DNA of 62,823 nt, the filler included, from Chlamydiia bacterium (lineage in GTDB: Bacteria; Chlamydiota; Chlamydiia; Chlamydiales; FEN-1388), in assembly GCA_903848235.1 (NCBI GenBank). It is 9 parts of 9 records of this genome, joined end to end, with 100 filler letters (N's around TTAATTAATTAA, not from the genome) between each part and the next. Parts side by side here need not be neighbours in the genome. Positions count along the whole stretch, not along the records: positions 11,205 to 21,122 come from CAINFV010000268.1; 8 more parts are not named here. The stretch is one strand, 5' to 3'. This document shows, piece by piece, positions 1 to 62,823 of this stretch. Position 1 is the first letter of the stretch. Each line of letters begins with the position of its first letter. Position numbers and translations under genes: made by a program. The notes below the pieces were generated by a model. That model saw nothing but the letters and a program-made list of their open reading frames with translations. It made no database searches and was not told where the DNA came from.

Positions 1-182
1 AATACTTTTGTCCAGACATACTCTGGTACTCTGACCAATATACCTAGAGAACAGCGTTACACAAGATGTAATTAACCAGTCAAATCTTCCAAGAAGAGAG
101 ATGTAAGTATCTTAATTTAACGCCGACTACTAACCATCTCCGGCAAATATGAAGAAACGGAAAAATCAGAGGTGAAAGAGAT

Positions 183-1448
183 ATGAGAAGAATGGCAGCA
201 CTTATAAGGTTCACTCAATGCACAAGAATTATTTTCACGATTCTCTTCTTTGCAGTAATGGGGTTCCTGCTTGACGCCTCCATTTCTTCTGCTGCTCAAG
301 TCAAGAACTTTAAGGCAAAGCGGTCAGGCACGGATATTGTCTTTACATTTGATGTTGCTGGAGAGAAAGGCGAACGAGAGACAGTGATCATGGTCTTGAT
401 CACAGGGGATGGCAAGGAGTACACGAATGCCGATCTCCACGTCAAAGGCAACTATGAAAAGGTCAAAATCGGTAAGAATAAAAAGATCATCTGGGATGTG
501 ACCAAGGATTTTCCAAAAGGCTTTGATGCAATCAAGGACTGGGGGGTTGAGATCACGGCGGATCAGGAAAAGATAGCAACACTGAAAAAGAAAGCCGTGG
601 AAGAGAAAAAAAGGAAGGCATTGGAAGAGGAACAGCGCAGGATCGCCGAGGAGAAAAGGAGAGCGGGCCTGGAACTGATTAAAGCGGCTGCAAGTAATGA
701 CTTCTCCCGTGTGAAGGCCCTCATTGAGGGCAGGGTGGATGTGAACGCCAGGGACAATGATGGTAGAACGGCTCTTATGTGGGCATCTGAAAAGGGCTTC
801 ACCGAAGTGGTACGGGCCCTAATCGCAGCTAGGGTATACGTCAATGCCAAAGACAAAAATGGGTATGGCGAAAATGATGCACTTAGGCTGGCAACAAGCA
901 AAGGTCAAGTCGAAGTGGTGAAGGCACTCATTGCAGCCGGGGCGGATTTGAATACGAGGGACGATTATTCTAGAGAATCTTCGCTTTGGAAGGCATCAAA
1001 AAAAGGCCATGTCGAGGTCGTGAAGGCCCTCGTTGCAGCCGGGGCTAATGTGAATACTTGGGACTCAGATCGCACCCCTGCACTTATAGAAGCAACGGAA
1101 GGCGGCCACACTGAGGTGGTGAAGGCCCTCATTGCGGGCAGGGTGAATGTGAATGCCGAGGACAAAAGTACAAGGACGTCACTTATGTATGCAGCAGAAA
1201 ATGGTTACATCGAGATTGTGAAGGTCCTCATTGCAGCCAAGGCGAATGTGAACGCCGAGGCCCGGAATAGTAGGAGGGCAATTTATTTAGCTGCCGACGG
1301 CGGGCACACCGAAGTGGTAAAGGCACTCATTGCAGCCGGGGCGGATGTGAACGCCGGAGGCAAATACGCTTCGGCGCTTAAAACAGCAAAGAAAAGGGGG
1401 CACACTGATATTGTGCAGGCCCTAATAGCGGCTGGGGCGAATGAATAG
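183..1448 (+). CDS. Exported ankyrin-repeat protein (signal peptide, beta-rich N-terminal domain, coiled coil, about 8 ANK repeats)
   Basis: Repeated TALxxA..GHxEVVKALIAAGADVNA motifs; hydrophobic N-terminus ending SSAAQ; EEKKRKALEEEQRR linker. Confidence 0.9.
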   Translation: MRRMAALIRFTQCTRIIFTILFFAVMGFLLDASISSAAQVKNFKAKRSGTDIVFTFDVAGEKGERETVIMVLITGDGKEYTNADLHVKGNYEKVKIGKNKKIIWDVTKDFPKGFDAIKDWGVEITADQEKIATLKKKAVEEKKRKALEEEQRRIAEEKRRAGLELIKAAASNDFSRVKALIEGRVDVNARDNDGRTALMWASEKGFTEVVRALIAARVYVNAKDKNGYGENDALRLATSKGQVEVVKALIAAGADLNTRDDYSRESSLWKASKKGHVEVVKALVAAGANVNTWDSDRTPALIEATEGGHTEVVKALIAGRVNVNAEDKSTRTSLMYAAENGYIEIVKVLIAAKANVNAEARNSRRAIYLAADGGHTEVVKALIAAGADVNAGGKYASALKTAKKRGHTDIVQALIAAGANE

Positions 1449-1782
1449 TCCGATGAAAGGGAAGCACCCAAAAAAACAGCTCCGTAGGCATGGAACTGAG
1501 GTCGGAGGAACTGCGTTCATCCCACTCACGGGTGGTTTTTAGGGACTTCAATCATTCAACGCTGTTTCCTTCTTGCCATCAGAAGCGGGTGTTGGAATTC
1601 GGGAGTGGCTATTGCATAGTTACATTGTTAATCGATAAACTTTAACCGCATAGATTCTGTTTGTAGGTGACGGCAGTTTTTTTGCATCCACCTTTTTTCT
1701 GAATAAGGTTTAGCTGATTACCAAGATAAAGGTGGAAATGCTTGATGGCTTAATTTCAGTTCGTGTAAAATGCGTAGCCATG

Positions 1783-1882
1783 NNNNNNNNNNNNNNNNNN
1801 NNNNNNNNNNNNNNNNNNNNNNNNNNTTAATTAATTAANNNNNNNNNNNNNNNNNNNNNNNNNNNNNNNNNNNNNNNNNNNN
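1783..1882. other. Artificial contig spacer (N44-TTAATTAATTAA-N44); also at 5138-5237, 11105-11204, 21123-21222, 28749-28848, 33212-33311, 36960-37059, 57986-58085
   Basis: Eight identical 100-bp N blocks containing a six-frame stop linker. Confidence 0.98.
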
Positions 1883-3197
1883 ACAGGGCGCCATTGATCT
1901 CATGAAGGTCGATGTAGAGGATGTTGGTATTTGCAGGGCAGGCTCCTTCTCTAAAGATGGTGGGAAGGAGGTTTTTCAGTGTTGTAAACTGGGTGTACTC
2001 AATGTTTGAAATGGCAGCTTCTACTGTAACACCAGACTTTTTCATCGACAGCACATTCAGCCCTTCGGCGAAGCCTGGCTTGCTCGGGCATGAGAGGAAG
2101 CCAAAGGCCTTGTGGTGTGACAGTCCATAGCCTATTAGCGCGGGAAGCGCTTGGTCTAAGCCCGCTAAGGGATTATTGACCTGGCGGACGATTGCAGCGT
2201 CAATGCCATGGAAGGTAAGCCATTTTACAGCACCGGTATCTTCTGCGAGCTTCCAGATGACACCATGGCCGCCGGGTTTTAAGGCCAGCTCTAATGGAGC
2301 TGCCATTGCATATTGCCCTTCAGTATCTATGACGGGGACTAGAGGTTGTACCATACGGCGAATAGCATTCTGGTTGTGTCCAAACCAATTCGCCTCTTTC
2401 CCCATCACCTCTATGTGGTGATCGTTATTTTTCTCTTTCGATGTCATGATAAGAATTGGCATCGTCACCTGGTTTCCAAACACTCTGTAATGCCAGTATT
2501 CTTGAGCTTCTACGTCTCTCATCAGTCCTTCAAAGAGCGAGCGGCCGCAGAAAAGCAAGCGTGCTGCGGGAAGAGGCTCCTTGGTGGACTCGTCAATAAG
2601 GTTAAGCCTGTCGCCGGCTCCTCCCAATGCAAAGATAGAGGCGGCACTCCCTAGCTTTTCTACTCCCGCATAACAGGCAGACCACACATCAGGAGTGGGT
2701 GTTCTGATATCTTGGAATGGCGGTGGTGAATATTGCTCTGCATCAATTGGGGTCTCAGAGGTCGTCATCAGATTGATGACTGTTGTATGGTAGCCTAAAA
2801 GGCCGCCGATTGGCGTATAGAATTTTTCGATGTCCGCTAATGTTGAGGCGAGTTTGTGAAGCGCCTCTTGCTTGTTTTTGATGGTGTCAAAACCATTGAA
2901 TACCGTGTCGTACTGATCTAAGGCGATGATCAGCGCGAGGGCATACGCTTCTTCACGACTTGCTGTTCCTAGGAAACGGGTGAGTTCTGGGTTTTTCTGA
3001 AGGATAGGGGTGTAGGTATTATTTTCCATCAGGACATTGGTGCGCTCGAAGGTGTCTTTGCACCCGCCAACCTGAAGCGTCACTTCTTCAGCACGGGCTT
3101 TGGCTTTCAGAAGTGCTGGAGAGCTGTCTACTGATGGGAGCCACGCTGTTATAGCAACGGCACAGGTGACGACAAGGGCAGAGATCCATTTTATCAT
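1883..3197 (-). CDS. UTP--glucose-1-phosphate uridylyltransferase, chlamydial/plant UGP3-like (3' truncated by contig end)
   Basis: ALGGAGDRL, ILIMTS, KPGGHG, VRQVNNP and SNIEY motifs; start moved to ATG 3197 after AAGGAGG RBS. Confidence 0.8.
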
Positions 3198-3253
3198 GCG
3201 TTTTTCCTCCTTAGGAGTTGGGCGAGAATAAAGCAAACGAGCCATCGATCTGC

Positions 3254-4039
3254 TTATGCAACTAGCACACAGAGGCCAAGGGCAATGCGATACCAGGCAA
3301 AAGGGGTGAATCCAAAACGGTCGATGCAATTTACAAGAGGACGGAAGACAAGAAGCGAAGAGATAAAGGCAGTCATGAATCCAATGCTTAAAACAGAGAG
3401 AAGGTCGGTTGTCAAAAGATGGCGGTGTGAAAAAAGATCGTAGATGCCGGCTCCTAGGAGGATTGGCACGGCGAGCAGAAATGAAAATTCTGTTGCCGCA
3501 CGGCGGCTCATCCCTACGAGAACTCCTGAGGCAATGGTAGCGCCAGATCGGGAGACGCCCGGGACTAAGGCCAGCGCTTGTGCTGTGCCAACCCACGAGG
3601 CTTGCCGTGCGCTGATCGCCTCAGGGTGATGGCATGTAATGACGCTTCGTTGGCGTTCTATCCATAGGAAGATAATGCCGCCTAGGATTAACGAAGAAGC
3701 AACGGTCAGGCTGTTGTAGAGGCATGTCTTGATGAGATCGTGAAACAAAAATCCTGCAGCGGCAGCTGGAATGGTGGCTAAAGAGAGGATGAAGAAGAAT
3801 CGCCGGTCTTCAGGGGAGGAGGAGAAGTGCTGTACGGGGCGCAGGAGCCGTCCGAAGTAGGCACATAATACTGCAAGGGCACTCCCAAGTTGAACGACAA
3901 CTTCAAAAAGCTTGCCAGGGGGGCCTTGGAACTGGAGGGCCTTTTCAAATAAGATAAGATGTCCCGTCGAGGAAATTGGTAGGAATTCGGTGAGGCCCTG
4001 GATGATACCAAGAAGAGCTGAAGAGATGAGGGAATCCAC
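3254..4039 (-). CDS. uppP: Undecaprenyl-diphosphatase
   Basis: GIIQGLTEFLPISSTGH and PGVSRSGAT motifs; GTG at 4039 after AAGGAG. Confidence 0.95.
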   Translation of the reverse strand: MDSLISSALLGIIQGLTEFLPISSTGHLILFEKALQFQGPPGKLFEVVVQLGSALAVLCAYFGRLLRPVQHFSSSPEDRRFFFILSLATIPAAAAGFLFHDLIKTCLYNSLTVASSLILGGIIFLWIERQRSVITCHHPEAISARQASWVGTAQALALVPGVSRSGATIASGVLVGMSRRAATEFSFLLAVPILLGAGIYDLFSHRHLLTTDLLSVLSIGFMTAFISSLLVFRPLVNCIDRFGFTPFAWYRIALGLCVLVA

Positions 4040-4246
4040 AAAACTCCTTTTTGGTGTGCTGTGCTGAGCTTGACTTGGCAAAATGGTCTACGGAAAACAT
4101 ATTTCAAGCAAGGGGAAACAGTGTGCTTGCATTCATGATCAGCGATTGCGAAAAAATTATATTTTGATAATTACTGTGGCTTTTTTCGAAAAAAATTGAC
4201 ATATACACAAGCCAATTATAGAAAGAAAATAAAATAGAGGTTGTGT

Positions 4247-5047
4247 ATGACAGGAGATGTAACATTAGATAGTAGCATGTCAGGCCAGACTGATGAGAGA
4301 TTAAGAGGATCGCAAGGGGAGGGGCAACTTCAGGGGCGAAGCGTGGTAATGGACCAGCAAACCGTTCGCCATTTGAGAGGCATTATTGATGAAATACAAA
4401 ATATTAAGGTAGCTACTCTCGCCGATCTGGATGTCTGCATTGGCAGGGTGACTGAGGCGCCTATCTCTGGAGAGATCCTTGCGGCAATAAGAACGCGCCG
4501 GCAATTTCTTGGTCTTGGGGACAGAGTTATTGAACAGAAAAGTGTTCAGGAAGAGCTTCAAACAATAAAAACATTGCTCGAAAACTGGATTGACCCGCGT
4601 CGAGTAGTAGCATTTCGCAAAGACAATTGTTCTCCCAAGCAAGTACAAGCGGTATATGCAATTCTAAGAAGATATTCGATAGGATTTCTCGATGATGAGT
4701 GGAACGCCTTGCCTCGAAATGTAGCGGATGAAGTAGATTACGATAAATACATACAATTTTTAAAAGTGCGTAAATTTGAGGTCACTCAAGAAAGCAGTAT
4801 TGCCGATCAAATTCAGCAGCAGGCAGAACGTCGTTTTTTAGTTAGTATTTGGACGGAGTACAAGGCGCTTTTTCCAGAACTTGCGCAACGGTATCCCTTT
4901 TTTCAAAATGAACCTTCGATCGAGGGTTATAGATCCTTTATTCACTCGTTCAATGCTGATTATCATGTGTCTTTATCTGATGAATTGTCCGGTGCCAATT
5001 ATCGTTCTTTTCCGGTTGGGCAGGGCTTTTTCCTTATAAATTCTTGA
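4247..5047 (+). CDS. Hypothetical protein (orphan, possible effector)
   Basis: Long ORF with GAGG RBS after an AT-rich intergenic region; no motif recognised. Confidence 0.55.
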   Translation: MTGDVTLDSSMSGQTDERLRGSQGEGQLQGRSVVMDQQTVRHLRGIIDEIQNIKVATLADLDVCIGRVTEAPISGEILAAIRTRRQFLGLGDRVIEQKSVQEELQTIKTLLENWIDPRRVVAFRKDNCSPKQVQAVYAILRRYSIGFLDDEWNALPRNVADEVDYDKYIQFLKVRKFEVTQESSIADQIQQQAERRFLVSIWTEYKALFPELAQRYPFFQNEPSIEGYRSFIHSFNADYHVSLSDELSGANYRSFPVGQGFFLINS

Positions 5048-5237
5048 CCGTTAAAATCTGATTTCAGACCATTCTTCGAACCTAAAAAAGGCAGGTGAAG
5101 AATGAAACAGAAACCGAAAGAATTTTATACAGAGATCNNNNNNNNNNNNNNNNNNNNNNNNNNNNNNNNNNNNNNNNNNNNTTAATTAATTAANNNNNNN
5201 NNNNNNNNNNNNNNNNNNNNNNNNNNNNNNNNNNNNN

Positions 5238-5976
5238 GTCATATGAGTATAACGTGAATGTCACCAGGTTTATCGTTGACGTTGCCCATTCTGTCGGGGT
5301 CTCTGTAGAAGGTGAGCTTGGCACAATAGGCTCTATTGAGAAAATGGGGGCTGGCGAACAAGAAGAGGGCCATGGTGCTGTTGGCAGGCTTACCTTAAGC
5401 CAGCTGCTGACAGACCCAGATCAGGCAGTAGACTTCGTCAAGAGGACTGGTGTTGACGCTTTGGCAGTTGCCATCGGCACAAGCCATGGAGCGTATAAAT
5501 TTTCAAAAGAGCCAACGAGCGAAGTGCTGGTCATCGATAGGATTCTCGAAATCCATAAGCGCATCCCCGATGTGCATCTTGTCATGCACGGCTCTTCATC
5601 AGTGCCTCAGGATCTCCTTCAAACGATAAACCGCAATGGCGGAGCTCTGCGTCAGGCATGGGGTGTCCCAGTATCTGAAATACAACGTGCTATAAAAGCC
5701 GGTGTCCGAAAGGTTAACGTCGATACTGATAACCGTCTTGCAATGACAGCGGCAATCCGCACCTTTTTCTTCGAACATCCTGATCAATTTGATCCGCGGA
5801 CGTATCTCCAAGAGGCGCGCACTGCTATCAAACATCTCTGCCGAGAACGTATGGAACAGTTCGGCCAGACAGGGCATGCTGCTGGAGTTCCGAGAATCAC
5901 CTGCGAAGAGATGGCCAAACGGTATGCCAGCGGCGTATACGGTGAAAACGCAAAACCGAGGCCTATCACAGGGTAA
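5238..5976 (+). CDS. fba: Fructose-bisphosphate aldolase class II (5' truncated)
   Basis: VEGELG, AIGTSHGAYKF, HLVMHGSSSVP, KVNVDTD motifs. Confidence 0.95.
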
Positions 5977-6033
5977 AAAAATGTGTGCTTTTAGGGACTC
6001 ACCGTGGAGTAAGAGACTGGGGAGAGTGGATAG

Positions 6034-7869
6034 GTGATTTTTCCTGTCCACGATAGTGGTGACATAGGCAATGGCACCATCCCTCACGGAGAGCAACAGA
6101 CCAGACGAATTGACATTGAAGGCGTAGGCTCCTTTGTCATCTCTACAGGGTCTGACGTGAAAAGAGAGCCGGGGGTCCATATAGAGGCCGCTCTCTCTCC
6201 ACACGAAGATCGCTCGTCGTTTGTGCATAGCGCTGTTGAAGGTGTTCGTGTGAACATTGTACAGCGCTTTTCTTCTTTGTCTCCTCCTCCAGAATCGCCA
6301 GGAAGCGGCGCGGTTGCGGAGGTACTGTGTCAACAGCCCCCTTCCTTTGCTTCAGAAGTGCTTTCACACCTACTCTCTCCTCATGCAGTCTCCCATGCAC
6401 ATGATCAGATTCAGTCGCTTGCTGCTTATGCAACAGCAGAGCTGAAAATAACAGATCCAAAAGCCATCTCCCTGTGCTGCTTGAAGCTTATCGAAAAAAT
6501 GGAACTATCGTCAGGAAAATCACTTTTTGCCCTTCGCTATTCCTTGATGCTTCGCATTGTTGAGGAGCGAATCGACATCCCCACGTGGAGGGTGTTTACA
6601 AAAGAGCCTGTTGCTGGGGTCTCCGTCTGGGATCATGTGATGGAACTGAAAAACTGGGTTCCGGAAGTGCGACAGCTGATGGCCCACTCCATCACGATGG
6701 GGGTAATCCGCGGCAGAGGGTTAGCAGAAGGGGCGCAGAGCATCATGCCAACTCTTGAATTGGCAAAAGGAGGCTTTGGCGCTGGGAAGACATCGTTTCT
6801 CACAAGAGAGCATGGAAGCTCCTCTGTAGGCGTTGTTGCTCCTGACAGAATGAAAGGGGAGCTTCAGCATTTCATTCCTGGGGCTTCTAGCGGCCAAGTT
6901 CATATTCAAAGTTCTGTCCTTGCCAACGCTTTGTTTAATGAGCTGAACAGGTCCGTACAAGGACGTGTTGTCTACGATTCGGCAATGACGGACCCAGAGT
7001 ATCTAGGAAGCTTTCTTCAAAAGGCCCATGAAACAGGAAAAGCAGCGGTCATAAATGACATCGTACGAACAGACATGGTACGGGCTCTTGCTGTGTTAGG
7101 TAGAAAGATTGGTGGAGAAGATCCAAATATTCCCGTCTTTCACGTTATCAGTGCTACAGTTGAAGATTTTGCAACACGACGCCGCTGTATTGCCCTTGCC
7201 GTAATTCCAAAAGAGCTCCTTGGCCCGGATACCGTCCCTTGTCAGATTGACTACTGCCTATACCTTGGGGATGAGATGGGAGGATTTGCCGAGGATGGCG
7301 TTCGCATGCGGTATGTGCAAGACCCTGAAGAGCATTGTACTGTAGAATATATCTACGGATCAGAAGATCTTTCAGAAGAAGAAAAAGCACGCACGAGATC
7401 GCGGATCGACACCCAGCTTCAGGCACTTGATATATCCCTGACTCCAGAAGGGATGTCAGGGGTTAGCAGCGTGGATGAAGAGAGGAGGAAAGAGGTAAAA
7501 CGCAAGGAGCTTTGTGCTGCCTTCGTCTGCCCAGTAGCGGATGTCATGACAGGTCCTCCCTCTCAACAGAAATCCATGATACAAACGTGTAAATGTCGCT
7601 GCCTTGTCAAAGACGAAGCAGCTCAGCAGTGCTCTTCATGGGAAGAGTTTTCGATGCTCATGCAAGATCCGTATGTCAGGTCAGTATTTTTGGATACGCT
7701 GCATGCTTTACAGCGGCCCCCGGCAGAGGTATACCCGAAGTGGGAAGATCAGCACCGGATCGCTGAGAAATTGATGAGAGGAGAAAAGGTCTCCTATCTA
7801 GATATCCCATTGGCTCTTGCCATAGAGATGAATTCTAGGCTCAAAGAGGATCCATGGGCAGCTGAATAA
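6034..7869 (+). CDS. Large hypothetical protein with a central zeta-toxin-like P-loop kinase domain
   Basis: Walker A GGFGAGKT, followed by VAPDxMK, VVYDS and RAL..GR motifs in zeta/AAA_33-like spacing; S/P-rich N-terminus. Confidence 0.6.
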   Translation: MIFPVHDSGDIGNGTIPHGEQQTRRIDIEGVGSFVISTGSDVKREPGVHIEAALSPHEDRSSFVHSAVEGVRVNIVQRFSSLSPPPESPGSGAVAEVLCQQPPSFASEVLSHLLSPHAVSHAHDQIQSLAAYATAELKITDPKAISLCCLKLIEKMELSSGKSLFALRYSLMLRIVEERIDIPTWRVFTKEPVAGVSVWDHVMELKNWVPEVRQLMAHSITMGVIRGRGLAEGAQSIMPTLELAKGGFGAGKTSFLTREHGSSSVGVVAPDRMKGELQHFIPGASSGQVHIQSSVLANALFNELNRSVQGRVVYDSAMTDPEYLGSFLQKAHETGKAAVINDIVRTDMVRALAVLGRKIGGEDPNIPVFHVISATVEDFATRRRCIALAVIPKELLGPDTVPCQIDYCLYLGDEMGGFAEDGVRMRYVQDPEEHCTVEYIYGSEDLSEEEKARTRSRIDTQLQALDISLTPEGMSGVSSVDEERRKEVKRKELCAAFVCPVADVMTGPPSQQKSMIQTCKCRCLVKDEAAQQCSSWEEFSMLMQDPYVRSVFLDTLHALQRPPAEVYPKWEDQHRIAEKLMRGEKVSYLDIPLALAIEMNSRLKEDPWAAE

Positions 7870-7873
7870 TTTC

Positions 7874-8332
7874 ATGAGGCTTTTGCTAAGTAGGTTTTCG
7901 TTTATGGCAAGTATACAAGCGAGTTTTCAACAACTGCCGAATGTTATCCAAGAAGCGCTCAGTGGGTTTCCGGATCGTCTCGAATTGGCATTGCCTGAAT
8001 TATCCGGCGCACCTCCATACTCTTCAAAAGATACAGGGCGTTTTGGAATAATCGTTATTTATCAGAAGAGCAAGAGCCCAGGGGACCTGTATATCCGAAG
8101 AAACTACATGAATGAAAAAGTCGAAAAAATCGCTGATTCGTCAGTTGCCTTTCTCTCTCCCATCCTTCACGTAGAAGATTGTGAATCTCCTGAAGCTAAT
8201 ACTAAAGGGAGCTATACTATTTCTCGGTTAGGATGGAAGGTGCAGAGGGGAGGGCAGGGGAGTGGCGAGGCTCATGAAGAACTTTTTTCCACGCTACAAA
8301 GCCTTATTTCGCAGAATATCGTCAGTCCCTAA
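7874..8332 (+). CDS. Hypothetical protein
   Basis: ORF between co-oriented genes; no motif recognised. Confidence 0.5.
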   Translation: MRLLLSRFSFMASIQASFQQLPNVIQEALSGFPDRLELALPELSGAPPYSSKDTGRFGIIVIYQKSKSPGDLYIRRNYMNEKVEKIADSSVAFLSPILHVEDCESPEANTKGSYTISRLGWKVQRGGQGSGEAHEELFSTLQSLISQNIVSP

Positions 8333-8418
8333 ATTCCAGCTGAGAACGCAAAAAAATTGATAGCTAAACAACCATTGTGCGACGTATTTTTAATGGTTTT
8401 CCGTTTATTGGAGGTTAC

Positions 8419-9324
8419 ATGATTGGTCGAAATGACGATTGCTGGTGTGGAAGTGGAAAGAAATGGAAGAAATGCCATTTCCCACGCACTCAGAATTGGG
8501 ATGAGCCTTTTGAAGAGATCTCACGACGATATTTCAAACAGTGGGGGATTCTCCTGAAGACTCCTCATCAGATCGCTGGGATACGGCGGGCGAGCCACTT
8601 AGCAGCGAAGATCCTCGATGAGGTAGCAGTCTTGGCACAAGAGGGTGTCACCACGAACTACCTCAATGATGTCGCTTATAAGAAAGCCCTCGACGCAGGA
8701 GCTGTCCCAGCATCGCTAGGGTATGGAAAGCCGCCGTTCCCAAAGAGTATTTGTACGTCATTAAATGAAGTGATCTGCCATGGGATCCCAAATGACATCC
8801 CGCTTCGACGCGGAGACATCCTCAATATCGATAATGCTGTGATCCTTGACGGCTATTTTGGAGATTGCGGGAAGATGGTTGCTATCGGCCCGGTGACGGC
8901 TGATAAAAAGCTGGTGTTTGATATCTCGCTGGCCTCTTTGAAGGCTGCAGCAGCCATCTTAAAGCCCGGGGTTCTTATCAGCGCTATTGGAGAGGTTATC
9001 ACAGATGTCGCTGAGGCTGCAGGGTGTAGTGTCGTCACCCAGTTCGTCGGCCATGGGGTCGGTATTCGATATCATGAGCCCCCTCATGTCCCTCACTGCA
9101 TAAATGATGTTGATATCCCTCTTGCCCCTGGGATGACGTTTACCATTGAGCCAATGATTAATTTTGGCAGCCTTGATATGGTCGTCGATCCTGTCGACAA
9201 GTGGACAGCACGGACGGCTGACGGGAAGCCATCAGCACAATGGGAATATGCCTTCTTGATCACGAAGGATGGCGTAGAGATTTTGACACCGTGGACCGAG
9301 ACGTCTTGTGAAGCCGAAAGGTAA
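8419..9324 (+). CDS. map: Methionine aminopeptidase type I with N-terminal SEC-C motif
   Basis: GRNDDCWCGSGKKWKKCH, CHGIP, GHGVG..HE and FTIEP motifs; GGAGG RBS before ATG 8419. Confidence 0.95.
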   Translation: MIGRNDDCWCGSGKKWKKCHFPRTQNWDEPFEEISRRYFKQWGILLKTPHQIAGIRRASHLAAKILDEVAVLAQEGVTTNYLNDVAYKKALDAGAVPASLGYGKPPFPKSICTSLNEVICHGIPNDIPLRRGDILNIDNAVILDGYFGDCGKMVAIGPVTADKKLVFDISLASLKAAAAILKPGVLISAIGEVITDVAEAAGCSVVTQFVGHGVGIRYHEPPHVPHCINDVDIPLAPGMTFTIEPMINFGSLDMVVDPVDKWTARTADGKPSAQWEYAFLITKDGVEILTPWTETSCEAER

Positions 9325-10102
9325 TAGACATGAAAAGAGGAAACTCTTTTCTCGCCTTATTTTCCCAACCTGCTGCAGATCCTGTGCTGTACTTCGGGGA
9401 ACACCATTCATCAATGGTCTCTATGACAAAACCTGAAGCATGGCTCATGGCAGTATACTCGCTGAGGGGAACGTGAAATGACATTGTTGTCGACGCGTTC
9501 TTCCCCGGATGGGTGACAATAGGAATTCGTAGCGGTGTCATATAGGAAAACAGTTCTCGTGTCTGTGTCTTTGTCTTTTCATCGAAATTCCAACGGCTCT
9601 GCCTCGGTATTCTATAATACGGATGGTTGAGGACGAAGACGGCAATACCACCGTCCCGAAGGACTTTTGACAGCTCTTCAAAAATAATCGCTGGGTCTTC
9701 AATGTTTTGAAGTACAAGGATGCACGCAGCATGCGAGAAGAGCGGCTCTTTAGCAAGTGGCCACGGACGGGTGAGATCTGCGTGGATGAAGGAGTGAGAG
9801 GGCGATGGTTGATACTGGGCTGCAGATGTCAGAAGCGGCTTTGCAATGTCGATGCCCACATACTCTACCTTCTTCGGGATGACACGAGAGAGCACCCCTT
9901 GCCCGCACCCTATATCCAGGAGTCGGTCTTTGTCATGTAAGGATAGGGCGCGAAGGACGTTAGGGAGTATCACCTCACGGTGGTAGTAGTGCCCCTTTTC
10001 TCCTACGATTGAGTCGTACCATTCACTTACCGGCTTCCACGATGTTTGATGCTGTGTCGGCGGTCTGTTTTTCGGGGGCCTGTGATCTGTCTTTTTCTCC
10101 AT
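9260..10102 (-). CDS. Class I SAM-dependent methyltransferase
   Basis: LLDIGCGQG motif I, YVGIDI, VLNHP. Confidence 0.85.
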   Translation of the reverse strand: MEKKTDHRPPKNRPPTQHQTSWKPVSEWYDSIVGEKGHYYHREVILPNVLRALSLHDKDRLLDIGCGQGVLSRVIPKKVEYVGIDIAKPLLTSAAQYQPSPSHSFIHADLTRPWPLAKEPLFSHAACILVLQNIEDPAIIFEELSKVLRDGGIAVFVLNHPYYRIPRQSRWNFDEKTKTQTRELFSYMTPLRIPIVTHPGKNASTTMSFHVPLSEYTAMSHASGFVIETIDEWCSPKYSTGSAAGWENKARKEFPLFMSITFRLHKTSRSTVSKSLRHPS

Positions 10103-10573
10103 GGAAACACTCTTTTTTCAAGAGTATACAAAAGAGTCGAAAGAATTGGAATTTACAAAATTTGCACATGCCGGTAAATGCATTCGCCAATTTTACGTTG
10201 AAAAAGTGACATGCCGCTTCTACACACTGTTTGTGACAAACATGAACCGTGAGGCGTAGCAAGAACATGTCACTCGAGGATTTTATCAAGCGATTTTTTG
10301 TATCATAGACGATGAGTTAAAAAAACTTTTGTGAAACCAAAGGCTTCGACAAAGAGGATTTTTGCGATAAAACAAGGTCTTTCCTCAAAAAAAAGTTTTT
10401 TGATTTCAATGATTGACGACAATCGAGTCTATCGCTTAGTACAATTGAAAAACGTTGCTGTTGTTGATGAACGAAAAAAAAGCACTTTATACGATCGAGC
10501 AGTCTTAGCTCGACTTTGCAGATGCGTATAGAGCCTGCGCTTTTAGAATGCGAAAAGTGCGCATTCTTAACAC

Positions 10574-11104
10574 ATGAGGAGAGGGTTAATGAGTTATAGT
10601 TTTTTGAAATTACTCTGTTTTTGCTGCTTTATGCATGCCTCCTTTCTGCAAGCAAGCTGGCCAGCCCCTGCTGCCCCCGTTGACATCTCCGAGACAGGTG
10701 GAGATGCCTCCGTTCCTCAAATTGCCATCGATGCTTCCGGCAAGGCAACAGCAGTTTGGGAGCGACACAATGGAACCAACAATATTATTCAAGCGTCTAC
10801 GCAGACCTCGCCAGGTGTCTGGCCAGATCCTGCTACCTCTGTTGACCTCTCCGCGGCAAGTGGATATGTTTACGATCCTCAAATTGCCATCGATGCTTCC
10901 GGCAAGGCAACAGCAGTATGGTGTCGAGCCAGTGGATCCAACTATATTATCCAAGCGTCTACGCAGACCTCGCCAGGTGTCTGGCCAGATCCTGCTGCCC
11001 CTGTTGACCTCTCCGAGACAGATGGATATGCTTACTACCCTCAAATTGCCATCGATGCTTCCGGCAAGGCAACAGCAGTATGGGAGCGATACAATGGAAC
11101 CAAC
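10574..11104 (+). CDS. Exported repeat protein with 54-aa repeats, probably beta-propeller/BNR-like (3' truncated)
   Basis: Signal peptide; PQIAIDASGKATAVW occurs three times. Confidence 0.75.
10658..11104 (+). repeat. Intragenic 162-bp tandem repeat (at least 2.7 units)
   Basis: caaattgccatcgatgcttccggcaaggcaacagcagt at 10718, 10880 and 11042. Confidence 0.95.
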
Positions 11105-11332
11105 NNNNNNNNNNNNNNNNNNNNNNNNNNNNNNNNNNNNNNNNNNNNTTAATTAATTAANNNNNNNNNNNNNNNNNNNNNNNNNNNNNNNNNNNNNNNN
11201 NNNNAAAAGGGTCTTGAATCTTGTAGGTGAGATGCCTCCACGCGAATCGACAGCAGAGCTGCTAGGCTGTCGTATCTAGACAACCGTTCACAATGGCCTG
11301 AAAGGGCTATATGTCCACATTTGTATAGATTT

Positions 11333-11518
11333 TTAGAAGCGGCAAATGTCTCGCTTGGCAAATTGTTTATCGAGTAGAGAGGTGACCGTTGTCCCTCCAT
11401 TTTTAGGGATGTGGTGAAAAAGAAGAATTTCGTTTGAAAAAAGGGAACCTGCGTCGTTGTTGAAGGTAAAAAATACCAAAAGTGGTAGTAAAAAAAGAAA
11501 GTAGGCAGAACGTTTCAT
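11333..11518 (-). pseudogene. Truncated sulfotransferase-family gene
   Basis: Signal peptide and LFHHIPKNGGTTV PAPS-binding motif, then a stop after 61 aa. Confidence 0.6.
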
Positions 11519-11566
11519 GATCGGTTTTTTGTCTCCTTCACGTGTTTTCTGGGCTTGTCGAACCTG
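11474..11566. repeat. About 90-bp degenerate direct repeat; partner copy at 12930-13020
   Basis: accaaaagtggtagtaaaaaaagaaagtaggc..cttcacg..aacctg versus accacaagtggtagtaaaaaaaagtaggc..cttcacg..aacctg. Confidence 0.85.
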
Positions 11567-11657
11567 AAAACTCCCATCATCCGCACCCGACGTCGTTCAC
11601 AAAACGGATGTTGTGTTTCTTGAGAAAGCGCTGTGAAAAATTTCGATACTCTTCCGA

Positions 11658-11689
11658 CTGGACTTTAGCATTTTTTGGGTACCGAGTTC
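11658..11689. mobile_element. MITE-A end fragment
   Basis: ctggactttagcattttttgggtaccgagttc matches the end of the 61852-62008 element. Confidence 0.85.
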
Positions 11690-11727
11690 TTAAATCATAA
11701 CTGTATGGATGGACCAGCGGTACCTAA

Positions 11728-12501
11728 TTACTTCCTACCGTCAAGCCGCCAGCTAGATTTTGGATTAAAGTTAATCATTTTGCCCGTTTCTTCTAAGCTA
11801 ACAAGCTCGACACGGGGGTTGTGTTGCATACACTGGTCGTAATACTCACTTATGCCTGCGTTCCCAGAAATATACAAAATATCGTAATCGCAATGAACTT
11901 TGTTTTTTTTAACTCGGGTTACCAAAAAATCAACTAACTTTCTTAAAATTTTATTTTTCTTAGTTGAGCAGGAAAAGACTTGACTCGCCACGCGAACGAG
12001 CTCCTCCGGCTCCCCTCTTCGAATAGGGTTCTGAGCCATCTGTTGAGCAAACTCCTGGGTGAGGATGCATTCTGTAAAAAGACGAATTTGTTTGCCGTTG
12101 CAAGGAAGAAACCCTGTCATAGACTCTACCAAAGGGATGGAGTGGTATTGCCAATAGATACCCCCAAAGTGGTACACCACAAGCCAGCGCAAAACATCAA
12201 CGTACATCACAGGACGGGCGGCATGCTGCTGGAGTACGCTCCAAATCTTCGGATAGTGTTTCAGACAAAAGTTTTTAGCCTTACTGTATGTCCACATGAC
12301 AACGCGCCCATGATCCTTCTGTACTCTTTTTTGCATTTCAAGATATGGCTGATGATCGAAATTCTGCTCGTTTTCCAATAGATGCTGATCGCGATCCCAC
12401 GGAAAATACATCATGTGGACAAGCAGGGGGGGACGATGCGCTGGCTTCGCCTCTAGTTGACTGTAGAGGCCAAGGCTCATACTCAGTACGAAAAAAACCA
12501 C
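11728..12501 (-). CDS. GT32/DXD-sugar-binding-like glycosyltransferase; 5' end possibly frameshifted
   Basis: DVLRWLVVYHFGGIYW resembles the D.LR..L..GGIY.D.D motif, but DxD is replaced by QYH. Confidence 0.6.
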   Translation of the reverse strand: MVFFVLSMSLGLYSQLEAKPAHRPPLLVHMMYFPWDRDQHLLENEQNFDHQPYLEMQKRVQKDHGRVVMWTYSKAKNFCLKHYPKIWSVLQQHAARPVMYVDVLRWLVVYHFGGIYWQYHSIPLVESMTGFLPCNGKQIRLFTECILTQEFAQQMAQNPIRRGEPEELVRVASQVFSCSTKKNKILRKLVDFLVTRVKKNKVHCDYDILYISGNAGISEYYDQCMQHNPRVELVSLEETGKMINFNPKSSWRLDGRK

Positions 12502-12991
12502 ATGCTTTTTCGAAACATAGTCACAATCTCCCGCGTTGCTATGTACTCGTTCTCGGGTGTAAGAGGGGGAGTGAAAAATTTTTCAGGTTTTCTATTCCCT
12601 CTTACACCCAGAGATCGGAGTCGTTGCTCTTCTCTCTTGATGAGGCGTTTTTGGAAGCTTTATTACTTGGCGAATCTCAGAGGTATCGTAAGACTTTTCC
12701 GCGACAAAAACACTGTAACTTTCAACTGTCAGCGGTATATGAAAGTCTAGAAAATATCAAAAGCACGATTTATGGACAGTTCAAAATTTTGCAACCATTC
12801 AACGGTGTACTGTGGAGCGATGGGCAGTGCCTTTTAATTAAAAATATTTGACACCCTTTTTTTGTTATAAATCCTTTATATCCCAGAGTTTGAAAAAAAG
12901 AAGCTTGTGCCGCATTTGGAAGAGAAAACTACCACAAGTGGTAGTAAAAAAAAGTAGGCTGAAAGTTTAATAATCGTTTTTTTTGTCTTCT

Positions 12992-14053
12992 TCACGTTTT
13001 TTCAGGGCCTGTTGAACCTGCTTGAGGAGGTGGGGGTGGAGGCGGAGCTTCTTCTTTTGGTGGTATTTGTGGGATAGGAAGAGGTCCTCGGTCGAGCAGA
13101 TACTGGCAGACAGCGATGCTGGTATTCAGGCCATTGGCAGCAGCAGAAATGCCATTTAAAAACTCCCGAGAGGCTACTTCTCCACAGGCAAAAAGACCGC
13201 TGCTTGGTGTGATGCCAGTATCTGCATAGGTAATAATAGCTCCTGAAGAGTCCATCGACGTTATGCTGTGAACGAGAGAGGATTGAGGAGTCCACTCATC
13301 GGCGAAGATAACCCACGACGCCTCTTGGATGTTCTTCGACCCTTTGTACAAAGATTCTATGAGGGCACGGCTCTTGAGGCTGTTGATAGCTGTTATCCTG
13401 TCGCTTTTTACCCATGTGATGGTGGGAAGCTTCCTGGCAATCCTCTCTTTAAGAGAGCCTGATGACTTCCAGGGGGGCTGGAGAAAGAGATAGAGACGTT
13501 TGATCCGTGCGGCAATGCGAATTGCGCATGTGAGCGTGTATTCGCTGTTGCCAATGAGGATAGCAGTGTCTGAGGAGAGAAGAAAAGATTCATCATACAG
13601 GCGTGAGAGCACCCGCGTTGGCTCCTCTGTCGTAATGACAGTTTTTAAGGGAGGGGGTTCTTTGCCAGTAGCCATGACAATGGCAGGGGCGTGGAAGATC
13701 CCCATGTCTGTTGTAATATGAAAAACACCTTGGTTTTTGGTGACAGCCTTTACGTGTGTGAAGGCGCATATCCCCCCATTCTTTATGAAGTCTTTTCGTA
13801 ATTCCTCGAGTGTTTTCTGCCAGGTCATAGCAGGGTGGCCGGGCCAGTTCGTCACTTGAAGCTTTGGATAGAAAATACCATTTTTTTCTTCATCGCACAC
13901 CAGGGTTGGATATCCTGTCTTTGCGCAGGCTGTAGCGCATGCAAGGCCTGCTGGGCCTCCACCGATAACGATGACGGCGAACGATCGTTGAATTTCTTGG
14001 CCGTAGGCACAGAAAGGTGCCAGAAGAGAGCAGAGAACGATCAAAAGCTTCAT
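12992..14053 (-). CDS. TrxB-like FAD-dependent oxidoreductase with signal peptide and Pro-rich tail
   Basis: VIGGGPAG, VMATG and GLFACGEV motifs; no CxxC; start at ATG 14053 inferred from the reconstructed empty IS site. Confidence 0.75.
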   Translation of the reverse strand: MKLLIVLCSLLAPFCAYGQEIQRSFAVIVIGGGPAGLACATACAKTGYPTLVCDEEKNGIFYPKLQVTNWPGHPAMTWQKTLEELRKDFIKNGGICAFTHVKAVTKNQGVFHITTDMGIFHAPAIVMATGKEPPPLKTVITTEEPTRVLSRLYDESFLLSSDTAILIGNSEYTLTCAIRIAARIKRLYLFLQPPWKSSGSLKERIARKLPTITWVKSDRITAINSLKSRALIESLYKGSKNIQEASWVIFADEWTPQSSLVHSITSMDSSGAIITYADTGITPSSGLFACGEVASREFLNGISAAANGLNTSIAVCQYLLDRGPLPIPQIPPKEEAPPPPPPPQAGSTGPEKT

Positions 14054-14140
14054 CATATTGACGACGCGGAAACCCAATCCTTTAGGTTTGGGAGGAAGCG
14101 TCGCTCCTTAAAATTGTTGTTACTTCTCTAGCGTTTAACT

Positions 14141-15463
14141 TCACATGCCAACCCCAAGCTGTCCAGAGCCAGCACCATCTCGGCAACACAAGTACGAATA
14201 GCCGTCAGCATTATGTTGTTTCCGGCAAAACCTGTGCGAAATCCCCTGCACAACCCCATTTTCAGTGGAAACATTGAAGAATCCGCTTGTCCTGACGGCT
14301 ACTTTTCCGCGGTATATCCCAATTTTTTTTCCAGTGGTTACGTGCGCGACGACAATGTCCCCTGTTTTAAACCCATTGACGACACGAATGGGCATTGCTT
14401 TTGACCTCTGGAAGCCATGCTTATCGACAAGACAAAGCTGCCTGTCTCCGTGCCCTGTTGCTTTGACGCTTTTGGCCCTTAGGCTAGTGAGATGGATTTT
14501 TTCTCCAGTTTCTCCAACGCAAGCAGCATCAATCCAGTGGTCTTTTGGGTATCCCTGGGAGATTCTGTTTTTTTTGGTCCTTCCACCGCTCCAGAATGTT
14601 GAGGGCAGCCCAATCGACTGGACAGCGTTTCCACAAACGAGCCTTGTTGCATTCACTGCCGCTGCGTCTTTAAGAGGCGCCTTGGCGTCCCTGAGAATGC
14701 GCTCTAGTGCCCCCGGTTTTCTTTTGAGGAACTCTCTGACATTTTGGTCCCTCTTTTTCTCGTTGCACTCACGACAGGCGAGCGTCAGATTTGAAATTCT
14801 ATTCGTTCCGCCTTTAGATTTTGGTTGGATATGTTCTACCTCTATCGGTACGTTTTCTTTTCCGCAGTAGGCGCACTTTCTTCCCCATTTTTCCAGAAGG
14901 TATTCTCGAACCTCGTATCCAAGAAGCTCACCTTGTTGGTATTCGACTCCCGACATTTCGGGGTCTTGCATCTTCTGCATATCAAAACGAACGGTCTCGA
15001 CAGCACAAAAAGAGAGGGGGGAAAGTCTCTGAATCCTCTTTGCCCACGTTTCAATATTGTGAACGCGAGACATAAGAGAAGGAGGCAGCCATCCGTCTCT
15101 GCGATGTCGATTCAGAAAGCGTGATTCCCTATGTCTGGTATGTCTGTTACGTCTTGAGCGTCGTACACCTCGTCGTTGCAGCAGCCGGTTTTTAATACTT
15201 TGACCCCGATGCTGAAGATTGATTCCGACTACGACCTTTCTCTTGTTTTTTCCATGAACCACAAGAGCAATGCCTGTCGTTTTACTCCCTGGATCAACCT
15301 TAAGTTCCAGAGGTTGGGTTTCTCCGTCCTCACGGTCCTTTAGAATGATCGTGAATGGGTAGCAGCGAAAAACCGCGGCTTTCTTGCGTTCTAAAAAGAG
15401 GCGTGCTCTCTTTGGAGTGCACGGCATCAAACGCTTTTTCGTACTTGACAAAACAAAAACCAC
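14141..15463 (-). CDS. iscB: IscB RNA-guided endonuclease (OMEGA system, Cas9 ancestor)
   Basis: PLMP-like RLMPC..RAR; RuvC-I VDPGSKTTG; Arg-rich bridge helix RRGVRRSRRNR; RuvC-II VETVRFD; HNH CAYCG..EHIQP..GG.NRISNL..C..CN; RuvC-III HWIDA; C-terminal DGYSY. Confidence 0.96.
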   Translation of the reverse strand: MVFVLSSTKKRLMPCTPKRARLFLERKKAAVFRCYPFTIILKDREDGETQPLELKVDPGSKTTGIALVVHGKNKRKVVVGINLQHRGQSIKNRLLQRRGVRRSRRNRHTRHRESRFLNRHRRDGWLPPSLMSRVHNIETWAKRIQRLSPLSFCAVETVRFDMQKMQDPEMSGVEYQQGELLGYEVREYLLEKWGRKCAYCGKENVPIEVEHIQPKSKGGTNRISNLTLACRECNEKKRDQNVREFLKRKPGALERILRDAKAPLKDAAAVNATRLVCGNAVQSIGLPSTFWSGGRTKKNRISQGYPKDHWIDAACVGETGEKIHLTSLRAKSVKATGHGDRQLCLVDKHGFQRSKAMPIRVVNGFKTGDIVVAHVTTGKKIGIYRGKVAVRTSGFFNVSTENGVVQGISHRFCRKQHNADGYSYLCCRDGAGSGQLGVGM

Positions 15464-15465
15464 AA

Positions 15466-15741
15466 ACGTTTCTCAGTTGCCCTTACGGGCCTGTATAATG
15501 TTCGCCTCGACCTTGTCTTCTGTGGGTTTTTGTAAATATCCTTCAGGGTTTACACTTCGCCCTAGCATGAACATTTACCGCAGAGTCCGGGACTGGCAAC
15601 GCATCCAGAGAGTGCCTATTTCGGCAAGGTTCCCCTTGCCATTCCACAAAATCGTCTCCTCGGATACCCGAGGGGTCTGGTCAACCGCCTTTGGAGATTT
15701 CTCCCTTCAAGCCTCTCCCTTTAGGGAGGGGTGTGGTTGAC
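15466..15741 (-). ncRNA. omegaRNA (HEARO-like) scaffold; guide predicted from the 5' flank, about 15742-15760
   Basis: Minus strand starts GTCAACC..CCCCTCCCTAAAGGGAGAGGCTTG..GGTTGACCAG, followed by several hairpins and a 3' GCCCGTAAGGGC hairpin directly upstream of iscB; 3' boundary approximate. Confidence 0.85.
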
Positions 15742-16778
15742 GTTGACGCTTCCTCAATAAGTGATCGAATAAGATCCGTGTCTGATGGCGGCTGAAGAGG
15801 ATCGTTCGGTAAAGATGGGATGACAGTCAGATGGTCGAAGTTTGGAAAGTCAGGACTGTCGATGGCCGCTAGAATCCTATACGCAATCGCCCCTTCTTCA
15901 AGAGGTGATACGGAAGCCACCGTTGCTACGCGAAGGCCTCTTGGAAAAATACCATCCAGGCCGCTGGTTTCTAAAAGGTCGCCGGGCTTTATCAAGAGGA
16001 TTTTCTGCTCTTGCAGCGACTTCTGTCCTGTCCTCAGATCCCTTTTTGGGCCCTCTTCATCATCGAAGTCGTAGTTAAATCCAACACCTCGAAGTATTGT
16101 AGGCGATGATGGGTATTCAGCACCCTGCAGCTCCCCCTTTGCCAGCCGTAACTCACTGCTCTGAGGGAGGGATTGAAGGAGGCAGTCGAGGAGACGAGAA
16201 AGAGCGGATGCCAGCTCTGGCTTTGGCAGCAGGGAGGGGTTCAGAGCGGTTGCTTTTTGAATCTCCTGAACAGCTTGGACGAGATGTCTGACCTGGCTAT
16301 TCTCACGAACTACTCGTACGGCAGGACGCACATACGGGTCGGAGAGCAGCCGAACGCGGCTTGCCTTTTTCCCAACAAAATCAATGATTCCTACGAGTGA
16401 ATCACGAACCACCACAGGGCAGTTTTTCTGTAAGCGAAAGGAAATGCCAGGCGTCTGTTTTCCAATATCGATCCACACAGTGTTGCTCCACGGTGTGTTT
16501 GCTTGGAAAATGACATTGGCAACTCGATATGGATATCGATTTTCTAGTGCTTCTCCAGAGTCTGTTGCTGCGGCTTGGCGTTCTTCTTCGTGCTCTTCAG
16601 CCCATGAGATGAGGGCGTCTTGCGGTAGACTGGATGGCTGTATCTCTGCATTGCCACTGAGCATCGATGCTACGATGCTTGATGCTCTCGTATGAATAGA
16701 GCGATTTGCCTCTTCGGGAAGCCCGATGAGGGTGGCAGCAAAAAACCATAATGGAAGAAACCATGTCTGTGATGACAT
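15681..16778 (-). CDS. mreC: Rod shape-determining MreC-like protein; last 19 aa supplied by the IS
   Basis: VWIDIG, PVVV..LVG.I..VG...SRVRLLSDP and GDLLETSGLDGIFPRGL.VA.V motifs. Confidence 0.8.
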   Translation of the reverse strand: MSSQTWFLPLWFFAATLIGLPEEANRSIHTRASSIVASMLSGNAEIQPSSLPQDALISWAEEHEEERQAAATDSGEALENRYPYRVANVIFQANTPWSNTVWIDIGKQTPGISFRLQKNCPVVVRDSLVGIIDFVGKKASRVRLLSDPYVRPAVRVVRENSQVRHLVQAVQEIQKATALNPSLLPKPELASALSRLLDCLLQSLPQSSELRLAKGELQGAEYPSSPTILRGVGFNYDFDDEEGPKRDLRTGQKSLQEQKILLIKPGDLLETSGLDGIFPRGLRVATVASVSPLEEGAIAYRILAAIDSPDFPNFDHLTVIPSLPNDPLQPPSDTDLIRSLIEEASTSTTPLPKGRGLKGEISKGG

Positions 16779-16872
16779 TACCCTACCTCGATGTACTCCA
16801 TGGTCGAACACCCGCGAAATGTGGGATTAAGAGTCAAAAGCCACTCTTATTTGTAGAATACATCAAATTCCC

Positions 16873-16902
16873 TTGAGACAAAAGGGGAGTCTTTTCTACC
16901 AT
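16873..16902 (+). promoter_or_regulatory. Putative sigma70-type promoter of tRNA-Ala
   Basis: TTGAGA-N18-TACCAT ending 13 bp before the tRNA. Confidence 0.5.
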
Positions 16903-16915
16903 TGAATCACCTTCC

Positions 16916-16988
16916 GGGGCGTTAGCTCATCTGGTAGAGCGCAACAATGGCATTGTTGAGGCGATCGGTTCGAGTCCGATACGCTCCA
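16916..16988 (+). tRNA. tRNA-Ala(GGC)
   Basis: Acceptor stem GGGGCGT/ACGCTCC with G3-U70; anticodon arm CAACA-ATGGCAT-TGTTG; GGTTCGAGTCC T-arm; CCA not encoded. Confidence 0.96.
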
Positions 16989-17000
16989 GGGTTTCTTTTT

Positions 17001-17113
17001 ATACCCAACCAATTCTTCAACTTGTTTGGGCATATCTCCATCTATGATAAATGCAAGAAGTCTAAAGAGAGAACGCTCTGCGAAATCGGTGCCTCAAAAA
17101 TGCTAAAGTCCAG
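17001..17113. mobile_element. Composite remnant of a collapsed MITE-B (17001-17031) and a MITE-A half (17041-17113), just downstream of tRNA-Ala
   Basis: atacccaaccaattcttcaacttgtttggg and tctatgataaatgc..tgctaaagtccag. Confidence 0.8.
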
Positions 17114-17285
17114 CGTAGCTCTTTTGGCGGCATTGCGATATTCTTTCGCAGGTTATTATGTCGAGTGGGACTGGTGAAGAGTAGGCCCGGTATTCAAAAA
17201 AAAGTTTTTTGCTTTTTTTGATCCGCGTTCTACACTCTCTCAAAGAGCCGTTATAAAGAAGATAGCATCAATTGAAAGGGTGTGT

Positions 17286-18920
17286 ATGACTCAGTCTTTT
17301 GAAGAGTTTACTCCAGAACAAGAAGCCTTGTTAGGCCGTTTTGTCACGAATACGAAAAGCTCTATCTTTGCGCTCTACAACCTTCCAGAGGTTGTCAAAG
17401 GAGCTCTCTTCTCCCGCTATTCTCGGTCTACACTTGGATTGCGGTCCTTGCTTTTACGTGAATTTCTCTTGAATCAAGAGGAGTCTGGCCTGACAGATAT
17501 GCAGGGAGGTGTATCAGAGACCTTCATGAAAGACCAGCTGCTGGCGATAAAAAAGGCACAGAGTTTCTATGACCGTATTTTGGATGGTTATGGCGATGAT
17601 TCGATAGGAGAGCTCGGCGGAGCCCACCTTGCGATAGAAAATGTCTCTATGATCGCTGCAAAAGCCATCGAAGACTGTCGCATTGGTGGCTCTCCTCTTG
17701 AAAAATCTACCCGCTACATCTATTTTGATCAAAAAATTCAGGGGGAATACCTTTTTCATCGGGAAGCTGTCCTCATGACCTCGGCTTGGAAGTCTTTGTA
17801 TGTGAATACCTGTAACATGCTCTTTGACACTTATTCTCGACTCATCCCTCCATTGACAACATACATGACAAACAGATACCCCAAAGAGCCCGAGGTGTCG
17901 ACAAATGCTTATACAGCTGCTGTGCGTGCCAAGGTCCTCGACTGTGTCAGAGGGCTTCTGCCAGCGTCAACGCTGACCAATATAGGTCTTTTTGGCAATG
18001 GCCGGTTTTATGAAGGCCTCCTTCATAAAATGCAGGTACAGAATTTAGCGGAGCTGCGTGAGATCGGGCGTCTTTCCTACGACGAATTGTCAAAGGTCAT
18101 CCCGTCTTTTGTCAGAAGGGCTGACAGCCATCACAAGACCCATGTTCAATATGCTCAATTTCAAGAGGCCATGCGCTCTGAGCTGAAGACATTGGCAGCC
18201 ACCGTTCCTCAAGAGCACAAGACTACTCCCTCCACCTCTTCTGTTCGTCTTATTACGTCCGATCCTGATGCCGTGCTGAAAGTTGCCGCTGCTCTTTTAT
18301 ATTCCGAGACAGATGTTGGGATGTCAGATCTCTTAGAATATTGCCGCACGATGGACCATGAAGAGGTGGCGAAGATTCTCGACGCGGCCGCTGTGTATCG
18401 TGAAACGCGTAGAGATAAATCTCCCCGTGCCTTAGAAAATGCTGTTTTTACCTTCGAAGTGATCACTGACTTCGGGGCGTATCGTGATCTACAACGCCAT
18501 CGCACCCTCACACAAGAGCGGCAGCTGCTCACCTGCAATCTTGGATATTATGTTCCTAAAGAACTATCCGAAAGCGGGGTGGAAAAGGAATATCGTACTG
18601 CCATGGAGGCTGCTAAAGTTGCTTTTGATACTATTTCAAGAGAGCTTCCTGAAGAGGCGCAATATCTGGTGCCAATGGCATATAATATCCGTTGGTACTT
18701 TACCATTAATCTTCGGTCGTTGCAGTGGCTCTTAGAGCTACGCTCGCAAAGTGCTGGGCACATTTCATATCGCCTTGTGGCTCAGCAGATGGCGCGAAGC
18801 GTCATCGATGCGTTTCCTCAATTTGAGCGGTTTTTACGCTTTGTTGATTATGATGGGCATGACATAGGGCGTCTGGATCAAGAAATACGAGCAGAGCAGA
18901 AAAAGATGGCAAGTACGTAG
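17286..18920 (+). CDS. thyX: FAD-dependent thymidylate synthase, two-domain chlamydial type
   Basis: GALFSRYSRS, YGDDSIGELG, EKSTRY and RDLQRHR motifs; about 545 aa. Confidence 0.92.
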   Translation: MTQSFEEFTPEQEALLGRFVTNTKSSIFALYNLPEVVKGALFSRYSRSTLGLRSLLLREFLLNQEESGLTDMQGGVSETFMKDQLLAIKKAQSFYDRILDGYGDDSIGELGGAHLAIENVSMIAAKAIEDCRIGGSPLEKSTRYIYFDQKIQGEYLFHREAVLMTSAWKSLYVNTCNMLFDTYSRLIPPLTTYMTNRYPKEPEVSTNAYTAAVRAKVLDCVRGLLPASTLTNIGLFGNGRFYEGLLHKMQVQNLAELREIGRLSYDELSKVIPSFVRRADSHHKTHVQYAQFQEAMRSELKTLAATVPQEHKTTPSTSSVRLITSDPDAVLKVAAALLYSETDVGMSDLLEYCRTMDHEEVAKILDAAAVYRETRRDKSPRALENAVFTFEVITDFGAYRDLQRHRTLTQERQLLTCNLGYYVPKELSESGVEKEYRTAMEAAKVAFDTISRELPEEAQYLVPMAYNIRWYFTINLRSLQWLLELRSQSAGHISYRLVAQQMARSVIDAFPQFERFLRFVDYDGHDIGRLDQEIRAEQKKMAST

Positions 18921-19036
18921 TCTGATTTTTCGAAAAAGTTAAACCGTTGCACCCATGACAGCAACCTCTCTAAGCGTGATTCAGATTGATAATACCAACT
19001 ATATTTGGTATTATACCATTAATAGGGGATTGGCCT

Positions 19037-19225
19037 ATGCCTATGAGTGGCAAAGAGATGGGGAAGCTTTTTCAGAGAGAAGGTTTTGAGATCATTAAGG
19101 GTCAAGGGAAAGGGTCTCACATAAAACTGAGAAAGGGTTTTATGACGGTCATTGTGCCAAACCATAAGGAATTGAAAAAAGGACTCGAGCACGCCCTTAG
19201 AAAGCAGTTGGAGGAAGTAAAATGA
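19037..19225 (+). CDS. hicA: HicA-family toxin
   Basis: GKGSHIKL..VIVPNHKELKKG. Confidence 0.9.
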   Translation: MPMSGKEMGKLFQREGFEIIKGQGKGSHIKLRKGFMTVIVPNHKELKKGLEHALRKQLEEVK

Positions 19226-19647
19226 AATACCATTTCAAAATCCACAGGGAATCCGGTGGATTCTGGGCTGAGTGCTTGGAGATTCCAGGTTGTATGACCC
19301 AGGGTGATTCGAAAGATGAGCTTTTTGCCAATATGCAGGAGGCGATTAATACATGTCTCGAAGAGCCGGAGGGGGGGGCTTTTTTAGCGCCACTTCCAGA
19401 CGACTCCTACACTCCCTCACGCTCTGTAGTTGAAGTACGTGTGGATCCCGAGATTGCCTTAGGATTTATGGTTAGGCGTCATCGTATACAAGAAGGTATG
19501 ACGCAGAAAGAAGCCGCAAAAAATCTTGGGATGAAGAACATATTTAGTTACCAGAGGCTGGAGCGTCGGTGTAATACAACCGTAGGAATGCTCGGGAAGC
19601 TACTCGTATTGTTCCCATTACTCTCGCTCAATAAAGTGTTTGAATAG
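19222..19647 (+). CDS. hicB: HicB-family antitoxin with C-terminal HTH
   Basis: FWAECLEIPGCMTQGDS.DE...NMQEAI; XRE-type HTH; ATGA overlap with hicA. Confidence 0.9.
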   Translation: MKYHFKIHRESGGFWAECLEIPGCMTQGDSKDELFANMQEAINTCLEEPEGGAFLAPLPDDSYTPSRSVVEVRVDPEIALGFMVRRHRIQEGMTQKEAAKNLGMKNIFSYQRLERRCNTTVGMLGKLLVLFPLLSLNKVFE

Positions 19648-19920
19648 GTCGCCTGAATCAATCTCGCAATACTCTTGCAAACTTTGAGCACTCAAGCCAT
19701 ACGACGACCCTTATTTCCTTGAATTATACACATTTTAATTGGAAAATCGCCCTTACATTTGCCAAGGGTTGCGGTTTGACCCTTGCGAAGCAGCCTATAG
19801 TGTACTATGGGCGATGCAGCAAGGTTCCCAAATGCAAGCTAAGGCATAAACCAATTCTTCAACGTGTTTGGGTATAAAGGTGATTTTCCAATTAAGATGT
19901 GTATAACCACGAGATGTGAG

Positions 19921-20814
19921 ATGACATTGCTTCAACAGATTTTTTCCCGTTTTTTTGCCGTATGGATATGCGTATCCTTGTCCGCTCTTTTTTCTTCTGA
20001 AAATACACCCCAAAAATCGCCGGAATTTTTCGTTGTCATCCCCTCGTACAACAACTGCCAATGGTGCGAGAGAAACCTTGAATCTGTCTTTGCCCAGACG
20101 TACCAAAATTGGACTCTTTTCTATATCGACGACTGTTCCACAGATGGCACTGGGGAGCTTGTTGACAAGTATGTAAAGGCTAGGGGCATGGAGCAAAAAT
20201 GCTTCGTTACCCATAACAGCGAACGCCGTGGTGCCATGGCGAATTTATATTTTGCCATTCATCAAGCGGCTCCCGACAAGATTATCGTTGACATTGACGG
20301 TGATGACTGGTTGTCCGACACTCAGGTTTTTCAAACACTCGCTGACGCCTATAAAGATCCATCTTGTTGGATGACCTATGGCTCATACCAATACGAACCC
20401 GGTGGGGAAAGAGGAATCTGCCAGCCAATTCCAGAAAGTTTCTTAGTGACAGGTGTCTATCGAGCGGACGGAAGGTGGATAACGTCTCATTTGAAAACGT
20501 TTTACGCAGGCCTGTTTCATAAGATAAAAAAAGAAGATTGTATGAGGGATGGAAAATTCCTTGAAATCACTTCAGACGTAGCTATTATCATTCCAATGTT
20601 TGAAATGGCGTTACCAAATCATATTCGTTATATCGATCGCATCATGTACATTTACAATTTTCTGAATCCCCTGTCAGATACACGACGACGCCTCTTACAA
20701 ATCGAGACAGACTTTTACATCAGGTCTTTGGAACCATACAAGCCGATCGGTGAGCTTTTCCCCAAGCAGCCCATAAGTGAGCAAGCAGAAATCGTTTCTC
20801 TCCAACCAAGTTGA
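19921..20814 (+). CDS. Family 2 glycosyltransferase
   Basis: VVIPSYN, IDDCSTD and DGDDW motifs; the stop codon lies inside MITE-B. Confidence 0.9.
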   Translation: MTLLQQIFSRFFAVWICVSLSALFSSENTPQKSPEFFVVIPSYNNCQWCERNLESVFAQTYQNWTLFYIDDCSTDGTGELVDKYVKARGMEQKCFVTHNSERRGAMANLYFAIHQAAPDKIIVDIDGDDWLSDTQVFQTLADAYKDPSCWMTYGSYQYEPGGERGICQPIPESFLVTGVYRADGRWITSHLKTFYAGLFHKIKKEDCMRDGKFLEITSDVAIIIPMFEMALPNHIRYIDRIMYIYNFLNPLSDTRRRLLQIETDFYIRSLEPYKPIGELFPKQPISEQAEIVSLQPS

Positions 20815-20961
20815 AGAAGCAGGAATTTGCCAATGCCGAAGGCCATAGATTCGATTTCGAAAAAAACAGGCCAACTATTCGCTATAGGGGCTGTTTTTTC
20901 GGAGTCGAAGGTGGGGTTTTCGGCTAAGGCAAAAACCGATTCTTCAACTTGTTTAGGTCTA
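20802..20961. mobile_element. MITE-B copy (opposite orientation to 51943-52106)
   Basis: ccaaccaagttgaagaa..ggggttttcggctaaggcaaaaaccgattcttcaacttgtttagg. Confidence 0.85.
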
Positions 20962-20977
20962 TTTTGCTTTGAGAAAA

Positions 20978-21122
20978 GGGTTCGTAGCAGCTCAATAAAT
21001 TGAGGACTTTTATGGACAAAAATGGACTTTTTGTCTACATTTTGATTCATGAAAATATCAATTGGAAAAGCAGCAAGAGAGCTTGGCGTCACCACTAAGA
21101 CGCTTCGCCGTTGGGAAGCAGC
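20978..21122 (+). mobile_element. tnpA: IS607-family left end with the start of tnpA (serine recombinase, ATG 21049), truncated by contig end
   Basis: MKISIGKAARELGVTTKTLRRWEA (MerR-like HTH); GGAC direct repeats at about 10-bp spacing; near-identical copy at 57846-57985. Confidence 0.8.
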
Positions 21123-21222
21123 NNNNNNNNNNNNNNNNNNNNNNNNNNNNNNNNNNNNNNNNNNNNTTAATTAATTAANNNNNNNNNNNNNNNNNNNNNN
21201 NNNNNNNNNNNNNNNNNNNNNN

Positions 21223-22652
21223 TCGCCATCCATTTCGACACGCACTTGGCTCAGGCCTTCGTCTGATTGAAAGGCACGTATGAACGCTTTATGCCGATCC
21301 TGTAGTTGAGAAAAAAGGTGCATGATTTCGACCCGATTGATCTCTCCTTCTTCTTCATATCCGAATTGACGAAGATACGCGAAAAACGATTGTATAATTC
21401 GTTCCCATTTTTTCTCAGAGTAAAAAACGCTCATTGAAAGTTCAGGCATTTTGTTTTCCACAAAAAGAGCTGCAGTGCGCAATATTTTCTTTCGATCAAC
21501 GCGAGACGACTCATCGACCAAGAGCGGGTTGCCGCCATTCAAAATCTCTCTTCTCGCTTCTGGAGGCAAATGCATTATTGTCCCAATGGCGTCAGGAAGC
21601 GTCGCTTTTGCTTGATATAGAAAGCGCAGGAAGCAGACTAAATCTTCATCGGTATACCCATCAGGACACTTCTTCATAGCTATAACGAACTCAAACGCAT
21701 CGCAATAGTTCTTTCTTGAATTATTGCTCAATGGCAGGGCGCCTTTCAAAATCTCCAAAGCAGTTTTCGGAAATTCAGACAGATCATTCGTCACAGATTC
21801 AGCAACCGTCCAATGCTGTCGGAGAAAAGGCATCAGGTTTTCGACGAGAAATATGGTTTCATGTCGCAGAAGCTTGTAAAGAGAAGGACACGCATGAAGT
21901 TCTTTTGCCAAGCTCGCAATCGTACCGATTTCGGCATTCATTTCACCGACTAAAAATTTTTCCGTCTCAGCAACCTGAGGGGCAAGATCAGGTTGATATG
22001 ACAGCATCATCATCTGTAGATGTATCCATTCTTTTAAACGTTCTCGTTCCTGTTCTGAACTCACTGCCGTAGCAAAATTTCCTATCGAAAGCTCACGGAT
22101 CTTGGACAGCAACATAAGCTCATAATCAAGAGCGCATGAGCTCCATCGTTCATCTTCGGTTGCCGGAATCTCTTTTAAAGTTTTTATTGTAGATAGAAAT
22201 TTCTGAAACCATTCGGAGCATCTTTGTAGCGACAGATCTTCACCATTAAGATATAAAATTTCACTCCATGATTTCATCCATTTCTCAACTAAAGCGCGTG
22301 GAATATTTTTCAGTTCAGAAGACAGCGCCTGTAGTGCGACCATATGTGCATGATGCAGCATCTTTCTGTTCGTGCTGAATGTAGACATCCCAGCACACCT
22401 AAGATCCTCTACCATGCGAGTTTCTTGATCGCGCGACTGAAAAACAGCTCGCATTATTTCAACGCGAATACCCTTCGTTTGTTCTTCCAAGCCTCTTTTT
22501 CGGGCAATTTCAAAGAAGACAGCCACAGACTTATCCCATTCGTCCCTCAGTTGCCCCTCATTCCAATGAGGGTTCTTGTTCGTATATTCCTCAGTAAAAC
22601 GGACGGCCCAGTCGCAAACTGTTTCTTTTGATAGACTAGAATACTGCCCCAT
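21223..22652 (-). CDS. Hypothetical helical protein (3' truncated)
   Basis: More than 470 aa open; no motif recognised. Confidence 0.6.
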
Positions 22653-22810
22653 AATTTTTTTAACTCCAGCAAATATGATGTATTATTTCTGAATGCAATA
22701 TGAATTAAGAAGCGAATTATATCAAAAAAAGAGATAGCATGCTATTAATTAATTGTCGCCCATGCTAATCAATTAACAAATGAAGAGGGCGCGATAATAT
22801 TCCGATGACA

Positions 22811-22872
22811 GTTGAAGAATTGGGTTTTCGGCTATGGCAAAAACCAATTCTTCAACTAGGTTTGGGTATATA
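22811..22872. mobile_element. Internally deleted MITE-B
   Basis: gttgaagaattgggttttcggctatggcaaaaaccaattcttcaactaggtttgggtata. Confidence 0.8.
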
Positions 22873-22885
22873 GGTAGAAAAGAGG

Positions 22886-23956
22886 CTACGACATCAATGC
22901 CGCCACCCCTGACATCTCATTGACGAGATCTATGGCATAGTCTAGCAGAAGGAAGAACTGCTCTTCGTTTTGAACAAAACGCTCTCCTCGCTGTTCTCTG
23001 AGCTGAACGATTAACTCTACAAGGCCTGTTCCAATATTTTCAGGCTGTATCAGCCCTTGTAGAACTCGCTTCTTCAAAAAATAGGCAGTCAGAAGCGTCC
23101 CTGTTCTTCCAACACCAGCGTGACAATGCACCAGTGTATTTTTTTGGAAAGACATCTCCAGCTTCGACACGAGATATTTAAGAATAGGAAGACTAACGCC
23201 GCAACAGTCTTTCCACCCTCTGTAATGGCACCATTGAATCAGTTGACTTTTTTGTGTAATAAAGTCTTTCACCTCACAAATAAAAGTGCATTCCTCTGGC
23301 GTTTCATCTATTTTATCAACGAGACGTACGATTACACTCCCAAAGACAGACGGAGTCTCTCTTTCCATTGGAGCGTAACTAGATTCCTCAACCGACAAGT
23401 CAATGATGTCGTACCCGCTCTCAATAATAAACCTCCAGAACAGTTCATGTTCACAAGGGATCTGCGAGGCAATAAGCTGTCTAGAACTTATCCCATCAGA
23501 CACATAGTTAGCATGAAGGAAGAAGCCTCCTACCGTCACTGCAGTTCGTCGAGGGCACCGAACGTTGGAAAAAAGAGCCTTCACTTCAGGAAAAGGAAAT
23601 TCGAAGTTACTTTTCAAACATGGAATATCATGAGCTGTTAGCATGGTCATCTCATCTAACGTAGAGACAAGTGCGCGGCGAGCCTCTGGCGCCATAAGTC
23701 GTGTGAAAGAAGGAACGGGAGTATGTACAGCAACTGCAGAAAGCCTCAGATGGGGCACAGAATGCAGCGAAGCAGAAGCAGCTGCCATTGGCGCACCAAC
23801 GAGCGTAGCATCAGCCCGCTGCGAAACACGCTCCTCTAAAAACCTCGCTGCTTCGGACTGATTCTCTGGCACCGGAAGCAATCTATCTGTCTCTAGCGCA
23901 GACAAATCTACAAAATCTCCTGAAAGATCAGGGTCAATAGTTACTTGAAAAGACAT
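22886..23956 (-). CDS. Protein-tyrosine phosphatase (classical PTP fold), candidate effector
   Basis: HANYV, IASQIP, WKD (WPD loop), VHCHAGVGRTG (CX5R) and FVQNEEQF (Q loop). Confidence 0.9.
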   Translation of the reverse strand: MSFQVTIDPDLSGDFVDLSALETDRLLPVPENQSEAARFLEERVSQRADATLVGAPMAAASASLHSVPHLRLSAVAVHTPVPSFTRLMAPEARRALVSTLDEMTMLTAHDIPCLKSNFEFPFPEVKALFSNVRCPRRTAVTVGGFFLHANYVSDGISSRQLIASQIPCEHELFWRFIIESGYDIIDLSVEESSYAPMERETPSVFGSVIVRLVDKIDETPEECTFICEVKDFITQKSQLIQWCHYRGWKDCCGVSLPILKYLVSKLEMSFQKNTLVHCHAGVGRTGTLLTAYFLKKRVLQGLIQPENIGTGLVELIVQLREQRGERFVQNEEQFFLLLDYAIDLVNEMSGVAALMS

Positions 23957-24051
23957 AGCATCCCTCGTTAGATAAAGAATAAGGAAAACAGCGCAATGTA
24001 CTGAACTTTATAACCAAGGGCCAACCAAAACGAGTGTACATAGCAAGAGAC

Positions 24052-25092
24052 TTAAGAGTTCGCAAGCTTGGCTTCTAAAGCCTTCAAACGTTGAAATAAC
24101 TCACCAACACGTCGTAGATAGACAGCGTTCCGATTGTATTCAGAGAGTGGTTGCACAGGAACTCCACCGTAATCGCCGGAGGAGGGAAGAGACTTTGACA
24201 CGCCAGAGCATGCCGTTACGCGGACGCCATTGCCAATCTGGATATGGCCATTAACAGCTACCTGACCACCGAGCACAACATGGTCACCAAGCTTCGCAGA
24301 ACCAGCAATCCCCACTTGCGCAACGATGAGCGAATGCTTGCCAATCTCAACGTTATGAGCGATTTGCACGAGGTTGTCGATTTTCGTCCCCTCCGCAATA
24401 GAGGTAGACTGAAAGCGAGCACGGTCGATGGTTGTATTAGCACCAATTTCCACATCATCGCCAAGGACTACATTTCCAAGTTGATCGAGCTTGGCATGAC
24501 GGCCATTTCCATCTGTCAGATACCCATACCCACATGAGCCAACAATTGCTCCCGGCTGAATGACAACACGATTGCCGAGGATGACTCCCTCGCGGATCAC
24601 CACATGAGGATGGATGGTACATTCGTTTCCAAGGGTAGACTGAGGGCCGATATAAACAAACGCCCCGATCAGCGTCCCATCGCCAACTGATGCCTCTGCA
24701 TCGATCACTGCATACGGACATACCACAACATCATGACCCATGCGAGCGGTAGGATGAATGACGGCTGTGGGATGAATGCCTGAAAAAGCAGTCAGCGGAG
24801 GTTTTGTCCCTCGAAAGACTGCCAGCACCTGCTGGAACGCGGCGCTGGGATTATCATGGAGAAGATAGTGGCGGCCTGCTGGGCGTTCTGTAGTAGGGGT
24901 AACGATGATAGCACCAGCTCGACTATCAAGCATCTGCTGATGATAGCGAACGTTTGCAAAAAAAGAGATGTCAGCACAGGTGGCACGTTCTAAATCGGAA
25001 ATCCCACTGATACTAAAATGAGGATCCCCATCTACCTGTGCTCCGATCCTAATGGCAAGTTCTTCGAGCGAAAAGCACGATACTTTCATCAA
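24052..25092 (-). CDS. lpxD: UDP-3-O-acylglucosamine N-acyltransferase
   Basis: Hexapeptide repeats; VEIGANTTIDR and KIDNLVQIAHNV motifs. Confidence 0.96.
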   Translation of the reverse strand: MMKVSCFSLEELAIRIGAQVDGDPHFSISGISDLERATCADISFFANVRYHQQMLDSRAGAIIVTPTTERPAGRHYLLHDNPSAAFQQVLAVFRGTKPPLTAFSGIHPTAVIHPTARMGHDVVVCPYAVIDAEASVGDGTLIGAFVYIGPQSTLGNECTIHPHVVIREGVILGNRVVIQPGAIVGSCGYGYLTDGNGRHAKLDQLGNVVLGDDVEIGANTTIDRARFQSTSIAEGTKIDNLVQIAHNVEIGKHSLIVAQVGIAGSAKLGDHVVLGGQVAVNGHIQIGNGVRVTACSGVSKSLPSSGDYGGVPVQPLSEYNRNAVYLRRVGELFQRLKALEAKLANS

Positions 25093-25120
25093 AAACCCCT
25101 ACAAACAACGCCCTTGAGCG

Positions 25121-25669
25121 CTACTTCTTTTCTGCCTTCTGAGCAGCAACATGCATCTCATCGAGCTTTTTAATTATCTCATCGGAGAGATCAAGCTTGT
25201 CTGCCTTAAAAAAGCACGTCTCATCGTTGATAATAAGATCGAGCCCTTTCTCTTTGGCCAACGCTTTTGAAGCCTCAGAAATCATATCAAATAACTTTTG
25301 TACCACCTGCATGTTCGCTTGGTTCAACGTCTGGTAGAACTGATTCTGCTGCTGCGTAAGATCTTGGCTAAGAGTCTTGAATTTCTCCTTCAGCTCAGCT
25401 TCTGCTTCTGGCGTCAGTGAGTCGAGATACTCTTCGCTGAATTTCGGAGCAAGATCATTGAGCTCTTTTTCTTTCTGCTCAAGAGACTGTTCCATCTGCT
25501 TGCGAGCTTGATCAAAACGTGTTTGCTCTTCCTTGCCAACTTTTGATTTTTCAAGAACCGTCTTAAAGCTGATTGTTCCTACATTTGGAGGAACGATCTT
25601 GTCAGCAGCCATACATGGTGCTACAGCACAGGCTACGAGCAGCAACATTGCTGCAGTCCATTTTTTCAT
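25121..25669 (-). CDS. skp: OmpH/Skp periplasmic chaperone
   Basis: Signal peptide, coiled coil, DLSDEIIK; located between bamA and lpxD. Confidence 0.9.
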   Translation of the reverse strand: MKKWTAAMLLLVACAVAPCMAADKIVPPNVGTISFKTVLEKSKVGKEEQTRFDQARKQMEQSLEQKEKELNDLAPKFSEEYLDSLTPEAEAELKEKFKTLSQDLTQQQNQFYQTLNQANMQVVQKLFDMISEASKALAKEKGLDLIINDETCFFKADKLDLSDEIIKKLDEMHVAAQKAEKK

Positions 25670-25708
25670 ACAACTCTCATGCTCCCTTACGTGAAATGCT
25701 ATAGTCTA

Positions 25709-28072
25709 CTAAAACCCAACGCCGATAGAAAAGAAGAAATGTCGGGTATCCTTCTTGTTTTCAGGGTTGAGTGGATATCCCATCCCAAATGTCAATGGCG
25801 TCGTATCAGAAATATAAAATCGCAATCCAAAACCGGTCGTCATCTGAAGACGGCCAACGCTAAACTGATGCCACCATACATTACCGATGTCAGTAAAGAC
25901 AAATCCATTCAGCTTTTTCCAGATGGGATGCTCATACTCGCCAGAAAAGAGCAGCGATGTCATGCCCCCTCGTGGCGTTCTTTCGCGATCATGAAACTTC
26001 GGACCTACCATGTTGTATTTAAACCCACGCATCGTAGCATCTCCACCTAAGTACAGACGCTCATCTAATGGCAAATGTCGAGGACGCGTTCCTAACACAG
26101 TTTGTATGCCCTGAGCATCCCCTCGAAATTTAAAGACACCCGTTCCATATGGAGAGTAGAAGCATGAGTTCAGATAGGCAAGCTTCATAAAATGATGGTC
26201 GCCGCCAACACCTGCATACTCCACAGAAAGTTCAGAACGAATCCCCTCTTTTGGCAACACAGGATGGTTTGTCGAGTCATAATATAAGGCAACGCCTACG
26301 GCAGAAATCATTCCCCCATTCTTCGACTCTCGAATCAGCTGACGGTTTCTTCGGGAGTGGTGAATGTCTTTCAAGTCGATCTCTGAATTTTTGATGCGAT
26401 AGTGGGTTCCGAACTTCAGAAATGGATTCAAATCATATTTTCCAGAAATAACAGCCTGATCTGATTTGATCGTATAGTCGCTTGATGCATACGAGTTGCG
26501 TATCTTCTCTAAATCAACGCCTAACACCCAATCGGTATCGAGGAAGTAAGGCTTTGTCCACGCTGCCTTGTAGGCAAGTTGCTTGGTACCTATTGTCACG
26601 CTGGCAGTGGCATTTTCACCGCCACCACGAAGAGCTCGAAAGCCATCAGTGAATATTCTAGGAACTCCCAGCAAGCGGAAGTTCGCCTCCGAGAGACCAA
26701 AACCACCGGAGATCCCCTCGTCGGAGTTCCATCCGGCAAAAGCCATAAAGCGAGCCGTGGTCGATATCTCTTCTACCTCGATATGAACATCACGAAATGC
26801 TGCCTCTCCGCCGTCGAGTCGACTTGATTTAACGGCATAGACGTTGACAGTTTTAAAATACCCAATGTTACGCAACCGCTCTTCAGTCTTCGCCAATAGG
26901 TTGGTGTCAAAAACAGCTCCAGGGACAAGCAGTGTTTCATGAAGGATGACACGGGTCTCTGTAATCGTATTACCAACAATATCGATCATGCCAACGCGAA
27001 AACACTTCCCCTCTTCGACGCGAAAATTCACGTCGTAGATCTGTTCATCCTCACGAATTCTCGGCTCTGGGACGATGGCGGCATCGATATAACCTTTCGC
27101 GCCGTACAGGCTATACATATTCGTACCCGCTAGGCGGATGCCTTCTGGAGAATAGACGTCTGACGTCACGAGCCCGGCTTTCTTCAACAGCGCCTCTTGA
27201 GAGAAGAGAACGCTTCCTGACGTGCTGATGTTTCCAAGGAGATAGGTCTTACCCTTATCCACAGAAATTTCGATGATAATACGATCTTTAGAGTCTTGTG
27301 AGGGCACGATAGAGGTCGACACCTTAGCGTCGAGAAAACCTTTATTCTGAAAGTATCTCAGAATCGACATCTCATCTTGTCGAAAGACATCTTTATAAAA
27401 TGTCCCTTGATTGGTCAGCCACGAGAGCCACAGACAGTATTCTTTGGTCATCAGAGAATCACAAATCTCATCGCTTTCAGTTGTCGTACATCCTGTGAAG
27501 CGAATCTCTTCGACATACCCTGCACGGCCTTCTTTAATAGTAATCTCAATATCAATTGAGTTTGGCTCGGAGAGAGGAACTGCCTTGAAATCTATGTCGG
27601 ACTCAAAAAACCCCTTTTTCACGTAGTACTGACGGAGCTTTTGGATAGCCTTTGAAAATGCCTGACGGTCGTAGACGGAGCCAGCAGCAATGCCAACTTC
27701 TTTTTCAAGTTTGTCTTGCTCGACAAATTGATTTCCTGTCCAGATGATCTGATGGATGATTGGCTTTTTCCATACCTTTAGAGCAACTGTCACCTCGCCA
27801 TCAACCACTGTCACCGTAGGCTCTACGCGGTCAAATTCCCTAGCGATTTGCTTTAAGTCTTTGTCAAACTCTGTCTGCGAAAAACGCTCTCGCTCTTTTG
27901 TCTGCAGAGTCTTGAGCACAGCCTCTTCGCTACCTGCCGGCTCTCCGACAATCTCAAAGGAAAATGACTTTATAGGAAGCGCTTCAGGGCTCCCTGCTAC
28001 CGCAGCCCAACTCATAGAGGCTATGCAAATTAGACCGCAGAAGCACAAGCGACGCCAAAAACCTGTATTCAT
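25709..28072 (-). CDS. bamA: Outer membrane protein assembly factor BamA
   Basis: POTRA repeats, LGG..MRGF (VRGF loop), C-terminal F. Confidence 0.95.
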   Translation of the reverse strand: MNTGFWRRLCFCGLICIASMSWAAVAGSPEALPIKSFSFEIVGEPAGSEEAVLKTLQTKERERFSQTEFDKDLKQIAREFDRVEPTVTVVDGEVTVALKVWKKPIIHQIIWTGNQFVEQDKLEKEVGIAAGSVYDRQAFSKAIQKLRQYYVKKGFFESDIDFKAVPLSEPNSIDIEITIKEGRAGYVEEIRFTGCTTTESDEICDSLMTKEYCLWLSWLTNQGTFYKDVFRQDEMSILRYFQNKGFLDAKVSTSIVPSQDSKDRIIIEISVDKGKTYLLGNISTSGSVLFSQEALLKKAGLVTSDVYSPEGIRLAGTNMYSLYGAKGYIDAAIVPEPRIREDEQIYDVNFRVEEGKCFRVGMIDIVGNTITETRVILHETLLVPGAVFDTNLLAKTEERLRNIGYFKTVNVYAVKSSRLDGGEAAFRDVHIEVEEISTTARFMAFAGWNSDEGISGGFGLSEANFRLLGVPRIFTDGFRALRGGGENATASVTIGTKQLAYKAAWTKPYFLDTDWVLGVDLEKIRNSYASSDYTIKSDQAVISGKYDLNPFLKFGTHYRIKNSEIDLKDIHHSRRNRQLIRESKNGGMISAVGVALYYDSTNHPVLPKEGIRSELSVEYAGVGGDHHFMKLAYLNSCFYSPYGTGVFKFRGDAQGIQTVLGTRPRHLPLDERLYLGGDATMRGFKYNMVGPKFHDRERTPRGGMTSLLFSGEYEHPIWKKLNGFVFTDIGNVWWHQFSVGRLQMTTGFGLRFYISDTTPLTFGMGYPLNPENKKDTRHFFFSIGVGF

Positions 28073-28211
28073 AACTGAAAATCTCGAGCTATAAGAAGTT
28101 CTGAAAAGAAAAAAGAAGCGTACGACGGTCGGGGGGTATATTGCAACCCGACTTTTGCACTAGGCGAATGGCATGCGTCCATCGCAGGGACAAACCAACG
28201 TTTCCTGCGTT

Positions 28212-28585
28212 TCAACGAGTCTTTGCTATCATTGGAATTCTTTTCGGATGACCACGGCCGATATCATTATAAACGCTGATTACCGCCTGCTTGCGAAGTA
28301 GAGGCTTTTGCCGGACGACGATATCAATGTCCATTCCCAAGTCATTCAAGAAGTGAATCAGTCGCTCAACAGAAAACCCTTCAAGTTTGCGCCGCATTAA
28401 AGCAGACACCTTTGGCTGATTAATCCCCATCACTTTGGCTGCCGCCGCTCGGGTCATTTTTTTCTTCTTAATGATCTGCTCAATTTCCCATACGAGCTTA
28501 GCCTTCATAAGCTCCTCTTCGGGATTGTCAACGCCAATATCCGCGAAGACATTACCACTGCTCATCTCGCATTCGACTTCTTCAA
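28212..28585 (-). CDS. XRE/HigA-like antitoxin (HTH_37-like); 5' end interrupted by MITE-A
   Basis: SSGNVFADIG..PEE, GINQPKVS and GFSVERL motifs; frame stays open (EEVECEM) up to the MITE TSD; internal ATG at 28565. Confidence 0.8.
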
Positions 28586-28744
28586 CTGGACTTTAGCATT
28601 TTTTGAGACCGAGTTCGCATTCGTTGTCTCTCAGACTTCTTGCATTTATCATAAATGGCCTGCCCAGGCCGATCTATGATAAATGCAATCGTCTGAGAGA
28701 CAACCCTCTGCGAACTCGGTGCCCAAAAAAATGCTAAAGTCCAG
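28586..28744. mobile_element. MITE-A, intact 159-bp foldback element with TTCAA target duplication
   Basis: CTGGACTTTAGCATTTTTT..AAAAAATGCTAAAGTCCAG; TTCAA on the left, TTCA then N on the right. Confidence 0.9.
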
Positions 28745-28995
28745 TTCANNNNNNNNNNNNNNNNNNNNNNNNNNNNNNNNNNNNNNNNNNNNTTAATTAA
28801 TTAANNNNNNNNNNNNNNNNNNNNNNNNNNNNNNNNNNNNNNNNNNNNAGCTAAGGAGATGAAGAGAAAAAGCTAAGCAACTAGACAATGATGGGTAGGG
28901 TTTACCCAACCATCCCGAAGAGGGACAGAACCGGCAAAGATAATTGTCGTTGACCGGAAAAGATAATTGACGCGAAACAGTCTCGAGAAGAAAAA

Positions 28996-30081
28996 TTGGA
29001 AACCCTTCTCGCCAACTATTATGAGGTGGAAGAATCGCAAATCCTTCTTGCTGCCACGGGAAGCTCCGCTCTCTGCGCTCTGCTGATGGAATTTCCTTGT
29101 TCTAAAATCGCGCTGCCATCTTTTTGTTGCCTGGAAGTCGTCCAAGCGATTTTGCAAGCGGGTAGCATCCCCGTCTTTCTCGAGATGAACGAACAGCTTC
29201 AATTCACGGAGGAAAGCGTTCATTTTGCCGCAAGCCAAGAATGCACATTTTTCATTTGGCCTCATTTATTTGGAACGAGAACGATTCCTCTCCGACTAAA
29301 GATCCTCATTCGCTCATTGAAGATGTTTTTGATCGAAGATCAAGCCCAGTCGTTCCCTGAATTTGGGACTACTCCTCCTTTGCACGTGGATGCGGTGCTT
29401 TTTTCTTTCGGCCTTTCGAAAAAATTGGGGGGAATCGGCGGAGGGGGCCTCTGTCTGTATCACAAAGAACTCCGAGCGGCAGCTCCCGATCTCGGCAAAA
29501 CCTCCTATGGATGGAAAGACCACCTAAGAAGCCTCCTTTTCTCAAAAATACGTCTCCATAGTCCGTCTTTCGCTCACCGTCTAAAACTCTTTCCTCATCA
29601 GGAATCCGATTTAAAGACGCTCCTCGAGAAAAAATCTCTCCTTATTCCTCCTCCCCTGCTGAAACTCTCTTCGATGCAGAAGGAAAGGACTGTATTTCTT
29701 TGGAAAGCCTATGTACAAAAAAAGGATTCTTTCTCTAAAAACCTGGAACATCTTAAAATAGCAGCGAAAAAATGTTTTGGAACGGAGTCCCTCAAGTGGA
29801 TGGAAGGGATTGAATTCCCCTCTATTTTTGCTCTTGATGGAGGGTTCAATCGCCACGATCTTTTCTCTTACTTTTCTCAAAGAGGAATCCAGACAACATG
29901 GTATTATTATCCACTGCCCAAACTCACTGCTTTTCAAAACTTTCTCCAGGAGCCCTTGGCGACAACCCCCAACATCGCCTCTCGAATTGTAGTTCTCCCT
30001 TTTCAGTGGAAACACTCTGACAGACAAGTAAAATATCTTATCCAAAGTATTGGTGAATGTGAAGATTACGATTCTCGATGA
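28996..30081 (+). CDS. DegT/DnrJ/EryC1/StrS-family PLP-dependent aminotransferase-like protein
   Basis: ATGSSAL, PSFCC..V, HLFG, IEDQAQS and FSFGLSKKL..GGG motifs. Confidence 0.8.
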   Translation: METLLANYYEVEESQILLAATGSSALCALLMEFPCSKIALPSFCCLEVVQAILQAGSIPVFLEMNEQLQFTEESVHFAASQECTFFIWPHLFGTRTIPLRLKILIRSLKMFLIEDQAQSFPEFGTTPPLHVDAVLFSFGLSKKLGGIGGGGLCLYHKELRAAAPDLGKTSYGWKDHLRSLLFSKIRLHSPSFAHRLKLFPHQESDLKTLLEKKSLLIPPPLLKLSSMQKERTVFLWKAYVQKKDSFSKNLEHLKIAAKKCFGTESLKWMEGIEFPSIFALDGGFNRHDLFSYFSQRGIQTTWYYYPLPKLTAFQNFLQEPLATTPNIASRIVVLPFQWKHSDRQVKYLIQSIGECEDYDSR

Positions 30082-30967
30082 CTATCAAGCAGATCTTTCC
30101 TTGAAAGAAAGTTCTTTCGCTTCCGTTTTCCATGTGAGCAGTTGGAAAAGAGCCGTTACGGAACATGTAGGAGGAAAAGCGCTTTTCTTTTTTTGTAAAG
30201 AAGGGGACTTTTCTTGGCTGATTCCTGTTTATCAAAAACTTCCCTGGTCGACGCAATTCCGCATAGGCGGGATCGGTTATGGAGGCCCAATCCCTCTGTA
30301 TAAAACCACCTCTCCGCTGGAAGAAAAAGCAAACATAGATCGACTTATTCGCATTTTGGAGCAGCATCTCGACCAAAAATGTACGAGCTATGCGACCTTT
30401 CCTTGGGAAAAATGGGCAGAGTTACCGATTGCCAAGCCAGATTTTCTCACCTTCACCCAAATAATCCATCTCGATCCCAACCCCTCTTATTTATTTGAGA
30501 AGGTCCTCACAGGAAACGTTCGCACGGCAATCCGTCAAGCGGAACGGCAAGGGGTAAAGACTAGAAAACTCGATCAGGGAGAGCTCCAGATGGCGCATCA
30601 CCTTCTCTCTTTGACCCAAACGCAAGTAAAAGCAAGCTACATCACTCCGTTTTCTTTTTTTCAACACCTTGCTTTAAGCGGCGAAGGTGCCGAATGTTGG
30701 GGAGCTTTTCTCGAAGATGGCCGCATGGCCGCCATGTCTGTTCTTCTCTATGCTCACGAATCCGCCTTTCACTTTTTACATGGATGGGATCGCGCCTTCG
30801 CTCCTCCAGGAACCAATCAAATCCTTATTTGGGCGATGATTCAGAGAAGCTTGCAATGCAATCTTCGCACCTTCAATCTGGGAGAATCTCATAGCGATAG
30901 CCTGAGAGAGACGAAGAAACGATGGGGAGCTAAAATGTATCCCATCTTGAGAGGATGTTTTCAGTGA
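30050..30967 (+). CDS. GNAT/FemAB-like acyltransferase
   Basis: GYGGP, NVRTAIRQAERQGV, LIWAMI and FNLG..KKRWGA motifs. Confidence 0.75.
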   Translation: MVNVKITILDDYQADLSLKESSFASVFHVSSWKRAVTEHVGGKALFFFCKEGDFSWLIPVYQKLPWSTQFRIGGIGYGGPIPLYKTTSPLEEKANIDRLIRILEQHLDQKCTSYATFPWEKWAELPIAKPDFLTFTQIIHLDPNPSYLFEKVLTGNVRTAIRQAERQGVKTRKLDQGELQMAHHLLSLTQTQVKASYITPFSFFQHLALSGEGAECWGAFLEDGRMAAMSVLLYAHESAFHFLHGWDRAFAPPGTNQILIWAMIQRSLQCNLRTFNLGESHSDSLRETKKRWGAKMYPILRGCFQ

Positions 30968-32127
30968 ACTCTCTTTCTCTCTTTTTTCTTATTTTTTTAA
31001 CGGAGATTGCCACCGATCTCTATATTCCCAGCCTGCCTCTCCTTCCTGATATTTTCTCTACGACCATCGCGCTTGCTCAAGCGACCATGAGCTTTCATTT
31101 AATTGGGTTTGCTATAGGACAGCCCATTTGGGGGATTTTATCAGACCGTTTCGATCGACGAAAAACCCTTTTGTTCGGATTTACCTTTTTCATAATCAGC
31201 AGCCTTGCTTGTGCCTTTTCCCATACTATCCATTCACTGATCTTTTTTCGTTTCCTTCAAGGCATTGGGGGCTCTTCCGGTCCAGTGATAGGCCTCGCGC
31301 TCCTCAAAGAATCTTCAGAAAGCAGCGTGATAATGATCAAGAGGGTCTCTTTTCTCACCACCCTCCTCTCTATTTCGCCGATCATCGGGCCTATTTTAGG
31401 GGGAGCTTTTCTCAGTTTTTATGGATGGCAGATCAATTTCCATTCGATCGCCCTCGCGGGAGCTCTCGCTATGATCTTTTTTTCTTTACAGTTTCAAGGA
31501 ATGACAAAGTCATTAAGCAGTCCCTGCAGTCCAGTTTCCTCAAAACTCTTCCTGCTCCCTCTCTTGGCTGTCAATGCACTGCTCGTTTCCTGTGTGTGGA
31601 TCTTTATCACCGAGGCCCCATTTTTTTTGATCCAAAAATTTAAAATTTCACCTGTTTATTACGGATTCTATCAAAGCGCTACGGTGATTTTTTACATCTT
31701 GGGAAGTGTCATTACCAATCGAGGAATTCAACACTGGGCTGCCGCGAAAATTCTAAAGATTGGGTTGATTCTCATAACAACAGCATCTATTTCTTTGCTT
31801 ACTTTCACTCTAAGTGAGTCTCTGACCCCTCTCAATTTTCTTTCTTCCTTTTGCATTTTTGAATTGGGTCTCGGAATAACCCGCCCTCTTTTAATCGACA
31901 AGATCCTCAACGCAAGAACCAACATGATCGGGGCTGTCTCTGCCTCGATCGGCTTTTGTGAAATTTCCCTTAGCTCTCTATTTCTACTCGTCCTTCCTTA
32001 TATTTCTTCCTTTCTCTTTCTTGCTTGCATTCCCCTGATCGCAATCAGCATTTATATTTTTTCACTATACACAAATGAATCCAAAAGTTGGGAGTTTTTT
32101 AGTCCACCCAAGGGTGTCGATGAATAG
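30955..32127 (+). CDS. MFS drug:H+ antiporter, Bcr/CflA-like
   Basis: DLYIPSLP, GILSDRFDRR and FRFLQGIG motifs. Confidence 0.88.
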   Translation: MFSVNSLSLFFLIFLTEIATDLYIPSLPLLPDIFSTTIALAQATMSFHLIGFAIGQPIWGILSDRFDRRKTLLFGFTFFIISSLACAFSHTIHSLIFFRFLQGIGGSSGPVIGLALLKESSESSVIMIKRVSFLTTLLSISPIIGPILGGAFLSFYGWQINFHSIALAGALAMIFFSLQFQGMTKSLSSPCSPVSSKLFLLPLLAVNALLVSCVWIFITEAPFFLIQKFKISPVYYGFYQSATVIFYILGSVITNRGIQHWAAAKILKIGLILITTASISLLTFTLSESLTPLNFLSSFCIFELGLGITRPLLIDKILNARTNMIGAVSASIGFCEISLSSLFLLVLPYISSFLFLACIPLIAISIYIFSLYTNESKSWEFFSPPKGVDE

Positions 32128-32488
32128 TTGAGGCAGGTCACACTATTTCCATAACCAGGAGAGACCACCTTTCCTGCATCGAAGCCAACTTGCAGTAAGT
32201 TAGCGAGATCGAGCGAAATATTGGAGCGCAAAAAATGTCAATGAAAAATCAAATGTTCAGGCCGATAACAGTATACTTGTGATAAATATTCACGTTGCAC
32301 ACATTGCACCTCAAACCCAAGATGGAAGAGCTGGGCAGTCCATTGCTTCTATGTTGATTGCAATCTTGCGACATATCATAGCGATCAATGACTGCGCGTC
32401 CCTGAAAGTGGCGATGGATCAATATTCTCGAAGTCACCTACAATTTTAAATCTTCTTCGTATCTAAACCTATCTATGGTTTTTATTGC

Positions 32489-33211
32489 ATGGCGAAAAAA
32501 CAACTTACCCCGACAGCCAGCTCTCCTCGCGTGACCTCAATTCCTCTTGGCTTTGCCGAAGTGTTGCAGGAATTAAAAAAGAAGATCCAAGAGGCGCGAC
32601 TCAGCGCAGCTGTTGCGGTGAATCAGCGACTTATCAAGCTTTATTGGGAAATGGGCAAAACAATCTTTGAGATCCAGCAAACTCAAAAATGGGGCTCTCG
32701 AGACGTTGAATCATTAGGAAATGAACTGCAAAAAGCGTTCCCTGGAATCTGCGGATTCTCACGATCTAACCTATTCAAAATGAGGGCTTTTTACCTATCT
32801 TATGAAAAAGTCTCACAGACCGTGAAACAATTTGAAGAGCTCCCTATTGCACAAATTCCTTGGGGCCATAACATCATCTTGGTTACGAAAATTAAAGATA
32901 CTGAAGAACGTCTCTGGTATGCCCACATGACCATCGAAGAGGGCTGGACCCGAGACGCTCTTGAAGATGCAATCGGCTCTAAATACTTTCGCCGGCATGG
33001 CAAAGCCATCACCAATTTTAAGGATCGACTCTCAGAGCCACAGTCCCAATTAGCGCAGGAAATCTTAAAAGACCCCTATCAATTTGATTTTCTCGAATTG
33101 CGCAATGGATTCAAAGAAAGAGAACTGGAGCAGGGACTGATTGATCACATTCAGCAATTTCTCATTGAGCTTGGACAAGGTTTTGCCTTCGTAGCACGGC
33201 AATATCATCTA
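32489..33211 (+). CDS. YhcG/DUF1016 PD-(D/E)XK nuclease (3' truncated)
   Basis: AVNQRLIKLYWEMG, GFSRSNL, IPWGHN, KDPYQFDFL and ELGQGFAFVARQ motifs. Confidence 0.9.
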
Positions 33212-33656
33212 NNNNNNNNNNNNNNNNNNNNNNNNNNNNNNNNNNNNNNNNNNNNTTAATTAATTAANNNNNNNNNNNNNNNNNNNNNNNNNNNNNNNNN
33301 NNNNNNNNNNNCATTTCGCATGCAATCCCCTAAATTATATGTAGTATCACATATACTATATAAATCTTATTAAATTGACTATTACTATCGATGAATTAAT
33401 GAGAATCTATAATGATTACAACATAGATAATCTTCTAACCGAAGACGCATGTAGCGCTCTCTCCTTCTCTACTGCACCCGGTAGTTACTGGACCACATCT
33501 CCAAAGCTCCCGAAGGTGCGAGAGCAGCAGTCGCGCTCCTTTGGGCTCGAGTGAGATACTGGTGGTCTATGAGCTGCCACGACCGCAGACACGAACGCAC
33601 AAAGGAATTCTAGTAAGCTTCCTCGTTAATTATAACCAGTGGTTTACAAACGATCC

Positions 33657-33843
33657 ACCACAGAGACACAGAGCGCACAAAGGACGCACAGAGAAAAAAA
33701 CGAAAATTATGGGTTGGGATCACGCGCATGCTATTTTTTGTGTTGGAATTATAGATATTCTAGGGTAAATTTCAAGTATTAAAAATTTTAATAATTTTTT
33801 TTAGTCTCTGTGCGTTCTCTGTGAACTCTGTGTCTCTGTGGTG
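33657..33843. repeat. Inverted pair of CACAGAG-rich repeats; related units near 33580-33605, 34811-34850, 35499-35527 and 35605-35622
   Basis: caccacagagacacagagcgcacaaaggacgcacagag versus ctctgtgcgttctctgtgaactctgtgtctctgtggtg. Confidence 0.75.
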
Positions 33844-33888
33844 GGAGTTCGTTAGTAGTATGTATAATAATCATGCGATGATTTTTCT

Positions 33889-34464
33889 TTAGCCTGTACT
33901 TAATTTAGACTTTTTGTTATCGTTTCTAGCCCATAAGTCGAGCGAGTCATTCATTTGCATTTGTTCAGATACATACCGCAAATTTAAAAACATCCTGCGT
34001 TGGCTTTTTGTCCAAAATCTAAATCCGGTTTTCTCATAGAATTCCAGGGCACCCTTCTTTGGATCTACTGCCAAATATCTGCACCCAAGGGGACTCTCCA
34101 TGGCATAACCAATAGCAAGGGAAAGGAGATAGCTCCCAACGCCATAACCATGAAGCTTTTTGTCTACAGCAAGTCTTGCGATTAAGATGCAAGGATATAC
34201 AGGATATTCACAGTCTTCGATGATTTGACTGGGATCAAGCTTATCTTTTTTTGCCTGGACGGAATCTGCTGCCATGGAAATGAAGCCTGCGACACGGTCC
34301 CTATAAAAACAAAGATGCGTTTTGCTCAGGAATTCATTTTGCTCTCGGAGCGAATCATTCTTCAGAAAATCGTTAAGCTCAGCATCGCCGGAATCGAACT
34401 GAGAAAGGTCATACCTGGAACTATGCAATAATACGGAAAGCTCCTTTTCCGGAATTCCTGACAT
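33889..34464 (-). CDS. GNAT-family acetyltransferase, probable TA toxin
   Basis: FDSGDAELNDFLK, PCILIARLAVDK...G.GVGS and FYEKTGF motifs. Confidence 0.85.
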   Translation of the reverse strand: MSGIPEKELSVLLHSSRYDLSQFDSGDAELNDFLKNDSLREQNEFLSKTHLCFYRDRVAGFISMAADSVQAKKDKLDPSQIIEDCEYPVYPCILIARLAVDKKLHGYGVGSYLLSLAIGYAMESPLGCRYLAVDPKKGALEFYEKTGFRFWTKSQRRMFLNLRYVSEQMQMNDSLDLWARNDNKKSKLSTG

Positions 34465-34616
34465 CAGAATTTATTACGATTAGCTCTGTAAATTCTCTTC
34501 GCTTTCCTGAAAAAAGCTAGCTGCTCGGAGGTAAAAACTATGCTGTTTTCGTTCCGGAGGAATTCTTCAGCTTCAGCGCCCTCAAATACCAATCCAAGTT
34601 TAGTCGGCCTTGCCAT
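34464..34616 (-). CDS. Small 50-aa protein, probable antitoxin of the GNAT (not in ORF track)
   Basis: MARPTKLGLVFEGAEAEEFLRNE..NKF; GAGGTG RBS; TGATG overlap with the GNAT start. Confidence 0.7.
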   Translation of the reverse strand: MARPTKLGLVFEGAEAEEFLRNENSIVFTSEQLAFFRKAKRIYRANRNKF

Positions 34617-34913
34617 TTCTTGACACCTCTATTCATAAATCTATATTATCGCGTACTATGCTTTTAGATTAAAGCAATTTCGCTCCGGTTTCTAATCATA
34701 TGCAGGCTACAAATGCATCCGACCCAATCGGCTCCGGTTTTTTTTGGTGCTTATATAGTTGAAAATTATTGCCTGATAATTAAACTGGTGTTAGCGAATC
34801 GGCCAAATCGTCTTTGTGCGTTCTTTGTGAGCTTCGTGTGCTTTGTGGTGAAAATTGTAGACCTCAGGGGCTAATCTCATTTTTTTGATGGCTTAGAATT
34901 TTGAGAATGAGAC

Positions 34914-35129
34914 TTATGCCTCGGCTTTATCCTGAATTTTTATCACAATCTCATGCAGAGGATTGGCTTTAGTCAATGTTGATGCGTCGATGATCTCGAT
35001 CCCCATGATCTCCCCCTGCGGTCCGTAGTCGATCAGAATATTGGCCTCTACTTCGACGGTATCGACGATCCTACCGTCACAGAACTTCAGATACATAACA
35101 TCATAATTGGGATCATAAGAGATCTTCAT
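34914..35129 (-). CDS. DUF2283-family protein (putative antitoxin)
   Basis: MKISYDP.YDVMYLKF..ILIDYG..GEIMGIEIIDAS. Confidence 0.85.
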   Translation of the reverse strand: MKISYDPNYDVMYLKFCDGRIVDTVEVEANILIDYGPQGEIMGIEIIDASTLTKANPLHEIVIKIQDKAEA

Positions 35130-35377
35130 TCATTTCTCCTTATATATTTGTCCACTCTTGAAGTGCAGTAAGCACTAACTACTATTATTGCGTCGTCTTC
35201 TTCCTCGTATACAACACGTAATAACCGTCCTTATATTAATCTTTGTGCAATCTTTCTTTTTTCATTTTTACAGTCAATAATTCCAGGATATTTTAGTGTT
35301 GATTTGACCTGTTCTTCGGTTATGCTTCTCTCTTTCATTCGGTCCAGGGCATGTTGGACAAAGATTACTTTTTTCAT
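35126..35377 (-). pseudogene. DUF4258-family putative toxin with in-frame TAA at 35231-35233
   Basis: HALDRMKERSITEEQV..RLI*GRLLRVVYEEEDDAIIVVSAY..; ATGA overlap with DUF2283. Confidence 0.75.
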
Positions 35378-35733
35378 TGGAATTCGCAATTCTCCATGCC
35401 TCTCATCCCGCATCCTTGGACCGGTGATGGCAGATACAGTCTCGGTTAGGAGGGGCGTGTTAGGGCATTGTGCAAACCAGTGGTTTACGGGGATAAAACC
35501 GCAGAGTCGCTAGAAGCGCACAGAGGACGAACGGACGGAGACGACTATTACTAGGAGGCAAGTATGCTGCTCTTTTCAAGTGCTTGTAGTAAGGTAGATT
35601 TAACGTCTCTGCGAACTCTGCGTTAATATTCATAGCTTGATAATCAAAACTCAGGTTTTCGAATAGTCTAAACCTCTTTATGCGCTTTGTGGTTTCGTTT
35701 TTTGAGAAAAAATATTATTTTGGAATCGACGCA

Positions 35734-36654
35734 CTATTTCTTACGAAACCATCTTATCGTCTCTTCCAACCCAGAATCCAGATTGAAGTCGGGCTCGTAT
35801 CCCAGCTCCCTTCTCGCCTCAGAGATATCAGCTAGAGAGTCTTTAACATCTCCCTGCCTTGGCTCATCATAAATTGGATCGAGCTTGATGCCAGTGATCT
35901 CCATGATCTTGCCTGCCAGCTCATTCAAGCTCACTCTCTGCCCGCAGGCGATGTTGAAGACACCCTCCGCCGGAGTTTGCATGGCCAGGATATTGGCCTG
36001 CACCACATCTTTAACGAAGGTGAAATCTCGGGTCTGCGTTCCGTCTCCGTAAATCACGGGCGGCTCACGGGCTAAAACCCTGGTGATAAATTTGGGTATC
36101 ACCGCTGCGTACTGTGATGCTGGGTTTTGCCTCGGCCCATAAACATTGAAATACCGGAGACATGCGGTCTTCAGGCCGTAGACTTCAGAAAAGACTCTGC
36201 AATAGTATTCTCCTGCCAGCTTGGAGATGGCGTAAGGCGATTTGGGATTGGGCTTCATATCTTCTCTCTTGGGCAGCATCGGTGTGTCGCCGTAGGCCGA
36301 GGAGGATGAGGCATAGACTGTCTTTCTCACGTTGCAGTCTCTGGCGGCCACGAGCACCTTGAGTGTCCCTTCCACGTTAGCCTCGTTTGAGGCAATGGGA
36401 TTGTCCACAGATCGCTGCACTGAAGGTATGGCTGCCTGGTGAAAGACGGTATCCGAGCCTGCAAATGCTTCTTTTAAGAGACTCAGGTCGGTGATGCTGC
36501 CTTCAATGAAGTTGATCTTATCAATGATCTGATCAAGGTTCTCTATCCGTCCTGTGGATAGATTATCGATTACGGTTACCTCGTGTTTCTTCAAGAGCTC
36601 CTCTGCTAAATTTGAGCCGATGAAGCCTGCACCGCCTGTCACGACAACTTTCAT
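35734..36654 (-). CDS. NAD-dependent nucleotide-sugar epimerase/dehydratase
   Basis: VTGGAGFIGS, ASSSSAYG, PYAISK and RYFNVYGP motifs. Confidence 0.93.
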   Translation of the reverse strand: MKVVVTGGAGFIGSNLAEELLKKHEVTVIDNLSTGRIENLDQIIDKINFIEGSITDLSLLKEAFAGSDTVFHQAAIPSVQRSVDNPIASNEANVEGTLKVLVAARDCNVRKTVYASSSSAYGDTPMLPKREDMKPNPKSPYAISKLAGEYYCRVFSEVYGLKTACLRYFNVYGPRQNPASQYAAVIPKFITRVLAREPPVIYGDGTQTRDFTFVKDVVQANILAMQTPAEGVFNIACGQRVSLNELAGKIMEITGIKLDPIYDEPRQGDVKDSLADISEARRELGYEPDFNLDSGLEETIRWFRKK

Positions 36655-36721
36655 TAGACTAGTTCAACTCCTAGTAATAGTAAATATGCCATCAATCTCT
36701 CCTCTCCCGTACTACCTGGCC

Positions 36722-36959
36722 TTAGCTTTTGTAGCCCAGCTCACGGGCCTTGGCTAAAGCTGCGTCCGATTCAGAAGAACGACTAAGTGCTCTAAGAGCG
36801 TCGCTTTTTCCTTTCCAGGCATCGGCATATTTGGGATTGAGTTCGATTGCTTTGTCATAGGCTTGAATCGATTCGTTCTTTTGTCCCAGACTGGCAAGAG
36901 GTCCGGCTTTGGCGATCCAGTAGCTCGGTTCCTTGGGGTTGAGTTCGATGGCTTTCTCA
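36722..36959 (-). CDS. TPR protein C-terminus (5' truncated)
   Basis: EKAIELNP..AYDKAIELNPKYADAWKGK..AKARELGYKS read manually. Confidence 0.8.
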
Positions 36960-37059
36960 NNNNNNNNNNNNNNNNNNNNNNNNNNNNNNNNNNNNNNNNN
37001 NNNTTAATTAATTAANNNNNNNNNNNNNNNNNNNNNNNNNNNNNNNNNNNNNNNNNNNN

Positions 37060-38237
37060 TCGATGGTTCCTATAACCTCAGGAATAATGATCTTGGATCT
37101 GTACGGAAAAACCCTATGTACAGAAAAACGCAGCCCTCAGCGCCTCAGATTCGGGGGATGCCATCGCCTCCTCCGCAGCCGAAGAACATCAAGACCATCG
37201 TTGCCAATAAGCATGTTACCAATGGCAAGGTGTCGCTGATTGTTCCTGTCTATGACTTCGGCTATGTCTCACATCTGATGGAAGCGCAATCAGCCCTCGT
37301 GGAGGAGACGATCCATGAGAAAGAGCGAGTACAACAGGATCTTCTCGTAGCTGTGGCGATCAATATGTACCGCGCTCTTGAAGGGTCAAAAATTGAGGCG
37401 GTGGTTCAAGAGTCGCTGAGGGTTCTTGGCGCTCAGCTGACAACAGCTGCGGACCTGTTTTCTGTTGGGCTAGTGACGCATAACGATGTCCTTGTCGTCG
37501 AGGTTCAGCTTGCCGAGCGAGAGCAGGAGCTGATTCAGGCCCGGCATAACATTGAAAGCGCTTTGTGCTCCCTCTCGCGATTGACAGGATGGCAGATAGC
37601 ACAGGTAGCACAGCTTGAAGATATCGAAGAGCAATTCTCATGGGAAGAGAGTGTCGATGCTATTATCTCTCAGGCTAATGAGATCCATCCTGTGTTGAAA
37701 AAAATTCAAGCCAGGACAGCGGCTGCTGCCAGTGATTATCAGGCAACGAGGGCTGAAAACTATCCGGACATAAACGCCTTTGTGAATCTCCACTCTTCTA
37801 ATGACACGTACTTGCTGCATAAAAATTGGGTTCATGGTGGTGTCTGTATTGAAATTCCGATTTTTGATGGTGGCATTGTTGAGTCGAGGTTAGCGCAGAA
37901 GAGAAAACAGCTGTCAGCATTGGATTTTCGCTATACTGAAGCGATAGAAGATATTCACCTTGGGATCCGAAAGGCGTTTCTTGAAGTAGACAGTGCTAGT
38001 CGCCAGGTCCCAGTAGCGCTCAAAAGCATCAAGCTTGCAGAAGAGAACCTGATGATCTCTAGAGACCTTTTCACAGAAGGGTTGATCATGAGCGATGACG
38101 TGCTCAATGACGAATCGCGTCTCTCTCAAGCTCGGTCAAACTATTACCAATCTCTGTACGACTTTTACATTGCAAAGTCTGAACTCGACTATGCCTCAGG
38201 GCGTATTCAACGACAAGGAACAGAACATGTTGGATAA
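37060..38237 (+). CDS. TolC-family outer membrane efflux protein (5' truncated)
   Basis: YPDI, IPIFDGG and EGL..DVL motifs; first gene of the efflux operon. Confidence 0.88.
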
Positions 38238-39075
38238 CCGTAGAAAATATGCGCTGTGTGTGCTTTTCGCTCTCCTCGCACTCTCATCTGTTACGATAGC
38301 TGAGGAGGGACAGGCGATTGAACAGAAGACTATCTGTGCTGTAGGGACTGTCTACCCTCTCTATAAAAGCACTCTCGGAAGTGTTGTCTCTGGCAAGGTC
38401 GCTGAAATCTTTGTTGAGGTCGGAGATGGAGTGAAGAAAGGGCAGCCCCTTCTTGTTCTAGACCAGAGTTTTTTTGTTATTGCCGTCGCCGAGGCGCAAG
38501 CAGCAGTTAGCTCTGCGAAGGTGGAGCTAGAAGATGCAGATCGCAATTACGAGCGCATGAAAAAGTTGTTTGACAAGCCAGAGGGCCAGGCGCCGTCAAT
38601 TTCGCAAAAGCGGTTTGAAGATGCAAAGACACGGTATGAGCAAGCGCAGGTGGGGCTGCAGAAGGCAGAAGAGGCTCTGAAAAGAGCGCAGAAAAACCTC
38701 AATGAGTCAACAGTCACAGCGCCCTATGACGGTGTGATCACCAAGCGTCTTGTTCATCCTGGGGAGCCTGTGAACACATCGCCGGTGACCAAGCTTATCG
38801 AGATGCTGTCTATCGATGACCTGTATGTAGAGTTTTCAGTTCCTCAGCTTCATATGTCACACCTTCAGGTAGGGACCCCTGTGCTTTTGTCTATTGAAGG
38901 CGCTAGCGTAGAGACGGTGACAGCGACGATCGGTCGTATCTATCCAGATATTGATGAGAAGACACGAGCGATCAAATGCCGAGTGGAGATCAAAAACAGC
39001 GACCGTTTCTACCATCCTGGTGCCCTCGTGCATGTTGTGATTCCGCTGAAGGAGGCTTCACGTGCTGCTCTCTGA
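38227..39075 (+). CDS. RND efflux membrane fusion protein
   Basis: VSGKV.EIFVEVGD.VKKGQ and TAPYDGVI motifs. Confidence 0.9.
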   Translation: MLDNRRKYALCVLFALLALSSVTIAEEGQAIEQKTICAVGTVYPLYKSTLGSVVSGKVAEIFVEVGDGVKKGQPLLVLDQSFFVIAVAEAQAAVSSAKVELEDADRNYERMKKLFDKPEGQAPSISQKRFEDAKTRYEQAQVGLQKAEEALKRAQKNLNESTVTAPYDGVITKRLVHPGEPVNTSPVTKLIEMLSIDDLYVEFSVPQLHMSHLQVGTPVLLSIEGASVETVTATIGRIYPDIDEKTRAIKCRVEIKNSDRFYHPGALVHVVIPLKEASRAAL

Positions 39076-42000
39076 CACCGCTATAAAACGCCCTGTTTTT
39101 ACCACGATGATCATGCTGGGGCTTACAATCTTCGGCGTGATTTCGTTAAGAGCACTTGGCGTTGACCTCTTCCCACGGATCGAAGTCCCTGTCATTACGG
39201 TTATCTCTGTGTTGCCGGGCGCGGACCCAAATACCGTTGAGACAACGGTATCGAAGCCAATAGAAGATGCGCTCTCATCCATCAGCTCCATCAAACACCT
39301 TCGCTCGACAAGTGCGGATAGTGTCTCTCAGGTGGTTGTTGAATTTGAGTTAGAGAAAAACATCGACGTTGCCTTTCAAGAGGTGCAGTCGAAGATGAGC
39401 ACCGTACGCTCTGAGCTTCCCCTTGACCTCGAAGATCCTGTCGTTGAAAAGTTTGATATCGACTCTGCTCCGATTATGGCTGTTGTCGTTGCAGGTCAGC
39501 AGTCGATACAAGAGATCTCTCATATTGCCGATAAGGTGGTTAAGAGCCGACTGCAACAGGTAAAAGACGTTGGACAGATCAAGCGTGTTGGAAGCAGAGA
39601 TAGGACGATCTGGGTCTATCTTGACCCACAGAAGTTGGAGGGGTTTTCCATCTCCAGCCAAGAGGTTGTCACGGCCCTCCAAGCGCATCATATTGAACTG
39701 CCTGGAGGACGGATTGAAACAGGGCCGCAAGAGTTCATCGTCAAGACGAAAGCTGAATTCAATGACATCTCTGCGTTTGATGACATGCTCATCGCCTATC
39801 GAAATGACTATCCTATCCACCTCTCAGATATAGGATACGTCGTCGATGGTCTTGAAGAAGAGCGCTCCGTGGCGCGGCTGAATGACCAGAAAGCAGTCGC
39901 CCTTCTTGTCCGTCGCCAGTCAGGGACGAATACCGTTTCTGTTGCCAATGCCGTAAAGCACGAAGTAGAAAAGCTGCGATCTGAGTTGAGCTCTCAGAAG
40001 ATAGCTCTTGAGATCAGTCAGGATTTGTCAGTGTTTATAGAGCATTCTATAGGAGAAATTGAATTTCACCTTGTCTTTGGAGGTGCCCTTGCCGTTTTGA
40101 TTGTCTTTTTGTTTTTGAGGAACTTTCGCATCACGCTGATCAGCGCTCTAGCCATTCCTCTAAGTGTTATCTCGACCTTCATCTTCATGCAGGCTCTCGG
40201 CTTTACGATGAACACCATGACGATGCTCGCGCTCTCCTTGTCAATTGGCATTTTGATCGACGATGCCATTGTCGTCGTTGAGAATATCTACCGCCATTTT
40301 GCAGCCCTTCCTTCTGCCAAAGAGGCTGCTAGGATCGGGACTGAGGAGATTGGCATGGCAGCCGTTGCTATTACGATGTCTATTGTTGCCGTTTTTCTCC
40401 CTGTTGCCTTTATGAAGGGGATGATTGGCCGTTTTATGTATCAATTTGGGATGACGGTTGCCGTCTCTGTTTTGGTCAGTCTGTTTGTGGCTTTTACCCT
40501 CACCCCGATGTTGGCGTCTCAGTTTTTGAAAAAGGAGACCTACCACGGGAGATTATCGGGCTTGATAGGCAGGGCGTTTATACTCCTAGATGACGCATAC
40601 ATCGCTGTGCTGAAGCTGGCACTACGACACCGAACGGTGACCATCGCAATTGCCTGCCTATCACTCGTTGGCGCTCTTTTCTTGGGTACGTACGTCCGCT
40701 CTGAGTTTTTGCCAACAGAAGACCAGAGTGAGTTCAACATCAAGGTAAAGACACCCTTAGGGTCATCATTAAAGGCTACTGACGAGGTGCTGTCGCGTGT
40801 CAGAGGACAGATTGAGAAAGAGCCATGGGTGCAGTACACCTTTACAACCATTGGAACAGATAATTTAGCGAAGGTGAATGAAGGGGTCATCTACGTGAAG
40901 ATGGCTGACAAAGAGAAGAGAGCGATCACTCAGTTCCAGGCTATGGAACGTGCTCGTAAGAAGACTGAGGATGGCCAAGGATCATCGTTCATAAGCGTTG
41001 ACCCTGTGATGCGTGTCTCTGGAGGGGGTAGGAGAGTCTGCTCCATTCAGGTGGATATCAAAGGAAATAACCTGGATACGGTGCATTCTATTGCGCAAAC
41101 GTTGATTTCAAGTCTTAAAGGGCGAGATGGATATGTCGATCTCGACCTCTCTTATGACAAAGAGAAGCCAGAAGTCGATGTGGTGATAAAACGCGACCGC
41201 GCGGCAGCCCTAGGAGTGACGCCAGCTGCCATTGGCAAGACCATAAAGACCATGGTCGGCGGTGTAGAAGTTGCAAAATTTAATGATGGCGGTGACCGCT
41301 ATGATATTCGTGTTCGGCTGCAAGAATCTGCTCGCTCTTCCCCTGAGGCCCTCTTTAATCTCACGGTGAAAAATTCCAATGGCGAGCTCATTGCGTTAGA
41401 GAACCTTGTCGAGGTACACGCGGCAAAGGGGCCAGTGCAGATTGACCGGAATAATAGAGAGCGGATTATCTCTGTGTATGTGAACTTGGTGGAAGGGAAG
41501 AAGACTCTCGGCCAGGGTGTTTCTGAGATCACCACTATTCTTCATGAGATGAAGCTGCCGCCGGGCTACAGCTTTCAATTTTCAGGGATGGCGGACGTGA
41601 TGAAAGAGTCATTTGCCAATCTCCTCTTTGCACTGCTCCTTGCTGTGGTTGTTGTGTATATGGTGCTTGCGTCACAGTTTGAAAGCTTCCTTTATCCTCT
41701 GATTATCATGGTGTCCTTGCCTTTCTCGATTATTGGGGCTATAGGAGGCATTGTCCTCACGTACTCAACACTCAATATTTACACAATCATCGGAATCATC
41801 ATGCTGATGGGCCTTGTGACGAAAAACGCCATTCTCCTCGTCGATTATACCAATACCCTTCGCCAGAATGAGGGACTTCCAACTGTTGACGCACTGCTCA
41901 AAGCAGGCTCTACCCGCCTTCATCCGATTCTGATGACGACGCTTGCTATGATCTTTGGGATGCTGCCCATTGCCTTAAGCCATGGCGTTGGCTCTGAAAG

Positions 42001-42187
42001 CCAATCGCCGATGGCCATTGCCACCATTGGTGGGTTAGTGACCTCAACGGTGCTGACGCTCATCGTCGTCCCTGTTGTCTATGCCTGTGTTGATAGCCTG
42101 CAAGAGAAGCTTCGCCGGCCAAGAGAGGGTTCGAATGGGTGTGCTGCGGTTGTCACAGCGTGGGATTTGGAGAAGCCGGTTCTTTGA
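39062..42187 (+). CDS. AcrB/AcrD/AcrF-family RND permease
   Basis: IKRPVFT, GILIDDAIVVVENI, KNAILLVD and RLHPILMTT motifs. Confidence 0.96.
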   Translation: MLLSDTAIKRPVFTTMIMLGLTIFGVISLRALGVDLFPRIEVPVITVISVLPGADPNTVETTVSKPIEDALSSISSIKHLRSTSADSVSQVVVEFELEKNIDVAFQEVQSKMSTVRSELPLDLEDPVVEKFDIDSAPIMAVVVAGQQSIQEISHIADKVVKSRLQQVKDVGQIKRVGSRDRTIWVYLDPQKLEGFSISSQEVVTALQAHHIELPGGRIETGPQEFIVKTKAEFNDISAFDDMLIAYRNDYPIHLSDIGYVVDGLEEERSVARLNDQKAVALLVRRQSGTNTVSVANAVKHEVEKLRSELSSQKIALEISQDLSVFIEHSIGEIEFHLVFGGALAVLIVFLFLRNFRITLISALAIPLSVISTFIFMQALGFTMNTMTMLALSLSIGILIDDAIVVVENIYRHFAALPSAKEAARIGTEEIGMAAVAITMSIVAVFLPVAFMKGMIGRFMYQFGMTVAVSVLVSLFVAFTLTPMLASQFLKKETYHGRLSGLIGRAFILLDDAYIAVLKLALRHRTVTIAIACLSLVGALFLGTYVRSEFLPTEDQSEFNIKVKTPLGSSLKATDEVLSRVRGQIEKEPWVQYTFTTIGTDNLAKVNEGVIYVKMADKEKRAITQFQAMERARKKTEDGQGSSFISVDPVMRVSGGGRRVCSIQVDIKGNNLDTVHSIAQTLISSLKGRDGYVDLDLSYDKEKPEVDVVIKRDRAAALGVTPAAIGKTIKTMVGGVEVAKFNDGGDRYDIRVRLQESARSSPEALFNLTVKNSNGELIALENLVEVHAAKGPVQIDRNNRERIISVYVNLVEGKKTLGQGVSEITTILHEMKLPPGYSFQFSGMADVMKESFANLLFALLLAVVVVYMVLASQFESFLYPLIIMVSLPFSIIGAIGGIVLTYSTLNIYTIIGIIMLMGLVTKNAILLVDYTNTLRQNEGLPTVDALLKAGSTRLHPILMTTLAMIFGMLPIALSHGVGSESQSPMAIATIGGLVTSTVLTLIVVPVVYACVDSLQEKLRRPREGSNGCAAVVTAWDLEKPVL

Positions 42188-42482
42188 ATGGTATCAAGGC
42201 TTAAGCCATAAACGTTCTCCATGAAAGTTGACATAGAAAGACATGGCGGTCAAAATTTTTTAGGTTGGCCTCAGTTTTTTCGCTCGAAATATGCTAGCTA
42301 AAAAATGGCTGAAATGTACCTCAAGCCAAAAGAGCTATGGCTCTCTTCTGCTCTTCTTCAAGAAGCAGGTGGGTGGCAAACGGGTCTGCTGTCTTGCTCT
42401 GTGTTGTCAAATCATTATGATTGACTAATCCCGAAATACCTTGCAGAATGGAGATAGTATAATCGAATTGCAAGGAATCTGC

Positions 42483-43718
42483 ATGAAATACTTACGGCGA
42501 CACTTGGAACAGCCGATTCGCGAGGCTGCTACTTATTTTAAGGCGATTCTTCTCTTAGGAGCCCGCCAAGTCGGGAAATCGACCCTCCTCTCCCACTTGT
42601 TCCCCGGGATGAAAAATTTCGTTTTCGATCCCATCCAGGATCTGTACAATGCCAGAAAAGATCCCGATTTATTTTTACAATCATTCCCTCCTCCACTCAT
42701 CTTGGATGAAGTGCAGTATGTGCCTGAATTGCTTGCGGCCCTAAAACGGAGGATGGATCAGACGGATGCCAAGGGGCAGTATTTCCTTACAGGTTCACAA
42801 AATTTGAGTGTGTTGCGTCACGTGGCCGAAAGTATGGCTGGGAGAGTTGCCGTCTTTCATCTCGATTCCTTTACGCCGGAAGAAATTTTAGGTCACGGAG
42901 ACGAATGCGGGTGGCTTCCTCGGTATTTAGAGGAGCCGTCCTGCTTTTATAAAGACAGGCCTAAAATACCGTCGACGTTTTTCCCTCTCACTGAGTTTCT
43001 CTTTCGAGGGACTCTTCCTGGAACAATTGAGCTCCCAACTTCGCAAATTTCAAACTATTTTCGATCCTATCTACAGACGTATGTTGATCGTGACATTCGT
43101 AGCCAAGAAGAGATTCGCCAATTGGCTGAGTTTGATAGATTTTTGGGCTTGAGTGCTTCTTTAACAGCTCAGGAAATCAATTCAGCCCAATTAGGACGAG
43201 AGATCGGAATTGCCCCATCAACTGCACGACGGTGGCTTGATCTCTTTACATTTTCATACCAATGGTTTGAGCTTTCTCCATTCCATGGCAATTCTATAAA
43301 GAGGATTTCGGGAAAGAAAAAGGGATACTTCACAGATTCTGGTTTTGCTTGTTATCTACAGAAAATTGATACGCCAGAGAGTCTTGCAATTCATCCGAGA
43401 CTAGGTGCGATTTTTGAAACATGGGTTGTCAATTGGATTCATCAACAATGTGCATCAATCCCTCTGGAGTCGTTCTGCTACCATTGGAGAACCGCTGGAG
43501 GAGCAGAAGTGGATCTGATCCTGGAAAAAAATGGCGCGCTGTATCCTATAGAAATTAAATGTAAGACCAATCTGACCAAGGCTGATTGCTCAGGGCTGAA
43601 TGCGTTTCGGAAATCCTATCCTCACAGAAAAATCCAACCAGCACTCATCGTATATGCAGGAGCCGAAGTCTACCAGTTGGATGAGCAGACGCTTGCGATC
43701 CCGTGGAGGCTACTATGA
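42483..43718 (+). CDS. AAA_14 ATPase with DUF4143 and C-terminal PD-(D/E)XK-like motif
   Basis: GARQVGKS, LDEVQ, LTGSQ, ESMAGR and EVDLI..IEIK motifs. Confidence 0.9.
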   Translation: MKYLRRHLEQPIREAATYFKAILLLGARQVGKSTLLSHLFPGMKNFVFDPIQDLYNARKDPDLFLQSFPPPLILDEVQYVPELLAALKRRMDQTDAKGQYFLTGSQNLSVLRHVAESMAGRVAVFHLDSFTPEEILGHGDECGWLPRYLEEPSCFYKDRPKIPSTFFPLTEFLFRGTLPGTIELPTSQISNYFRSYLQTYVDRDIRSQEEIRQLAEFDRFLGLSASLTAQEINSAQLGREIGIAPSTARRWLDLFTFSYQWFELSPFHGNSIKRISGKKKGYFTDSGFACYLQKIDTPESLAIHPRLGAIFETWVVNWIHQQCASIPLESFCYHWRTAGGAEVDLILEKNGALYPIEIKCKTNLTKADCSGLNAFRKSYPHRKIQPALIVYAGAEVYQLDEQTLAIPWRLL

Positions 43719-43721
43719 AGG

Positions 43722-43957
43722 GCACTGCTCAAAGCCAGGCCTACCCGCCTTCATCCGATTCTGATGACGACGCTTGCTATGATCTTCGGGATGCTGGCCA
43801 TTGCCACCATTGGTGGGTTAGCTGACGCTCATCGTCGTCCCTGTTGTCTATGCCTGTGTTGATAGTCTGCAAGAGAAGCTTCGCCGGCCAAGGGGGGGTG
43901 CGAATGGGTGTGTTGCGGTTGTCACGGCGCGGGATCTAGAGGAGCCGGTTCTTTGAA
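43722..43957 (+). repeat. Degenerate duplicate of the RND 3' end (41891-42188) with two internal deletions
   Basis: ctacccgccttcatccgattctgatgacgacgcttgctatgatc..gagaagcttcgccggccaag..gccggttctttgaa occurs twice. Confidence 0.93.
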
Positions 43958-46408
43958 AGAGGATGTGGCGAGAAGCTTTTCGAGAATGTAGCGGTCATCA
44001 CCGCTGACGGAGTTTTTTAATTCCTCGATACTTGTTGCTGTAGGAGCTTCCTGTAAGATGCGGATCCACTGTTGCGCTAAGGGGTTACTTTTGCGCTCCT
44101 CTTCAGGAAGTCTTTGAAGAAGTATTGCAAAAGTTTGGATTTTTTCTAGAGGAGTTCCCTCGAGATGTTCGGCGAAGCGGGTTTCAAGTTTCGCGATGAA
44201 AGTCAGGGTTTGATAGGAAACTGGCGTGGCCAGCGGATCTCCGAGCCTGCTTTGAAATTCTAGGTTTTCAGGAACCTTTCCCTCTATCTGTCGAACACCA
44301 GCCTCTACAAAGCGTGCTACAGGCTCCACGACACGATAATCGCGATTCATATAGATAGAGATGACCGTGGACCCTCCTTCTGAAAACCCTGTCCCTGCAG
44401 CTGTCACAGCGATCTCCCGCTTCTTTTTAACTTCTTGCTCTCTCTCCTCTAGAACTTTTTTATCCACCCCTCGTCTTGAGCGCCATTTTTGAATTGATTG
44501 AAGCGCCCGTGTTAGCATCGTAGGTTTTGGCGGTGTTGGCAGCGGCATGGCGCGGTCTCCAGTTTTTGCCGTAATCCAGTCTCCTTTTTCTTTTCTTCCA
44601 AAACTCATATCTCCAAAGTCGGCACCAGCTTGTGCGGAACCAGGTTTTGCCGTGACTCCAACACTATTGACAGCGCTGGCGCCGATGAAAACGTGGATTG
44701 CGATACTTCCGTCATCGTGGCGAACCATCATGACCTTACGATCGTTTGTGGCAAGGATGCTAGGCTCCTGTCGAACGGCTTTTGTGGAGACAGACCCTAG
44801 CGTCGATCCAGCAATATTGAAAGTTGATTTTTTTTGTACGCCAGTGGGGCTTGCAAGTTCCTCTTCCTGAAAGTGTTTTTCCAAGGCCCGAAGTTGATTC
44901 AGTTGGTTTTTTTCTTCATCAGACAGAGGTTCTCCCAGGCGTTCCCTCTGTTCTATTTCTTTGTGTAGAACTGCGCAGCATTCAGCTCTGCTGAGGACCG
45001 TTTCATTAGCTGTAGCACTATAGCGATGAACATCGGCGGGGGCGAGCCGCTGAATGACCATTGTCGTATCGTGATGGTCGACCATAGACGAGAGCATTCC
45101 TAAGAGAGCGCCCTGTGCTATTGAATCTGTATCTTGTTTTTTTTTGGGATCTTGTAGCCCCTCTTCTTGTGGGCCATAACCCCCAAGTAAGTCGTGAATT
45201 GTAAAAGGAGATCTTTGGGCGTAGGCGTCTTCAGGCTTTTCGGCGAGTTCTGCCTCTGGAGGAGAGGAAGGACTGAGGACTTTACCTCTAATAGATCTCT
45301 CATCGTCAATAGACCCGGCCTTGCAAGGAATGACGGAAACCCGAGAGAAGGAATTTACACATACGACCTGGCTGGCTGCATCTCCAGTTGTTTTTCGGAC
45401 ATCTGCTTGGAGCGCCCGATACCCTGTTTTTGTGAGAATGAGTTCTTGGGATTCTGGTGTGAGAGATCGTGTGAATGATTCGTGGTAGCTCTTTGCTTCG
45501 CGGATATCGTATCCAAACAGTTCTGAAAAGCTATACAGTTCACCGCCAATGTCCATCCAAAGGTCAATATGGAGGTTTTTGAAAAATTTAACTGTTTTCA
45601 GAACGTCTTGCACGAGTTTTCCTGACCGAAACCTGATTTCAGCAACCAGTGTCACCACCTTTTCCATTTGAAGGCGGCCTTTAAAATGATGTCGGTACAT
45701 GTAATCAATCATTTTGCCCATGGGCGCTGGCTCTAGATGTAAGTCTCCGGAGGAGACGAGCTGAGCAACCTCTTCGTGAGTCAATGGGCCTTTCCCTTTA
45801 GCGTCCTTTGTTTTCTGAGCATCTTCAATTTTCAACGTTAGATCTGCCAGAGTTTGATAATCGGCTAGCAAAATAGCTTGTTGGCTTGACTGAGCTAAGG
45901 CAAGTTTGCTGGGTTTTGTAGCCTGTTCTATCGCGTGAGCTTGAACGGGATCTGGGGGGCTCCTGGAGACTTTTATCCTCGATAGGCCGAGGGGAACGAT
46001 TGACTCCCCAGTACTAAAAGCTGTGTTATAGGCTTCTAGAAGGTCTGATGCTCGAAGAAGTCCTTTTTTGCTTGTATCTTTACGAGCTAAGTCGAATTCT
46101 GAAGCTATGTTGCCATAGATAGTTTTAAGGCGCTCTATCTGAGCCGCTTTCACTGCTTCGTCTTGGATTCCTGAAATTTCTTTGTGGATTTCAAGAAGAA
46201 CGCTCTTTAAATCTTTCGCTGCGACCGAGGAATGAGGAGATCTCCCAAAGAGTGATGATGCTCGTTGCTGTAAAGAACTAAATTGTCTCCTTATAACACT
46301 GAAGGAGCGCCCTCCCTGGACAGCTTTTTGCTCCGGCGGACCTTTTTCCCATTCAGAAAGTCTGTCAACGGGTGTCTCTGGATGGGGGGCAGGGGTTGTT
46401 AATGCCAT
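43922..46408 (-). CDS. Large hypothetical protein (candidate effector)
   Basis: 828-aa ORF, P/S-rich N-terminus, no motif recognised. Confidence 0.65.
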   Translation of the reverse strand: MALTTPAPHPETPVDRLSEWEKGPPEQKAVQGGRSFSVIRRQFSSLQQRASSLFGRSPHSSVAAKDLKSVLLEIHKEISGIQDEAVKAAQIERLKTIYGNIASEFDLARKDTSKKGLLRASDLLEAYNTAFSTGESIVPLGLSRIKVSRSPPDPVQAHAIEQATKPSKLALAQSSQQAILLADYQTLADLTLKIEDAQKTKDAKGKGPLTHEEVAQLVSSGDLHLEPAPMGKMIDYMYRHHFKGRLQMEKVVTLVAEIRFRSGKLVQDVLKTVKFFKNLHIDLWMDIGGELYSFSELFGYDIREAKSYHESFTRSLTPESQELILTKTGYRALQADVRKTTGDAASQVVCVNSFSRVSVIPCKAGSIDDERSIRGKVLSPSSPPEAELAEKPEDAYAQRSPFTIHDLLGGYGPQEEGLQDPKKKQDTDSIAQGALLGMLSSMVDHHDTTMVIQRLAPADVHRYSATANETVLSRAECCAVLHKEIEQRERLGEPLSDEEKNQLNQLRALEKHFQEEELASPTGVQKKSTFNIAGSTLGSVSTKAVRQEPSILATNDRKVMMVRHDDGSIAIHVFIGASAVNSVGVTAKPGSAQAGADFGDMSFGRKEKGDWITAKTGDRAMPLPTPPKPTMLTRALQSIQKWRSRRGVDKKVLEEREQEVKKKREIAVTAAGTGFSEGGSTVISIYMNRDYRVVEPVARFVEAGVRQIEGKVPENLEFQSRLGDPLATPVSYQTLTFIAKLETRFAEHLEGTPLEKIQTFAILLQRLPEEERKSNPLAQQWIRILQEAPTATSIEELKNSVSGDDRYILEKLLATSSFKEPAPLDPAP

Positions 46409-46568
46409 AAAAAGTTCTCTTTAATATTTAACACTACGCAACTGATGGGTACCAGAACGGCTCTTTGTAGAAAAGGAGGAAGATTGAATGGAATTGCTTT
46501 GAAGATCGTATCGTTAGCTAGGATCGTATGAGGCTATGAGACGGTTTGTTAGCGCATGAAACTCAGAG

Positions 46569-48392
46569 TTAAAACTCTTCTTGATATTCGCTTTTCTTAG
46601 CTTCGTATTGATCGCCAAGCTCCAAGAGCCTTTCAAAGAGTCGTTCTATCTCCTTGGTTCGTTTGCCGATGCCGATCAGCAGCTCTTGCATAGTGCCAGA
46701 GGCACCACTCTCTGCTGTTTGTTCTAAAAGCAGCTGATCTCTCTTCTGCTCTTCTTCGAGGACGATGATAGATTTTTCGAGCTGTTGCATCTCGTCTTTA
46801 ATGGGCTTCAGCGCTTTTGAGCGCGAGGCAACCAGCTCGGCTCGCTTTCGTTTCTCTTCTCCGCGGTCGATTGCTTTTACCTTCGGTTTTTCCGAAGAAG
46901 TTTCTTCTTGCCAGCCCACCTTCTCGAGGAACTCCTGGTAGCCGCCCATATAGGTCTGCTGTGCAGCGGCATGGCAGACGATGAGGGTGTGTAGTTCCAG
47001 GCGCTGGAGAATCAGTTCGCTATGCGTCACGATGATGACCGTGCCGCTGAACTCATCGATAGCGTCGATAAGCGCCTCGACAGATTCTACATCCAGGTGA
47101 TGGGTGGGCTCATCGAGGAGGAGGAGGTTGCAGGGCTTGGCAAGGATTTTCCCAAGAAGGACACGGCTCTTCTCGCCGCCGGATAAAACACCGATCCTCT
47201 TCTCGGCTTGGTTGCCGCGAAACATCATCTGTGCGCAGATCCTCCGCACTTCGGTGAAGGGCAGGGCAGGGTTGGCAGCTGCGATTTCTGCTTCGATGGT
47301 GAGGTTGTCATTCAGCCGTTGGATATTTGTCTGGCCAAAATAGCCCATTGATATCTGGTCTGAAAAGACGACATCTCCATGCTGAGGTTTGAGCTCCTGT
47401 GCGAGCAGACGGAGGAGCGTTGATTTGCCATAGCCATTTTTCCCGATGATGGCGAGGCGCTCTCCTTTGCCGATGACAAAGGAGAGGTTGTTGATCAGAG
47501 GCCCCTTTTCGCTGTGGTACGAAAAGCTAAGCTCTTTTACCTCTCCCATTTTCTTCCCTTGAAATGGAGCTACATGGAAGGAGAAGTCAAGATCTTCGAT
47601 TGCCTTGAGGGCTTCTAATGCAGGGATTTTTTCTAACATCTTCTTGCGGGACTGCGCTTGCGCGGCTTTTGAGGCTTTTGCGCCTAGTCTTTCAACGAAG
47701 GCCTGCATATGAGACCGCTTTTTATCAAGCGACTCTCGTGTTTTCTCATACGACTCTTCTTCAAGAAGCAGGGGGGCGAAAAGGTCTGCTGTCTTGCCCT
47801 GTACCTTTTTGACTCTGTTGCGATGGATGCCTAAGGTATGTGTTGAGGTGCTGTCTAAAAATTCTCTGTCGTGGGAGACGACGATGAGCTCTCCTGTCCA
47901 CTTCTGGAGGAAACGCGTGAGAAACCGCATTGAGAGGATGTCTAAGTAGTTGGTAGGTTCGTCGAGGAGGAGGCAATTTGGCTCTGAGAGCAGAACCTTG
48001 GCAAGGTGGAGTCGCAGGTGAAAGCCGCCAGAGAGCTTGTCGGTAGGTAGTGCGACCATCTCTTCGTTGAATCCGAGGCCAAAGAGGATTTTCTCGGCTT
48101 TATAGAGGCATTCCCTCTCGTCCTCTCGAAGCCCTAATGCTGCTTCTTCGATGACAGTAGGGCGAGAGAAGCGAATGTGCTGGTCAAGATAACCAAGGCG
48201 ATATCCTTTTGGCATGCATATGGCACCGCTATCTGGTGTTTCCGTGCCGATGATCAGGCGGAGCAGTGTTGTCTTTCCACTGCCGTTTCTTCCTATAAGG
48301 CTGCACCGTTCACCGGGATTAATAGTGAAAGAGACGTTGGTAAAAAGCGTCTGGTCGCCATGGGACATCGACACGTCATTGATTTGAATCAT
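46569..48392 (-). CDS. ABC-F family ATPase
   Basis: Two ABC domains (GRNGSGKT/LSGG/LLLDEPTN and GKNGYGKS/LSGGE/LDEPT), no TM segment, C-terminal coiled coil. Confidence 0.93.
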   Translation of the reverse strand: MIQINDVSMSHGDQTLFTNVSFTINPGERCSLIGRNGSGKTTLLRLIIGTETPDSGAICMPKGYRLGYLDQHIRFSRPTVIEEAALGLREDERECLYKAEKILFGLGFNEEMVALPTDKLSGGFHLRLHLAKVLLSEPNCLLLDEPTNYLDILSMRFLTRFLQKWTGELIVVSHDREFLDSTSTHTLGIHRNRVKKVQGKTADLFAPLLLEEESYEKTRESLDKKRSHMQAFVERLGAKASKAAQAQSRKKMLEKIPALEALKAIEDLDFSFHVAPFQGKKMGEVKELSFSYHSEKGPLINNLSFVIGKGERLAIIGKNGYGKSTLLRLLAQELKPQHGDVVFSDQISMGYFGQTNIQRLNDNLTIEAEIAAANPALPFTEVRRICAQMMFRGNQAEKRIGVLSGGEKSRVLLGKILAKPCNLLLLDEPTHHLDVESVEALIDAIDEFSGTVIIVTHSELILQRLELHTLIVCHAAAQQTYMGGYQEFLEKVGWQEETSSEKPKVKAIDRGEEKRKRAELVASRSKALKPIKDEMQQLEKSIIVLEEEQKRDQLLLEQTAESGASGTMQELLIGIGKRTKEIERLFERLLELGDQYEAKKSEYQEEF

Positions 48393-48466
48393 ACTCTTGT
48401 TCTTTCAGGATACCATGATGAGGAAACAGCCATACAAAGAGGGTGAGTATAGCATTCTTCGATCAT

Positions 48467-49921
48467 TTACGGGGATTGAAGTACCTCTTTTACCGCCGCC
48501 AGCATTCGAATTTTCCCTGCTCCGGTTTCGTCAACTGGTTCAAATCCGCGCCTTTGGTACAACGGTTTCTCCTCTTGATTTCCCTTTACATAGAGCCATT
48601 TTTTCCCTAACAGTGCACACGTCTTTCCTGTGTGAGAGACTAAGGCGTCCCAGGCTTGAACTGATTTTTGTGCATCAGATGAGCTTTCGGAAGAAAAAAC
48701 AACTTCTGGGTTGAGAACGATACTTTTGATAACGATAAAATTCTTCTGCCTAGATACATGGGCAATTCCTTGGATCAAAGAGGATTTATCGGTACAGGCA
48801 AAAATAGTATCGCTTTTGGAATCAACCTTTTCTAGTCGTCGTTTGGCTTGTGAAATCAGCTTTTTCTCTGCCTTTATCATCGCTTTTTCTTGAGGTTGCA
48901 AGTTGGAATTGCCGAGCAGCGTGTGGCAGCTCTTTTTCCAGTCCAGGAGTGCTTCTGTGATATGCTGGATAGTTTTTTGAGGTTGATTTTTTTTCTTAGC
49001 AGGAGGTGTTCGATGGGAGAGTGAGCGTCTGTGCGACTGAGAGACGAGACGTTTTCTTTGACAGAGTAGATGTTGGAGACGGCCTATACGGAGTCTTTTG
49101 GGGCGAATCAACGTGTGGATGGCGATCTTGGATGAAGCTGGTGGTTGATTGGTATCTATTTCTTCAGAAGTGGGTGTTAAAGTCCTTTGGCTTGAAGTTG
49201 TTTCTTCGTCCACATCGGGGGTTAAAGAGGCTCCATCGACCATTAGTGTGGAGAGTAGGGGAGGTGTTTGTACTTTTCTTGCGGATAAGAACATAGCTGA
49301 TAAGGAGGATGCGGTTGGATCAATTGCTTCAAAACCACAGTGTTCATAAAATCCTTTTGCGGCATCGAGTGCTTTTAGGAATACCCCTTCCTTTCCTTCT
49401 GATAGGCATGTTCGTGCGCTTTCGGCAATAAGGGCTGTTCCCACGCCAGGAACCCTTGGTGTCGTGCTTGTATTGATAGCTCCCCGAATATTGTCCGGGT
49501 TTGCTACCAGATCTTGCACAATAAGGAATCTATTTGTTTTATCGATTATTGCAACGCCTTGAATTTTTGAGGAGTTGCTTTCGACACAAAGAAGAATTGA
49601 TTTGTTTGGGCTGGAATGCTGATTCTGTACATTCTGATGCAAAATTTTGCACATCATTTTTGTGTCTTTTACGGTGCTTTTTCCTTCGCTATGAGGTTGT
49701 GCTGTGGAAAGTATGTCGTAGCATTTCCTTTTCCATTCGCTGAGAATTGTCCGTATACGCTCGATTTCAGGTGGTGTCATTGTTGAGGAGTTGAAGGCCT
49801 GAACTGTGAGTCGTGGCGGGGCGGTAGTGGGCTCCGTGCGTGGGGGTGGCGCTAGATCCTGTCGAGAATCTTGTATTGAAAGGGAGGTGTTATGAAAATG
49901 TTGCTTTTCAACTGTAGTCAT
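48467..49921 (-). CDS. Tandem GNAT-domain protein, candidate effector
   Basis: VPGVGTALI..GFYEHCGF and a second degenerate copy ending LYQRRGFE; start at MTTVEK. Confidence 0.7.
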   Translation of the reverse strand: MTTVEKQHFHNTSLSIQDSRQDLAPPPRTEPTTAPPRLTVQAFNSSTMTPPEIERIRTILSEWKRKCYDILSTAQPHSEGKSTVKDTKMMCKILHQNVQNQHSSPNKSILLCVESNSSKIQGVAIIDKTNRFLIVQDLVANPDNIRGAINTSTTPRVPGVGTALIAESARTCLSEGKEGVFLKALDAAKGFYEHCGFEAIDPTASSLSAMFLSARKVQTPPLLSTLMVDGASLTPDVDEETTSSQRTLTPTSEEIDTNQPPASSKIAIHTLIRPKRLRIGRLQHLLCQRKRLVSQSHRRSLSHRTPPAKKKNQPQKTIQHITEALLDWKKSCHTLLGNSNLQPQEKAMIKAEKKLISQAKRRLEKVDSKSDTIFACTDKSSLIQGIAHVSRQKNFIVIKSIVLNPEVVFSSESSSDAQKSVQAWDALVSHTGKTCALLGKKWLYVKGNQEEKPLYQRRGFEPVDETGAGKIRMLAAVKEVLQSP

Positions 49922-50313
49922 GAACTTGATCCTTATAGAATAGATGTATTGTTTAATTAGGTTTTGTTGAATTTGAGACAATAACATAAAGCGAAAGTTT
50001 TTGTAAATAATTCGCAATTGTTTTCAACATGCTAAATCGGCGTAATGGTGTGCGTGATATTTTGTCGTGTTGATTTTTATCTTGACATGAGGCTAGGTAT
50101 TCATGACTTTTGAAATAGCAGTTTGAACTGGACTTTGCAAATTTTTTGGACTCATCTTCGGTGAGAAGCTTCCCACAGCTAAATGAATTTCTCAGGAAGG
50201 GTAAAAATGCCCATCCCCTATAAAATTCATTACGCTGTGGTTTGCTTCTCCCTCGAATATGGGTCCAAAAAATTTGCAAAGTCGAGTTTGAAGTGTCCAT
50301 ACTGGAGGAGTGC

Positions 50314-50736
50314 ATGATGCAGTATCGATTTGATGGAAAGAAGGTTGATCTGACAGAGAAAGAATGGAAAGATCGATTGACGTCCGAAGAGTTTGAGGTG
50401 TTGCGAAAGCAGGGCACCGAACCTGCCTTTCAAAATGCCTATTATGACAACAAGCAGCACGGCATTTACAGGTGTGCTGGATGTGGGCTTCCTCTGTATA
50501 GCTCAGACGCCAAGTACGACTCGGGGACTGGGTGGCCAAGCTTTTGGAAGCCTCTGTCCGAGGAAAATATCACGCTTCATGAGGACAGAAAATTGTCAAC
50601 ACGTAGGGCAGAAGTAGTCTGCAGTCGTTGCGGAGGACACTTGGGGCACCTGTTCGATGATGGCCCTGCGCCTACTGGCAAGCGTTTTTGCATGAACTCT
50701 GCAGCGCTGAAAATTGAGCCAACGAAAGAGAGTTAG
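50314..50736 (+). CDS. msrB: Methionine-R-sulfoxide reductase
   Basis: GTEPAF, SGTGWPSF, HLGHLFDDGP and RFCMNS motifs. Confidence 0.96.
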   Translation: MMQYRFDGKKVDLTEKEWKDRLTSEEFEVLRKQGTEPAFQNAYYDNKQHGIYRCAGCGLPLYSSDAKYDSGTGWPSFWKPLSEENITLHEDRKLSTRRAEVVCSRCGGHLGHLFDDGPAPTGKRFCMNSAALKIEPTKES

Positions 50737-50747
50737 GAGTGCATTCT

Positions 50748-51287
50748 TTACTTTTCCCAAATTTCTTTGAGGCGACGATCGCGCCCTGAGCCGGCATGAT
50801 ACAGTTCGTATCTCGTGGGTGACTTTTGGTAGTATTTTTGGTGATAGTCTTCCGCTGGAAAAAAGGGCGAGGCAGGGAGGATGTCGACCAGCACATGAGC
50901 TACGACATTGGACTCTATGAGTGCTCGTTTGGACGCCAAGGCTTCTTGGTGTTGTCGTTCATTATGATAGAAGATGATGGGCCGATATTGCGATCCTATA
51001 TCACAAAATTGGCCTTTCTGCGTCGTTGGATCAATGCTTCGCCAATAGATGTCAAGGAGCTGACGGAAAGTGATTTTCGAAGGATCGAACTCAATCTGAA
51101 GTGCCTCCACATGTCCCGTGGCTCCAGAACACACCTCTTTGTAGGAGGGGTGTTTCATCGCCCCACCGGTGTATCCAGCGATTGTTGAGATAATGCCTCG
51201 AACACGGTCAAACTCATGCTGAGTACACCAAAAACATCCCCCGGCAAAGGTCGCTACTTCTGATTGGATGACATCTTTTTCACTCAT
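50748..51287 (-). CDS. msrA: Methionine-S-sulfoxide reductase
   Basis: FAGGCFWC, GYTGG and AEDYHQKY motifs. Confidence 0.96.
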   Translation of the reverse strand: MSEKDVIQSEVATFAGGCFWCTQHEFDRVRGIISTIAGYTGGAMKHPSYKEVCSGATGHVEALQIEFDPSKITFRQLLDIYWRSIDPTTQKGQFCDIGSQYRPIIFYHNERQHQEALASKRALIESNVVAHVLVDILPASPFFPAEDYHQKYYQKSPTRYELYHAGSGRDRRLKEIWEK

Positions 51288-51331
51288 AACATTTTTTCAC
51301 GATAGGTTTTTAAAAAAGTGGCGTAGGAGGA

Positions 51332-51373
51332 AGGCTGTCATCCCCTTTAGCAAAACAGAAGGGATGACAGCCT
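51332..51373. terminator. Stem-loop between the ferritin-like gene and msrA
   Basis: AGGCTGTCATCCC..GGGATGACAGCCT, 13-bp perfect stem; no clear U-tract. Confidence 0.45.
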
Positions 51374-51391
51374 AAGGTGTATGCGAGAAGG

Positions 51392-51901
51392 CTATTTCTT
51401 TTTGCAGCACATTTCTAAATCGCGTTTGAGGTCTTCTAGATCCTGTTCATGCTCGATTTCTTCTTTGAGGATCTTTTCAATCATCCGTTGGGTGATAGGA
51501 TCCTTGTCTTTGATGAAATCGAGGATTTTGTAGTACACGCTGATGGCGCACTGCTCGCCTTTGATATTTTGGTCAAGCAGCGTACGGATGTCTGGATCTT
51601 TCGGAGGAAGATATCGGCAATTTGCCTGTTCATACCAGAGTTTAGGTTCGAGAACAGGAATGCCGCCTAATTGGATAATACGCTCTGCCAGCATGTCGGC
51701 ATGCTTGAGCTCTTCTTGCGCATGTTCTTCAAGTTCATCGACAACTTCTCCTTTCGGCACTCCTGCTGCTACCTTGGCGCCAATCCAGTATTGGTAGTAG
51801 GCGAGCCACTCATCGGCATAGGCTTTGTTCAGTAATGTCACTAATTCTGGCACCTTGATTCCTGCGGCTTTTACTGCTTCGCGAGCTCTTGTTCCCATCA
51901 C
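51392..51901 (-). CDS. Ferritin-like DPSL/bacterioferritin-related protein
   Basis: AYADEWLAYYQYW, EELKHA..RI.QLGG, GEQCAI and EEIEHE motifs. Confidence 0.88.
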   Translation of the reverse strand: MMGTRAREAVKAAGIKVPELVTLLNKAYADEWLAYYQYWIGAKVAAGVPKGEVVDELEEHAQEELKHADMLAERIIQLGGIPVLEPKLWYEQANCRYLPPKDPDIRTLLDQNIKGEQCAISVYYKILDFIKDKDPITQRMIEKILKEEIEHEQDLEDLKRDLEMCCKKK

Positions 51902-51942
51902 TATTCTCCTTTTTTTGGCTTAATGTCTTGATGTCGCACCAA

Positions 51943-52106
51943 TATACCCAAACAAGTTGAAGAATTGGTTTTTGCCTTAGCCGAAAACCCCATCATCGAA
52001 TCTGAAGAAACAGCCCCTATAGCAAAAGTTAACCCTGTTTTTTCGGAATCGAATCTGTGGCATGCGGCGTTGGCTAATTCCCCATTCTTCACCTTGTTTG
52101 GGTATA
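51943..52106. mobile_element. MITE-B, intact 164-bp palindromic element
   Basis: Terminal inverted repeats TATACCCAAACAAGTTGAAGAAT and ATTCTTCACCTTGTTTGGGTATA. Confidence 0.88.
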
Positions 52107-52301
52107 GAGGGTGCTGTCGCACGTTCTTCTGATTTCTAACATATTTTTGAACAGTTTAGCAAATGTTCTTCTCGCTGTTGTGTTGACGGATAGGCCTGAT
52201 GTGTGGAGAACCCTTTACAATATTCGGTAACTCATCTATTGAATGTTCGATATTTCTAACACAAGAGGCTTTTGCAAAAGCCTCACAAGGGGGAGGTTTT
52301 C

Positions 52302-53291
52302 ATGGAGCAGCGTCAACTGGGAAGTTCTCACATCTATGTATCGCCAATCATCCTGGGGACATGGGCGATTGGTGGATGGATGTGGGGGGGGACGGATGAA
52401 AAAGAAGCCATTAAGGCTATCCGTGCGAGCATCGACGCTGGTGTTACGACGATTGATACAGCGGCTATCTATGGATTTGGCATGAGCGAACAGATTGTGG
52501 GTCATGCGATCAAGGGACGGCGAGATGAAGTTGTCATTGCGACAAAGTGTGGCATGCGGTGGGATTCCCATGAAGGCTCTGACCCATGGCCACAGAAAGA
52601 CATGCATGGAAAGGAGGTCATCATCAGAAAGAATTCAAGGCCGGCGAGCATTATCCATGAGTGTGAGCAGAGCTTGAAGCGGCTTGGTGTTGATGTTATT
52701 GACCTCTACCAACTTCACTGGCCAGATTCTACCACTCCTTTTGAAGAGTCGTGGAGTGCCATGGTGCAGCTTCAGCATGAGGGGAAGGTGCGGGCCATCG
52801 GTGTGAGTAACTACAGTGTAGAACAGGTGAAACGATGCTATGATGTTCGCCATGTCGACAGCATTCAGCCACCCTACAGCTTGATGAGACGTGGAATCGA
52901 AAAGGACCTTGTGCCATTCTGCCAACGGCATCAGATTGGGATTTTGGCCTATTCTCCTCTTGAGAGGGGGCTTCTCACAGGAAGGGTGAGTGTAAATCGA
53001 GAGTTTCCGAAGGGGGACCACCGACGTGAGCTTGAGATTTTCTCTCCAGAAAACAGACAGCGGGTGCTTGATGCTCTTGAGGAGATTCGTCCTATTGCAG
53101 AGCGTCATAAAGCAACGGTGTCGCAGGTCGTCTTGAATTGTACGATTCATATGCCCGGGATTACAGCGGCTATTGTTGGCGCCCGTGGCCCGGACCAAGC
53201 GTTGGAAAATGCCAAGGCAGCAGAGCTTGCGTTAACGCGTGAAGAGCGACTTCAGGTCATCTCGACCCTGAGCACGCTCGCTATTCACTAA
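52302..53291 (+). CDS. Aldo/keto reductase
   Basis: LGTWAIGG, IDTAAIYG, IATKCG, IDLYQLHWPD, IGVSN and AYSPL motifs. Confidence 0.95.
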   Translation: MEQRQLGSSHIYVSPIILGTWAIGGWMWGGTDEKEAIKAIRASIDAGVTTIDTAAIYGFGMSEQIVGHAIKGRRDEVVIATKCGMRWDSHEGSDPWPQKDMHGKEVIIRKNSRPASIIHECEQSLKRLGVDVIDLYQLHWPDSTTPFEESWSAMVQLQHEGKVRAIGVSNYSVEQVKRCYDVRHVDSIQPPYSLMRRGIEKDLVPFCQRHQIGILAYSPLERGLLTGRVSVNREFPKGDHRRELEIFSPENRQRVLDALEEIRPIAERHKATVSQVVLNCTIHMPGITAAIVGARGPDQALENAKAAELALTREERLQVISTLSTLAIH

Positions 53292-53373
53292 TCCCAAGAG
53301 AGGAAAAGCACCAGTTAAAAAAATGTAGAGAGGCTTTTGCAAAACTCACGCGATTTTTGAAAAAGCCTCAGGA

Positions 53374-53416
53374 CTGGACTTTAGCATTTTTTGGGCACCC
53401 CAGTTCGCAGAGCGTG
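53374..53416. mobile_element. MITE-A end fragment
   Basis: ctggactttagcattttttgggcaccccagttcgcagag. Confidence 0.85.
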
Positions 53417-53514
53417 TCCAGAAATAGATAGCGCAAATACTAATGATATTCTATTCTCTCACAAGTTATTTCTGTTTTAGTAAGCGAAATCAATATTTTT
53501 ACAATGGTATTTAT

Positions 53515-54747
53515 ATGTCGGCATCTCTTTTAGCTAGGGCGTTAAGCGACCAGTCGGAAAAATTTTGTACTGGACGAGACGCTCTTTTTGAAGCTATTCA
53601 ATGTTCAAATACTGGGGATCATCGAAGGATATCCGAAATCTTACGATTTTTGAAACAAACCTATGATACCAGTCTGGCCAAGAGTTTCCCAACAGAGGTG
53701 TATAGAGTATTAAAGACAGCTTCCAAAATTGCGGACCCTCAAGTTCAAGAGATTATCCACAATTGCGATTCTCGAATACTCTTTAAGCAGTATGAAGTGG
53801 CGGTTGCAATTGCTCGTCCAAAAAAATCTTTTTCCGTTGCTGATGGAGAAGGTGGAGAGGTGCGCGTGAACTCTACTGCGGTTCGGCTTTTTTTCCCTGA
53901 GCTGATGAATGCAGCGAGAAATTTCTTTAAAGCAAACGCTTCTTCGGCCGCCCCAGCTGAAGAACTAGTAAGTAAGCCAATTCCAGAACGGGGCAAACCT
54001 ATTGAACCCCCTCTAAAAAGACCAAAAGGCGGAGAGGCTAAGCCGCAAGACGAAAAAGCAGCCCCTCTCCCCGCCCCTAAACACATAATTACGAAAGATT
54101 TTTTTCCATTTCTCTGTGGAAACGCTTTGAAGGGTCTGCTCTCTGGTTGCGGGGTGCCAATGCCTCAATTGAGTGTGACAGAAACACTGCAGGCTCTGGC
54201 TGCGGCAAAATTAGTTGAATCTCAGAATCCGCATTCTAAAAATACTGTGTCGGAATCTTTTTTTCATGGAGTGCGGGATTTCCTTACCCGTGAGGATTTA
54301 GAAAAACCGTGCTCTATCCCAAAGGAAGGGATGGCATTACTTGCCTATACCATCGCTTCCTCAAAAGCTCTCGACCACAGTGGGGAGGGGGAAGACACTC
54401 CTTCTGGAGTGCTTGATGTGGGATCAGAAGAGATGAACGGTGTTTTGGCCTCTTTTGCTTGCCTCACTAAAAGGCAAGTTGAGGAAATAATGACATCATA
54501 TAAAAGACTCTTGCTATCTCCAGAAATGATGACAAAGCTTTGCCAAAATAGCATTTTTTTTGCTGCTATTTCTCAATGCGATGAACTTCGCTGTATTACA
54601 ACTCGCAGGTATACTGGTGATGAGACAGACCTCATGTTGATGATGCAAAACCAAAAATTGAATAGGCTTAGTTGGGAAATTCGTAAGATCGGGAGAGAGG
54701 GACGTGAGTTTTTCGAGCAGATCCAGCATAGGGATGCTGTCCAATAG
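53515..54747 (+). CDS. Hypothetical protein
   Basis: About 410-aa ORF with a P/K-rich linker; no motif recognised. Confidence 0.6.
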   Translation: MSASLLARALSDQSEKFCTGRDALFEAIQCSNTGDHRRISEILRFLKQTYDTSLAKSFPTEVYRVLKTASKIADPQVQEIIHNCDSRILFKQYEVAVAIARPKKSFSVADGEGGEVRVNSTAVRLFFPELMNAARNFFKANASSAAPAEELVSKPIPERGKPIEPPLKRPKGGEAKPQDEKAAPLPAPKHIITKDFFPFLCGNALKGLLSGCGVPMPQLSVTETLQALAAAKLVESQNPHSKNTVSESFFHGVRDFLTREDLEKPCSIPKEGMALLAYTIASSKALDHSGEGEDTPSGVLDVGSEEMNGVLASFACLTKRQVEEIMTSYKRLLLSPEMMTKLCQNSIFFAAISQCDELRCITTRRYTGDETDLMLMMQNQKLNRLSWEIRKIGREGREFFEQIQHRDAVQ

Positions 54748-54749
54748 CA

Positions 54750-55487
54750 TCAAATTAATGTAGAGAAAAAACGAATAGCAACGGTTCCGATAGCCATGAG
54801 AAGGCCTCCGAGAGGCATGAAAACATAGCTTGCGGCATTTCGTGCGCCGACGCCGAGGTAGGCCGCCCGTTGCTGTTCTGGAATTCTTTGTAAGTCAACT
54901 GGATGGTAGCCTCTTTCAGGGCCAATAACCTTTTGGAATCTCCGATCCAATATCGCCCGTCGTTCTGGCGCCTTCCACTCATGCTCTTTCTCGGCCGCCT
55001 TCCACTGCGATAGGAGGCAGACGCCCAGATCAAGCGCTATGGCAAATGGCGTTAACTGCAGTGCGCTGATAGCAACGAGGTTGCTCGCTTGTGCTGCCAG
55101 AGCCAACCCAACGCCAGCGATCAGCCCTTCCCTCCACGTGGCGTGGATGCCCCAGACAATTCCGTTGACCGTAGGGTTCTCCGTTGCCAACAGACGGCGA
55201 TGGAACGGCGTATGGCCGACGGTGAAGTAATGGATACACTGTCGACAGGCGAGTTGATCATTGGCGATTCCGTAGCCGACGGCTGTAAGAACACCAAGAG
55301 CGATGATTTGAATGGTTGGGGCGAGGGGGAATGACACAACGAATGGAAGGGCATAGGCAGCGCATGAGAGAACAGTGGCGGCCACCCCTGGCCAATACAT
55401 CTCTGGATGGCCCTCGTTTATGTCAGGAGGATCGAAATCGTGTATCGGTGGTTGGGCGGAGGCGGCGAGTGGATCAGCTTTTGTCAT
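54750..55487 (-). CDS. Hypothetical membrane protein
   Basis: Several hydrophobic segments; GYGIANDQ..C..YFTVGH..GIHATW. Confidence 0.65.
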   Translation of the reverse strand: MTKADPLAASAQPPIHDFDPPDINEGHPEMYWPGVAATVLSCAAYALPFVVSFPLAPTIQIIALGVLTAVGYGIANDQLACRQCIHYFTVGHTPFHRRLLATENPTVNGIVWGIHATWREGLIAGVGLALAAQASNLVAISALQLTPFAIALDLGVCLLSQWKAAEKEHEWKAPERRAILDRRFQKVIGPERGYHPVDLQRIPEQQRAAYLGVGARNAASYVFMPLGGLLMAIGTVAIRFFSTLI

Positions 55488-55637
55488 ATGTCTTCCTTTG
55501 ATGGGCTAGAAGAAAAAAAAGGATACGGGATCATTTGCAATCTCAACAATTTGAATTTCTAGGAAGTAATTTTCTTTGAAGGCAATATTTGACTGGTGTT
55601 AAAGTCTTTGTTTCGTTGCGCTAGGAGTGTAAGGCTT

Positions 55638-56828
55638 ATGTCCGAAGAAGCTCAAATCTCACGTCTGCTCACTCATCGCGTTGATGAAGTGATTGTAAAA
55701 GACAACCTGGAATCAAGACTGAAATCAGGTCGCAAACTCCGTATCAAACTCGGTGCTGATCCCTCAAGGCCGGATCTGCATCTTGGCCATGCTGTTGTTT
55801 TAGGCAAGCTCAAGGAATTTCAGGAGTTAGGACATCAGGTGGTGTTTCTCATTGGAGATTTCACCGCAAGGATCGGAGACCCTTCCGGCAAGTCCAAGAC
55901 GCGTCCGATGCTCAGCGACGATGACATCAAAAGCAATGCTGCAACCTATTTTAGGCAAGTAGGCCGTATTCTCGACATTTCCAAATGTGAGATTCGCTAT
56001 AACTCTGAGTGGCTCTCACAGTTGACCGCGGCAGAGTTCATCGACCTCTCCTCCAAATTTACCGTTGCTCGTATCTTAGAGCGAGATGATTTCACCAATC
56101 GCTTTCGAAACCAGACGGATATCTACATCCATGAGCTGCTCTATCCGATGTTGCAAGCCTACGATTCAATCATCCTTCGGGCTGATGTCGAGATAGGCGG
56201 CACAGATCAGAAGTTCAATATGCTCGCTGGCAGAGATTTGGCACGGAGAGCGGGAACGTTGGAACAGGATGTTATCACCTGTTCGATTCTTGTTGGGACT
56301 GACGGCGTTCACAAGATGTCAAAATCGCTCAACAATTATATTGCCATTGAAGATTCTGCCGAGCAGATGTTTGGAAAGACGATGTCAATCCCCGACACTG
56401 CCCTGACAAATTGGATGGAGTTAGTCTCCGACTATGACCGAGCTATGGTGGTGCAAGAACGGACAGCTCTTGAAGCAGGTGCCAATCCTCGTGATGTGAA
56501 GATGCGTCTTGCAACACGAATAACGGCTATGTACCACGGCGACGATGCCGCCATAGCGGCTCAGCAGGAGTTTGTCAGTCGCTTTCAGAAGAAGCTGTTG
56601 CCAACGGAAATCCCTGAAAAAATCGTTCTCAACGATCAGGCAGCAATGGCTCTTTGTGCAGATCTTTTTGCTCTTTCGAAATCTGAGGCTCGTCGTCTTA
56701 TTGAACAGGGAGGGATCCGGTTCGACGGTTCACCGTTGGAAAACCCTCTGATGCATGTCCATATTCCCCCTGAAGGGATGGTGGTGAATAAGGGAAAGCT
56801 TCATTTTGTGCGAATTAAGGCACAATAG
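55638..56828 (+). CDS. tyrS: Tyrosine--tRNA ligase
   Basis: KLGADPSRPDLHLGH, YPMLQAYD, GGTDQKFN and KMSKS motifs; C-terminal S4 domain. Confidence 0.96.
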   Translation: MSEEAQISRLLTHRVDEVIVKDNLESRLKSGRKLRIKLGADPSRPDLHLGHAVVLGKLKEFQELGHQVVFLIGDFTARIGDPSGKSKTRPMLSDDDIKSNAATYFRQVGRILDISKCEIRYNSEWLSQLTAAEFIDLSSKFTVARILERDDFTNRFRNQTDIYIHELLYPMLQAYDSIILRADVEIGGTDQKFNMLAGRDLARRAGTLEQDVITCSILVGTDGVHKMSKSLNNYIAIEDSAEQMFGKTMSIPDTALTNWMELVSDYDRAMVVQERTALEAGANPRDVKMRLATRITAMYHGDDAAIAAQQEFVSRFQKKLLPTEIPEKIVLNDQAAMALCADLFALSKSEARRLIEQGGIRFDGSPLENPLMHVHIPPEGMVVNKGKLHFVRIKAQ

Positions 56829-57513
56829 CCACCATCCGTACTGGAGCTTCTGTTCCCTTCTCAATTTTCATTGGGAGGATGATGACGAAGGCACCGACAG
56901 CTGGCAACCGGTTCCCATTGGCGATGTTTTCTACGATGTATCTGTTCGCTTGCAAAAACATCTTGTGGATAGCGTATTCATTGCTATGGGAGTCTGGAGA
57001 GAGGGTGTCAATGCCGATGCCTACTACGTCTCTTTTGATGAGGAATTCTGCAGCAGCTGTTGAGACGGTTGGAAAATGCATGACTCCCTTTGTATCTTCA
57101 TTGCGATAAGCGGCAGGGGTGTTCCAGCGAGTGCTCCATCCTGTATAGAGAATCACAAAGGATTTCGGAGGGATTTCTCCGTGGTCGGTTTCAAAAGCGA
57201 GTAGCTCCTGCTCTGAAACACTGTAGGTATTGGACGCCAGCTTAGAGACGTCGATCATCACTGCTGGCACCATCAATTTTTCTAAGGGGATATCGTTGAC
57301 GCAGAGGCCTCCTTCACAGCAGTGGGCAGGGGCGTCGATGTGAGTGCCTATTCCGGCAGGAGTTGCCATCTGTTGTACGCGAAACTTCACGGGCGTTGTA
57401 CATTCTCCATAGTTGAGGGTTGTCTTTAGGTGGAAGCTGTCGTTGGTGTCCCAGGTAGCAATAGACTCGTTGATCGGTTGTGTCAGATCGATGATTTGTC
57501 CGTGAGGAAACAT
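56815..57513 (-). CDS. Cyclase-family (kynurenine formamidase-like) metal hydrolase
   Basis: GTHIDAPAH, GIDTLSPD, IVEN and GTEAPVR motifs. Confidence 0.88.
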   Translation of the reverse strand: MFPHGQIIDLTQPINESIATWDTNDSFHLKTTLNYGECTTPVKFRVQQMATPAGIGTHIDAPAHCCEGGLCVNDIPLEKLMVPAVMIDVSKLASNTYSVSEQELLAFETDHGEIPPKSFVILYTGWSTRWNTPAAYRNEDTKGVMHFPTVSTAAAEFLIKRDVVGIGIDTLSPDSHSNEYAIHKMFLQANRYIVENIANGNRLPAVGAFVIILPMKIEKGTEAPVRMVAIVP

Positions 57514-57543
57514 GCGTTCTCCATTCTGAAGGTTTTGGGGCCA

Positions 57544-57845
57544 TTATACCGTACTATTTGGAATTTCAAAAATAGGAGTATGGATAGCTCCTGTTGAGGT
57601 CAGCTCGCTTTTGATAAGAGTCAGATGACTAATGAGAAATGATTTCGGCTCGATAGGGATGGCAGAGAGCTGTTTGAGCAATGCTGTTCTATCGTGGACT
57701 GCCTTGACACGGGCCAAGAACCTGTCATCTGTTGGGAAGAGGGGGGAGAGTGCGTCGTCGATCTGCTGATGGAGATCCCGAAAGGCAGTGATAGGGTCTA
57801 CTCCAATCCAGACGACTCGGATCACCTTTTCAGAAAAGACTCCGA
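57544..57845 (-). pseudogene. thpR: C-terminal half of a 2H phosphoesterase (ThpR/LigT-like), interrupted by IS607
   Basis: LGVF..RVVWIGV and TLIKSELT..GAIH; second HxT motif missing (DDRF-LARVK); upstream part replaced by the IS end. Confidence 0.7.
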
Positions 57846-57985
57846 GGGTTCGTAGCAGCTCAATAAATTGTGGACTTTTATGGACAAAAATGGACTTTTT
57901 GTCTACATTTTGATTCATGAAAATATCAATTGGAAAAGCAGCAAGAGAGCTTGGCGTCACCACTAAGACGCTTCGCCGTTGGGAA
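57846..57985 (+). mobile_element. tnpA: IS607-family left end with the start of tnpA (ATG 57917), truncated by contig end
   Basis: One mismatch to 20978-21117; different left flank. Confidence 0.8.
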
Positions 57986-58085
57986 NNNNNNNNNNNNNNN
58001 NNNNNNNNNNNNNNNNNNNNNNNNNNNNNTTAATTAATTAANNNNNNNNNNNNNNNNNNNNNNNNNNNNNNNNNNNNNNNNNNNN

Positions 58086-58262
58086 GAGTTTGCCAAGGTG
58101 TCTGGATTCCAATGGTCCTATTTGTTTGTTTCATACATTGAGGAGAACTACGGGTGGGATAAACTCCTCCAAGTTTTGGCAAACTATAAGAAGTTTGAAG
58201 AGATCATAGGCATCTCTCCAAAAGCGTTATATCAGCAATGGTTAGACACAGCTGCAGCATAG
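58086..58262 (+). CDS. C-terminal fragment of an unknown (possibly peptidase MA-like) protein
   Basis: SYLFVSYIEENYGWDKLLQVL..LYQQW read manually. Confidence 0.45.
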   Translation, partial: EFAKVSGFQWSYLFVSYIEENYGWDKLLQVLANYKKFEEIIGISPKALYQQWLDTAAA

Positions 58263-58366
58263 CCGCTGTGAGAATAATATTTACCAGTTAGTCTGGAAGA
58301 GGCGGTTTGTTTCGCATTTGTTCCCTTACACATCTGCATTTAAATAGATGACAAATTTGATTTAAA

Positions 58367-59878
58367 ATGGACATTCTTCGTTTCTTTCTCTCGTGTACCT
58401 TCTTTCTATTTCTTCATTCACCCGCTTTTGGAGAAACCATGCTCTCAGAACATGACATTGACGATCTTGCGAAAAAAGCAATCACAGAATGGGATATACC
58501 AGGTCTTGGGCTAGCCATCGTGCACAACGGAAAGCCGCTGCGAGTCTGCGGCTACGGCACAAAGAAAAGAGGGTCGCCAGATCCTGTCACAGAAAAGACC
58601 GTTTTTCAAATTGCCTCTTTAACAAAAGCATTCACCGCTGCCACGGTTGGAATGCTCGTAGAAGAAGGCAAGCTGGAATGGGAAAAGCCAATTAAGGATT
58701 ACCTACCTTCTTTTCAGCTCAAAGATCAGTATGCCTCTCATGAAATGACACTCAGAGACCTTCTCTCCCACAGAACAGGATTGCCGGGAACGTCAAAAGA
58801 GTGCTGGAGGTTGTGGTATCACACCGGTCGCTCAACAGAGGATCTTATTCAACGTCTTCAATATGTCGACCCCGCCTATTCTTTTCGCTCACACTATAGC
58901 TACAACAACATGGCCTATGTGGTTGTCTCAAAGGTTGTTGAGAAAGTGTCTGGCATGCCCTGGACACAGTTTTGTGAAAAACGGATTTTCGCGCCTCTAG
59001 GGATGTCCAGGACAAATCTCTCCTATCACTTCTTGACACATGATAGCAATGTTGCCTCCGCGCACCTGATCCGTTCTCTCCAAGAGCGGCCTATACCATG
59101 GGAAAATTGGGAATGTATGGCAGCGGCAGGAGGTATCAATAGCTCTGCCACAGATATGGCCGCCTGGCTTCTCTATTGTTTGTCTTCTCCGAAAGCTCTC
59201 ACTGATGCACTAAAACCACAAACGCTGATGGAGCCAGAAGGCTTTCTCGATCCCATTATAGGAATTACCTGGCCCATCTATGCCCATGAACAGAAATTTG
59301 TCAGCTACGGCTTTGGCTGGGGAATGTACAGCCTCGGTGGCAAGGCCGTCTTCTTCCACTTTGGCATGGTCGACGGCATACAGTCATTTCTTGCCATCGT
59401 TCCTGAAGAACAGCTAGGTATTGCTATTCTCACAAACCAGGCACCACACCAGGGGGCCGTCTGTCTTACGAATGAACTATTAGATCGTTTTTTGCACTGC
59501 CCTTCTATTGCATGGCATGAAAAGGGACATGCAGCGATGGCCGAAATGAATCGATCGCTAGAAACTCAGAAGGCTATGCGTCAGGAAATAAAACACCGAA
59601 GAGAGCCAACGTTGCCTTTAGAAGCGTATCTGGGGACCTACGAGCATCCGGCATACGGAACACTATGTATTGCTCTTGACAACGGTCAGCTTACCATAAC
59701 GCTATGGACACAGGAAAAGGGGGCTCTTAAAGCCTATGATGAGGACACCTTTGAAGTACACCAAATACCTTCTGCTGCCATGTGGACGCTTTCCTTTGAA
59801 AAGTCTGAAGATAAAAAGCAGATACAAGCGCTGAAAATTCCAGATCTTGGGGTTTTCGTAAAAAAAACCTCACTCTAG
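58367..59878 (+). CDS. Serine hydrolase (beta-lactamase/AmpC family) with DUF3471-like C-terminus
   Basis: Signal peptide; FQIASLTK (SxxK), LLSHRTG, YSYNN and YLGTYEHPAYG motifs. Confidence 0.92.
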   Translation: MDILRFFLSCTFFLFLHSPAFGETMLSEHDIDDLAKKAITEWDIPGLGLAIVHNGKPLRVCGYGTKKRGSPDPVTEKTVFQIASLTKAFTAATVGMLVEEGKLEWEKPIKDYLPSFQLKDQYASHEMTLRDLLSHRTGLPGTSKECWRLWYHTGRSTEDLIQRLQYVDPAYSFRSHYSYNNMAYVVVSKVVEKVSGMPWTQFCEKRIFAPLGMSRTNLSYHFLTHDSNVASAHLIRSLQERPIPWENWECMAAAGGINSSATDMAAWLLYCLSSPKALTDALKPQTLMEPEGFLDPIIGITWPIYAHEQKFVSYGFGWGMYSLGGKAVFFHFGMVDGIQSFLAIVPEEQLGIAILTNQAPHQGAVCLTNELLDRFLHCPSIAWHEKGHAAMAEMNRSLETQKAMRQEIKHRREPTLPLEAYLGTYEHPAYGTLCIALDNGQLTITLWTQEKGALKAYDEDTFEVHQIPSAAMWTLSFEKSEDKKQIQALKIPDLGVFVKKTSL

Positions 59879-59903
59879 AGGGACGAAAAACTGAGGGCCA
59901 ACG

Positions 59904-60827
59904 ATGAGGAAGACGAATCTCATTTCGGCAAAAAATAATAGCTATTATTTCGATGGCGTCTTTTCTGTTGGTGTCTACATAAAAAATCAACAGGCGATCT
60001 TGATCGATAGCGGCATCAGCAAAGATGTTGCCAAGGAGCTTGACAAAACGTTGTCACACGCTGGAATCCACGTGGCCGCTATCATCAATACTCATTGCCA
60101 CGGCGATCATTGCGGCGGAAATAACTTTTTCCAGCAAAAATATCCTCACCTGAAAATCTTTTGTACTGAAGCAGAACGTCCGTTCGTTGAGGATCCCCTG
60201 ATGGGGCCTATCGGCCTTTGTAATGGTGCTGCAGCATACGAAGAAATTCAAAAATGTAAGCCTATCACTCCGCAGCAAGGCTCAAAAGTCACGGACACCA
60301 TCACTCCATATCAAGATCAAACGATAACTATTTGTGGAGAGCCTTTCGAGATTATCACACTGCCAGGCCATACTCGAGGGATGATTGGGGTCAAAACCCC
60401 TGATAATGTTCTCTATTGTAGTGATGCTATTTTCGGTGAGGAAACGTTCAGAAAACACCGTATATTATACTATACCTTCATCGGTCAAGCACTGGGCTCG
60501 TTGAAAAAACTCAAGTCACTACTCCCCTCTACCGATGCTGTCATCATATACCATGGCGGCACTAGCCCTACTGTAGCAACGCTCATCGATGATCATGAGA
60601 AACGAATTCTTGATACCAAAAACATGGTTCTTTCAATGGTGCAAGAAGCTCCATGTTCCCTAGAGGAGATTACCTCTAAAGTCATGCGCATCCATTCAAT
60701 TCCAGACTCTCTTGTGGCCTATGCCCTGACAAAGACGCCTCTCCAGGCCTACATAGCTGAATTAGAACATGAGAAATTGATCAAAATTCGGGTTACTGAA
60801 GGCACCTGCCGTGCTCATATCAGCTGA
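59904..60827 (+). CDS. MBL-fold metallo-hydrolase
   Basis: LIDSG, THCHGDHCGG, LPGHT and YHG motifs. Confidence 0.9.
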   Translation: MRKTNLISAKNNSYYFDGVFSVGVYIKNQQAILIDSGISKDVAKELDKTLSHAGIHVAAIINTHCHGDHCGGNNFFQQKYPHLKIFCTEAERPFVEDPLMGPIGLCNGAAAYEEIQKCKPITPQQGSKVTDTITPYQDQTITICGEPFEIITLPGHTRGMIGVKTPDNVLYCSDAIFGEETFRKHRILYYTFIGQALGSLKKLKSLLPSTDAVIIYHGGTSPTVATLIDDHEKRILDTKNMVLSMVQEAPCSLEEITSKVMRIHSIPDSLVAYALTKTPLQAYIAELEHEKLIKIRVTEGTCRAHIS

Positions 60828-61006
60828 TCGATCACAGAGCGGCTGTCGTCCATAAAAGGCTCTTGAGAGAGTACCTCTATCCACAAATTCAAATGAGCTA
60901 TAATTGTTTCAATGTTCCTACGGGCCGCACTTTTCTGAACCAATCGACTAATGTTAATCCTTATTTTTAGCTGTTCAATATTTAGTGAACAGTAGAGGAG
61001 GGCATC

Positions 61007-61744
61007 ATGAAGGGTAAATTTTTGATACGTTCGAACGCGCCCCCCGCCCAAAGTAATATCTATGCCGATAAGTCAGCCCTTATTCTAAATTGGCTGTTAC
61101 AAGTTGGGGTGGACAAGGAAGGATTTTCGCTAAGAGAGGCGGCCAAGGACATAGGAGTAAGAACCGGTCTTGTGCAGCGTGTTTTTAAAGTATTGGTATT
61201 CAATGGAATTCTCCAGACTGAGGGAGTAAGAACCTCGAAAAAATTTTTTTTCGCGAATCCGCACATCCTTCTCAAAAACTGGCTACAACACTATAGTATC
61301 GTAAAAAAATGTAAGATGCTTACGTATCGCTCTGGGTTTCAAGGGAAGGAAGAACTTCTCGAGATATTAAAAAAATCAAACCTCCGTCAAAAAGTGGTGT
61401 TGGCTCTTCATTCCGCCGCTGATGCTCATGGATGTAAAAATACCAATTTAAACACTCTCGAATTATACCTGCTTGATCCAGCTGCCAGGACAGAGCTTGA
61501 AAATGTCCTACAATTAGAGCCTCAAGAAAGAGGATACGAGGTTTTGGTGATTGAGCCCTATTATAAGAGCATACTGAATCTCGGTATGGTTCTAGACAAA
61601 AATGTACGCACTAGTCCCGCCCTGTTAACTTTCTTAGATCTTTATCACTTCCCTCTTCGTGGGCTAGAACAAGCGGAATTTATGGCAGAACGCATCTCTG
61701 AGTTACGACGTATCTGCAAGAATGGTAAGCGCAATGGAATTTGA
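61007..61744 (+). CDS. Type IV TA antitoxin, AbiEi-like
   Basis: N-terminal HTH, LLKNW and TFLDLYHFPLRG.EQAE; overlaps the downstream nucleotidyltransferase start. Confidence 0.75.
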   Translation: MKGKFLIRSNAPPAQSNIYADKSALILNWLLQVGVDKEGFSLREAAKDIGVRTGLVQRVFKVLVFNGILQTEGVRTSKKFFFANPHILLKNWLQHYSIVKKCKMLTYRSGFQGKEELLEILKKSNLRQKVVLALHSAADAHGCKNTNLNTLELYLLDPAARTELENVLQLEPQERGYEVLVIEPYYKSILNLGMVLDKNVRTSPALLTFLDLYHFPLRGLEQAEFMAERISELRRICKNGKRNGI

Positions 61745-62615
61745 AAAAGAAGATACCGTGATCTCAGAATTCCTAACGTCGATTGGACCATGGCGCGATT
61801 ACGTCGTCATCGGAGGTGGTTACGCTCTCTTTATCTACAAATTGTATCTGACTGGACTTTAGCATTTTTTGGGCACCGAGTTCGCAGAGGGTTGTCTCTC
61901 AGACGATTGCATTTATCCTCGATGGCCTGCCCAGGCCGCTCTATGATAAATGCAATCGTCTGAGAGACAACGAATGCGAAATCGGTCTCAAAAAATGCTA
62001 AAGTCCAGTCTGACTACCCAAAAGTTGGGCCCCCCTCCAATAGGAACAAGGGATATAGATTCTCTCATCCCTAGAACAGTTCCCAAAATATCAGAAAAGG
62101 ACATCGCAGGACATCTCCTCAACGCAGGTTATACACATGTTTTTAAAGACATGGACACCCCTCCCTCTGAAGCATATCTAAAAGAGATCGATGGGTTGGA
62201 GGTGGAGATCGAATTTCTGACGAACAACGATACTCGAACTGACAAAGACAAAAACGTCGTCGTTGCTGGCGTGAACGCCCAGCCTTTAAGCTATTTGATC
62301 ATGAGTTTGCGAACGACCAAGGAATTTCAAACTTTCTCGCACGAAAGAGGGCGTGTTGTTTCCCCTGGCGCCTGGATGTTTCACAAGGGACTTACCTTTA
62401 CAAGGCGACAAAGCCCTTCGAAAGCCCTGAAAGACCTTTATGGGATCTGGTATGTCACCACTCAGCTAGGAGACTTTTCAAAGCACGCCATTGTTGAGTT
62501 CAATGAGCTAATACTGGAGCATCCAAAATGGTATGTGATATTTCAGAAAAATTTAGACAATTGGATAGCAAATGCTTCCGCTCTCCAAAACATGTTCATA
62601 GTTGATCATTGCTGA
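61734..62615 (+). pseudogene. AbiEii/GSU2403-like nucleotidyltransferase toxin interrupted by MITE-A
   Basis: Removing the MITE and one TSD gives MEFEKE..VVIGGGYA..YLTTQKLGPPPIGTRDIDS..IEFL..HKG..KDLY; with the insert there is a TAG at 61860. Confidence 0.85.
61852..62008. mobile_element. MITE-A, intact 157-bp foldback element with TCTGA target duplication
   Basis: TCTGA at 61847-61851 and 62009-62013; arms are near-perfect inverted repeats. Confidence 0.93.
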
Positions 62616-62823
62616 TCAATGACCAAGTTTTGGCCAAGAGCAACCACGCTCTTGAATTAATTTCCTGGCGCTGCGATTGCTCGCCGTCCGTTCCCACGCG
62701 GGACAGACAACTATCCCCCTAGGAAGGACACGCCAGGCCCATCGCTCCTCAACGGAGACGAGGCCCGAGCAGGGCACTATCGGAACATTCGTTCCGTATT
62801 TTTGGGAGAGGTCGCGCACGACC

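What the first reader, a model, noticed from the sequence alone, without database searches (positions are those of the whole stretch)
14045..15760. Exact element ends: insertion into the ATGA translational-coupling site between mreC and the TrxB-like gene
Seen on the + strand: TTCAT ends at 14053 and GAAA (14069-14072, position +16 to +19) sits at the foot of the left hairpin; CAAG (15708-15711) sits at the foot of the right hairpin and the element ends in TGAC at 15741. Known: IS608 TnpA pairs its guides AAAG and GAAT with cleavage sites TTAC and TCAA. The same rule maps GAAA to TCAT and CAAG to TGAC, with similar spacing. Removing 14054-15741 gives, on the minus strand, GAG GAA GCG TCA AC|A TGA AG. 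That ends mreC as ..EEAST-stop, overlaps the ATG of MKLL.., and restores a GAGGA RBS. With the insert, MreC gains 19 aa read from the omegaRNA 5' end, the downstream gene loses its native RBS, and the omegaRNA could be processed from the mreC mRNA. Inference: an ATGA target biases such elements to stop/start junctions where both genes survive.
Basis: partly seen in the sequence, partly recalled or inferred. Interest (0 to 1): 0.75.

Follow-up and report, generated by a model that had tools for sequence, protein, structure and literature searches.

The report
Transposon parked on host start codons
An RNA-guided transposon sits exactly between two overlapping host genes, and it and its relatives land on start codons while carrying what looks like a spare ribosome-binding site at their end, which may let them sit in front of essential genes without switching them off.

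Summary
The ends are right. 14054-15741 is an IS200/IS605-type element: iscB (NF040563) plus HEARO/omegaRNA. Copies in the genome break at the same points, and a contig from another study lacks exactly this stretch, keeping the mreC stop / trxB-like start overlap. The ATGA target is published (Kapitonov 2016). Of 51 rebuilt empty sites, 39 are start-like; only 8 of those are overlaps, near background. It is not IscB-specific. The downstream gene probably does not lose ribosome binding: an AAGGAG lies at the foot of the left-end hairpin (14104-14110, minus strand), 7 unpaired bases from the host ATG once folded. Such a motif occurs in 183 of 232 ends and 48 of 78 end families. Downstream genes include rpsF, polA and murG. 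Against: the motif predicts start-site occupancy only in cellular contigs, not viral ones or per family; plasmids are weak; no expression data. This scan noted start-codon parking before on other DNA (e1-7796505, e1-7843050).

The parts
14050..14053 (-). Target/TAM ATGA (TCAT on +): start codon of the trxB-like gene and, at the empty site, stop codon of mreC; host DNA
14054..15741 (+). Whole non-autonomous IS200/IS605-family (ISC) element, 1688 bp, no tnpA, no target duplication
   Evidence: paralogue boundaries; empty-site contig
14061..14104 (+). Left-end hairpin: outer stem 14061-14067 with 14098-14104, inner stem 14073-14092
   Evidence: folds
14069..14072 (+). Left DNA guide GAAA (+16 to +19), predicted to specify TCAT
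   Evidence: pairing rule recalled from IS608 work, principle in Meers 2023 passages
14104..14110 (-). Candidate split Shine-Dalgarno TAAGGAG at the 5' foot of the hairpin; 50 bases from the host ATG in line, 7 unpaired bases when folded
   Evidence: function inferred
14141..15463 (-). iscB, 440 aa, RRXRR + HNH; RuvC/HNH motif residues D57, E156, H211, D312 present (their catalytic role recalled)
   Evidence: NF040563 435 bits vs cut-off 175; Pfam; PDB IscB hits
15495..15741 (-). HEARO/omegaRNA scaffold; its 5' end is the right end
   Evidence: RF02033 81.8 bits, E 5.8e-16, just under the gathering score 83
15708..15741 (+). Right end: guide CAAG 15708-15711, hairpin, terminal TGAC 15738-15741
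15742..15760 (-). Predicted omegaRNA guide: last codons of mreC with the native GAGGA ribosome-binding site of the trxB-like gene
   Evidence: guide location from Meers 2023 passages
15681..16781 (-). mreC, reading 19 extra codons into the element
   Evidence: PF04085, PRK14872 below cut-off; C-terminal lengths of relatives
12992..14053 (-). trxB-like flavoprotein gene, 353 aa, hydrophobic N-terminus; below the TIGR01292 cut-off
   Evidence: follows mreC directly in G003 and G014

Best explanation
A non-autonomous IscB element was pasted by a trans-acting TnpA next to TCAT, that is directly in front of the ATG of the trxB-like gene, which overlapped the mreC stop (ends and empty site shown; TnpA step inferred from the family). 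The mreC transcript now runs through omegaRNA and iscB into the trxB-like gene, supplying the guide from the mreC 3' end (inferred). Insertions at ATGA are tolerated mainly at start codons because the left end re-supplies translation initiation: an A-rich stretch and AGGAG sit at the 5' foot of the TnpA hairpin, and when the hairpin folds in the mRNA the motif comes 7-9 unpaired bases from the host ATG, a split Shine-Dalgarno like T4 genes 25 and 38 (enrichment and geometry shown; ribosome use inferred). Selection among insertions then leaves most surviving copies on start codons, including those of essential genes. Some IscB copies use a second route: the iscB stop overlaps the host ATG.
For: Ends and empty site. 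166 of 231 usable ATGA ends open a frame of 50+ codons versus 24-31% of other ATGA. 39 of 51 rebuilt empty sites are start-like, 2 internal Met, versus 12.7% start-like in G000. Downstream products include PolA, RpsF, MurG, YbeY, LolB, UbiB, V-ATPase E and SctV, matched from near their N-termini. Anti-SD match at the foot in 74% of 185 ends versus 4-12% in windows further upstream and 26% after shuffling; 47 of 47 in a later set of chlamydial-phylum sites; 48 of 78 end families and 49 different stem arms; 45 of 66 TnpB ends, where the strand is non-coding. Folded spacing peaks at 7-9 versus native 6-9. Non-viral ends with the motif open long frames in 113 of 140, without it in 4 of 16, also among copies at contig ends (13 of 18 versus 0 of 5). 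No terminator-like site on the minus strand inside the element. 8 of 40 IscB frames stop on the host ATG.
Against: In viral contigs the motif does not predict a long frame (26 of 38 versus 21 of 29), and per end family there is no link (p=0.51); the non-viral contrast rests on one 63-member cluster and few motif-less lineages. Within TnpB ends alone the link is not significant (32 of 43 versus 9 of 17). Predicted accessibility of GGA averages only 0.41. On 12 plasmid IscB loci only 2 of 6 ATGA ends meet an annotated start. For TnpB elements the host transcript would have to cross 1.2-1.4 kb antisense to tnpB, and gene-less copies carry a hairpin plus U-run that could terminate it (seen; not tested). 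Five G000 copies break the guide rule. Samples come from searches seeded on this end type. Nothing here measures translation.
Confidence: 0.6

Rival explanations
1. Start-codon parking is real but needs no element-borne RBS. Start regions are simply more accessible to TnpA, or host genes restart without a Shine-Dalgarno or by coupling; AGGAG is inherited or serves something else, such as a pyrimidine tail after the hairpin on the left-end strand that damps read-in transcription.
For: No motif-frame link in viral ends or per family; 14 of 18 viral ends with no motif on either side still open long frames; only 21 of 31 non-viral start-like empty sites had even a weak native SD; A-rich run next to the foot.
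Against: The G-rich core is position-locked at -14 to -10 across 48 families; a C-rich tail is a poor terminator (established knowledge, recalled); ends lacking the 5' motif more often have a conventional SD 3' of the hairpin (11 of 30 versus 2 of 48 families, partly forced by stem pairing); motif-less chlamydial lineages are off start codons (0 of 6 in G000, 0 of 9 in a second subfamily whose motif is visible in only some copies).
Confidence: 0.27
2. One reading: the ATGA target itself steers elements to overlapping stop/start junctions, where both genes survive and the downstream gene goes without its RBS.
For: True of this site and of 8 of 51 rebuilt sites; typical right ends give a stop after 5 extra residues.
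Against: 8 of 39 versus 53 of 364 background, p=0.26; 31 of 39 start-like sites have no overlap; ATGA-targeting TnpB-type ends in the same genome avoid starts.
Confidence: 0.05
3. The bias is IscB-specific: only insertions behind a host promoter make a guide-bearing omegaRNA and are kept by homing.
For: Upstream-gene orientation bias for IscB is published (Meers 2023); IscB ends 33 of 38 and gene-less HEARO ends 10 of 11 versus TnpB 41 of 60.
Against: TnpB ends are also far above background (41 of 60 versus 24-31%) and do not need a host promoter.
Confidence: 0.08

Closest known systems
ISC transposons with the N|ATGA target (ISC1-1_MA, ISC2-1_HM, ISC2-1_MS) and their IS605B partners; Kapitonov 2016, PMC4810608 (passages seen)
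   Same: iscB only, 5'-GT terminus, insertion 5' of ATGA without duplication, ends shared with antisense tnpB elements, short gene-less derivatives.
   Different: That text has no occurrence of 'start codon' or 'initiation codon'; no end-borne RBS described in the passages seen. Its supplements were not read.
ISGst5 IscB element; Meers 2023, 10.1101/2023.03.14.532601 (passages seen)
   Same: TAM TTCAT, DNA guides in both ends, omegaRNA at the right end transcribed from outside, upstream gene co-oriented, PATEs.
   Different: They scored orientation of the upstream gene, not the downstream start codon or an RBS in the left end. Preprint supplements are closed.
IS900/IS901 insertion between Shine-Dalgarno and start codon (as cited in Plague 2010, PMC2942039, passages seen; Doran 1997 title only)
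   Same: Element parks between host RBS and ATG.
   Different: IS110-family chemistry (recalled); IS900 uses the host signal for its own hed gene per the title; here the element appears to hand an RBS back to the host gene.
Split Shine-Dalgarno of phage T4 genes 25 and 38 (PMC3014915, passages seen)
   Same: A hairpin between SD and AUG brings them to working distance.
   Different: T4 spans 22-27 bases in fixed genes; here 50 bases, and the hairpin doubles as the TnpA recognition end of a mobile element. Untested here.
IStrons (review PMC13565253, passages seen)
   Same: IS200/IS605-type element that is harmless to the host gene while carrying an RNA-guided nuclease.
   Different: No group I intron here; harmlessness would come from site choice and translation signals, not splicing.
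MIRU-type repeats at start codons (lead from note e1-2230361; not read)
   Same: Hairpin repeat sitting on a start codon.
   Different: No mini-ORF here: 166 of 179 motif-bearing ends have no start codon 4-11 bases after the motif.

Membership tests
ISC (IscB) IS200/IS605 element | IscB with RRXRR, RuvC and HNH | tested here: met
   NF040563 435 bits over cut-off 175; PF14239, PF01844; PDB IscB hits
ISC (IscB) IS200/IS605 element | HEARO/omegaRNA 5' of iscB ending at the right end | tested here: met
   RF02033 full length, E 5.8e-16, 81.8 bits, 1.2 under gathering score; five G000 paralogues pass it
ISC (IscB) IS200/IS605 element | Subterminal hairpins, fixed 4-5 base target, no target duplication | tested here: met
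ISC (IscB) IS200/IS605 element | Mobilised by a Y1 TnpA | tested here: inconclusive
   None inside; three PF01797 fragments, two at contig ends, in G000; not shown to share these ends
ISC (IscB) IS200/IS605 element | RNA-guided cleavage of the empty site with TAM ATGA(A) | not testable with these tools
   motif residues present; 196 of 240 ends have A after ATGA
Split Shine-Dalgarno (T4 gene 25/38 type) | SD upstream of a hairpin, folded spacing in the working range | tested here: met
Split Shine-Dalgarno (T4 gene 25/38 type) | SD accessible in the folded mRNA | tested here: inconclusive
   mean unpaired 0.41 over 124 ends; 0.49-0.83 for six of seven bases here
Split Shine-Dalgarno (T4 gene 25/38 type) | Translation depends on both SD and stem | not testable with these tools
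   needs reporter or toeprint
IStron | Group I intron fused to the element | tested here: not met
   Rfam scan of 12000-18000 to E 1 gave no intron family; iscB and HEARO fill the element
MIRU-like coupling repeat | Mini-ORF behind the SD that ends on the host start | tested here: not met
   none in this end; 3 of 179 ends have it

The most novel reading that the evidence does not exclude
A widespread clade of ATGA-targeting IS200/IS605 elements (IscB, TnpB and gene-less) has built a working ribosome-binding site around its TnpA hairpin: one sequence is a DNA recognition end and, in mRNA, a split Shine-Dalgarno over a 44-base stem. Target motif equals start codon, so these elements colonise the starts of essential genes at little cost, an intron-free counterpart to IStrons, while the IscB guide is the host's own RBS region.
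Probability: 0.55. Interest if true: 0.8.

Novelty: new variant of a known kind. Interest (0 to 1): 0.62.

Why it matters
The element type and its ATGA target are known, and this copy's ends are a clean confirmation. What is not in the papers found is why ATGA: most surviving copies sit on start codons, even of rpsF, polA and murG, and the left end seems to carry a replacement RBS. If true it explains why ATGA/ATGAA is such a common IscB and TnpB TAM, adds a splicing-free way for selfish elements to be harmless, extends split Shine-Dalgarno initiation from two T4 genes to a common mobile end, and means these insertions rewrite host translation signals. It is testable with one reporter series.

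Tried and rejected
Left end at 14056 and right end at 15747: rejected. IscB-only explanation, suggested by G000: rejected after TnpB ends showed the same bias. Stop/start overlap enrichment: not above background. Mini-ORF coupling: rejected. AGGAG kept to pair with the conserved TCCTCC: predicted pairing 0.03. AGGAG as iscB coding sequence: it persists in TnpB ends. Recency as the cause of the motif contrast: not supported (small numbers). Host SD usage versus end motif in viral loci: no signal (31 versus 8 loci, p=0.23). mis-called the right end of this copy and was replaced. No RNA holder listed, so nothing on expression. X1, X3 and X5 showed no joint at the site. G001, same genus, lacks the trxB-like gene behind mreC, so gives no empty site. 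The promoter scan was at chance level. Left-end BLAST on plasmids gave only partial haloarchaeal hits; PMC7002104 was irrelevant. Literature searches that found no description of start-codon parking or an end-borne RBS for IS200/IS605; subscription papers (Altae-Tran 2021, Weinberg 2009, IS608 structural papers) are not in the library and supplements were not read, so prior mention is possible.
Full report
Observation. Between them lie iscB (14141-15463, minus; NF040563 435 bits; PDB IscB matches) and a full-length HEARO RNA (15495-15741, minus; E 5.8e-16, 1.2 bits under the Rfam cut-off). The flanks are mreC and a trxB-like flavoprotein gene. The host is probably an environmental chlamydia-like bacterium (inferred from the best MreC model and from named Chlamydiales records with the same ends).

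Ends. In G000, 17 of 18 left-end hits abut TCAT and 23 of 23 right-end hits end in TGAC, with flanks diverging at once (4 and 5 weak rows dropped). The four closest left ends share the bases after 14053, excluding the alternative TCAT, which ends at 14056 and not 14057. A 6-base repeat offers a second right end at 15747. Of four runs laid, X7 (another study) holds one contig, about 95% identical on the mreC side, joining 14053 to 15743 with one other letter between: loss of exactly 14054-15741 plus one substitution. The overlap is kept and the repeat is largely native. It is one contig of depth 3, but both sides are single-copy host genes. In G003 and G014 the trxB-like gene follows mreC with a 5-base gap or a 1-base overlap, and MreC C-termini match the short form (2 of 19 relative loci show this order). 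The guide rule holds broadly: 93 of 105 ends have GA(A/T/G)A; five G000 copies with AAGA are an exception.

What is known. The N|ATGA target and shared ends with antisense tnpB elements are in Kapitonov 2016 (PMC4810608, passages). TAM TTCAT, end guides, and dependence of the IscB omegaRNA on outside transcription are in Meers 2023 (passages). So the element is an ordinary ISC member.

In G000, 9 of 10 ends of this type open a frame of 70+ codons at the ATGA; 0 of 6 ATGA sites of a TnpB-type end do (4 true ends, 2 palindromic derivatives); background for 50+ codons is 27%. I widened this with IscB relatives, end searches over 400 genomes of the phylum, five genomes behind named loci, TnpB relatives and an end-core pattern in viral contigs (first 120 matches). 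Of 200 hairpin cores 186 had ATGA at the expected place. Of 185 distinct sites, 176 had 200+ bases downstream; 129 open 50+ codons versus 24% (cellular) and 31% (viral) for other ATGA in the same flanks. Sixty further regions, picked from the table, gave 57 with ATGA, 55 new, 37 long. Where both ends were found, 51 empty sites were rebuilt: 39 start-like, 2 internal Met, against 12.7% start-like in G000. Only 8 of the 39 are stop/start overlaps, against 53 of 364 confident ATGA starts in G000 (p=0.26). The bias is to start codons. It holds for IscB (33 of 38), TnpB (41 of 60) and gene-less copies (10 of 11). Of 73 long downstream frames scanned, 37 matched NCBIfam, among them PolA, RpsF, MurG, YbeY, LolB, UbiB, V-ATPase E and SctV twice, many from their first residues. 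In overlap cases the right end usually adds 5 residues; this copy adds 19.

How the downstream gene may survive. On the ATG strand this left end reads A/T-rich run, TAAGGAG (14110-14104), a 44-base hairpin, 7 bases, host ATG. Scored with a 9-base anti-SD (recalled) at a threshold of -5.5 kcal/mol, chosen after seeing the first set, 74% of 185 ends match in the window at the foot, 4-12% in windows further up, 26% after shuffling; 47 of 47 in the later set; 183 of 232 in all. It spans 48 of 78 families under 80% identity and 49 stem-arm sequences, and 45 of 66 TnpB ends, where this strand codes nothing. Folded spacing peaks at 7-9 bases, native at 6-9. Thirteen families have a conventional SD 3' of the hairpin, only 2 have both (partly forced by stem pairing). 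No mini-ORF follows the motif in 166 of 179. T4 genes 25 and 38 give the precedent (PMC3014915, passages); IS900 parks between SD and start (PMC2942039, passages). Eight of 40 IscB frames end on the host ATG, a second route.

Against. Motif and long frame go together in non-viral ends (113 of 140 versus 4 of 16) but not in viral ends (26 of 38 versus 21 of 29), not within TnpB alone (p=0.13) and not per family (p=0.51). The motif-less side rests on few lineages. Mean predicted accessibility is 0.41. Of 12 plasmid IscB loci, 6 had an ATGA end and 2 met an annotated start. How transcription crosses TnpB or gene-less copies is unexplained. Frame length stands in for gene calls. No RNA data exist here.

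Verdict. Shown: ends, empty site, ISC membership, start-codon enrichment, a position-locked SD-like motif. Inferred: TnpA mobilisation, read-through from mreC, ribosome use of the split site, selection as the cause. Searches found no description of this for IS200/IS605; subscription papers and supplements were not seen. Earlier AI notes of this scan report start-codon parking in another chlamydia-like genome and a mini left end supplying an RBS; I had the start-codon count and the split-site idea before reading them, and they are not independent evidence. New variant of a known kind; interest 0.62.

Noticed in passing
window 28580-28746, 61847-62013, 50127-50290; half copy near 17030-17113: A ~165-base near-perfect palindromic repeat (about -100 kcal/mol) with hits on 56-57 of 284 contigs (24 for the 50127 variant), often at contig ends; MITE-like.
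   Followed up: partly
window 20977-21117 and 57846-57985: Same 140-base end on 6 contigs, running into a frame that begins like a MerR-type helix-turn-helix; possibly an IS607-type left end (label recalled).
   Followed up: no
L116 (G000:C197:22853-22908), L117 (G000:C57:11662), L118 (G000:C100:4893-4930): Small palindromes made of one end joined to its own inverted copy (left end twice, or right end twice), with TCAT or TGAC on both sides; a possible route from IS ends to REP-like repeats.
   Followed up: partly
G000 C45, C96, C168, C192: Gene-less 355-374-base elements: left end plus whole omegaRNA, with a hairpin and U-run between them.
   Followed up: partly
G000 C4:1434-2886 and C146:1866-2949: IscB elements of a second family in which the left end is followed by a copy of the omegaRNA 3' part and then the iscB 3' end; iscB is frameshifted or truncated.
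   Followed up: partly
G000 C146, C168, C282, C192, C96 left ends: AAGA where the guide should read GAGA, yet all five abut TCAT; either a mismatch is tolerated or the guide register differs.
   Followed up: no
L106, L360; L103, L396; L378, L397; G000 C168 and L097: Separate genomes carry such ends before like genes: sctV twice, a ThyX-like start twice, a ParA-like start twice, a MerR-like start twice (last three labels from visible similarity). Possible hot spots.
   Followed up: no
L445, L447: Firmicute plasmid IscB elements with the same hairpin abut GTGA, itself a possible start codon.
   Followed up: no
L277: A 232-base element with these ends in a contig labelled as a giant-virus bin, at a stop/start overlap.
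   Followed up: no
window 16916-16988 +: tRNA gene divergent from mreC.
   Followed up: no

Follow-up and report, generated by a model that had tools for sequence, protein, structure and literature searches.

What separates mreC from the oxidoreductase gene that follows it in this chlamydial genome, and how might a gene whose start codon abuts a mobile element still be translated? We analyzed a window of 62,823 nucleotides, nine parts of the genome joined end to end with filler between them, in which an iscB-bearing element lies between the two host genes (Table 1). The first-pass annotation had read the locus as a complete IscB-omegaRNA system, a reading borne out at the sequence level by a score of 435 bits against NF040563 (cut-off, 175) and by a full-model match to RF02033.

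Table 1. Features of the iscB element and its host flanks (positions are those of the window)
Feature	Position	Strand	Remarks
Non-autonomous IS200/IS605 (ISC) element	14054-15741	minus	1688 bp
omegaRNA (HEARO) scaffold	15495-15741	minus	RF02033 full-model match
Predicted guide	15742-15761	minus	host flank, mreC 3' end, 5' of scaffold; 20 nt taken
Transposon right end	15708-15741	minus	terminal GTCAAC; also 5' part of omegaRNA
Transposon left end	14054-14104	minus	outer stem 14104-14098 with 14067-14061, then 7-nt spacer
iscB, 440 aa, GTG start	14141-15463	minus	profile matches
Shine-Dalgarno-like TAAGGAG	14104-14110	minus	-8.0 kcal/mol with generic anti-SD
Predicted TAM/target ATGAA, host DNA	14049-14053	minus	start codon and following bases of downstream gene
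Host mreC, 376 aa	15681-16811	minus	family matches
Thioredoxin-reductase-like FAD oxidoreductase, host, 353 aa	12992-14053	minus	starts at TAM

In the profile searches that the first-pass annotation had proposed, the iscB product matched RRXRR (PF14239) over positions 1-174 of 174, as well as HNH and NF040563, and it displays the layout of an IscB: a PLMP-like start (with RLMP where PLMP is expected), a split RuvC, a bridge helix, an HNH domain with Cys4 and a C-terminal domain. In agreement with the intact catalytic residues claimed earlier for the 440-aa ORF, D57, E156, H211, N225, N234, H309 and D312 are all present; we take D57, E156 and H309/D312 to be the RuvC residues and H211, N225 and N234 to be those of HNH. 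Among 96 homologous loci (82-94 rows per site), these residues were invariant where aligned, bar one H-to-R change. Cas9 and Cas9d, which have a REC lobe and at least about 750 aa, were rejected, with scores of 43.8 bits against 375 for NF049971 and 23.1 against 100 for TIGR01865, both in the HNH region only, and the presence of the HNH domain ruled out IsrB. The description of the protein as a compact ortholog did not hold up, 440 aa being the normal size for this clade. IscB is common in this phylum, scoring above the cut-off in 29 of 401 genomes, and the class is, as had been stated, already described in the ISC/IscB literature. By its motifs, the protein is a putative IscB nuclease with a predictable ATGA(A) TAM, one more orthologue of a known class. 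TbaIscB (9k30), HfmIscB (9k2z) and OgeuIscB (7utn/7xht) have the same domain order, with E-values of 1e-21 to 1e-37; these solved structures are distant, and since most of the matches end short of the C-terminal domain, they do not reveal TAM specificity.

The structured non-coding RNA proposed upstream of iscB was likewise recovered. The 278-nt region upstream of the gene gave a fold z of -2.43, and the Infernal search for HEARO, also suggested by the annotation, matched 15741-15495 over positions 1-211 of 211 with 81.8 bits (E 5.8e-17), with an extra hairpin insert of about 23 nt relative to RF02033; non-coding sequence runs past the scaffold to 15464. This match was found in E-value mode, as its score lies 1.2 bits below the RF02033 gathering score of 83. 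That shortfall accounts for its absence from an Rfam scan of the window at the gathering threshold, which returned one tRNA and nothing else. The same cut-off was passed by a 97% copy of the element at another site (L070, 97.9 bits) and by five paralogues in this genome. The guide is predicted to lie 5' of the scaffold and to be taken from the host flank (Meers et al.), and the 20 nt at the mreC end, bounded by reference to the paralogues and L070, are exactly those named earlier. No self- or cross-targeting was found: a search of the assembly for guide plus ATGA gave nothing better than 5/16 mismatches, and the best matches of eight other guides had 3-4/16 mismatches.

Both boundaries of the element were set by paralogous ends and by L070. 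The element opens with the second GTCAAC of a tandem pair, at 15741, and its last base is 14054, after which ATGAA follows. The first GTCAAC of the tandem pair is host flank and was not seen at other copies; as a candidate for the true element end it was ruled out by the paralogue alignment. Loose ends at 15741 in contig runs X3 and X6 agreed with the boundary. As in other IS200/IS605 elements, each end has a subterminal hairpin, terminal inverted repeats and target duplication are absent, and a fixed target motif lies on one side. The right end, common to 17 credible ends (one more row, C51, looks spurious), has its subterminal hairpin at 15731-15712 and a DNA guide at 15711-15708. In the left end, the outer stem (predicted probability 0.89 in this element) encloses 30 nt, within which lie the TnpA hairpin (14092-14073) and a DNA guide (14072-14069). 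The DNA guides CAAG/TGAC and GAAA/TCAT at the hairpin feet fit the cleavage motifs under a pairing scheme that we take to be that of the IS608 work. In TnpB ends, read by eye, the guides covary with the target (TTTAT or TTGAT), and one end subtype in this genome departs from IS608-type pairing. ATGAA had been given correctly as the 3' flanking sequence; it follows 9/10 IscB-type left ends in this genome (ATGAT, 1/10) and also flanks L070.

The predicted TAM of this element, a flank consensus, is the host start codon. The first-pass annotation had overlooked this, together with the Shine-Dalgarno (SD) motif in the element end. In genome G003, the orthologue of the oxidoreductase begins at the corresponding residue, 5 nt past the mreC stop, and mreC and the oxidoreductase gene stand in the same order without the element, a synteny at the gene level. 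No base-level empty allele was seen, and a same-genus genome (G001) has a different gene after mreC. Originally, mreC ended on a TGA that overlapped the ATG of the following gene (ATGA). The reading frame now continues for 19 residues into the element (20 codons counting the junction codon) and stops inside the first stem of the omegaRNA. We do not adopt the proposal that the loop of the right-end hairpin is designed to terminate upstream reading frames: many relatives show a read-through of 6 codons, but it is 20 here, and a one-in-three frame coincidence suffices as an explanation. The probable source of read-through transcription of the element is mreC. A promoter/terminator scan was uninformative, with 3 promoter-like sites against 3.9 expected, the minus strand having no such site. 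In 4 contig runs, we saw neither a joint spanning the element nor an exact empty allele, only a 448-nt internal skip in X5.

The start-codon position recurs among the relatives of the element. At 27/34 of their sites, the TAM ATG begins an ORF of 100 aa or more; for ATGAA sites in this genome, the null is 18.5% when all are counted and 27% for the non-disruptive ones. Of 24 empty sites that were rebuilt, 18 have a start-like TAM (nulls, 5.7% and 23%), and eight of these 18 have an ATGA overlap (null, 7.7%). A single genome, in which gene calling was crude, supplied these nulls. Genes downstream of the TAMs of relatives include dnaA, gyrB and rpsF, and 19/25 of the downstream proteins with an NCBIfam match align from the N-terminus of the profile, among them DnaA, GyrB, S6, PurB, UbiB and LptE. 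Because the elements are kin, the p-values overstate the evidence.

We then consider the left end, where TAAGGAG lies immediately 5' of the outer stem and, counted along the linear sequence, 50 nt ahead of the host start codon. Left ends were parsed at 41/98 loci. An SD of -5 kcal/mol or stronger stands 5' of the stem in 34/37 IscB left ends (random windows, 9.5%), and the stem-bridged spacer from the SD to the ATG is 5-11 nt, with a mode of 7. The outer stem was predicted in 32/37 ends, a count that is partly circular since parsing required a stem. As controls, the SD was carried by only 1/14 TnpB left ends with TTTAT/TTGAT targets and by 0/7 ends of a second, presumably TnpB, family in this genome that has the same target; these seven retain a TTCCT motif and none opens an ORF of at least 60 aa. 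TnpB ends with other targets have the outer stem too, on which ground we rejected the idea that the stem evolved for translation. The motif and its spacing suggest a hairpin-split ribosome-binding site (RBS) at the left end.

We are confident in the account as a whole, that of a recently mobile ISC element with start-codon siting and a split RBS. A Y1 TnpA encoded elsewhere would excise the element and insert it 5' of ATGAA via both end hairpins. Read-through from mreC would yield an RNA with a host-flank 5' guide and the right-end scaffold, and IscB with this RNA would cut the empty donor joint after excision, so that the site stays occupied or becomes so again (Meers et al.). As a class assignment, these two steps are very likely. 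If the element requires same-strand host transcription and an ATGA target, then persisting copies would sit mostly on start codons, often at ATGA overlaps, which could be the cause of the enrichment that we observed. The transposase-end stem would draw the left-end SD to within about 7 nt of the host start codon and so keep the downstream gene translated; the motif, the geometry and the controls were observed, and the balance tilts toward this function. A bolder reading, to which we assign a probability of about 0.55, is that ATGA-target IscB elements are start-codon parasites with a portable split RBS. The TnpA-end stem, which IS605 elements share as a structure for DNA recognition, would double as an mRNA hairpin that loops out about 44 nt.

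A possible but weaker explanation is that this is an ordinary active IscB element, whose SD-like motif was inherited as a passenger or serves as a structural partner for TTCCT in the loop, with which it can pair. The siting would then reflect no more than a target of ATGA, a dependence on transcription from upstream and the purging of intragenic insertions. Translation of downstream genes would begin with no SD, through re-initiation following iscB, or at the element's own in-frame ATG, which directly precedes the TAM in this element subtype. The presence of that ATG favors such a passenger, as do the common ancestry of the elements, the published same-orientation upstream bias (Meers et al.), the prediction that the SD is more than half unpaired in only 15/35 ends, and the weak SD use of this host, where an SD occurs at just 37% of start-like ATGAA sites. 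However, the SD is kept while the adjacent stem sequence varies, and it is missing from 13/14 same-chassis ends with other targets and from the same-target ends that retain TTCCT. The single end with a linear SD (L155, 1/37) is without one 5' of the stem, the motif having shifted to the canonical position, and the SD-less L127, L224 and C149 open ORFs of just 10, 3 and 3 codons, respectively. Gene-less mini elements also retain the SD. Some SD-bearing ends open no gene (e.g., L071, L111, L132, L215, L218, L225 and C96).

The state of the transposase bears on another explanation, that the element is a fixed relic, immobile without a functional cognate TnpA and with its nuclease and omegaRNA no longer expressed. 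The earlier report of no tnpA stood for the element, consistent with the mobility in trans proposed with it, but not for the genome. The search for Y1 TnpA that the annotation had advised returned three fragments above the Pfam cut-off, all at contig ends and one frameshifted, and none in the genome above the NF033573 cut-off. Fragments only would suit a relic, as would the breakage of the two remaining iscB copies in this genome (C4, frameshifted; C146, internally deleted), a HEARO score lower than those of the paralogues, and a minus strand without a promoter-like site. We nevertheless consider a relic unlikely, as the iscB ORF is intact with a synonymous excess (20 synonymous and 5 non-synonymous changes over 237 codons relative to L070), the 97% copy occupies a different site, and the TnpA and TnpB fragments break off at contig ends, as collapsed repeats would. 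That the guide comes from a cell-shape gene could hint at a domesticated RNA-guided regulator or defence system directed at mreC or foreign DNA. Such a role is highly improbable given that the nuclease residues and both transposon ends are intact, no TAM-bearing target was found in the assembly, the G003 site is unfilled and no IscB was found in G001; an informal look noticed no adjoining CRISPR array.

Much of the element agrees with known systems. ISC transposons have an N|ATGA target and a 5'-GT end (Kapitonov, Makarova and Koonin 2016, PMC4810608). As described in the main text of that paper, ISC1-1_MA, ISC2-1_HM and ISC2-1_MS likewise encode IscB as their sole protein and have a 5'-GT terminus and subterminal hairpins, and N|ATGA ISC transposons likewise insert 5' of ATGA without duplication and share their ends with oppositely oriented TnpB elements. 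Unlike the three named elements, the present one has a chlamydial host; the main text holds no mention of "start codon", "Shine" or "Chlamyd". For GstIscB, Meers et al. (bioRxiv 10.1101/2023.03.14.532601) give the TAM as TTCAT, which reads ATGAA on the iscB strand. GstIscB/ISGst5 and PATEs of Geobacillus stearothermophilus resemble our element in the right-end scaffold and flank-derived 5' guide, the same-orientation upstream gene, the gene-less omegaRNA mini elements and TnpA in trans; in the portions of this preprint searched, downstream start codons or RBSs are not treated. The activity of GstIscB was shown experimentally, whereas that of the present element is predicted from sequence. The HEARO/IscB enzymes (PMC9755519) share the full-model RF02033 match and the rarity of TnpA linkage. 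In phage T4 genes 25 and 38, a stem-loop between the SD and the AUG shortens an over-long spacing, from 22-27 nt to 5-11 nt (PMC3014915). The left ends have the same geometry, with 5-11 nt left by the stem-loop (SD in 34/37). The T4 cases are fixed phage genes; in the present left end, we infer, a spacing of about 50 nt would be reduced to about 7 at a transposon end that can precede many host genes. Neither start-codon docking by IscB elements nor a replacement RBS was found in the literature searched.

The IscB orthologue itself is useful and unsurprising, and the left-end observation is the weightier one. If true, the bolder reading would account for the ATGA reading of target and TAM in many Cas9 ancestors, and it would show how a read-through-dependent element escapes polar damage: the elements would sit in operons and borrow guide and transcription from upstream, yet essential genes such as dnaA, gyrB and rpsF would be translated. 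A single sequence would thereby serve TnpA as a DNA end and, once transcribed, act as the structure from which translation initiates. IStrons use a splicing strategy, and the split RBS would be its protein-free counterpart. Left-end-only remnants between host genes would then be domesticated RBSs, and the alternative SD/TTCCT pairing could serve as a switch.

The 440-aa product of the iscB gene matched RRXRR and HNH in Pfam and scored 435 bits against NF040563 (guided_IscB; cut-off 175), scored far under the cut-offs of Cas9 models in a profile search, and had IscBs as its nearest solved structures. D57, E156, H211, N225, N234, H309 and D312, which we take to have catalytic roles, were all in place, and across 96 homologous loci (82-94 rows per site) they did not vary where aligned except for one H-to-R change. 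These matches, including the profile search that the first-pass annotation had proposed, bear out its claim of an IscB with all motifs and apparently intact catalytic residues. Compared over 237 codons with L070, a 97% identical but internally deleted metagenome copy, the gene differed by 20 synonymous versus 5 non-synonymous changes. Among 401 genomes from the phylum, 29 (the present one included) encode an IscB above the cut-off, and the system is a fresh example of a class already described.

The 278 nt upstream of iscB folded better than 199 of 200 shuffled sequences (z -2.43) and matched the whole HEARO covariance model at 81.8 bits (E 5.8e-17). The gathering score of 83 is slightly higher, so a scan at that threshold missed the window omegaRNA; the full-length match nonetheless upholds the predicted structured RNA, for which a missing covariance-model hit had been named as disproof. 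Five relatives of the element in the genome (2.35 Mb, 284 contigs, 93% complete; window locus on contig C268) passed the HEARO cut-off, and the right-end remnants of C37 and C102 gave no HEARO match. All relatives align starting at the second of two tandem GTCAAC, position 15741; ATGAA follows nine of the ten IscB-type left ends and ATGAT the tenth; L070 has the same two ends in different flanks; and public-run contigs depart from the window sequence at 15741 and 14049-14050. The element is therefore 1688 bp long, the guide had been predicted exactly, and the ATGAA flank on the TAM side is confirmed. Its parts, boundaries and target motif are direct observations, as are the enrichment at start codons and the SD placement with its controls described below. 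No target of the window guide next to ATGA was found in the assembly with fewer than 5 mismatches in 16. The final 6 nt of the host flank (15742-15747) repeat the terminal GTCAAC, either by chance or as a relic of an earlier event, and through this repeat the guide seed could compete for the first omegaRNA stem.

Coordinates and types of the element, its relatives and neighboring loci (C, contigs; L, fetched loci)
Feature	Location	Strand	Description
IscB element	window 14054-15741	minus
TAM/target	window 14049-14053		ATGAA in host DNA
HEARO match	window 15741-15495	minus	whole model
iscB ORF	window 15463-14141	minus	440 aa, GTG start
iscB relative	C4		frameshifted
iscB relative	C146		internally deleted
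omegaRNA-only mini elements	C45, C96, C192, C168		355-374 bp
Further mini elements	three		truncated by contig ends
Left-end-only remnants	C70 1824, 433; C282 4214	minus	also L233, L230
Right-end-only remnants	C37 8646	+	~45 bp
Right-end-only remnants	C102 26323	-	~45 bp
Palindromic mini elements	C57 ~11661-11721; C197 ~22849-22912		~50 bp, two left-end halves each
Repeat ORF	window 10574-11104		~50-aa units, interrupted by N gap
ThyX	window 17280-18920		546 aa, two Thy1 domains; the tandem form known from chlamydiae
HicA/HicB-like pair	window 18986-19647		two small ORFs resembling the toxin-antitoxin module by sequence

With the element taken out in silico, the mreC stop codon again overlaps, as ATGA, the start codon of a gene for a thioredoxin-reductase-like protein; in the occupied site, MreC is 19 residues longer. 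In G003, a genome from the same family, just 5 nt separate mreC from the orthologue of this gene, which starts at the matching residue. Among 20 fetched mreC loci (one from the window's genome), G003 was the sole relative with that neighbor within the flank covered, and no empty allele at base level was found in the relatives' mreC loci or the public-run contigs.

The TAM is enriched for host start codons. Within the genome, nine of ten IscB-type left ends led into an ORF of 70 aa or longer, and eight of ten into one of 100 aa or longer; the one end below the 70-aa limit, C96, sits 15 nt downstream of a tRNA on the same strand. Among 98 fetched loci reaching the IscB C-terminus, 41 left ends were parsed, and the 57 others were by eye contig ends, other end types or parser misses. 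After omission of two duplicates, the window locus, the doubtful positives L112 and L152, one open-ended row and L088 (a valid negative), the TAM opened an ORF of 100 aa or more at 27 of 34 sites (29 of 37 with L112, L152 and L088 restored), against 18.5% of all ATGAA in the window's genome and 27% outside crudely called genes. Rebuilt empty sites were start-like in 18 of 24 cases (null 5.7% and 23%), eight of these 18 with an ATGA overlap (null 7.7%). Searching five chlamydial genomes by pattern returned 18 ends; of the 15 not counted before, 11 led into an ORF of 90 aa or longer. The elements are kin, so p-values for this siting are overstated. When 40 downstream proteins were scanned, 25 matched NCBIfam, 19 from near the profile start, including DnaA, GyrB, PurB, UbiB, LptE, HypD, WrbA and S6, the last behind a gene-less HEARO element. 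In chlamydial genomes other than this one, the rpsF, gyrB and dnaA start codons are occupied by elements or left ends, namely L219 (G134:C1), L223 (G159:C64) and L147 (G153:C22), respectively. Similar MerR-like HTH genes of 69-70 aa lie behind independent insertions in C168 and L143 (G102), and C282 and C168 have the first bases 3' of the TAM in common.

The left end of the window element carries TAAGGAG 50 nt 5' of the ATG, abutting a stem of 7 bp that has 30 nt inside it and its foot 7 nt from the ATG. Once duplicates, L112 and L152 were set aside, a Shine-Dalgarno (SD) motif of -5 kcal/mol or lower lay 5' of the stem at 34 of the 37 remaining parsed ends, versus 9.5% of random windows, scored with a generic anti-SD; the 16S tail of the host was not found. 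Spacers were 5-11 nt (mode 7), and only L155 had a linear canonical SD (1/37), without the upstream motif. Eight of eight scored IscB-type ends of the genome carried the SD, as did both C70 ends by eye. In TnpB elements from this phylum whose target reads TTTAT or TTGAT, outer stem and loop size matched those of the IscB ends, with an SD in just 1 of the 14 ends parsed (30 loci). A second end family in the genome, with an ATGA target and a mostly kept TTCCT motif, had an SD in none of seven and opened no ORF of at least 60 aa (2-21 codons); an eighth end had a non-ATG flank. Four of the seven, near contig ends and two with an inward ORF, are taken to be TnpB elements from orientation only, and three are palindromic mini elements. 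Since the stem occurs in TnpB ends too and the SD is rare in one control and absent in the other, the outer stem is the general transposase-end chassis, the SD going with the IscB orientation, in which host transcription passes through the element toward the TAM. Other IscB subfamilies (L033, L034, L057, L078, L079, L100, L102) apparently have, by eye, a linear SD in the spacer, some with a GTGA target starting small membrane-protein ORFs.

We propose, with a probability of about 0.55, that the host gene is translated from the element-borne SD across the hairpin. In T4 genes 25 and 38, SD and AUG are brought together across a stem-loop (review, PMC3014915; for gene 25 see also PMC7297116). Against this proposal, the SD is predicted to be mostly unpaired in just 15 of 35 ends; stem probability exceeds 0.5 in 32 of 37, a partly circular figure because the parser demanded a stem; the SD-bearing ends L071, L111, L132, L215, L218, L225 and C96 do not open a gene; and an SD occurs at just 37% of the host's start-like ATGAA sites. 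Neither start-codon docking nor an element-borne ribosome-binding site was described in the literature searched, which included the main texts of PMC4810608, both records of the Meers preprint, an OMEGA review of 2026 (PMC13565253) and PMC9755519, with subscription papers largely outside its scope.

As first annotated, the element has no tnpA. The suggested search of the bin for a Y1 TnpA yielded three fragments above the Pfam cut-off and none above that of NF033573. All three sit at contig ends; those of C66 and C67 continue into a left end that is built alike but has TTTAT as its target, and the third is frameshifted. Fragments from the 3' part of TnpB turned up on nine contigs, and seven TnpB-type ends have the right-end hairpin in common with the element, in reverse orientation. 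Kapitonov et al. (PMC4810608) describe reverse-oriented end sharing between TnpB and IscB and the N|ATGA target; the Meers et al. preprint reports five families excised by one TnpA, TTCAT use by GstIscB and a bias of upstream genes to the same strand. The published shared-TnpA excision, together with the Y1 fragments and related ends, makes mobilization of the window element in trans likely. Following the literature, TnpA would act in trans, a read-through RNA would carry a flank-derived guide, and the empty joint would be cut so that the element is kept; from the present analysis, the host gene would be translated from the split ribosome-binding site.

The DNA guide first base is altered in the left ends of C192, C96, C146, C168 and C282, yet 5/5 are flanked by ATGAA; by the usual pairing rule, the altered base would misfit a TCAT target. 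Nesting or recombination of elements is suggested by two observations: the sequence 5' of the C169 omegaRNA looks like the 3' end of iscB from C4/C146, and in C146 and C4 the left end is preceded by the 3' portion of an omegaRNA of the window type. The palindromic mini elements of C57 and C197 have ATGA flanks on both sides and are REPIN-like. Right-end-only remnants (C37, C102, L235, L236) immediately precede an ATGAA gene start, each with GGAG or GAGG at the usual SD distance. Left-end-only remnants (C70, C282, L233, L230) place SD, stem and spacer ahead of the starts of host genes; neither a right end nor an omegaRNA or iscB was found 5' of them, and they may have been kept as ribosome-binding sites.
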